A stretch of DNA of 14,381 bases from an uncultured Gammaproteobacteria bacterium (GTDB taxonomy: Bacteria > Patescibacteriota > Patescibacteriia > UBA2591 > UBA6264): positions 1 to 14,381 of the forward strand of contig CAZDOL010000002.1 in the NCBI GenBank assembly GCA_964507075.1, read 5' to 3'. Of the stretch, positions 1 through 14,381 are shown one piece after another. Position numbers and translations under genes: made by a program. Numbering within the stretch: position 1 is the stretch's first letter; each line of letters opens with the position of its first letter. The notes beneath the pieces are model-generated. The model had not been told where the DNA came from. It did not search any database and saw only the letters and a list, made by a program, of their open reading frames with translations.

Positions 1-76
1 CTTGGGAAATCGGTCAATTGGGTACTTAAGGATTGAATAATTGTATAATTAAATAATTAAAATCCTGATTACCCAA

Positions 77-772
77 TTACCTGTGTACCTGATTACCCAA
101 TCTCCATTCTGTAATTTCTTTATGATTGCCCGACAATAGAACTTTCGGTACTTTCAACTTTTTAATCTTAGCAGATTTAGTTTTATATGTAAAGACCTCT
201 GGTCTAGTATATTGAGGATACTCGAAATTAATTGTTGATTGTTGATTATTGATTGTTGATTGATTAAAACTCTCTTCTCTTAATGATTCTTTATTTATAA
301 CGCCAGGAAGTAGCCTGGTTATAGCATCTACCATAATCATAGCGGGCAATTCTCCTCCTGTTAAAACATAATCTCCAATTGATATCTTTTTATCAACTAA
401 TTTTTCTACTCTAGCGTCTACTCCCTCATAACGACCACAGATAAAAATAATCTTATCTAATTTAGAAAATTGATAAGCCATTTTTTGATCAAACTTCTGG
501 CCCTTTGGGGTTAAAAGAAAAATCTTTTTCTTTTTACTTTTTGTTTTATTTAAAGACTTCAAAGCTTTATAGATTGGCTCTACTTTTAAAATCATACCTG
601 GGCCACCACCATAAGGTGTGTCATCGACAGTTTTGTGCCTATCTGTTGTCCAAATTCTTAAATCATGAATTTTAATTTTAATAAATTTTTTCTCTTGGGC
701 TCTCTTTAAAATAGATGTCTGAAAATAAGATTCAAAGATGTGGGGAAAAATTGTAATAATATCAAATTGCAT
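77..772 (-). CDS. trmD: tRNA (guanine37-N1)-methyltransferase TrmD
   Basis: ORF 77..817 is trimmed to the internal ATG at 770-772, because MQFDIITIFPHIFESYF is the canonical TrmD N-terminus. TrmD motifs are present: DDTPYGGGPGM, GRYEGVD, GGELPAM, EYPQYTRP, LLSGNH. The 15 upstream codons are not TrmD-like and run into the intergenic hairpin region. The gene sits in the classic rpsP-KH-(rimM)-trmD context. Confidence 0.9.
   Translation of the reverse strand: MQFDIITIFPHIFESYFQTSILKRAQEKKFIKIKIHDLRIWTTDRHKTVDDTPYGGGPGMILKVEPIYKALKSLNKTKSKKKKIFLLTPKGQKFDQKMAYQFSKLDKIIFICGRYEGVDARVEKLVDKKISIGDYVLTGGELPAMIMVDAITRLLPGVINKESLREESFNQSTINNQQSTINFEYPQYTRPEVFTYKTKSAKIKKLKVPKVLLSGNHKEITEWRLGNQVHR
231..265. 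repeat. Heptanucleotide tandem repeat (ATTGTTG on +, AATCAAC on -), about 5 units, inside trmD
   Basis: The + strand reads attgttg attgttg attattg attgttg attg att. On the coding strand this encodes NQSTINNQQSTIN, inserted between the conserved EESF and FEYPQYTRP segments of TrmD. Confidence 0.75.
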
Positions 773-795
773 AATAACGTCTAAAATTAATCTTA

Positions 796-846
796 CAAAA
801 AAATAATGTAAACACAAAAGTTATCACCCGAAGAATGATAACTTCC
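796..846 (-). terminator. Intrinsic-terminator-like hairpin with C(UUCG)G apex, between the KH gene and trmD
   Basis: The minus strand reads GGAAGUUAUCA-UUCUUCGGG-UGAUAACUUUU. The 9-bp perfect arms lie at 818-826 and 836-844, with flanking G-U extensions. The stem is followed by U-rich UUUGUGUUUACAUUAUUUUUUUG. It lies 25 nt after the KH stop and about 45 nt before the trmD ATG. Confidence 0.5.
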
Positions 847-871
847 GTGTTCCTTTTATAGAAAATAATTT

Positions 872-1201
872 TTACAGTTTCAGATCGTCAGCACTGTCAT
901 CAATTTTCGCTTCTTCAACTACAGGCGTTTTTGGAACTCTAGTTGAACCTTCAGGTTCTTCAATTTTAAGGTTAACGCGAGCATTATTGCGTAAGCCTAC
1001 AATCCTGAGAAGACTCCTAATGGCGCGAGCGGTTGATCCTTGACGTCCAATAACTTGTCCCATATCTTCAGCATGAAGTTTTAAAGAGAGTAATACTCCC
1101 ATTTCATCAACATTCCTAGAAATTTTGACATCTTCTGGGTGAGAGACAAGCGCTTTAATAATCTGGTCTAAAAATTCTTGATCTTGATATTTATCTGCCA
1201 T
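872..1201 (-). CDS. khpA: KH-domain RNA-binding protein (KhpA/YlqC-like, UPF0109) with acidic C-terminal tail
   Basis: The 109-aa product contains the type-II KH core VIGRQGSTARAIRSLLRIVG (GxxG loop). Its N-terminus LDQIIKALVSHPEDVKI is typical of the YlqC family. The position immediately after rpsP is conserved. Confidence 0.8.
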   Translation of the reverse strand: MADKYQDQEFLDQIIKALVSHPEDVKISRNVDEMGVLLSLKLHAEDMGQVIGRQGSTARAIRSLLRIVGLRNNARVNLKIEEPEGSTRVPKTPVVEEAKIDDSADDLKL

Positions 1202-1314
1202 ATAACTTTAGATTACTTACCTCTAATTCATTAATGAACTAGTGAATGTTCAGTCTTACGACCTTTGAATAAACGAATAAACTACCTTGTTAGACTGAAA
1301 TTTCTATTATTTTT

Positions 1315-1342
1315 AATATATCAATATAAACAATTTTGTCAA
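1315..1342 (-). promoter_or_regulatory. Candidate sigma70-type promoter (TTGACA-16-TGaTATATT) upstream of the KH gene
   Basis: The minus strand reads ggTTGACAaaattgtttatatTGaTATATTaaaa. The -35 box is at 1337-1342, directly after the rpsP stop. The -10 box is at 1315-1320 and carries an extended TGn motif. There is no experimental support. Confidence 0.45.
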
Positions 1343-1344
1343 CC

Positions 1345-1758
1345 CTATTCTTTCTCTGGCTCTGGAACTTTTTCTTGATTGTCCTCTTCTGGTGCATTAT
1401 CTCCAGAGGGCTCTTCCTTTTCTGATTTGACTGGCTTCGTCTTTACTTTATCTTTCTCCTCAGCCAATTGTTTCTTTTTCTCTATCTTTTTTTGATTAAC
1501 CTTAGTAACTTTAACTTTTTCATCTTTAATTATCCCTTGAGCAATCAATAAATTATGCACTGATCCAGTAGGTTGAGCACCTTTTGATAACCAGTGCTTA
1601 ATTCTTTCGGCCTTCAGAGATGTTTCCTTGCTAAATGGATTGTGAAAACCCAAATCTTCTAAAAAATCTCCTTGTGGGTCTTTTGTTTTTTCTAAAACAA
1701 TAATTCTAAAAAATGGTTGCTTCTTTCTTCCTTTACGGCTTAATTTAATAGCTAACAT
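1345..1758 (-). CDS. rpsP: 30S ribosomal protein S16 with K/E-rich C-terminal extension
   Basis: The N-terminus MLAIKLSRKGRKKQPFFRIIV...DLGFHNP...IKHWLSKGAQPT is the S16 signature. The last ~55 aa form a low-complexity lysine/glutamate tail. Confidence 0.93.
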   Translation of the reverse strand: MLAIKLSRKGRKKQPFFRIIVLEKTKDPQGDFLEDLGFHNPFSKETSLKAERIKHWLSKGAQPTGSVHNLLIAQGIIKDEKVKVTKVNQKKIEKKKQLAEEKDKVKTKPVKSEKEEPSGDNAPEEDNQEKVPEPEKE

Positions 1759-1790
1759 AAATAAATTTTAATTAATCTTATCAATTTAAC

Positions 1791-2858
1791 CTACAATTCA
1801 ATAATGGAATTTTCTCCTATTATCAATTTATGTCCTCCTGGCAATGTTTGGTGGATTGGAACAATATTAACGTTTGCTCCTAAAATACTATCTACAATTC
1901 TAACCTCACAATTAACATCAACGTAATCCAAAAGAATAGAATTTTCAATCTCTGCATTATAAATCTCTACGCCATTTCCTATGGAAGTATATGGACCAAT
2001 ATAGGCATTTTTAATAACACAATTTTCTCCTATTATTACTGGACCGCGAATCACTGTCTTTTCTGATATGTTCGTATTTTTTCCTATAATGACATTCCCC
2101 TGGATTTCTACTGAATTAGGAATATCAACATTTATTTGACGCTTAATTCCTGAAAGTATCAGCTGGCTTGCCTCTAACAAATCATTAGGTTTGCCTGTAT
2201 CTTTCCACCAGCCAGTAATTTCATTGTATCCAATCTTATAGCCCTTATCAATTAAATAACTATGAGTATCTGATATTTCCAATTCTCCTCTAGCACTAGG
2301 CTCAATGTTTTTTACGGCCTCAAAAACATGATGGTCATAAAAATAAATGCCAGTCACGGCAAAATTACTTTTCGGATGTGATGGTTTTTCCTCTACCCTT
2401 AAAATACATCCATCCTTGATCTCTGGCACTCCAAATCTTTGTGGATCTCGCACCGCAGAAAGAGCCAATAAACAATTGTAGTCTCCTGTTTGAAATTGTT
2501 TAACAAATTTTTTAATATCTCCCAGAATTATATTATCACCCAAATAGAATAAAAACGGTTCCTTTCCGATAAATGGCTCACTAATTTTAACAACATGAGC
2601 CAAGCCCAGAGCTCCGCCCGTCTGCTCAATGTAGGTAATTTTTGCTTTCCATTTTTTCCCTGTACCCAAAGCTTGTGGAATCTCTTTGTCTCCTGGATTA
2701 ATAACAATTCCAATTTCTTTAATGCCAGCGTTAACGATTTTCTCTATAGCATAAACAAGCATTGGTTTGTTGGCAATGGGAATAAGATGTTTATTGAGTG
2801 CGTTTGTAATTGGTCTTAAGCGTGTACCATGACCTCCGGCCGTAAGTAAAGCTTTCAT
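1791..2858 (-). CDS. rmlA: Glucose-1-phosphate thymidylyltransferase, long form (nucleotidyltransferase domain plus left-handed beta-helix)
   Basis: MKALLTAGGHGTRLRPIT is the sugar-nucleotidyltransferase G-loop and matches the usual N-terminus, so the ATG at 2856-2858 is preferred over the ORF-track ATG at 2879. The C-terminal third is a hexapeptide-repeat region (IGENCVIKNAYIGPYTSIGNGVEI). At about 355 aa, the length fits the long RmlA type. It is adjacent to rmlD. Confidence 0.82.
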   Translation of the reverse strand: MKALLTAGGHGTRLRPITNALNKHLIPIANKPMLVYAIEKIVNAGIKEIGIVINPGDKEIPQALGTGKKWKAKITYIEQTGGALGLAHVVKISEPFIGKEPFLFYLGDNIILGDIKKFVKQFQTGDYNCLLALSAVRDPQRFGVPEIKDGCILRVEEKPSHPKSNFAVTGIYFYDHHVFEAVKNIEPSARGELEISDTHSYLIDKGYKIGYNEITGWWKDTGKPNDLLEASQLILSGIKRQINVDIPNSVEIQGNVIIGKNTNISEKTVIRGPVIIGENCVIKNAYIGPYTSIGNGVEIYNAEIENSILLDYVDVNCEVRIVDSILGANVNIVPIHQTLPGGHKLIIGENSIIEL

Positions 2859-2868
2859 AAATTTTAAG

Positions 2869-3801
2869 TTAAAACTCACTATTAATATAATCCCGTAGAG
2901 CTTTCTTCCAAGAACGGGCAGAAGAAATCTTAGTATTTCTCAATATAGAATAATTTGGCCTAGGAGCAGGCCTAGGATATTCTCTTGACGCGCAAGGAAC
3001 TATCCTGGCTACTGGCTTTTTAATAAAACCATATTTCAGGCCTTGACGAACGATTTCTTTGGCAAAGGTATACCATGTTGTTCGTCCTTTATTAGTAAAG
3101 TGATAGAAACCAAAGGGAAGATTATTGTCTAAAATTTCTTTTGTTTCTTGAGCTAAATCTAGAGTATAAGCAGGTGAACCGTGTTGATCATTAACCACTT
3201 TCAATAAAGGACGTTTCTCTGCTAAATCTAGAATGGTGCTAACAAAATTTTTGCAGGGAGTAGCCACTGAAGGGCCGAAGAGCCAAGCTGTTCTAATAAT
3301 ATAATATTTCTCTAACTTAGATTTAACGACATTCTTTTCTCCCAATGTTTTGGACCTACCATAAGCATTAAGAGATCTCTGTTCGTCATTCTCAGAATAA
3401 CCCTTTTTTTTCTGACCATCAAAAACATAATCTGTGCTGTAATGAACCAGCGTGGAATTCAAATTATAACATATTTCTGAAAGATAATTAAGGGCATTAC
3501 CGTTAATTTCATTGGCCGTGTCTTCATCATCTTCTGCCTTATCAACGTCAGTATAAGCAGCAGCGTTAATAATAATATCTGGCTTTAAAGAGTTTATTTT
3601 ATTTTTTAATACTTCTTTGATTGTAATGTCAATTTCTTCTCTATCCCATGCCGTTATATTTGCTCCCTGAAAAATCTTTTTTAAATCAGAGCCCAACATT
3701 CCTTTAGCTCCTAATATTAAAATTTTGGGGGGCTCTTGCCTGCCCAATGGGAGCGTAGCGACTTTACGGGGTTTCTTGTTTTTTACATTTTTGGCAAACA
3801 T
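2869..3801 (-). CDS. rmlD: dTDP-4-dehydrorhamnose reductase (RmlD) with atypical ~25-aa N-terminal extension
   Basis: The Rossmann motif ILILGAKGMLGS, the STDYVFDG and YGRSK (catalytic Y-x3-K) motifs and the C-terminal W..AL..Y motif are all RmlD-like. The start is uncertain. The only in-frame ATG (3799-3801) overlaps the infB 3' end by 19 nt, and the extension is encoded largely by GC-rich repeat copy A. An alternative TTG lies at 3745-3747. Confidence 0.8.
   Translation of the reverse strand: MFAKNVKNKKPRKVATLPLGRQEPPKILILGAKGMLGSDLKKIFQGANITAWDREEIDITIKEVLKNKINSLKPDIIINAAAYTDVDKAEDDEDTANEINGNALNYLSEICYNLNSTLVHYSTDYVFDGQKKKGYSENDEQRSLNAYGRSKTLGEKNVVKSKLEKYYIIRTAWLFGPSVATPCKNFVSTILDLAEKRPLLKVVNDQHGSPAYTLDLAQETKEILDNNLPFGFYHFTNKGRTTWYTFAKEIVRQGLKYGFIKKPVARIVPCASREYPRPAPRPNYSILRNTKISSARSWKKALRDYINSEF
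3734..3778 (-). repeat. GC-rich interspersed palindromic element, copy A (35-nt core 3739-3773 flanked by a 5-bp direct repeat)
   Basis: The minus-strand core is AACCCCGTAAAGTCGCTACGCTCCCATTGGGCAGG. It matches copy B at 31 of 36 aligned positions. CAAGA (TCTTG on +) abuts both ends, at 3734-3738 and 3774-3778. It is a GC island in AT-rich DNA. Confidence 0.6.
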
Positions 3802-5801
3802 TCAATTTCTTTATAAACTTCTAAAATATCGTTTTTTTCAATTTTTGTTTTACCTAAAAGTTTTAATCCACATTCCGTTCCAGCTAAAACTTCTTTGACG
3901 TCTTGTTTGCTGCTTTGAATTTGAACTAATTTAGACTCTCCTTTTATCTCATTTTCTCCTTCTGAATTTAACCGCCAAATTCGAGCAATGGTCTCGGGAA
4001 AAATTTTACCCTTTAAAACTTTTCCTCCCAGAATAGCTTCCTTCCCTGTTTGACGAAAAACTTCTAAGACCTCAATCTTACCCAATTTTTTTTCTGAAAT
4101 TTCCGGCTTAATTAAAGATTTCATAAAATCCTGAACATCTTCTATAAGCTTATAAATAACCTCATATAAATCCATTTTTATCTTTGATTCTTTTATCAAT
4201 TGTTTAACTGAATTATTAACCTTAATATTAAAACCAATTAACCATGATTGAGTAGTTTTTGCTAATTCTACATCGGCTTCAGTCAAGCTCCCTAATCCAG
4301 ATTTAACAATTCTCACCTCTACATTAGGGCAAATTAGACCCTTCAAACTCGTGATTATAGCTTCTAATGACCCAAGCACATCAGCGCGAATGATAACATT
4401 AACATATTCTGTGTCTTTTTTAGAAGAAGATACTTGATCTAAGGATAATGCTTGGTCAAAATGAGCTGAATTCATTTGTTTAATTTGAGATTTAAATTCT
4501 TTACCCTTATTAACAACTTCTACTAAATCACCTACCCCAGGAACCTCTTTTAAGCCGAATATCTGAGCTGGAAAACTGGGTTCAATCTTTTCTACAAATT
4601 CACCATATTGATTTTTGGCATATTTTAATCGACCATAAGTTTGTCCTGCAACAATATTATCTCCCTTCTTTAAGGTTCCATTATAAACAATAATTGTTGC
4701 TACTGGGCCTAATCCTAAATCTAGATGACTTTCAATTACAGTACCTATTAAGTCTCCTTCTGGATTGGTTAATAATTTATCTTTCTCTAAATCTGCTATT
4801 AAATTAATCATATCCAATAAATTATCCAGGCCTTCTTTACTTTTGGCTGAAACTGACACACAAATTATTTTACCACCCCAATCTTCAGGCAAAAGGTTTA
4901 TTTCTGATAAACCTTTTTTAATTTTTTCCGCATCAGCTTCTGCTCTATCAATTTTATTAATAGCAACAACAAAAGGCAATTCTTCTTTCTGAATAACCCT
5001 AATAGATTCCAATGTTTGAGGTTGTATTTTATCATCAGCAGCTATGACCAAGATTGCAATATCAGCAACTGCACCACCATGAGCACGCATGGCTTCAAAA
5101 GCTTCGTGTCCAGGAGTATCAATAAAAGTAATTAACCTATCTTTATATTTTGTTTGATAAGCTCCGATATGTTGAGTAATCCCACCTTTTTCTTTTGCAA
5201 CAATTTGACTTTCTCTAATGGCGTCTAAAATTGAACTTTTACCATGGTCAACATGTCCCATAACCACCACGATAGGTGGCCTTGAAACTATTTTTTTCTT
5301 GTCCTCTGTTTTTAAAATATCTTTTACCCTTTCCTTGGCAGAAATAGATACTATATTCTCCACCTCTTCTTCTTTTGCCACTTCAAAACCTAAATTCTCA
5401 GCTATGATAGCTGCTATTTCATAGTCTAAGTTTTCGTTAATACTAGAAAGAACTCCATTTTTAATGAGTTCATTCATTACTTTCATAACTGGCAATTTTA
5501 ATTTTTCTGCTAAATCATAAACTCTTATTAATTGAGGCAAATTTACTAACTTAGGTTTTTCTTCCTCATTACTCTCTTCCTCTAAGGATTCTTTTGCGTA
5601 TGCCTTATTTATTTTAGCTTCTATCTTCTCTATTTCTTTTTCTTTTTTTCTATTTTCTTGCCACATTTCAACTACTTGCATGGCCTGTTTTTCTGGAATC
5701 TGAATAGCTCTTGCTCCAATATGAAAACCGAGCTTAGGTAATGCTATTTTAAGCTCTTTTGGGGTAATCTTTAACTTTCTAGCAAGTTCTGTAATATTCA
5801 T
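3783..5801 (-). CDS. infB: Translation initiation factor IF-2
   Basis: There is an IF2 N-terminal domain (MNITELARKLKITPKEL). The G-domain motifs GHVDHGKS, DTPGHEAF and NKID are present, and the C-terminal IF2 domains run to the end. The product is 672 aa. Confidence 0.93.
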   Translation of the reverse strand: MNITELARKLKITPKELKIALPKLGFHIGARAIQIPEKQAMQVVEMWQENRKKEKEIEKIEAKINKAYAKESLEEESNEEEKPKLVNLPQLIRVYDLAEKLKLPVMKVMNELIKNGVLSSINENLDYEIAAIIAENLGFEVAKEEEVENIVSISAKERVKDILKTEDKKKIVSRPPIVVVMGHVDHGKSSILDAIRESQIVAKEKGGITQHIGAYQTKYKDRLITFIDTPGHEAFEAMRAHGGAVADIAILVIAADDKIQPQTLESIRVIQKEELPFVVAINKIDRAEADAEKIKKGLSEINLLPEDWGGKIICVSVSAKSKEGLDNLLDMINLIADLEKDKLLTNPEGDLIGTVIESHLDLGLGPVATIIVYNGTLKKGDNIVAGQTYGRLKYAKNQYGEFVEKIEPSFPAQIFGLKEVPGVGDLVEVVNKGKEFKSQIKQMNSAHFDQALSLDQVSSSKKDTEYVNVIIRADVLGSLEAIITSLKGLICPNVEVRIVKSGLGSLTEADVELAKTTQSWLIGFNIKVNNSVKQLIKESKIKMDLYEVIYKLIEDVQDFMKSLIKPEISEKKLGKIEVLEVFRQTGKEAILGGKVLKGKIFPETIARIWRLNSEGENEIKGESKLVQIQSSKQDVKEVLAGTECGLKLLGKTKIEKNDILEVYKEIECLPKM

Positions 5802-5855
5802 AATTCCAATATTTTAATGTTCCAATGTTCCAATGTTCTCATGCTCTAATGTTTT
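5800..5855. repeat. Octanucleotide tandem repeat (AATGTTCC on +, GGAACATT on -), about 7 units, spanning the vanW 3' end, the spacer and the infB start codon
   Basis: The + strand units in 8-nt register are ataattcc, aatatttt, aatgttcc, aatgttcc, aatgttct, catgctct and aatgtttt. The array encodes the VanW tail TLEHENIGTLEH, which has 8-aa periodicity. It also forms the whole 12-nt spacer before the infB ATG. Confidence 0.7.
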
Positions 5856-7652
5856 CCCCACCATCCACACTTCTGGCCAGGCCTTATAATGACTTTTCCA
5901 AATGTCTCGACGAACAACACCATTTGGGAAGGTAATAATATTTTCAAATTTGGTATCAGCCCCAGCATGTGACGATTCAATTCTTTTCTTCTCCCCGGGC
6001 TCTAATTCTGTAGTTTCTATAAACTGTATTGGCCCAGGTTGCGTAATATTAAAAATTTCTGGTTCCTTATTGAATACTTGTCGTCCATCAGAAGTGCCAT
6101 AAAACTCAAAAATTAAATCATCGTCTTTAATTTCGGTTTGTAATAATAAATGATAGCCCGTGTCATTAATGAATCTAAGGTCAGGATGAGGACTATAAAT
6201 AGTTGCGTCCGTACCAGCTGGTTCATAATAAAAAACTCGATAAGAATGCGAAGAGCGTTCAGTGATTGGCAAACCAGCACTAAAAGCTAACCTAAACATA
6301 GTTGTGCCAATTTGACATAATCCTCCCCCATATTCCGGAACTGTCCTATCTCCTTTGATAACAAGCTCTGGCAAAAAACCTGCTTCTGCGTTTATTTCTC
6401 CCAATGCTTGAATTAAAGAAAATTCCTGGTCTGGGGCAATAAGAATTCCATGTAAAATTTGAGCGCCAATACGAATATTATATCTACGATTTTTCGGACT
6501 TCCCCAAAAATTAGAAGAGCCTTGAGCTATAAATTCCTGAATACCCAAACCATCTAAATCGTCAGGTAAAGGGACAGGGTCAACTTTGTCCACTTTAAGT
6601 GCTATTTCTTTTTCCTCTCCAAACAAGATATTGCGGGTAATGATATCTTTGCTGGTTTCTATGTTCAGTATCATTCCAGATTGTCCAGCCTGAAACTCGG
6701 TAACTTTTTTCTCAAAACTATTTCCGTCTATCTCCAAGCGCGTTTCTATGGGAGCGACATTTAATTCTTGAGCAATTTCTTCCAGATATAGTTTCAATTT
6801 TTCCTGATCTATAGATAGATTAATCTGACGATTAAGGCCTTCCTGAAAGATAAACCATTCGCTAACCCGACGAGAGGAACAGGTCCATTCCTTGTCTTCA
6901 TATTTTAATTTATAAGGAGCTTTATCAAAAATTCCTTGAGCTTTGGCAAAGGCTAAACTTGAATCTTCTGCGCTTATGCCTGCTTTGTCAATAAAAGAGT
7001 TTATAATAATTTCTTGACTATCAAAATTCTCTAAATTTTCAATTAATTCATTTAACGCCTTGTCGTAATCCAAAATAAATCCATTTATTTCCAAATTTAA
7101 TTTAAGCTCATTATTCTCTAAAACAATTTCCGCGTTTTGAGACGGCTTTTCTAATTCTTTAAACTTTTCTTCCAAAATTTCTCTTAATTCCTTCTGATTG
7201 ATATAAACATGAGATGGTACGACTTGAGGTTTTGCTAAAATAATAAATTTTTTAGAAAATTTTTGCCAAATATTCCCAGTTCTCCCCATTAACAAAGCTT
7301 CAGTCAATGCTTTTTGGATGTCAAAACTAACTATTTGACGGCTTAAGTCAGGATCAGTCAAACCGATCAAAGACGAAGAAATCGTGGCGGAGATATCGCC
7401 TAAGTCTGTTTGAGCTCTAAAAGAAAGCCCTTTTCTTTCTATTTTTTCAGTAGCAATATTTAAAAGAACTTTTGCTTCTTCTGCTTTTAAACCTCCAATA
7501 TTCAAATTTTGACAATAAACATTGGGATAAATAGATTGACTGTAAATTTTTTGAAAAATTAAAGAATAAGCAATAATGACAATTAAAATCAGTAAGGGGT
7601 AAAAAAGGATCCTATAATATATTTTTTTTTTATTTTTTAACTTAAATTTCAT
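5814..7652 (-). CDS. VanW-family protein with N-terminal membrane anchor
   Basis: The VanW domain signature is present: YGGGLCQIGTTMFRLAFSAGLPITERSSHSYRVFYYEP...GTDATIY. The N-terminus has a hydrophobic helix (ILFYPLLILIVIIAYSLIF) after a lysine-rich start. The start ATG overlaps the hsp20 stop (ATGA). Confidence 0.85.
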   Translation of the reverse strand: MKFKLKNKKKIYYRILFYPLLILIVIIAYSLIFQKIYSQSIYPNVYCQNLNIGGLKAEEAKVLLNIATEKIERKGLSFRAQTDLGDISATISSSLIGLTDPDLSRQIVSFDIQKALTEALLMGRTGNIWQKFSKKFIILAKPQVVPSHVYINQKELREILEEKFKELEKPSQNAEIVLENNELKLNLEINGFILDYDKALNELIENLENFDSQEIIINSFIDKAGISAEDSSLAFAKAQGIFDKAPYKLKYEDKEWTCSSRRVSEWFIFQEGLNRQINLSIDQEKLKLYLEEIAQELNVAPIETRLEIDGNSFEKKVTEFQAGQSGMILNIETSKDIITRNILFGEEKEIALKVDKVDPVPLPDDLDGLGIQEFIAQGSSNFWGSPKNRRYNIRIGAQILHGILIAPDQEFSLIQALGEINAEAGFLPELVIKGDRTVPEYGGGLCQIGTTMFRLAFSAGLPITERSSHSYRVFYYEPAGTDATIYSPHPDLRFINDTGYHLLLQTEIKDDDLIFEFYGTSDGRQVFNKEPEIFNITQPGPIQFIETTELEPGEKKRIESSHAGADTKFENIITFPNGVVRRDIWKSHYKAWPEVWMVGKTLEHENIGTLEH

Positions 7653-8146
7653 CCTGAAACTTTAATATTTTTTTGGCCATCAACATCTTCTGCCTTGGGT
7701 AAAATTATTTTTAAAATGCCATTTTTAAAATTAGCTTTAACATCATTAGGTTTAATTGGACAAGGCAAGATTAAAGTTCTAGAAAATTTTCCCCAAAAAC
7801 ATTCTTGATAATAATAATTCAAGTTTTCTTTTTGATTTTTAACCTGAGATCTACTTCCACGAATAACAATTAAATCTGGCTCGGTAATAATATCTATATC
7901 CTTAGCTTGTACGCCAGCAATCATTGATTCAATGATTAAACAATCATCATCTTCATAAATGTCAACCGACAACTGACCCTGACTTTCTTCTGGCAACCAA
8001 TCTTCAGTGCTTTCCTCTTCTTTCTTGCGGGGTTTTTTCATTTTTTTAATTTTGGCATCTTCAACCCCTGCAATAATACTAACCTCTTCTCCTTGCTTAT
8101 TGAGAAGCTCTTGATTTAAACCTGATATTTTACTCCAAAAACTCAT
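7649..8146 (-). CDS. Small heat-shock protein, Hsp20/alpha-crystallin family
   Basis: The alpha-crystallin domain reads GQLSVDIYEDDDCLIIESMIAGVQAKDIDI...FSRTLILPCPIKPNDVKANFKNGILKIILPK. The product is 165 aa. Confidence 0.87.
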   Translation of the reverse strand: MSFWSKISGLNQELLNKQGEEVSIIAGVEDAKIKKMKKPRKKEEESTEDWLPEESQGQLSVDIYEDDDCLIIESMIAGVQAKDIDIITEPDLIVIRGSRSQVKNQKENLNYYYQECFWGKFSRTLILPCPIKPNDVKANFKNGILKIILPKAEDVDGQKNIKVSG

Positions 8147-8165
8147 AAGAAATTTTTAAATTATT

Positions 8166-9395
8166 CTAATAAAAATAAACTGGATAAATTTTTCCGCAAT
8201 CTATAATTTTTTCGTTAATATTTTGATAACTTAAATAGACGTCTATATCAGGATATCTATTCTTAAAAGACTCCACTGAACTGAATTTTGCGCTTTTCAA
8301 ATAGGCCTTTGATTCTATTGCTATAGTTCTGCCATTACCTAAAAAAATGATAAAATCAATCTCATTCTTTTTCTTATCACGCCAAAAGTTGAATTTATAA
8401 TCATTTTTAATGAATTGTTGAGCTAATCCATTTTCCAGCAATAACCCTTTGTCTGGTCTTGTGTCTAATTTTCTAAAATCATCAACAATAAAATTTCTTA
8501 ATCCTGTATCTAAAAAATAAACTTTAGGATTTTTAACAATTTCAGTTCTTCTATTTTTAAAATACGGCCTCAAAAAACTACATATATAAGTTTTTTCTAA
8601 AAAATTCAAGTATTTTTTCAAAGAAGGATAAGAATAACCCGATACTTGAGATAATTCCTGATAATCTAATAAATTTCCTACTTGCAAAGCAAGCGCTTTT
8701 GTTAAATTATTCAATTTATAATCATCAATCAGACCCAATATATCCCTGACCTCCCTTAAAAAATAAGTGTTATAAATATTACGCAGGAGTTCTTTCTTTG
8801 CATCATAACTATTCTCTAAAACAACGCGTGGATAACCTCCGAAAAGCAAGTGCTCTTCATAATAATGTAATAATTTTTTATGAGCCTCCGTTCCTATGCT
8901 TATTTGAATGTCTTTAAATTGTTCAACTAATTTTCTATTCTTTTTATATATCTTTAAGTAATTCTTGTCCTTAGCTGACAAAAACTCTTGAAAATCAAAT
9001 GGATAAAGATTAAAGATTAAAACCCTGCCAACTAAATATTTTACCGCTCTAACGCTTAAATCAATTGCAGAAGATCCTGAAATTATAATTTTTATTTTCT
9101 GAGAATCAAAGATGTACTTAAGTGTCTTGCCTCCATTTTTTGCATATTGGAATTCGTCAATAAATAAATATTTGTTTCCTTTTATGTATATATTTATAAA
9201 ATCATCCGTTTGATTTTCAAACATTCTTAATATATTTTGGTCATCAAAAGAGATAGAAACAGCATTGCTAAGATTTTTGATTAAATGATTAATCATTGTG
9301 GTTTTTCCTGTTTGACGAGCGCCCGTTATGGCAATTATCTCTCTAGCGTCCAAATACTTCAAAATGGTACTCTCTAAATTACGCTTAATATACAT
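8166..9395 (-). CDS. AAA+ superfamily ATPase, COG1373-like (AAA_14 plus DUF4143 architecture), function unknown
   Basis: A Walker A motif (ITGARQTGKTT) and a Walker B-like motif (YLFIDEFQ) are present. At 409 aa, the length and C-terminal region are typical of the DUF4143 ATPase family. By eye the gene is more AT-rich than its neighbours. Confidence 0.8.
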   Translation of the reverse strand: MYIKRNLESTILKYLDAREIIAITGARQTGKTTMINHLIKNLSNAVSISFDDQNILRMFENQTDDFINIYIKGNKYLFIDEFQYAKNGGKTLKYIFDSQKIKIIISGSSAIDLSVRAVKYLVGRVLIFNLYPFDFQEFLSAKDKNYLKIYKKNRKLVEQFKDIQISIGTEAHKKLLHYYEEHLLFGGYPRVVLENSYDAKKELLRNIYNTYFLREVRDILGLIDDYKLNNLTKALALQVGNLLDYQELSQVSGYSYPSLKKYLNFLEKTYICSFLRPYFKNRRTEIVKNPKVYFLDTGLRNFIVDDFRKLDTRPDKGLLLENGLAQQFIKNDYKFNFWRDKKKNEIDFIIFLGNGRTIAIESKAYLKSAKFSSVESFKNRYPDIDVYLSYQNINEKIIDCGKIYPVYFY

Positions 9396-9434
9396 AAAAT
9401 TTGCATATCGTTACTATAATTAAACTATACGTCA

Positions 9435-9463
9435 ATTATAGTTCCATCTTATATTTTTGTCAA
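9435..9463 (-). promoter_or_regulatory. Perfect-consensus sigma70-type promoter (TTGACA-17-TATAAT) upstream of the ATPase gene
   Basis: The minus strand reads TTGACAaaaatataagatggaacTATAAT. The -35 box is at 9458-9463 and the -10 box at 9435-9440, separated by a 17-nt spacer. The start codon is about 40 nt downstream. An 8-bp inverted repeat CTATAATT/AATTATAG (9434-9441 and 9414-9421) overlaps the -10 box. Confidence 0.6.
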
Positions 9464-9469
9464 TACATG

Positions 9470-9517
9470 CTAATGCCTGCCCCGTGGGAGAGGTAGCGAC
9501 TCTACGGGGTTCTAATG
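9470..9517 (-). repeat. GC-rich interspersed palindromic element, copy B (36-nt core 9476-9511 flanked by an exact 6-bp direct repeat)
   Basis: The minus-strand core is AACCCCGTAGAGTCGCTACCTCTCCCACGGGGCAGG. It forms a hairpin through CCCCGU/ACGGGG and AGAG/CUCU pairing around a 7-nt loop. CATTAG (CTAATG on +) abuts both ends, at 9470-9475 and 9512-9517. Confidence 0.65.
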
Positions 9518-9520
9518 ACT

Positions 9521-11743
9521 TTAGTCCGCTTTCATTGTTGCAACACTAACGCCTCCGTGAAAACTACGAGAATAAGAATGAAACTGTGAAACAGGATCGC
9601 CAGATGGAGCAAAAATATTAATTTGTGGTTCTTTAGAGCCATTAGGAGCTACAATAATTTCTACCTTATTGTCTTCATCAAAATCAGCAGTTGCTATATT
9701 AGTGCCGTGATAAAAATCTTTAGAATAAGCCAAAAATTGTAAACGCAATAAAAGTAATTTAGAATCAAAAACTCTGATATAAGCAGATGCTTCTGAAGCA
9801 ACGCTTGCTAAAATTTCATTTTGGCCATCTCCATCTACATCGCCTATTGCAACATCAACACCACCTAAGAAATTTTTATTAAAAGCAAAAAAGTGGAATT
9901 TAATATTACCTTGACCATCAAAAACTCTAATATGAGGGCCACCGCCTGGGCCAGCGCCAGTTACAATCTCCTCTTTGCCGTCTCCATCTACGTCGCCCAC
10001 AGCTACATTAACGCCACCCTTGAAATTTTTATGATAAGCAAAAAAATCAGCTTTTATGTTCCCATTAATATCAAAAACTTTAATATTGGAATTACCATTA
10101 GGCCCTGGGGCTGTAATAATCTCATCTATTCCATTCCCATCTACATCGCCCACAGCTATATTAACACCACCCCTAAAACTATCATCATAAGCAAAGAATC
10201 CACCCTCAGGATAGCCGCCTACATTAAAAACTCTAACATGAGGGCCACCGCCTGGGCCAGCGCCAGTTACAATCTCGTCTTTGCCGTCTCCACTAACATC
10301 TCCAGCTGCAACCTGAACTCCACCTCTAAAATTTTCATTGTAAGCAAAGAATCCGCTTAAAGGCAATCCTGCTGAGTCAAAAACTCTAACATGAGGGCCA
10401 CCGCCTGGGCCAGCGCCAGTTACAATATAATAAGATTGATGCAATGTTCCCAACTGACTATATGCATAATCAATAGTAGCGTAAGCGTTTACCCTTCCTC
10501 TGCCTAATTGTCCTTCCAAACCCGGATTAAAAGCATCAATATCATCGGCATGATTTAAAATAAAATCTTGAACTTGCTTTTGACTAAAAAGGGGATTTAC
10601 AGACCAAACCAAAGCTGCTAAGCCCGAAACTATAGGCGCGGCAATTGAGGTTCCTGACCAATAACCGCCATAATATTCTCTGTAATTCTCATAATTAGGG
10701 TTATAAGCTAAAGCTCCATAAATTCTGGTTCCAGGAGCGGAAATATCAACGCATATACTGCCAAAATCAGAAAAAAGCGCTTTGTGGTCAGTGTCATCTA
10801 GGGCCGCCACGCCAATGATAAAATTTTCATCATCATCTTCGTCCAAACATATGGGATAATTTGGATTTTCATTAAGATTTACTGGCTGATTTACTGTTTC
10901 ATTACCAGCAGCTGCGACTACAATCACTCCATTTTTCCATGCCTCTTTCAGGGCTTCTGCCAAGAAAAAACTCTTGCTGGTGCCAACAAAACTTAAATTT
11001 ATAATCTTAGCTCCATTATCAACTGCATAACGAACGGCGCGAATAACATGCTCCACACTCCCTGTGCCCTGACTATTTAAAACTCTAAGAGGCATAATCT
11101 TACTGTTCCATGCCAAACCAGTGATTCCTTCGTTGTTATTTCCAACTGCCGAAGCAATGCCAGCAACTAAAGTTCCATGATGAATACCACTTTCATTATA
11201 ATCCTCGTCAAATTTTGGCTTAGGATCAAGGGTGCTCCTTACAAAATCCCAACCACGCAAATCATCTATATAACCATTATTGTCGTTGTCCTTTCCGTCT
11301 CCTCGTATTTCGTCTTTATTCAACCATATATTTTCTTTTAAATCAGGATGGTCAATATCAACGCCTGTATCTAAAATAGCAATAACAATATCTTGATTTC
11401 CTCCTTTAGTAAAATCCCAAGCTTGAGGAGCTTTAATTTTGCCCAAATACCACTGTTGGTCATATAATAAATCCGCGGGAATAAAAGCAGCTTGAAAGGA
11501 ATAATTTGGCTCAACATAATCCACTAAAGGCAAAAAAGAAAACATTTTCTCCATTATCTTAGCGAATAAAGGATTAACTGGAATCTTATAAATCTCCTGT
11601 TTGTTTTTTAATCTAACCAAAAGTTCATTATGTCCCGAACCAGAAACATTAAATGGAATAAACGAAAACAAGGTGAGTAAAAAAATACTCAACAAAAAAA
11701 TAACTATAATTTTCTTTCTCTTAAAAAACATCATAATGGTCAT
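9521..11743 (-). CDS. Secreted subtilisin-like serine protease (peptidase S8) with I9-like propeptide and C-terminal FG-GAP/VCBS-type repeat propeller
   Basis: The catalytic triad contexts are ILDTGVDIDHPDL (Asp), HHGTLVAGIA (His) and GTSIAAPIVSG (Ser). The start is set at ATG 11741-11743 because MTIMMFFKRKKIIVIFLLSIFLLTLFSF is a classical signal peptide; ATGs at 11734 or 11731 are equally possible. The 46 upstream ORF-track codons run through the GC-rich structured spacer and look non-coding. Confidence 0.85.
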   Translation of the reverse strand: MTIMMFFKRKKIIVIFLLSIFLLTLFSFIPFNVSGSGHNELLVRLKNKQEIYKIPVNPLFAKIMEKMFSFLPLVDYVEPNYSFQAAFIPADLLYDQQWYLGKIKAPQAWDFTKGGNQDIVIAILDTGVDIDHPDLKENIWLNKDEIRGDGKDNDNNGYIDDLRGWDFVRSTLDPKPKFDEDYNESGIHHGTLVAGIASAVGNNNEGITGLAWNSKIMPLRVLNSQGTGSVEHVIRAVRYAVDNGAKIINLSFVGTSKSFFLAEALKEAWKNGVIVVAAAGNETVNQPVNLNENPNYPICLDEDDDENFIIGVAALDDTDHKALFSDFGSICVDISAPGTRIYGALAYNPNYENYREYYGGYWSGTSIAAPIVSGLAALVWSVNPLFSQKQVQDFILNHADDIDAFNPGLEGQLGRGRVNAYATIDYAYSQLGTLHQSYYIVTGAGPGGGPHVRVFDSAGLPLSGFFAYNENFRGGVQVAAGDVSGDGKDEIVTGAGPGGGPHVRVFNVGGYPEGGFFAYDDSFRGGVNIAVGDVDGNGIDEIITAPGPNGNSNIKVFDINGNIKADFFAYHKNFKGGVNVAVGDVDGDGKEEIVTGAGPGGGPHIRVFDGQGNIKFHFFAFNKNFLGGVDVAIGDVDGDGQNEILASVASEASAYIRVFDSKLLLLRLQFLAYSKDFYHGTNIATADFDEDNKVEIIVAPNGSKEPQINIFAPSGDPVSQFHSYSRSFHGGVSVATMKAD
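9524..10429 (-). repeat. Six tandem ~51-aa FG-GAP-like blades with near-identical DNA segments
   Basis: The protein repeat unit is IVTGAGPGGGPH(V/I)RVF..G....FFAY...F.GGV.VA.GDVDGDG..E, present six times, with the last two copies degenerate. The DNA segment aaaactcta(a/t)(c/t)atgagggccaccgcctgggccagcgccagttacaat recurs at 9921-9970, 10227-10276 and 10380-10425. Confidence 0.8.
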
Positions 11744-11890
11744 AAACGTCAGTCCCGGGGACTGGCTCCGACCTGCCCGCCTTGCTTTGCAAGGCGAAGC
11801 GGGCGGGAGGTGCCTGTCCCCATTTAAAACGTCAGTCGTTAAAGAGGAGCGAAGCGACGGGAAAACGTCTGACGTTGACATTAATAAAAA
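11744..11890 (-). repeat. Compound GC-rich structured element cluster (related to copies A and B) filling the gyrA-protease spacer
   Basis: Hairpin 1 spans 11828-11876, with 13-nt arms paired at 12 of 13 positions. Hairpin 2 spans 11757-11821, is 65 nt long and has a CCUUGC-aaa-GCAAGG apex. An exact 11-nt direct repeat AAACGTCAGTC lies at 11744-11754 and 11827-11837. GCGAAGC occurs twice, at 11794-11800 and 11849-11855. The termini CCCG... and ...GGGCAGG/GGGACAGG are shared with copies A and B. Confidence 0.5.
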
Positions 11891-14377
11891 TCAAACCAAC
11901 GTAAAAGACCCAACCTTATCTTCATTTCCTTTAAACCTCATCAACCTAACTCCTTGAGTAGCCCTAGCCAAGCCAGGAATACTAGATAAAGGCAAACGAA
12001 TCGTTTGTCCAGCTTGAGAAATCAACAATAAATCAGTAAATTCAGTTTTTTCCGAAATAAGTCTTGAGCCAATAATTTTACCTGTTTTCTCATTAATTTT
12101 TGCGGTCTTTAGCCCTGATCCACCTCTGCCTTGAAAATGGTAATTATCAATAGTTGTTGTTTTCCCAAAACCATTCTCAGTAACAATTAATAATCTAGAA
12201 CCCTTTTCTTTTGATTTAGTAATAATTTCTGCGCCCACTAATAAATCATCAGTTTTTAATCTAATTCCTCGCACACCAGATGCTGTTCTGCCCATAGCTC
12301 TTAAATCTTTTTCCTTAAATCTAATAGCTTTCCCTTTCTCTGAAACAAGAATTATTTCATCTTCTCCAGAAGTAGGCTTAGTCCAACTCAAAATATCATC
12401 ATTCTTTAATTTTAATGCTATCAAGCCCGAACGGCGGACATTTTCAAAAGCGCTAATTTCTACTTTTTTTACAACGCCATTTTGTGTTGCAAAAAACAAA
12501 TATTTATAATTTTTAAGATCTGAAAATGGCAAAACAGTTGATATCTTTTCGTTTTCCTGTACTTCCAAAAAGTTAACTATTGCTTTTCCTTTAGCAGTTC
12601 TTGAAGCTTGGGGAATATCATACGCCTTGAGCTGAAAAACTCTTCCTTTTGTTGTAAAAAGCAAAACATCAGCATGAGTAGTAGTGGTTATTAATTGCTC
12701 TACCGAATCTTCATCTTTCGTTGAAAAACCAACCACTCCTTTTCCTCCACGAGCTTGGGTCTTAAAATCCTCTGGAGATACTCTTTTAATATATCCATCT
12801 TGGGTAATCATTAAAACCGTAGGTTCATTAGGAATTAAATCTTCTTCCTTAAATTTTTCAATGCCGCGCGGAACAATTTTCGTGCGTCGTTCGTCTCCAT
12901 GAGATTCTTTGACTTCCTTTATTTCTTTTTTAATAATATCTAAAATCATTTTTGGCTTAGCCAAAATTTCTTCCAACTCTTTGGCAAATTTTTTCTTTTC
13001 GTTTAATTCATCTTTATTCTTTTGTCTTTCTAAATGAGCCAACTGATGAAGTCGTATTTCTAAAATGGCCTGCGCTTGGATGTCGGTCAATTTAAACTTT
13101 TTTATTAAACTTTTTTTGGCTTCTTCTTTGTTCTCAGATTTTTTAATTAACTCAATAACCTGATTAATGTTATCAATGGCTATCTGCAAACCCTCTAAAA
13201 TATGAATTCTTTCTTTTGTTTTAGTTAGATTGTATTGAGTTCGCCTTTTAACAACAACTTGTCTGTGCTTAATATACTCTTCTAAAACCCTTTTTAAACC
13301 TAAAAGCTTGGGCTGAACTTCGTCCACCAAACAAACCATATTTACATGAAAAGTTTGTTGACAATCTGTTAGCTTAAAAAGACGATTCAATATTTTCTGA
13401 GGAAATGCTCCTTTTTTTAATTCAATAACAATGCGAACCCCATGCTTATCTGACTCATCACGAATATCTTTAATGTCCTGAATCCTTTTGGTTTTAACTA
13501 ATTCCGCCATTTTTTGTAAAAGAGTGGCCTTGTTAACTTGATAGGGTATTTCATTAATTATGATTTGAAAAAGTCCCAGTTTCTTTTCAATAATTTCTGT
13601 TTTTGCCCGCATTACAATCGGACCCTTGCCAGAAGCATAAACTTGTTTAATTTGATTATCATCAAAAATAAGTCCACCAGTTGGAAAATCAGGACCTTTA
13701 ATATATTGAAGCAGGTCTTCAACGTCACAATCTGGATTATCTATCTTATAAATTGTTGCGTCGCAAACTTCAGTTAAATTATGGGGAGGAATGTTAGTGG
13801 CCATACCAACAGCAATTCCCATTGAACCATTAAGAAGTAAATTGGGAATTTTAGCTGGTAGAACAGATGGTTCTTTGGTTGTACCGTCATAATTAGGAAC
13901 AAAATTAACTGTATCCTGGTCAATATCAATCAACATTTCTGAAGAAATCTTAGCCATTCTGCTCTCTGTGTATCTATGCGCCGCAGCTTTGTCCCCGTCG
14001 ATACTTCCAAAATTTCCTTGCCCATCTACTAATGGATATCTTAAAGAAAAATCTTGAGCCAATCTAACCATAGACTCATAAATCGCCTGGTCTCCATGCG
14101 GATGAAAACTGCCAAGCACGTGACCAACGACAGTAGCCGATTTTCTATATTTAACATTATGTCTTAGCCCCATCTCATGCATAGCATAAAGAATACGACG
14201 ATGAACAGGTTTCAAACCATCTCGCACGTCTGGTAAAGCTCTGGCAACAATAACACTCATTGCATAATCTATATATGAAGACTTAACCTCATCTTCTAAA
14301 TTTACGGGTTCTACGCCTTTTTCATTATTTTCTTCTTTTGTTTCTTCAATTTCTTCTTCTTTTGTTTCTTCTTTCAT
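11891..14377 (-). CDS. gyrA: DNA gyrase subunit A
   Basis: Motifs present are [20 protein letters not shown], the QRDR-type HPHGD segment, the active-site [10 protein letters not shown] (catalytic Tyr) and the GyrA-box QARGGKGV in the C-terminal beta-pinwheel. The product is 828 aa and includes a ~25-aa acidic N-terminal extension. Confidence 0.95.
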
Positions 14378-14381
14378 TTTA

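Follow-up and report, generated by a model that had tools for sequence, protein, structure and literature searches.

The GC-rich block in the 5' end of rmlD, here called copy A, is likely a 33-nt (11-codon) GC-rich hairpin element that was inserted in frame into a pre-existing RmlD extension. Copy A would then be a translated passenger in a disordered leader older than itself, and is more ordinary than first proposed. The evidence includes an empty rmlD site in the sister lineage, a second filled and empty pair in rsmI, and a family of similar elements in other Patescibacteria contigs. Throughout, the window is the whole 14,381-nt stretch of DNA that was analysed, and other contigs are referred to by L numbers.

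Copy A and the N-terminal extension of RmlD

The window has a GC content of 34%, and every large ORF in it lies on the minus strand. The features around copy A are as follows.

2869..3801, minus strand: rmlD (dTDP-4-dehydrorhamnose reductase), 310 aa; PF04321 (RmlD_sub_bind), E = 1e-87
3727..3801, minus strand: RmlD N-terminal extension, 25 codons, predicted disordered; ATG at 3799-3801, Pfam domain from residue 26
3783..5801, minus strand: infB, the ORF upstream of rmlD, whose 3' end overlaps the rmlD 5' end
3783..3801, minus strand: infB/rmlD overlap of 19 nt; the same overlap in the gene calls of L001, L003, L006 and L009
3739..3771, minus strand: inserted core of copy A, 33 nt, CCCCGTAAAGTCGCTACGCTCCCATTGGGCAGG, RmlD codons 11-21 (PRKVATLPLGR); 57.6 bits against the covariance model R1, precisely absent in L009
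3772..3778, minus strand: upstream flank repeat CAAGAAA, part of codons 8-10, ending in the AA of the AA^CA junction; seen in the L009 empty site as CAAGAAACAAGAA
3732..3738, minus strand: downstream flank repeat CAAGAGC, codons 22-24 (QE..); the homologous CAA GAA abuts AAG AAA in L009

On the plus strand, positions 3739-3773 read CCTGCCCAATGGGAGCGTAGCGACTTTACGGGGTT, with TCTTG at both 3734-3738 and 3774-3778. The block is 60% GC, against 34% for the window. Its peptide, K10-R21 (KPRKVATLPLGR), precedes the Rossmann strand KILILGAKGMLG; the initial annotation had located the block, its TCTTG flanks and the encoded peptide correctly. Its proposal that the block lies within the 5' end of rmlD and supplies part of an atypical extension is supported by the ORF (2869..3801) and by a Pfam match that begins at residue 26; the inserted part amounts to 11 residues. 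The complete N-terminus is predicted to read MFAKNVKNKK[PRKVATLPLGR]QEPPKILILG. The flank repeat of copy A is 7 nt long and imperfect (CAAGAAA versus CAAGAGC), and the AA at 3772-3773 belongs to the flank. Compared with the family consensus described below, copy A differs at 2 of 35 positions, which are adjacent bases (CGG to TTG, codon 19) and both break the outer stem. It folds at -1.8 kcal/mol, no better than its shuffles (z = +0.9), versus -7.8 kcal/mol for a second copy in the window (copy B), -6.4 for the consensus and -9.8 (z = -3.3) for a GCGAC variant. The hairpin is indeed degraded in copy A, as had been noted. Copies A and B were present and identical in 10 of 10 independent same-species assemblies; samples with this species include ERZ27248920 and JGI 3300028162.

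The RmlD protein scores 294 bits against PF04321 (cutoff 27) over residues 26-307, beginning at profile position 2. The curated threshold is exceeded, and the N-terminal Rossmann GxxGxxG motif is present as GAKGMLG, which is invariant in the homologue alignment. In the AlphaFold model, residues 1-21 have pLDDT < 50 and the first secondary structure is the strand at 26-30. The leader is predicted to be disordered and Lys-rich ahead of the Rossmann strand KILILG, which is consistent with its tolerating an 11-residue insert.

RmlD is probably translated from the upstream ATG that overlaps infB. This ATG and its open frame are kept in five lineages (the window, L009, L001, L003 and L006), and in codon view the frame of the extension is unbroken by indels despite a divergence of 25-44% at four-fold sites. 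A start at TTG 3745-3747, inside the element, had been offered as an alternative. This triplet is RmlD codon 19, and it is not conserved: L001, L006 and L009 lack a TTG there, and none of the three offers a further in-frame ATG, GTG or TTG ahead of the Rossmann strand. When the window and L001 are compared in codon view, the three codon positions of the extension have about equal shares of the substitutions, which indicates that selection holds the frame of the extension rather than its residues. Because no Shine-Dalgarno sequence is evident at the rmlD ATG, initiation of rmlD is probably coupled to termination of infB.

The rmlD site in related lineages

Judged by the source names of its RmlD homologues, the window comes from a Patescibacteria (CPR) bacterium. 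Close RmlD homologues were taken with their contigs, in which gene order and the 19-nt infB/rmlD overlap are conserved, and their InfB+RmlD alignment (745 columns) gave a neighbour-joining tree with 200 bootstraps. L009 is the sister of the window (200/200 bootstraps, 90.9% amino-acid identity over InfB+RmlD), followed by L001 (162/200) and then L003, with L014 as the outgroup (62% identity); the positions of L006, L012 and L013 are unresolved in this tree.

In L009, MFTKNVKDKK runs directly into QETNNKPKILILG, from the same ATG and with the same 19-nt infB overlap. The site reads AAG AAA ^ CAA GAA, such that precisely 33 nt are absent and both CAAGA(A) copies are retained. Because L009 has three extra codons a little downstream of this empty site, the difference could conceivably be a complex indel rather than a clean absence. 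L009 carries what the initial annotation had named as evidence against its own reading, namely a homologous extension without the repeat. The absence of 33 nt leaves the ATG in frame, and therefore the insertion did not create the ATG-initiated ORF, as one of the two earlier readings had it; the same ATG and a homologous extension occur in L009 without the element. The earlier calculation that core plus one repeat makes 40 nt, which is not a multiple of three, was correct as arithmetic, but its premise was not: the unit is 33 nt and the ATG stays in frame.

The other relatives bear on the age of the site. In L001, L003 and L006 the extension is as long as in the window, and decayed orthologous copies are present at +28 from the ATG, matching the consensus at 26/35 (L001), 21/35 (L006) and 17/35 (L003) positions, each of them the best or near-best match in its own locus. 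Matches in L009, L012, L013 and L014 do not rise above background (12-13/35). The extensions of L012 and L013 are short and begin at an ATG of their own; that of L014 is 15 residues long, uses a different ATG and shows no element remnant. The extension thus appears to be older than copy A and independent of it. Since the decayed copies stand at the same offset in L001, L003 and L006, we infer that the rmlD site has been occupied for a long time.

Copy A itself looks young. Its 2 differences from the consensus in 35 positions compare with 9 in L001, 14 in L006 and 18 in L003, which goes against the earlier suggestion that it could be an older copy. At four-fold sites the window differs from L009 by 25% and from L001, L003 and L006 by 36-44%. 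The two changes of copy A would fit an age at or below the split between the window and L009, and neutral residence since the L001 split fits poorly (rough Poisson estimate, p ~0.03). In the simplest history, that of one old insertion followed by precise loss and refresh, the element would have disappeared seamlessly from the L009 line or from the ancestor that L009 shares with the window. The window copy would then have re-inserted recently at this junction or arisen there by conversion, or else have been kept near consensus or homogenised with other copies. It is equally possible that the rmlD site is a hot spot with several independent insertions. The C>T and G>A changes shared by the L001 and L003 copies were considered as a sign of common descent and set aside, parallel AT-biased decay being equally expected.

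The inserted unit in rsmI

A second filled site defines the unit of insertion. In L058, the element lies inside the gene of the 16S rRNA methyltransferase RsmI (PF00590). The gene product would read ESYHQ[PRKVATRQRGR]HSKL, against ESYHQHSK in the 12 closest homologues (74-84% identity), and in this motif Y, H, Q, H and S do not vary. In the DNA, the filled site (TATCATCAA, then 33 nt, then CATTCAAAA) is paired with the empty sites of L065 and L066, which read TATCATCA followed by A or G and then CATTCAAAA. The insert is exactly the 33-nt core of 11 codons, with nothing duplicated, and the near-repeat CATCAA/CATTCA beside it is already present in the empty sites. These comparisons indicate that the inserted unit is 33 nt and that its removal keeps the frame. 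The clean empty sites are two only, rmlD of L009 and rsmI. Seven uninformative fragments were all that came from a protein search limited to the N-terminal 127 residues.

The element family across Patescibacteria

The second copy in the window is the following.

9476..9509, minus strand: core of copy B, 34 nt, with an intact hairpin; intergenic, 11 nt after the stop of an S8 peptidase gene; flanks CATTAGAA (9510-9517) and CATTAGCA (9468-9475)

Copy B (9476-9511) has CATTAG on either side and is followed by a consensus promoter, TTGACA-17-TATAAT. The likeness between A and B is far above chance (E ~1e-8 with an nhmmer two-copy HMM), and both score 55-58 bits against the covariance model of the family. 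A and B have a 19-mer in common (AACCCCGTARAGTCGCTAC), which was looked for in every GTDB species representative and in the JGI metagenomes; copies were also sought by nhmmer and the covariance model (R1). Of the GTDB species representatives, just one has the 19-mer, a different Patescibacteria MAG (JAYEIQ01, here MAG187) with two sites. In the JGI metagenomes it was found in 15 contigs, of which one was a chance match, leaving 14 further contigs. After removal of duplicates there are ~12 sites in at least 8 Patescibacteria contig sets with a GC content of 32-46%, and all copies score 51-63 bits against R1. With copy B and this family, the idea that the block in rmlD is a copy of a dispersed GC-rich hairpin element is borne out. 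The copy number is two in ~18 kb of the window species and two in the whole of MAG187, the latter by the 19-mer scan.

The family consensus is AA followed by CCCCGTAAAGTCGCTACGCTCCCACGGGGCAGG, and the part outside the search pattern is almost identical across copies. The terminal inverted repeat CCCCGT...ACGGGG, of only 6-7 bp, is kept in every intact copy, and L053 has diverged relatives of the element with these termini and different interiors. One variant has a better inner stem (GTCGC/GCGAC), and another, in L052, L055 and L059, has a second hairpin of 21 nt nested in the loop. RNAalifold predicts a hairpin of 6 + 3 base pairs with compensatory changes at 0 of 9 pairs; what is conserved in the family is the sequence and not just the pairing.

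Elements are found in both orientations relative to genes and also inside ORFs. The consensus core has 11 codons and is stop-free in four of the six frames, and it is therefore tolerated inside ORFs. Among the copies within ORFs, each of the four open frames is in use; RmlD and RsmI share one (PRKVAT..GR), and the others are listed here.

L054: C-terminal tail of a Laminin_G_3 protein, NPVKSLRSHGAG
L050: pilin-like leader, CLPRGSVATLRG
MAG187: zinc-ribbon tail, LAPLERSDFTG

An Rfam 15 scan of the whole window (E <= 1) gave no match at A or B, and a tRNA and tmRNA scan of the window found none. The only Rfam match in the window is a spurious mir-540 on a different hairpin. The consensus had no BLAST match in phage or plasmid collections, and two half-element pattern scans of viral contigs gave only chance matches in GC-rich contigs. 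No transposase or recombinase was seen near any copy on the contig fragments, and no transposase domain among the 20 proteins scanned. In the literature that could be searched, no account of elements of this kind from CPR bacteria came up.

Flanking repeats and tandem arrays

The 5' side of the core is AA at 12 of 12 sites and the 3' side is CA at 9 of 12. Most sites sit between two copies of a 7-8-nt repeat, usually CAnnn(n)AA, and the same flank types recur in different genomes.

L050: CATTGGAA and CATTGGAA, 8/8 match
L057 and L062: CACATAA and CACATAA (7/7 in L057)
L060: ATTGGAA and ATTGGAA; also CATTGGAA and CATTAGAA
Copy B: CATTAGAA and CATTAGCA
Copy A: CAAGAAA and CAAGAGC
L052 and L054: CAAGAAA and CAATAAC

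Flanks match at 7/8 or better at 4 of 13 sites, with a background probability of 0.002-0.006 per site. Tandem arrays without an element were also seen.

5811..5842, minus strand: unoccupied tandem 8-mer array, AACATTGG AACATTGG AACATTAA AATATTGG (~x4), at the VanW/infB junction; its units are of the type seen beside copy B and beside the L050 and L060 copies
L050, 6923-6952: unoccupied array
L012, 3' end of the S8 gene: unoccupied array, CATTAGAACATTAGAACATTA

The 5-bp flanks of copy A had been read as a target-site duplication. Because the L009 empty site keeps both repeats and the rsmI insert duplicates nothing, they appear instead to be pre-existing short tandem repeats. The element may target junctions of short repeats, and the two clean coding sites argue for insertion without duplication. 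Some insertions could nevertheless duplicate 7-8 nt, with the empty tandem arrays as footprints: non-coding copies with perfect flank repeats (8/8 in L050, 7/7 in L057) look exactly like target-site duplications, and against this stand the same two coding sites, L009 and rsmI, where no duplication is found.

Alternative explanations

The reading closest to that first proposed is that a 35-nt MITE-like element with a 5-bp target-site duplication (40 nt in all) brought the ATG in frame and thereby created the RmlD extension. Real direct repeats beside both A and B speak for it, as do the several copies with perfect 7-8-nt flanks and the excess of well-matched flanks over background (4/13 sites at >= 7/8, versus 0.002-0.006). 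We nevertheless regard it as very improbable, as L009 has the same ATG, 19-nt overlap, extension and both repeats with no element, the rsmI insert is exactly 33 nt with no duplication, and the outgroup L014 has a 15-residue extension with no element remnant. If instead RmlD started downstream at a non-ATG codon such as TTG 3745-3747, the element would be part of an untranslated 5' leader. Three points speak for this: the extension evolves fast, the window and L001 differing about equally at each codon position; disorder is predicted for it; and its ATG has no Shine-Dalgarno sequence. But the ATG, the overlap and an uninterrupted frame persist in five lineages at 25-44% four-fold divergence, the TTG is missing in L001, L006 and L009, which offer no other in-frame start before the Rossmann strand, and the codon at the usual RmlD start encodes Pro; a downstream start is thus very improbable for this clade.

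It may also be asked if the hairpins are mobile at all. They could be functional 3'-end structures (a terminator, an mRNA stabiliser or a protein-binding site) standing after stop codons, with copy A a relic between infB and rmlD. The AACCCC end lies 9 nt past the stop of the upstream gene in both A and B and 8 nt past it in L060a, and copy B is followed by the consensus promoter. There is, however, no T-run of an intrinsic terminator after A (CAAGAGCCCCCC) or B (CATTAGCATG). Copies occur in both orientations and within genes, one of them in an invariant enzyme motif; the sequence is conserved, with compensatory changes at 0/9 pairs and no Rfam match; and a second hairpin is nested in the loop in L052, L055 and L059. 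A 3'-end function as the explanation of the family is therefore highly unlikely in our assessment, and the insertion of a 33-nt element into a pre-existing RmlD extension is the reading we prefer.

A number of other candidates were tried and rejected. CRISPR repeats do not apply since the copies are not in arrays and their spacing is irregular. Group II intron domain V was rejected for want of the AGC triad and GNRA loop, and an integron attC site for want of an R'/R'' GTT/AAC pair on one strand. Translational bypassing was set aside because a hop between the CAAGA repeats shifts the frame, whereas straight read-through is in frame. In a BHB-type RNA intron the flanks would be complementary, and here they are direct repeats.

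Comparison with known mobile repeats

In behaviour, the 33-nt element most resembles Rickettsia palindromic elements (RPEs) and the GC clusters of yeast mitochondria, and in duplication-free insertion it resembles IS200/IS605 and REP elements; by analogy, it would behave like a miniature RPE or GC cluster. RPEs are ~100-150 bp long, form ten families and are confined to Rickettsia (PMC10969869). They too are palindromic repeats in a reduced AT-rich genome, found repeatedly in frame in unrelated genes and translated (PMC10969869), and the present element is correspondingly predicted to be a translated in-frame insertion in RmlD, RsmI (L058), L054, L050 and MAG187. It differs in being 33 nt long, in Patescibacteria, of unrelated sequence and low-copy in the data seen. 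Yeast mitochondrial GC clusters (GC42) are likewise ~40-nt GC-rich hairpins in an AT-rich genome with sporadic presence and footprints, and they share hairpin nesting or merger and the lack of a known enzyme (PMC4478555). GC clusters, however, are mitochondrial, mostly intergenic and have a target dinucleotide AG on both sides (PMC4478555), whereas the 33-nt element occupies AA^CA within 7-8-nt repeats, shows no duplication at the two clean sites and has some coding copies.

Hairpin-recognising HUH/Y1 enzymes with single-stranded intermediates are expected to give no target duplication and seamless loss. In this respect, REP/REPIN and IS200/IS605 elements are similar in having a short imperfect palindrome, no target duplication and seamless loss (PMC6006769). 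The 33-nt element shows no duplication, and its seamless excision is deduced from the phylogeny. IS200/IS605 elements have distinct left-end and right-end hairpins and insert 3' of a fixed tetra- or pentanucleotide; the 33-nt element has a single hairpin, and of a target sequence the AA on the 5' side is seen at all 12 sites and the CA on the 3' side at 9. Its palindrome falls in the REP/REPIN range (20-40 nt, imperfect), with folding energies of -6.4 kcal/mol for the consensus and -9.8 for the GCGAC variant. The other REP/REPIN-RAYT features, namely extragenic location, high copy number, inverted doublets and a 5' GTAG, are not found; GTAG occurs only in the loop on the complementary strand. 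REPs lie outside genes and in many copies. The contig fragments showed no RAYT or TnpA gene.

The small dispersed repeats (SDR) of cyanobacteria, reportedly described by Elhai et al. in 2008 as 21-27 nt long, hairpin-type and mobile, are similar as very small hairpin-type mobile repeats with site preference and nesting. They differ in phylum and in sequence. SDR5 inserts in HIP1, as cited in PMC5861425. With MITEs (Correia, ERIC etc.) the element shares its non-autonomous nature, short terminal inverted repeats (CCCCGT/ACGGGG) and fusion to ORFs; but MITEs are 50-500 bp long, IS-derived and target-duplicating, whereas duplication is absent at the two clean empty sites here. The element is thus not an RPE by size and taxon, probably not a MITE by target duplication and, on the contig fragments, by IS ancestry, and not a REP by GTAG, extragenic location and high copy number.

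Possible mechanism and significance

The following course of events is proposed. Translation of rmlD would start at the ATG overlapping the last 19 nt of infB, so that a Lys-rich disordered leader precedes KILILG. The element would insert at an AA^CA junction, usually between 7-8-nt tandem repeats and without target duplication, and in RmlD its core would simply be translated as PRKVATLPLGR, in a part of the protein predicted to have no structural role. As for mobilisation, we can only speculate: a folded single-strand hairpin may be handled by a trans-acting HUH/Y1-like enzyme ('peel and paste'), or short-homology gene conversion may act between repeat-flanked copies. We infer that the most likely mode is a non-autonomous, hairpin-recognised, single-strand process of the 'peel and paste' type, or short-homology conversion.

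For annotation, this means that the long RmlD start (the ATG overlapping infB) is probably real in this clade and that the GC-rich stretch is probably an insertion, not a mis-called start. Translation through copy A would give peptides such as MFAKNVK... or ...KKPRKVATLPLGR. The filled and empty pairs (rmlD of the window versus L009; rsmI of L058 versus L065/L066) make the insertion chemistry directly testable. The phenomenon of palindromic elements within genes, as in RPEs and mitochondrial GC clusters, would be extended to another reduced AT-rich lineage and to a much smaller size. Lineage-specific length differences are known in CPR proteins, and a codon-length, seamless hairpin is a concrete candidate for their source. 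More widely, and tentatively, Patescibacteria may harbour undescribed ultra-small (33-nt, 11-codon) hairpin elements that enter and leave AA^CA junctions of short tandem repeats seamlessly and duplicate no target sequence; a host or trans-acting enzyme would probably handle them in the form of folded single strands. Being codon-length and open in four frames, such elements could colonise coding sequence, even invariant motifs, and the recurring arrays of the (CATTGGAA)n type between genes would serve as landing pads for them or be the footprints that they leave. If this proposal is true, no smaller mobile DNA that invades proteins would be known in bacteria, and the elements would contribute lineage-specific peptide insertions to CPR proteins.

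Repeats and probable insertions around the S8 peptidase gene

Besides the 33-nt element, a GC-rich hairpin family with copy A in rmlD and copy B in an intergenic region, the window contains a second, distinct hairpin upstream of the S8 peptidase gene, and the S8 gene is itself repetitive.

Window 11757-11829, minus strand: GC-rich long hairpin of ~64 nt, gyrA-S8 intergenic region
Window 9763-10426: FG-GAP tandem repeats of 153 nt (51 residues) in the S8 peptidase

The long hairpin, which reads TAAATGGGGACAGGCACC...GTCCCCGGGA, is flanked on both sides by a true 9-bp duplication, CTGACGTTT, and the corresponding empty site in the relative L003 has one (A)TGACGTTT immediately 5' of ATGACCATTATG. 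It looks like a classical MITE-type insertion. Its presence also renders the mechanically called S8 ORF (start 11881) overlong, and the gene probably starts at ATGATG near 11733. Within the S8 gene, three of the FG-GAP repeats share 96-100% identity across 50 nt, against about 64% for the rest, which suggests a recent duplication or conversion inside the gene.

Downstream of S8, the window carries an additional gene block.

Window 8166-9395, minus strand: AAA_14/DUF4143 ATPase gene, flanked by S8 peptidase and HSP20
Window 9430-9470: TTGACA-17-TATAAT consensus promoter of this ATPase gene

The ATPase gene is missing in four relatives (L003, L006, L012 and L014), where HSP20 directly follows S8. 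The upstream edge of the inserted block coincides exactly with copy B of the 33-nt hairpin, and ATTAG is found at both of its ends.

Other features of the window and its relatives

Window 5811-5842, minus strand: tandem 8-mer array AACATTGG AACATTGG AACATTAA AATATTGG
L012 310-3228: intein-bearing gyrA
L016 13231-15836 and L003 14115-16166: nearly gene-free stretch downstream of trmD

The 8-mer array supplies the VanW-like gene with its final codons and also makes up the spacer ahead of infB. In other genomes, the same unit flanks copies of the hairpin, and it makes longer arrays in the metagenome contig L050 (6923-6952); a related array, CATTAGAA, is present at the end of the L012 S8 gene. The gyrA of L012 (972 aa) contains an intein with Intein_splicing and PT-HINT matches, and gyrA of the window and the other relatives (826-828 aa) has none. 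In several relatives, the 2-2.6-kb stretch downstream of trmD is nearly devoid of called genes.

The 33-nt element in other genes and nested hairpins

L058 655-689 (SDBT01015648.1): 33-nt element in RsmI
L026 7189-7344 and L027 about 350-480: duplicated 33-nt element and zinc-ribbon segment of MAG187, another Patescibacteria MAG
L052 102-157, also L055 and L059: nested 21-nt mini-hairpin
L053 4300-4700, minus strand: chain of four or more GC-rich hairpins in one ~400-nt intergenic stretch

In the metagenome contig L058, the element splits the invariant SYHQHSK motif of RsmI (16S rRNA methyltransferase) between SYHQ and HSK; the enzyme may have remained active, or the element may have inserted recently and be deleterious. 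MAG187 has two copies of a segment made up of the element and ~95 nt from a small zinc-ribbon gene (…YCKDCYQREIDQW…), in inverted orientation on one contig and 22.7 kb apart. In one copy the reading frame stays open across the element; in the other, a stop falls 9 nt ahead of it.

Three hairpins of the L053 chain have common CCCCG.../...CGGGGCA(A/G)G termini and differing interiors. At one locus type, the 33-nt element carries, nested in its loop, a 21-nt mini-hairpin of seven codons, CCCGCCTCATCGGCGGGCAAG; this mini-hairpin is missing in an otherwise matching copy (L054 1165-1199). The mini-hairpin and its host element both end in GGGCAAG, a hint that hairpin-plus-CA(A/G)G inserts form a wider class.

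Follow-up and report, generated by a model that had tools for sequence, protein, structure and literature searches.

A REP-like family of 33-34-nt GC-rich hairpin elements, apparently mobile, in Patescibacteria-like and Neomarinimicrobiota genomes

What is a short GC-rich island doing between two genes of an AT-rich, Patescibacteria-like genome, and how did it get there? The window analysed here, a stretch of 14,381 nt, has a GC content of 34%, as compared to 70% in the island at positions 9476-9511 (CCTGCCCCGTGGGAGAGGTAGCGACTCTACGGGGTT, read directly from the window). The window genes all lie on the minus strand, in the order TrmD, KH protein, S16, glucose-1-P thymidylyltransferase, RfbD, IF-2, VanW, Hsp20, DUF4143 ATPase, S8 protease with FG-GAP repeats, and GyrA. 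The initial annotation described the island, hereafter copy B, as a 36-nt palindromic element bracketed by exact CTAATG repeats (9470-9475 and 9512-9517), with a second copy at 3739-3773 (copy A, CCTGCCCAATGGGAGCGTAGCGACTTTACGGGGTT) that matches it at 31 of 36 positions with one gap and is adjoined by a repeat of its own, TCTTG (3734-3738 and 3774-3778), at boundaries equal to those of copy B. The sequence confirms all of these features. A match of this type did not arise once in 200 shuffles; copies A and B are two of the three intergenic GC islands in the window, and both are present in all 19 contigs of the source population, which are at least 99.5% identical. The annotation proposed an undescribed, non-autonomous MITE/REP-like family that inserts with target-site duplication; the family and its mobility fare well below, the duplication does not.

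When set beside 23 family members and the empty sites, the mobile core measures 33-34 nt and the terminal TT falls to the flank; the flanking repeats of both copies are consequently 7-8 nt long. On the plus strand, the 34-nt core of copy B (9476..9509) consists of a 4-nt tail, CCTG, followed by an imperfect hairpin, CCCCGT..ACGGGG, and is a variant of the 33-nt family consensus. Its left flanking unit, TGCTAATG (9468..9475), includes the CTAATG noted earlier, and its right unit, TTCTAATG (9510..9517), starts with the TT once assigned to the core; the two units are identical at 7 of 8 positions. The 33-nt core of copy A (3739..3771, plus strand) lies within the long reading frame of rfbD/rmlD, between the plus-strand units GCTCTTG (3732..3738) and TTTCTTG (3772..3778); TTTCTTG also flanks the core at locus L021 and the third genomic copy in L044. 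Copy B forms the hairpin drawn for it, modestly beyond shuffles (RNA, -13 kcal/mol, z -1.7; DNA, z -2.7), whereas copy A, in which a CG>AA change disrupts the stem, remains unfolded (z > 0). "Palindromic" thus fits copy B and the family consensus, not copy A, which reads as an old, partly decayed copy. A further copy suggested by a repeat finder at 8025-8057 is merely an 8-mer within the Hsp20 gene.

The family has the consensus CCTG-CCCCGT-GGGAGCGTAGCGACTTT-ACGGGG, 33 nt in length, and comprises 23 distinct copies in AT-rich Patescibacteria-like contigs and Neomarinimicrobiota genomes. A first scan, with the 3' half of the core and one genome per species, returned 7 matches, 2 in another Patescibacteria MAG and 5 in two Neomarinimicrobiota genomes; a second scan, of metagenomes with an independent central pattern, added 20 more loci. 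The core-bearing Neomarinimicrobiota contigs encode molybdopterin oxidoreductase, acyl-CoA dehydrogenase, ETF and SufB, a gene content that is not of the candidate phyla radiation (CPR) type. The cores neighbour ordinary housekeeping genes, e.g., those for TsaD, CTP synthase, PBP and Mur ligase. The third source-genome copy, degenerate at 26/33, lies 13 kb past the window on the same contig; three copies occur in 31 kb of the source contig, three in an 86-kb contig, and four that match the exact search pattern in one Marinimicrobia MAG. An HMM search of the collected loci for degenerate copies found the known copies plus those in L037 trmD and L044 only. The core was not found in viral contigs, annotated phage records or plasmid records, Rfam gave no relevant match at E <= 1 in the window or in six related loci (tRNA and tmRNA apart), and the searchable literature contained nothing relevant on the core sequence or on MITE/REP elements in Patescibacteria. 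These results support the view that the core represents a previously undescribed, dispersed, non-autonomous repeat family, as the initial annotation had supposed.

The intact members share one design. Their outer stem, CCCCGT(A)/(T)ACGGGG, is 6-7 bp long and encloses a bulged inner section in which tandem G.A pairs may form; GCGTAGC occupies the centre. In the Marinimicrobia type, an extra A pairs with the T that is bulged in the other type. A hairpin in L032 has the ends of the core (CCTGCCCCGTAG...CGGGGTT) and a different interior. Conversely, the central motif, GGAGCG(A/T)AGCGAC, recurs in an element with a different 13-bp stem, found in the window at 11826-11879 and with relatives in L021, L037 and L038. 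Fold energies calculated with nearest-neighbour parameters are modest relative to shuffles (z -1.4 to -2.7); it is the conserved design, not energy, that carries the structural argument. The sequence GCGNAGC is known as an unusually stable "mini-hairpin DNA" motif (PMC13037366), and the central GCGTAGC of the core fits it. Orientation relative to flanking genes is mixed, with about 11 copies antisense and 8 sense, and the L028 contig holds cores in both orientations. Taken together, the mixed orientation and a cap that stands out in DNA, not in RNA, point to a structure that would act at the DNA level.

Orthologous sites provide evidence of gain, loss and decay. Syntenic relatives, identified through their IF-2 homologues, are L040 (94% identity), L036 (89%), L037 (85%), L039 (81%) and L038 (80%). 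Copy B is absent from the orthologous site in three of them, L036, L037 and L038. On the gene-sense strand, the window reads agtCATTAG-AA-[34 nt]-CATTAG, L037 reads AACATTAGAACATTAGAACATT and L036 reads CATTGGAATATTGGAACATT, neither with a core; the L037 site, CATTAGAACATTAG, is identical to the window minus 34 nt. Copy A is progressively decayed in L036, L039 and L038, with 63% identity and mostly C>T and G>A changes in L036; the site is core-free in the closest relative, L040 (CAAGAAACAAGAAACAA), and in L037, where a different small hairpin is present. Copy A would thus be old, unconstrained and cleanly lost in one lineage. The rfbD long ORF is open across copy A in five lineages, and copy A probably encodes the N-terminus of RfbD. 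A third case is found in trmD, which carries a 33-nt core in frame in L037, its decayed remnant in L038, and an empty site in the window, L036 and L039.

The cleanest event is seen within the population itself. A 21-nt hairpin, CCTGCCTACCGGACAGGCAGG, unrelated to the core, is present in L005 and L006 and missing from the window and five other contigs of the same population. Its empty allele in the window is at 243/244, inside a plus-strand heptamer array of the GATTGTT type in trmD (224..262), so that this hairpin too is located at a unit boundary of its own array. The indel corresponds to the hairpin exactly, with no microhomology and with unchanged flanks. Whether a given difference reflects insertion or excision we infer from few relatives. 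Under AT pressure old copies erode, and orthologous copies diverge in this way, whereas copies from unrelated sites, or from different phyla, hardly differ from one another. Copying, not selection in place, thus keeps the family going, a pattern that reads as the signature of a selfish repeat. Presence/absence, found at the orthologous sites of copy B, copy A and the trmD core, and decay in place, found for copy A and the trmD core, are seen instead of the conservation expected of a structured RNA. Together, these comparisons support a mobile, non-autonomous element.

The flanking sequences follow a rule, although not the one first supposed. The left flank ends in TG in 18 of 23 copies (background 0.06) and the right flank begins with TT in 15 of 23 (background 0.12): the core is located at TG^TT, exactly on the unit boundary of short tandem repeats whose units take the form TT....TG in 7-8 nt, with lengths that vary from 7 to 9 nt overall. 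Tabulation of the flanks revealed an abutting repeat (at least 7/8 or 6/7) in 10 of 23 copies (background 0.003) and no repeat at all in 8 of 23. The units often form arrays on one or both sides of the core, e.g., CCAATGTT x3 in L028, CTAATGTT x4 in L022, GACTTTG x3 in L033 and GTGTTCAA xn in Marinimicrobia. Core-free sites in relatives, which were sought as evidence of insertion, do exist; yet at L036, L037 and L040 they retain tandem repeats, short arrays of (TTNNNNTG)n type. Arrays without a core also occur at window positions 5800-5850, L016 6923-6954 and L017 1130-1153. The one in the window (5800..5850, plus strand), some six octamers of the TTCCAATG type at the VanW stop/IF-2 start, is of the same kind as core-holding arrays elsewhere and differs or is missing in relatives. 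Particular units recur: TTCYAATG flanks cores at unrelated loci in the window, L016, L022 and L028, and TTCAAGTG flanks all Marinimicrobia copies.

The two boundary-exact duplications, taken initially as the hallmark of target-site duplication, are consequently not a secure argument. Flanking units persist in tandem at empty sites and in core-less arrays, the 21-nt indel leaves its flanks unaltered, and unit sequences recur at unrelated loci, which is unexpected for duplications of random targets; simple target-site duplication is probably not what made the flanking repeats. Mobility of the element is supported independently, by the other evidence above. Three scenarios would fit the arrays: duplications made upon insertion and left after excision, duplication-free insertion at a motif multiplied by the array, or arrays built by out-of-register rejoining at a cleavage motif.

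How, then, might such an element move? The explanation that probably holds, though with real room for doubt, is that copy B belongs to a family of 33-34-nt, GC-rich, imperfectly palindromic, REP-like, non-autonomous insertions; of the possible mechanisms, mobilization in trans by a Y1/HUH enzyme seems the best guess. The element would move as a folded single DNA strand comprising the 6-7-bp GC stem, the internal G.A/bulge region and the GCGTAGC cap; a Y1/HUH transposase of the RAYT or IS200 type, supplied in trans, would precisely cut it out and paste it. Tandem arrays would be either by-products of cleavage and rejoining or a preferred target, with unit boundaries coinciding with the insertion point. 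A clean, hairpin-only indel is the expected product of HUH "peel and paste" chemistry.

Enzymes of this kind are at hand. The window lacks a transposase, as initially stated, and a Y1 (IS200/RAYT-like) transposase gene lies on the same contig, 4.2 kb past its right end and 9 kb from copy B. The 250-aa protein has an HFH motif and a GPYKSK tyrosine. It exceeds the cut-off of Pfam Y1_Tnp (30.9 bits; cut-off 23) but not that of the NCBIfam REP-associated tyrosine transposase (38 bits; cut-off 80). A 47-nt hairpin precedes the gene, and ACCCGTCGGGTTAGTCA and tandem 13-mers follow it. Homologues number in the hundreds and are mostly from Patescibacteria; one, at 63% identity, is labelled Marinimicrobia. 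One homologue-bearing contig has three Y1 paralogues in 20 kb, each with several copies of its own GC-rich hairpin on both sides and short tandem duplications adjoining. Each paralogue thus has REPs of its own, as in the classical RAYT/REP arrangement, and these genomes do run REP/RAYT-type systems. In another core-bearing organism, a Y1 gene located 5-9 kb away is flanked by an AT-rich hairpin.

The tie between the core and any one enzyme is looser. In the source genome the cognate Y1 hairpin is ACCCGNCGGGTTAGTCA, in L029 AATTTATCCRTATATTGGATAAATT; no Y1 gene in the loci analysed is flanked by the core (those of L041/L044, L029/L019 and L043 have other hairpins), and none lies within 5 kb of a core in about 25 loci. 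The initial annotation had suggested a search for RAYT/IS200-like or other transposases with ends matching the core, and none was seen in the loci examined: about 30 loci contained no DDE transposase and no IS with matching ends. A link of the core to a Y1 transposase is thus tentative, perhaps somewhat less probable than its absence. The REP-like model also has to contend with the other hairpins carried by the Y1 genes in view, with tandem arrays that known Y1 transposition does not explain, and with a CCTG/CTTG tail, solitary copies, non-uniform orientation and a modest fold. A bolder possibility, which we consider unlikely, is a new, minimal class of single-hairpin DNA transposon, 33 nt long with a GCGNAGC cap, that HUH chemistry would cut and paste at TG^TT, building arrays as it goes. 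Such a transposon would invade coding sequences in frame and would have passed from one to the other of Patescibacteria and Marinimicrobia, perhaps during contact between episymbiont and host.

One rival, built on the target-site duplication of the initial annotation, is a classical MITE moved by a staggered-cut DDE transposase, with true 7-8-bp target-site duplications and with core-less arrays as footprints of insertion and excision at a preferred target, TTNNNNTG. This model accounts for repeats that abut fixed boundaries in 10 of 23 copies, for the perfect 8/8 TTCCAATG pair in L016 with one unit per side, and for empty sites that carry at least two units; the arms of the hairpin could serve as fused terminal inverted repeats. 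It is nonetheless improbable. Units are 7, 8 or 9 nt long, 8 of 23 copies lack any repeat, and unrelated loci share unit sequences; excision by bacterial DDE enzymes does not as a rule leave duplications intact; a 33-nt core could not accommodate a pair of transposase-binding ends of normal size, and on the left it has an unpaired CCTG; and the 30 or so loci surveyed contain no DDE transposase gene. Of the compound label MITE/REP-like, the mobile, REP-like half is therefore retained, whereas the MITE half, lacking both the terminal inverted repeats of an IS and a DDE gene, is not.

Equally improbable is that no dedicated enzyme is involved and that cores spread and are lost by replication template switching or gene conversion between short arrays, using 6-8 nt of microhomology, with the hairpin stalling the fork. 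The clustering of flank types (TTCYAATG; TTTCTTG; TTCAAGTG in Marinimicrobia), the position of cores always between array units and the polymorphism of array length among relatives would follow naturally. However, the junctions of the 21-nt population indel lack microhomology, array-free copies exist in L010/L011, L027, L032, L034 and trmD of L037, loss by slippage should delete one unit while both are kept in L040 and L037, and spread across phyla with differing array units needs something more. Precise cutting and pasting of a folded strand by a Y1/HUH enzyme remains the preferred reading.

The position of copy B invites a different idea, that the host retains it as a working signal in RNA or DNA, whether by binding a protein, by stabilizing mRNA as a hairpin, or by acting as terminator or insulator between the protease gene and the ATPase promoter. 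Copy B is intergenic and just past the protease stop codon (9521-9523), 6 nt from a consensus -35 box; it can form a hairpin, and its sequence is highly conserved across genomes. As the initial annotation stated, it separates that stop from a strong promoter, TTGACA-17-TATAAT (9463..9435, minus strand), which is a 12/12 match to the sigma-70-type consensus, belongs to the DUF4143 ATPase cassette and lies 6 nt from the right-hand repeat unit in the gene sense. Everything else makes a kept signal very unlikely: gene-relative orientation is mixed (about 11 antisense, 8 sense), Rfam has no match, three relatives have the same gene junction without copy B, copy A and its orthologues have eroded without restraint, down to 63% identity, and some copies lie within coding sequence. 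Neither copy A nor copy B has a terminator-like site; an intrinsic terminator was rejected because the GC stem at either copy lacks a T/U run, the transcribed strand continuing CAGGCAUUAG. For the RNA stability or insulator hairpin raised initially, nothing speaks in favour once mixed orientation, the missing U tail and the decay of copies are considered. The element probably has no host function, and the one likely effect of copy B is a neutral one, to space the ATPase promoter from the protease stop.

The ATPase gene beside copy B is itself part of a translocated cassette that spans TTGACAA to AATAATTTA, promoter included; in L037, where its protein is 91% identical, the cassette is found elsewhere, again adjoining hairpin elements. 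That relocation next to hairpins with the GGAGCGTAGCGAC motif, a synteny break directly after an array in L026 vs. L030, and the resemblance of the integron crossover point to the core junction, G^TT, could suggest an attC-like folded-DNA recombination site that bounds mobile cassettes, but this is just as remote, since attC sites measure 57-141 nt as compared to 33 nt, the right flank GTTCYAAT is unlike GTTRRRY, no integrase is nearby, most copies sit between housekeeping genes in conserved order, and the point where cassette homology begins is the -35 box and not the core.

Two other identities were considered and rejected. A TIGR array consists of 5-15 tandem units (edge repeat, 9-nt spacer A, loop repeat, 9-nt spacer B) beside a Tas (Nop-domain) gene (PMC12045711). 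TIGR-Tas arrays are found in Patescibacteria, with units 36 nt long; the core copies are solitary, constant along their full length and without variable spacers, and no Nop-domain gene accompanies them. Two inverted cores in MAG187 were also tried as the bounds of a transposon, and the ORF between them has no Pfam match.

The window holds other GC-rich hairpins. The element that shares the central motif of the core, as GGAGCG(A)AGCGAC, is C1 (11826..11879, plus strand), with its 13-bp stem formed by AACGTCAGTCGTT/AACGTCTGACGTT; in L036 nothing occupies its site, and in L038 a decayed copy does. Adjoining it is C2 (11744..11837, plus strand), bounded by AAACGTCAGTC repeats, to which the spurious N-terminal extension of the protease ORF is due. 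The two make up a GC island that separates gyrA from the protease gene (11744-11879) and that L036 lacks. A mir-540 match on the C2 hairpin was judged spurious.

Genomes of the candidate phyla radiation are tiny and streamlined, and are thought to be poor in mobile elements; turnover of 21-54-nt hairpin insertions from strain to strain would be a cheap source of variation. Such insertions lengthen reading frames, are found within proteins and mark points of rearrangement, and they cause annotation errors, as with the false protease N-terminus and the rfbD start. A near-identical 33-mer in two phyla suggests DNA traffic between Patescibacteria and Marinimicrobia. To our knowledge, how REP-type hairpins insert is unsettled even for the REPs of E. 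coli, and the strict TG^TT junction with its array context offers a testable handle on the process.

Among known systems, bacterial MITEs (Correia, RUP, Nezha) are likewise short, non-autonomous, repeated and hairpin-capable, with short direct repeats; they differ in having 50-400 nt, two transposase ends and a fixed duplication length, whereas the core has 33 nt and a single hairpin, with repeats that can be found in its absence as well. Terminal inverted repeats that match an IS are absent, the sole inverted repeat being the hairpin, with an unpaired CCTG at one end. IS200/IS605 elements and their palindrome-associated derivatives (PATEs) insert and excise precisely, in a hairpin-dependent and duplication-free manner, 3' of a short target motif, behaviour that agrees with the ..TG^ rule and with the clean gain or loss of 21 nt within the population; by contrast with the core, they have two different subterminal hairpins, exceed 100 nt and are not found in tandem arrays.

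Rickettsia palindromic elements are also palindromic insertions in a small AT-rich genome, found between genes and in frame and decaying in place; in-frame insertions here are the 33-nt core in trmD of L037 and the 21-nt hairpin in trmD of L006. They are, however, 100-150 nt long and confined to Rickettsia, while the elements described here are 21-54 nt, GC-rich and array-associated. The GC clusters of yeast mitochondria are 30-50-nt GC-rich palindromes in AT-rich DNA, optional between strains, flanked by short target repeats and sometimes in frame in a gene (var1). They resemble the core in being small GC palindromes in AT-rich DNA with repeated flanks, and differ in belonging to an organelle and in their unrelated sequence; we know of no transposase for them and of no comparable tandem-array context.

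REP/BIME elements (E. coli; the REPINs of Pseudomonas) are, like the core, 30-35-nt imperfect GC-rich palindromes with a conserved 4-nt 5' tail, dispersed, mostly intergenic and non-autonomous, and the RAYT-like genes of core-bearing genomes are each flanked by their own hairpin family. A 20-40-nt palindrome that can fold as a single strand is present in the consensus and in copy B (6-7-bp stem, GC-GTA-GC cap). The differences lie in detail: the REP tail is GTAG, which in the core occurs inside the loop only, as compared to a core tail of CCTG/CTTG in 20 of 23 copies and CGTG or TTTA in the rest; REPs often form close inverted pairs, whereas core copies are solitary, embedded at TG^TT in 7-9-nt tandem arrays and common to two phyla; and a REP has a cognate, flanked RAYT, while none was found flanked by the core. 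Without the GTAG tail and cognate RAYT of REPs or the features of MITEs, the core falls outside any named family, yet it is of the small palindromic-repeat kind, and in how it works it is most like a REP.

The rfbD/rmlD start must lie upstream of KILILGAKGMLGS, the Rossmann motif (window 3700-3801). The long ORF, whose ATG overlaps the IF-2 stop, reads through copy A of the 33-nt GC-rich core hairpin, and the frame is open in four syntenic relatives (L036, L038, L039 and L040; 302-310 aa); because the frame is kept open across the element, copy A may be translated as part of rfbD/rmlD.

Hairpin elements also affect the called start of the protease gene. The called ORF, 786 aa, begins within GC-rich hairpin elements (MSTSDVFPSLRSS..) at 11740-11881, and this call is an annotation artefact of hairpin-element insertions. 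Since the proteases of relatives are 737-739 aa long, the true start is probably at the MTIMMFFKRKK / MMFFKRKK methionines near 11740. The sole Rfam match in the window, to mir-540 (11757-11821; 28.5 bits, E 0.11), coincides with the GC-rich hairpin C2 and was rejected as spurious. Farther along the gene, four to five tandem 153-nt repeats (9763-10426), up to 96-98% identical, code for FG-GAP blades, and SNPs among population members concentrate in these repeats (10006, 10013 and 10289). Another SNP cluster, at 572-655, accompanies an altered trmD in one population member, L005. There a single-base deletion at the position matching window 555 breaks the gene into two ORFs, of 73 and 141 aa, which may reflect either a pseudogene allele or a mistake in the assembly.

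The DUF4143/AAA_14 ATPase gene and its consensus promoter occupy different places in the window (8166-9463) and in L037 (430-1740), with 91% protein identity, and the protease-Hsp20 junction lacks them in L036, L037 and L038; gene and promoter together are a translocated cassette. The GyrA intein appears to be optional: the 972-aa GyrA of L037 (2386-5304) matches the Pfam families Intein_splicing and PT-HINT, whereas the window GyrA (828 aa) has no Pfam intein match.

The contigs L026 and L030 agree over the core and some 75 nt on its left, then diverge completely immediately past the right-hand ATGTGTTATGTG array of short tandem repeats, which places a synteny breakpoint at the array. In L034, the anticodon loop of a tRNA-Arg(GCG)-like sequence (4769-4871; Rfam tRNA, 33.8 bits) holds an inserted core (ttg, then TTTACCCCGT..ACGGGG, then cggt); its T arm is odd, an intact tRNA-Arg adjoins it (4896-4969), and the interrupted sequence may represent an intron-like arrangement or else a pseudogene that has been disrupted. 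Immediately 3' of the genes for tRNA-Pro, tRNA-Ala and tmRNA, in L017 (6742-6870), L018 (~4740-4862) and L020 (~4830-4953), lies a module of ~110 nt bounded by CCACGT repeats. It comprises two hairpins, of which the first covaries and the second is the core, together with ACCGCGGYCACGTGG, and the whole looks like a larger composite element targeting tRNA-type 3' ends. In L021 (950-1110), direct repeats of ~40 nt (gaccccagtggtgggcggaacgcgctcctctggRgtca) lie on both sides of a C1-type hairpin element; these repeats are members of another hairpin family (GACCCCAG..CTGGGGTC), also clustered at L037 220-430.

The contig L043 (1-20720) carries three Y1 transposase paralogues; it is labelled Marinimicrobia at NCBI, yet its gene content is CPR-like (giant Laminin_G_3 proteins, pilin, NYN). 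It also contains a long (GA)n run and a reverse transcriptase adjoining an FGE-sulfatase-fold gene, an arrangement that is DGR-like.

Follow-up and report, generated by a model that had tools for sequence, protein, structure and literature searches.

In some operons of E. coli, REP elements take part in ending or protecting transcripts and in setting expression ratios. Insertions made by Y1 enzymes are not accompanied by a target duplication. The small, streamlined genomes of CPR bacteria are usually described as poor in repeats. The MITEs of bacteria have been reviewed (PMC10969869, PMC3184786), the Rickettsia palindromic elements (RPE) are about 150 bp in length (PMC10969869), and the GC clusters of yeast mitochondria have flanks of 2–3 nt (AG or ACT) (PMC4478555).

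The window analyzed here is a stretch of 14,381 nt from a Patescibacteria (CPR) genome, in which gyrA and a protease gene are separated by a spacer of 147 nt (11744-11890, with the minus strand transcribed). It is likely that this spacer was built up as a mosaic from miniature palindromic elements rich in GC, REP/BIME- or MITE-like in character, through successive insertions into an ancestral gyrA-protease junction of 12–14 nt. The mosaic apparently represents an undescribed family.

Palindromes of the gyrA-protease spacer

The features of the locus are listed below, in the direction of transcription.

11891-11893, minus strand: stop codon (TGA) of gyrA (coding sequence 14377-11891)
11879-11884, minus strand: TTAATG leader motif before hairpin 1; its ATG (11881-11879) starts the read-through ORF
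11864-11876, minus strand: 5′ arm of hairpin 1, AACGTCAGACGTT, itself a 6-1-6 palindrome
11841-11863, minus strand: loop of hairpin 1, TTCCCGTCGCTTCGCTCCTCTTT (the 'S1' core); its core GTCGCTWCGCTCC is common to copies A and B
11828-11840, minus strand: 3′ arm of hairpin 1, AACGACTGACGTT
11827-11837, minus strand: proximal 11-nt repeat, GACTGACGTTT, overlapping the 3′ arm of hairpin 1; single copy at the L007 site
11755-11826, minus strand: lineage-specific block of 72 nt (TAAAT leader, hairpin 2 and GG)
11757-11821, minus strand: hairpin 2, an imperfect palindrome of 65 nt
11744-11754, minus strand: distal 11-nt repeat, GACTGACGTTT, abutting the ATG at 11743
11729-11743, minus strand: candidate protease starts, an ATG (11743-11741) next to the distal repeat and ATGATG (11734-11729), with a signal-peptide-like N-terminus next
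9470-9513, minus strand: copy B, an A/B-type element of 33–36 nt, between the protease stop and the promoter of a lineage-specific AAA/DUF4143 gene
3733-3775, minus strand: copy A, an A/B-type element in frame in the N-terminal extension of the rmlD ORF

The original prediction placed both hairpins, the 11-nt direct repeat, the GC-rich island and the read-through ORF correctly, and all of them stand above chance. The mean GC content of the window is 34%, and the segment 11736-11840 is its longest run of 40-nt windows at 60% GC or more, in agreement with the description of the spacer as GC-rich. The spacer is identical in all six assemblies that were retrieved from the window's own population (99.5–99.98% identical to the window). 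The gyrase A Pfam domains are present in the gyrA product of the orthologous locus L001. The window's gyrA is one residue off the deposited contigs. ARAGORN finds no tRNA or tmRNA in the window.

The arms of hairpin 1 (11876-11864 and 11840-11828) are paired at 12 of their 13 positions, around a loop of 23 nt and with TTTTAAAT following, as had been proposed. Its folding energy as RNA is −13.4 kcal/mol, with a z score of −2.5 relative to shuffled sequences; in the comparison with REP-like stem-loops it scores −2.5 / −2.6. Hairpin 2, from 11821 to 11757, has the expected GGGGAC/GTCCCC ends and the CCTTGC-AAA-GCAAGG apex, and its arm sequences include GGCGGGCAGGTCGGAGCC and GGGGACAGGCACCTCCCGCC. 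It is palindromic throughout and folds at −41.3 kcal/mol, which is equalled by none of 200 shuffles; the z scores are −5.5 as RNA and −4.5 and −4.8 as DNA for the two strands. The arms of hairpin 1 and the ends of hairpin 2 both correspond to the terminal inverted repeats of MITEs. The exact 11-mer AAACGTCAGTC is found only at 11744-11754 and 11827-11837, while shuffles of the window average 0.11 matches with one mismatch allowed.

The spacer in related genomes and its dispersed copies

The junction between gyrA and the protease gene was compared in six relatives (L007, L008, L044, L045, L047 and L049). Hairpin 1, intact or decayed, is found in three of them, and hairpin 2 in none. The elements are absent from L008, L045 and L049, where the junction is 14, 12 and 13 nt, respectively. 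The closest relative with only hairpin 1 is L007 (gyrA 89% identical, junction 107 nt). In L047 (112 nt) hairpin 1 is AT-decayed, and in L044 (162 nt) it splits an X-type hairpin in two and lies nested within it. This nested fold, with hairpin 1 enclosed by the X-type stem, has z scores of −2.4 as RNA and −3.8 as DNA. The loop of hairpin 1 is longer by 20 alignment columns in L007 and L044.

The 72-nt block and one copy of the 11-mer constitute an indel of 83 nt that is absent from all six relatives. L007 carries a single GAATGACGTTT, directly 5′ of ATGACC, and no block, while the window has GACTGACGTTT, 72 nt and GACTGACGTTT again. A second, nested insertion with target duplication, as in the original prediction, is borne out by this arrangement, which has both the target-site duplication and the empty site in a relative that are characteristic of MITEs. 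On the other hand, the sub-block CCCGUCGCUUCGCUCCUCU...GGGGACAGG that had been proposed as a unit spans two insertions differing in age. The comparison with the six relatives settles the origin of the spacer. Element presence is patchy on the protease tree, as L045 nests among the carriers, and loss or repeated gain is therefore required. Such hairpins are also gained and lost among close relatives at other junctions, as at lactamase-gyrA in L007 and L044 versus L001, L045 and L047.

A second copy of hairpin 2 was not found in the sequences compared, and it is known from this locus alone. Its leader and outer arms (TAAATG-GGGGACAG...GTCCCC) match a simple palindrome, TAAATGGGGACAGTCCCC, which is present in two copies in L044 (391-423). 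As a result, hairpin 2 looks like this palindrome with about 50 nt inserted centrally. Its status as a repeat is based on the indel, on the resemblance of TAAATG-GGGGAC...GTCCCC to the L044 palindrome, and on analogy.

Hairpin 1 is a member of a dispersed family, being found at no fewer than two distinct loci. A copy that is 91% identical over 55 nt is located in an unrelated metagenomic contig (L025), so the proviso that no related sequence would be found elsewhere does not apply to this hairpin. The L025 copy is surrounded by three X-type hairpins and one A/B-type copy in a stretch of about 700 nt. In addition, a fragment of the 5′ end of hairpin 1 is present in L001 (4270-4290).

The proposed kinship of the spacer's sub-blocks with copies A and B is weak. 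By local alignment it holds for the loop of hairpin 1, through its 13-nt core (p about 0.0015), but not for the interior of hairpin 2 (p = 0.33). A covariance model (R1) of 11 A/B-type copies finds copies A and B in the window and nothing in the spacer. X-type hairpins were also considered as kin of the A/B type, and the similarity is not significant (p = 0.57). Leaders akin to TTAATG (TATAATG, TATTAATG, TAAATG) are located 5′ of every hairpin type in the family.

The site of copy B is empty in L045 (GTCATTGGAA|TATTGGAA). The flanks of copy B were rejected as proof of a target-site duplication, as the L045 site already holds CATTGGAA octamer repeats. Elements of the A/B type are in frame in conserved genes, in RsmI (L028), in RmlD (L033) and in the N-terminal extension of the window's rmlD, where no other start codon is found in the ORF downstream of copy A. 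The inserts correspond to an 11-aa gap against the RsmI structure 5hw4 and a 26-aa insert against the RmlD structure 1vl0. A profile search with the A/B-encoded peptide PVKSLRSHGAG returned two small hypothetical proteins only, which indicates that in-frame copies are rare among representative proteins. Five scans of viral contigs, with hairpin 1, hairpin 2, X-type and A/B-type patterns, gave chance-like matches, mostly in GC-rich or unrelated contigs, and no link to phages.

RNA folding, translation and alternative explanations

No promoter and no terminator is called in the spacer by a consensus scan, and the spacer is therefore probably co-transcribed with gyrA and the protease gene. In the RNA, two stable stem-loops are predicted, with the sequence 5′ of the protease start buried in structure. 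The distal repeat had been said to abut the protease AUG. An ATG at 11743 does adjoin the repeat, but the start conserved in relatives is ATGATG at 11734-11729, the first ATG of which is kept in all of them. The ATG at 11743-11741 is common to the window and L007 only, and it looks like a by-product of the element junction. Opening of the region from −15 to +14 around the protease start is predicted to cost 12.6 kcal/mol with ATGATG as the start and 20.4 kcal/mol with ATGACC, as compared to 4.6–7.7 kcal/mol for eight other genes of the window. Shine-Dalgarno sequences are largely missing in this organism, the 16S 3′ end of which is GGATCACCTCATTT.

A switch-like leader was one of the two readings originally offered for the spacer. 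The 5′ arm of hairpin 1 would pair with either the middle arm or the distal repeat, and the latter pairing would cover positions −1 to −9 of the protease start codon and gate translation. Two mutually exclusive pairings do exist in silico, and the modeled conformers are nearly iso-energetic (−63.1 versus −62.0 kcal/mol). In the unconstrained minimum-free-energy structure (−65.2 kcal/mol), the 5′ end of the spacer pairs with the distal repeat and part of the AUG at 11743. The predicted structure around the start is also unusually strong, given that Shine-Dalgarno sequences are lacking in the organism. However, the alternative pairings follow from the duplication of the 11-mer, and the bistable geometry is limited to the lineage that has it. 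The conserved ATGATG is mostly unpaired in the modeled ensemble (probabilities 0.74–0.82), and the spacer as a whole folds better on the opposite strand (z = −6.25) than on the transcribed one (z = −4.65). The orthologous spacers are unstructured, decayed or absent, with z scores of +0.4 for L007 and +0.8 for L047 and three relatives leaderless. Moreover, the stem of hairpin 1 shows no compensatory changes over five homologues; its variation is single-sided, mainly C to T, and leaves G-U wobble pairs. A search of the window against Rfam 15 (E up to 10) gives only a chance-level match of hairpin 2 to mir-540, at 28.5 bits relative to a gathering score of 80, and a search of L025 and L044 (E up to 1) gives only a tRNA in L025, outside the elements. 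A dedicated RNA switch is not supported, and a riboregulator or switch-like leader is very improbable. A role for the hairpins as exapted terminators or mRNA-stabilizing stem-loops is somewhat easier to entertain, though still unlikely, and hairpin 1 had been suggested as a weak gyrA terminator; hairpin 1 with its UUUU, hairpin 2 or both would serve to end or protect gyrA mRNA and determine expression of gyrA relative to the protease, as REP elements do in some operons of E. coli. The hairpins are located immediately past the gyrA stop, and copies B and X are likewise just 3′ of stop codons. The sequence 3′ of hairpin 1 is TTTTAAAT in the window and TTTTATAAT in the L025 copy, and the spacer has no predicted promoter of its own. 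In comparison, hairpin 2 has no U tract, the scan recognizes no terminator, other members of the family are found upstream of genes, in the opposite orientation or inside coding regions, and some relatives do without the elements altogether.

Two further explanations concern the DNA and the protein. The ORF at 9521-11881 was said to read through the spacer wrongly, and the same frame is closed in all six relatives, 2–22 codons upstream of the conserved protease start. The extension is therefore not conserved coding sequence, and the possibility that the spacer is a conserved coding N-terminus, once named as a ground for abandoning the insertion model, can be set aside. Translation of the spacer from the ATG at 11881, 9 nt past the gyrA stop, would give a protease of 786 aa with an N-terminal extension of 46 residues. 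In its favor, 52 codons are open upstream of the conserved start, gene callers annotate the 786-aa form in every retrieved assembly, and A/B-type elements are tolerated in frame elsewhere, copy A being read through in rmlD. But the length of the 83-nt block is not divisible by 3, the extension would precede the signal-peptide-like N-terminus, and a six-frame peptide search of the spacer finds no representative protein with E up to 10, a weak negative as the database holds cluster representatives only and even the source ORF is missing from the results. None of the relatives shares the open frame, and it is the sister A/B-type element that forms RPE-like in-frame inserts. On these grounds translation of the spacer is the least probable of the alternatives, and the protease gene probably encodes about 737–740 aa. 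The spacer has three copies of the motif CAACGWCWGACGTTT, a possible site of protein binding; a dimeric regulator or a recombinase would then use the three palindromic copies, CAACG(T/A)C(A/T)GACGTTT, as operators, with the GC-rich cores as passengers. In the window, L025 and L044, this 6-1-6 palindrome recurs as a conserved sequence joining GC-rich cores that vary, and weaker versions are found in L007 and L047. Set against this are the decay of the motif in L047 and L007, its absence from the empty-site relatives, in which the genes are otherwise the same, and the lack of a candidate binding protein. A binding array is accordingly very doubtful, only marginally less so than a translated spacer.

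Mobility and comparison with known systems

In the preferred model of successive insertions, element 1 (hairpin 1, with its TTAATG leader, 13-nt inverted arms and GC-rich core) would be the older one, common to some relatives and part of a dispersed family. Element 2 (the 72-nt block with hairpin 2) would have been inserted in this lineage only, beside the 3′ arm of element 1, leaving the last 11 nt of this arm duplicated on both sides. Both strands of the palindromes fold equally well as DNA, and DNA hairpins are the most likely form in which the elements spread. Their favored targets are probably single-stranded loops and the centers of palindromes, which would explain why elements are found inside and beside one another. 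A 3′ stem-loop on the gyrA mRNA and weaker or uncoupled translation of the protease are likely side effects, as by-products rather than an evolved switch.

A HUH/Y1 (RAYT-like) enzyme acting on single strands could be responsible for the movement; alternatively, copies could recombine or be linked by template switching. A RAYT-like Y1_Tnp gene is located 4.2 kb upstream of gyrA in L001 (21-773), and at the same position in L047 (2528-3313), which keeps the gene and has decayed elements only. This gene is flanked by a different palindrome, of the AACCAACCCG(T/A)CGGGTTGGTT type, and not by hairpin 1, hairpin 2, X or A/B, while a cognate RAYT would be expected to have the REP in question on its flanks; the spacer hairpins are not tied to any transposase. 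The flanking duplications vary, from about 8 nt (X1 in L025) to 11 nt in the window and 23 nt in L001 (4233-4319). With these lengths, neither a DDE transposase with a fixed target-site duplication nor a Y1 enzyme fits, and the variation may point to recombination or template switching.

A more general hypothesis is offered tentatively, as a possibility short of even chances. The clade would host a modular family of GC-rich mini-palindromes that has not been described before, comprising four or more hairpin types with a shared AT-rich leader of the TAATG type, that insert into one another's single-stranded loops or centers and produce nested mosaics. Members of 33–36 nt with four of six frames open would have few enough stops to be survivable in frame in essential genes such as rsmI and rmlD, and template switching or a HUH enzyme acting on single strands would move them. 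In this lineage the newest insertion would have created a bistable, start-occluding leader that throttles the secreted protease as a side effect, in an organism whose translation starts without Shine-Dalgarno pairing. If true, tiny nested palindromes that turn over among relatives at 85–90% protein identity would give access to the processes of mutation and recombination in uncultivable organisms, and the family possibly also to HUH-enzyme activity. The locus illustrates that repeat insertion alone can produce a leader that is strongly structured and looks bistable, which calls for caution in deducing regulatory function from folding statistics alone. For annotation, GC-rich hairpin islands make gene callers lengthen ORFs, as with the 786-aa protease, and the elements also add real inserts of 11–26 aa to conserved enzymes.

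Among known systems, the REP/BIME-RAYT elements are similar in being short, GC-rich imperfect palindromes, mostly intergenic and often just past stop codons, and in forming mosaics in which the linker motifs are conserved. A Y1_Tnp gene, present in single copy at a conserved position and with its own flanking palindromes, is also located nearby. However, these palindromes differ in sequence from hairpins 1 and 2, the best NCBIfam match of the gene (REP_Tyr_transpos) reaches 38 bits relative to a cut-off of 80, and flanking duplications are present here, while RAYT-type movement should create none.

The overall organization is also similar to that of MITEs, with terminal inverted repeats, no coding capacity, nesting and clustering, and, for hairpin 2, the empty site in a relative and the 11-nt flanking direct repeat. 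There are several differences from MITEs, however. No insertion sequence with these ends is found in about 400 kb of related loci, and neither a parent nor a matching transposase was found for the spacer elements. The duplications differ from one insertion to the next, the elements are only 33–72 nt, far below most MITEs, and several of the hairpin types have only a short AT-rich leader in common.

The A/B-type element is in frame in conserved genes and adds a peptide with the ORF unbroken, as does RPE. It is only 33–36 nt (11–12 codons), however, the spacer is intergenic and not conserved as coding sequence, and the sequences are unrelated. The GC clusters of yeast mitochondria (PMC4478555) likewise are GC-rich hairpins of 30–60 nt in an AT-rich genome, with short flanking direct repeats, fast gain and loss between close relatives, and clusters that merge into new composites. 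In comparison, they belong to an organelle rather than a free-living-type bacterial genome, the flanks here are 8–23 nt, and there is no relationship in sequence.

The spacer and its genomic setting

The genes of the window are all on the minus strand, in the order gyrA, S8 protease with FG-GAP repeats, AAA/DUF4143 ATPase, hsp20, VanW protein, infB, rmlD, nucleotidyltransferase, rpsP, KH protein and trmD. No GC island in the window is larger than the spacer between the first two genes; the overall GC content of the window is 34%.

14377-11891, minus strand: gyrA
11744-11890: spacer, 147 nt
11876-11864 paired with 11840-11828: hairpin 1
11821-11757: hairpin 2, a 65-nt imperfect palindrome
11744-11754 and 11827-11837: exact 11-nt direct repeat (11-mer)
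3733-3775: copy A of the A/B-type element
9470-9513: copy B of the A/B-type element

This structure, including the GC enrichment, is confirmed as originally predicted, with every coordinate of that prediction correct. The folding energy is -41.3 kcal/mol for hairpin 2 (z = -5.5) and -13.4 kcal/mol for hairpin 1 (z = -2.5), and the entire spacer has a z score of -4.65 on the transcribed strand. There are two copies of the 11-mer in the window and no more, with 0.11 matches expected even if one mismatch is permitted.

Several other features of these genes were observed. The AAA/DUF4143 gene (8166-9395) has a perfect TTGACA-17-TATAAT promoter at 9463-9435. It is missing from all six relatives, where hsp20 directly follows the protease, and is a lineage-specific insertion immediately downstream of copy B. 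The window gyrA (828 aa) is intein-free, and an intein (Pfam Intein_splicing) is present in gyrA of two close relatives (L044:441-4505, 1354 aa; L049:885-4148, 1087 aa). Within the protease gene, five tandem 153-nt repeats at 9763-10426 encode FG-GAP/VCBS-like units (ITGAGPGGGPHVRVFD...); these GC-rich patches have no relation to the hairpins between genes.

The gyrA-protease junction in related lineages

With gyrA and the protease as queries, the relatives retrieved were MAGs of Patescibacteria, the nearest named group being Falkowbacteria. The same junction was obtained from six of these lineages.

The gyrA-protease junction in six related lineages (percentages relative to the window)
L008: gyrA 78%; 14 nt, GAAGAGGAAATAAG
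L045: protease 87%; 12 nt
L049: protease 83%; 13 nt
L007: gyrA 89%; 107 nt; hairpin 1, ending ...TTAACGAATGACGTTT, directly before ATGACCATTATGATG
L047: protease 85%; 112 nt; AT-decayed hairpin 1, followed by what is left of another hairpin and by AAATTAAGG and ATGATG
L044: protease 89-90%; 162 nt; hairpin 1 flanked by X-type hairpin halves (5' AATGTTGACCCCAGAG, 3' CCGACCACTGGGGTC)

As the junction is only 12-14 nt in L008, L045 and L049, the two genes were ancestrally separated by a very short gap. The L044 junction is predicted to fold as one stem enclosing another. Hairpin 2 is found at this junction in none of the six relatives, and the window differs from L007 by a single 83-nt indel, made up of 72 nt (TAAAT, hairpin 2 and GG) and a second copy of GACTGACGTTT. 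This supports the proposal of a nested insertion with duplication, L007 representing the empty site. The spacer is identical in the six retrieved assemblies of the window's own population (99.5-99.98% identity to the window). Carriers and non-carriers are interleaved on the protease tree, so loss or repeated gain must have happened.

An ORF from the ATG at 11881 does run through the spacer, as had been noted. The protease start, ATGATG(T/A)TTTT, is conserved in the relatives; its window equivalent is at 11734-11729. Only L007 shares the ATG at 11743, which sits within TGACCATT, a sequence that in L044 belongs to element debris. The in-frame extension 5' of the conserved start is 52 codons long in the window, compared to 2-22 codons, with different residues, in the relatives. 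A coding N-terminus is therefore rejected, and the read-through ORF is an artefact produced by the scarcity of stop codons in a GC-rich insert.

The hairpin family and its spread

The unrelated contig L025 (2.6 kb) has a copy of hairpin 1 with 91% identity across 55 nt, located between two X-type hairpins (TTGACCCCAGAGGAGCGCGTTCCGCCCACCACTGGGGTC), with a third X nearby and an A/B-type copy adjoining. At L001:4233-4319, duplicated 5' ends of the X type enclose a 5' fragment of hairpin 1. The duplication there is 23 nt (ATTTATATTAATGCCGACCCCAG), around a 40-nt insert that starts like hairpin 1 (TAATGTTGACGTCAG), and the X-type hairpin is undisrupted at this site in L007; the locus is a second example of insertion with a long flanking duplication. 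X-type hairpins are also gained and lost among close relatives at the LamG-lactamase and lactamase-gyrA junctions.

Every hairpin type has a similar AT-rich leader ahead of it (TTAATG, TATAATG, TATTAATG or TAAATG), and the motif G(T/A)C(A/T)(A/G)ACGTTT often lies 3' of them. Given this recurrent flanking motif, the spacer can be read as a motif-core-motif-core-motif array, like a BIME-type mosaic. Hairpin 2 has no second copy among all the window, relative and metagenomic sequences gathered. Its leader and outer arms match TAAATGGGGACAGTCCCC, present twice in tandem in L044:391-423, which gives it the look of that palindrome carrying a central insertion of about 50 nt. Insertion into hairpin loops or palindrome centers appears to have occurred twice, with hairpin 1 inside X (L044) and with the interior of hairpin 2 (window).

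Copies A and B represent a 33-36-nt element whose sequence is sharply conserved (ACCCCGTAAAGTCGCTACGCTCCCACGGGGCAGGCA), found by an exact-pattern scan of JGI metagenomes in 12 contigs (GC 32-45%) and about nine distinct contexts. The suggested kinship of the spacer sub-blocks with these copies is weakly supported: the loop of hairpin 1 shares a 13-nt core only (p ~0.0015), and the interior of hairpin 2 shows no resemblance to them (p = 0.33). A covariance model of the element recovers A and B in the window and nothing in the spacer. The sub-block originally drawn from CCCGUCGC... to GGGGACAGG spans two insertions differing in age.

The A/B-type element is also located in frame inside real genes (window 3733-3775, L028:649-691, L033:182-224, L025:1159-1201 and L027:5003-5045), and four of its six frames are stop-free. 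In RsmI it accounts for 11 additional residues (PRKVATRQRGR) compared with the E. coli enzyme (5hw4). An RmlD homologue contains it within an insert of 26 aa when compared with 1vl0, and in the window rmlD it is part of an N-terminal extension, the ancestral ATG (MKILILG in L049) being lost. A profile search with the encoded peptide yielded just two other proteins, which indicates that such cases are rare. Tandem octamers (CATTGGAA or CATTAGAA, transcribed strand) flank several copies; they are located at window 5808-5842, beside copy B (~9514-9521 and 9463-9470), at L045:5330-5360, and in L022, L026 and L029. The repeats are also present where there is no element: where the VanW ORF ends, shortly before the start of infB, and between the protease and hsp20 in L045. 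These octamers look like a preferred target or an independent feature.

Spread could have involved a Y1-type enzyme or, as an equally good candidate, recombination or template switching between copies at shared motifs. In both L001 and L047 a Y1_Tnp gene (L001:21-773; L047:2528-3313) adjoins a LamG-domain gene; it is 4.2 kb upstream of gyrA in L001 and correspondingly placed in L047. Its Pfam score exceeds the threshold, and in NCBIfam it is closest to the REP-associated tyrosine transposase, with a score under the cut-off of that model. Three direct copies of a 21-nt palindrome, AACCAACCCG(T/A)CGGGTTGGTT, flank it in L047 (2513-2535, 3282-3304 and 3375-3397). In L001 there are four copies, all degenerate, and two of these fall inside the LamG ORF start. 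The arrangement is RAYT-like. These palindromes differ from the spacer hairpins, and L047 has kept the gene while its hairpin elements have decayed. Y1 enzymes produce no target duplication, and a single DDE transposase produces one of fixed length. The flanking duplications here vary (~8, 11 and 23 nt) and therefore fit neither.

Suggested RNA function and relation to known systems

The original prediction also raised a switch-like leader, which is unsupported. The stem of hairpin 1 is paired in 95% of cells across five homologues, with no compensatory changes among them; its variation is single-sided, mostly C-to-T changes leaving G-U wobble pairs. Shuffled sequences fold as well as the spacers of L007 and L047, and the window spacer has no match in Rfam and neither a predicted promoter nor a predicted canonical terminator. 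The window spacer folds better on the non-transcribed strand than on the transcribed one, and hairpin 2 as DNA folds equally well on both. Such behaviour is expected of a DNA palindrome, not of an RNA shaped by selection. The two alternative pairings do have nearly equal predicted energies (5' arm forced with the middle arm, -63.1 kcal/mol; with the distal repeat, -62.0 kcal/mol; free MFE, -65.2 kcal/mol), but this geometry is missing in every relative.

Opening the region around the protease start (-15 to +14) is predicted to cost 12.6 kcal/mol at ATGATG and 20.4 kcal/mol at ATGACC, compared to 4.6-7.7 kcal/mol for the other eight genes of the window and 4.5-10.0 kcal/mol in the relatives. 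The 3' end of 16S rRNA (L001:21020-21050) is ...GGATCACCTCATTT, with no full CCUCC anti-Shine-Dalgarno, and most window genes have AT-rich upstream regions lacking a Shine-Dalgarno. In a host seemingly initiating without this signal, the start-region structure may well lower translation of the protease. As the geometry is absent from every relative, we see in this a by-product of the most recent insertion.

The reading of the spacer as a nested element cluster is supported, and the object is of a known kind, miniature palindromic repeats. Searches of open-access full texts turned up no account of such elements in Patescibacteria or the Candidate Phyla Radiation. The main point of interest is that the family behind the spacer nests into itself and has an A/B-type member in frame within RsmI and RmlD. 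Among known systems, REP/BIME mosaics, bacterial MITEs (PMC10969869, PMC3184786), Rickettsia palindromic elements and yeast mitochondrial GC clusters come closest, the last being GC-rich hairpins in an AT-rich genome, with short flanking direct repeats, fast turnover and cluster merging (PMC4478555).
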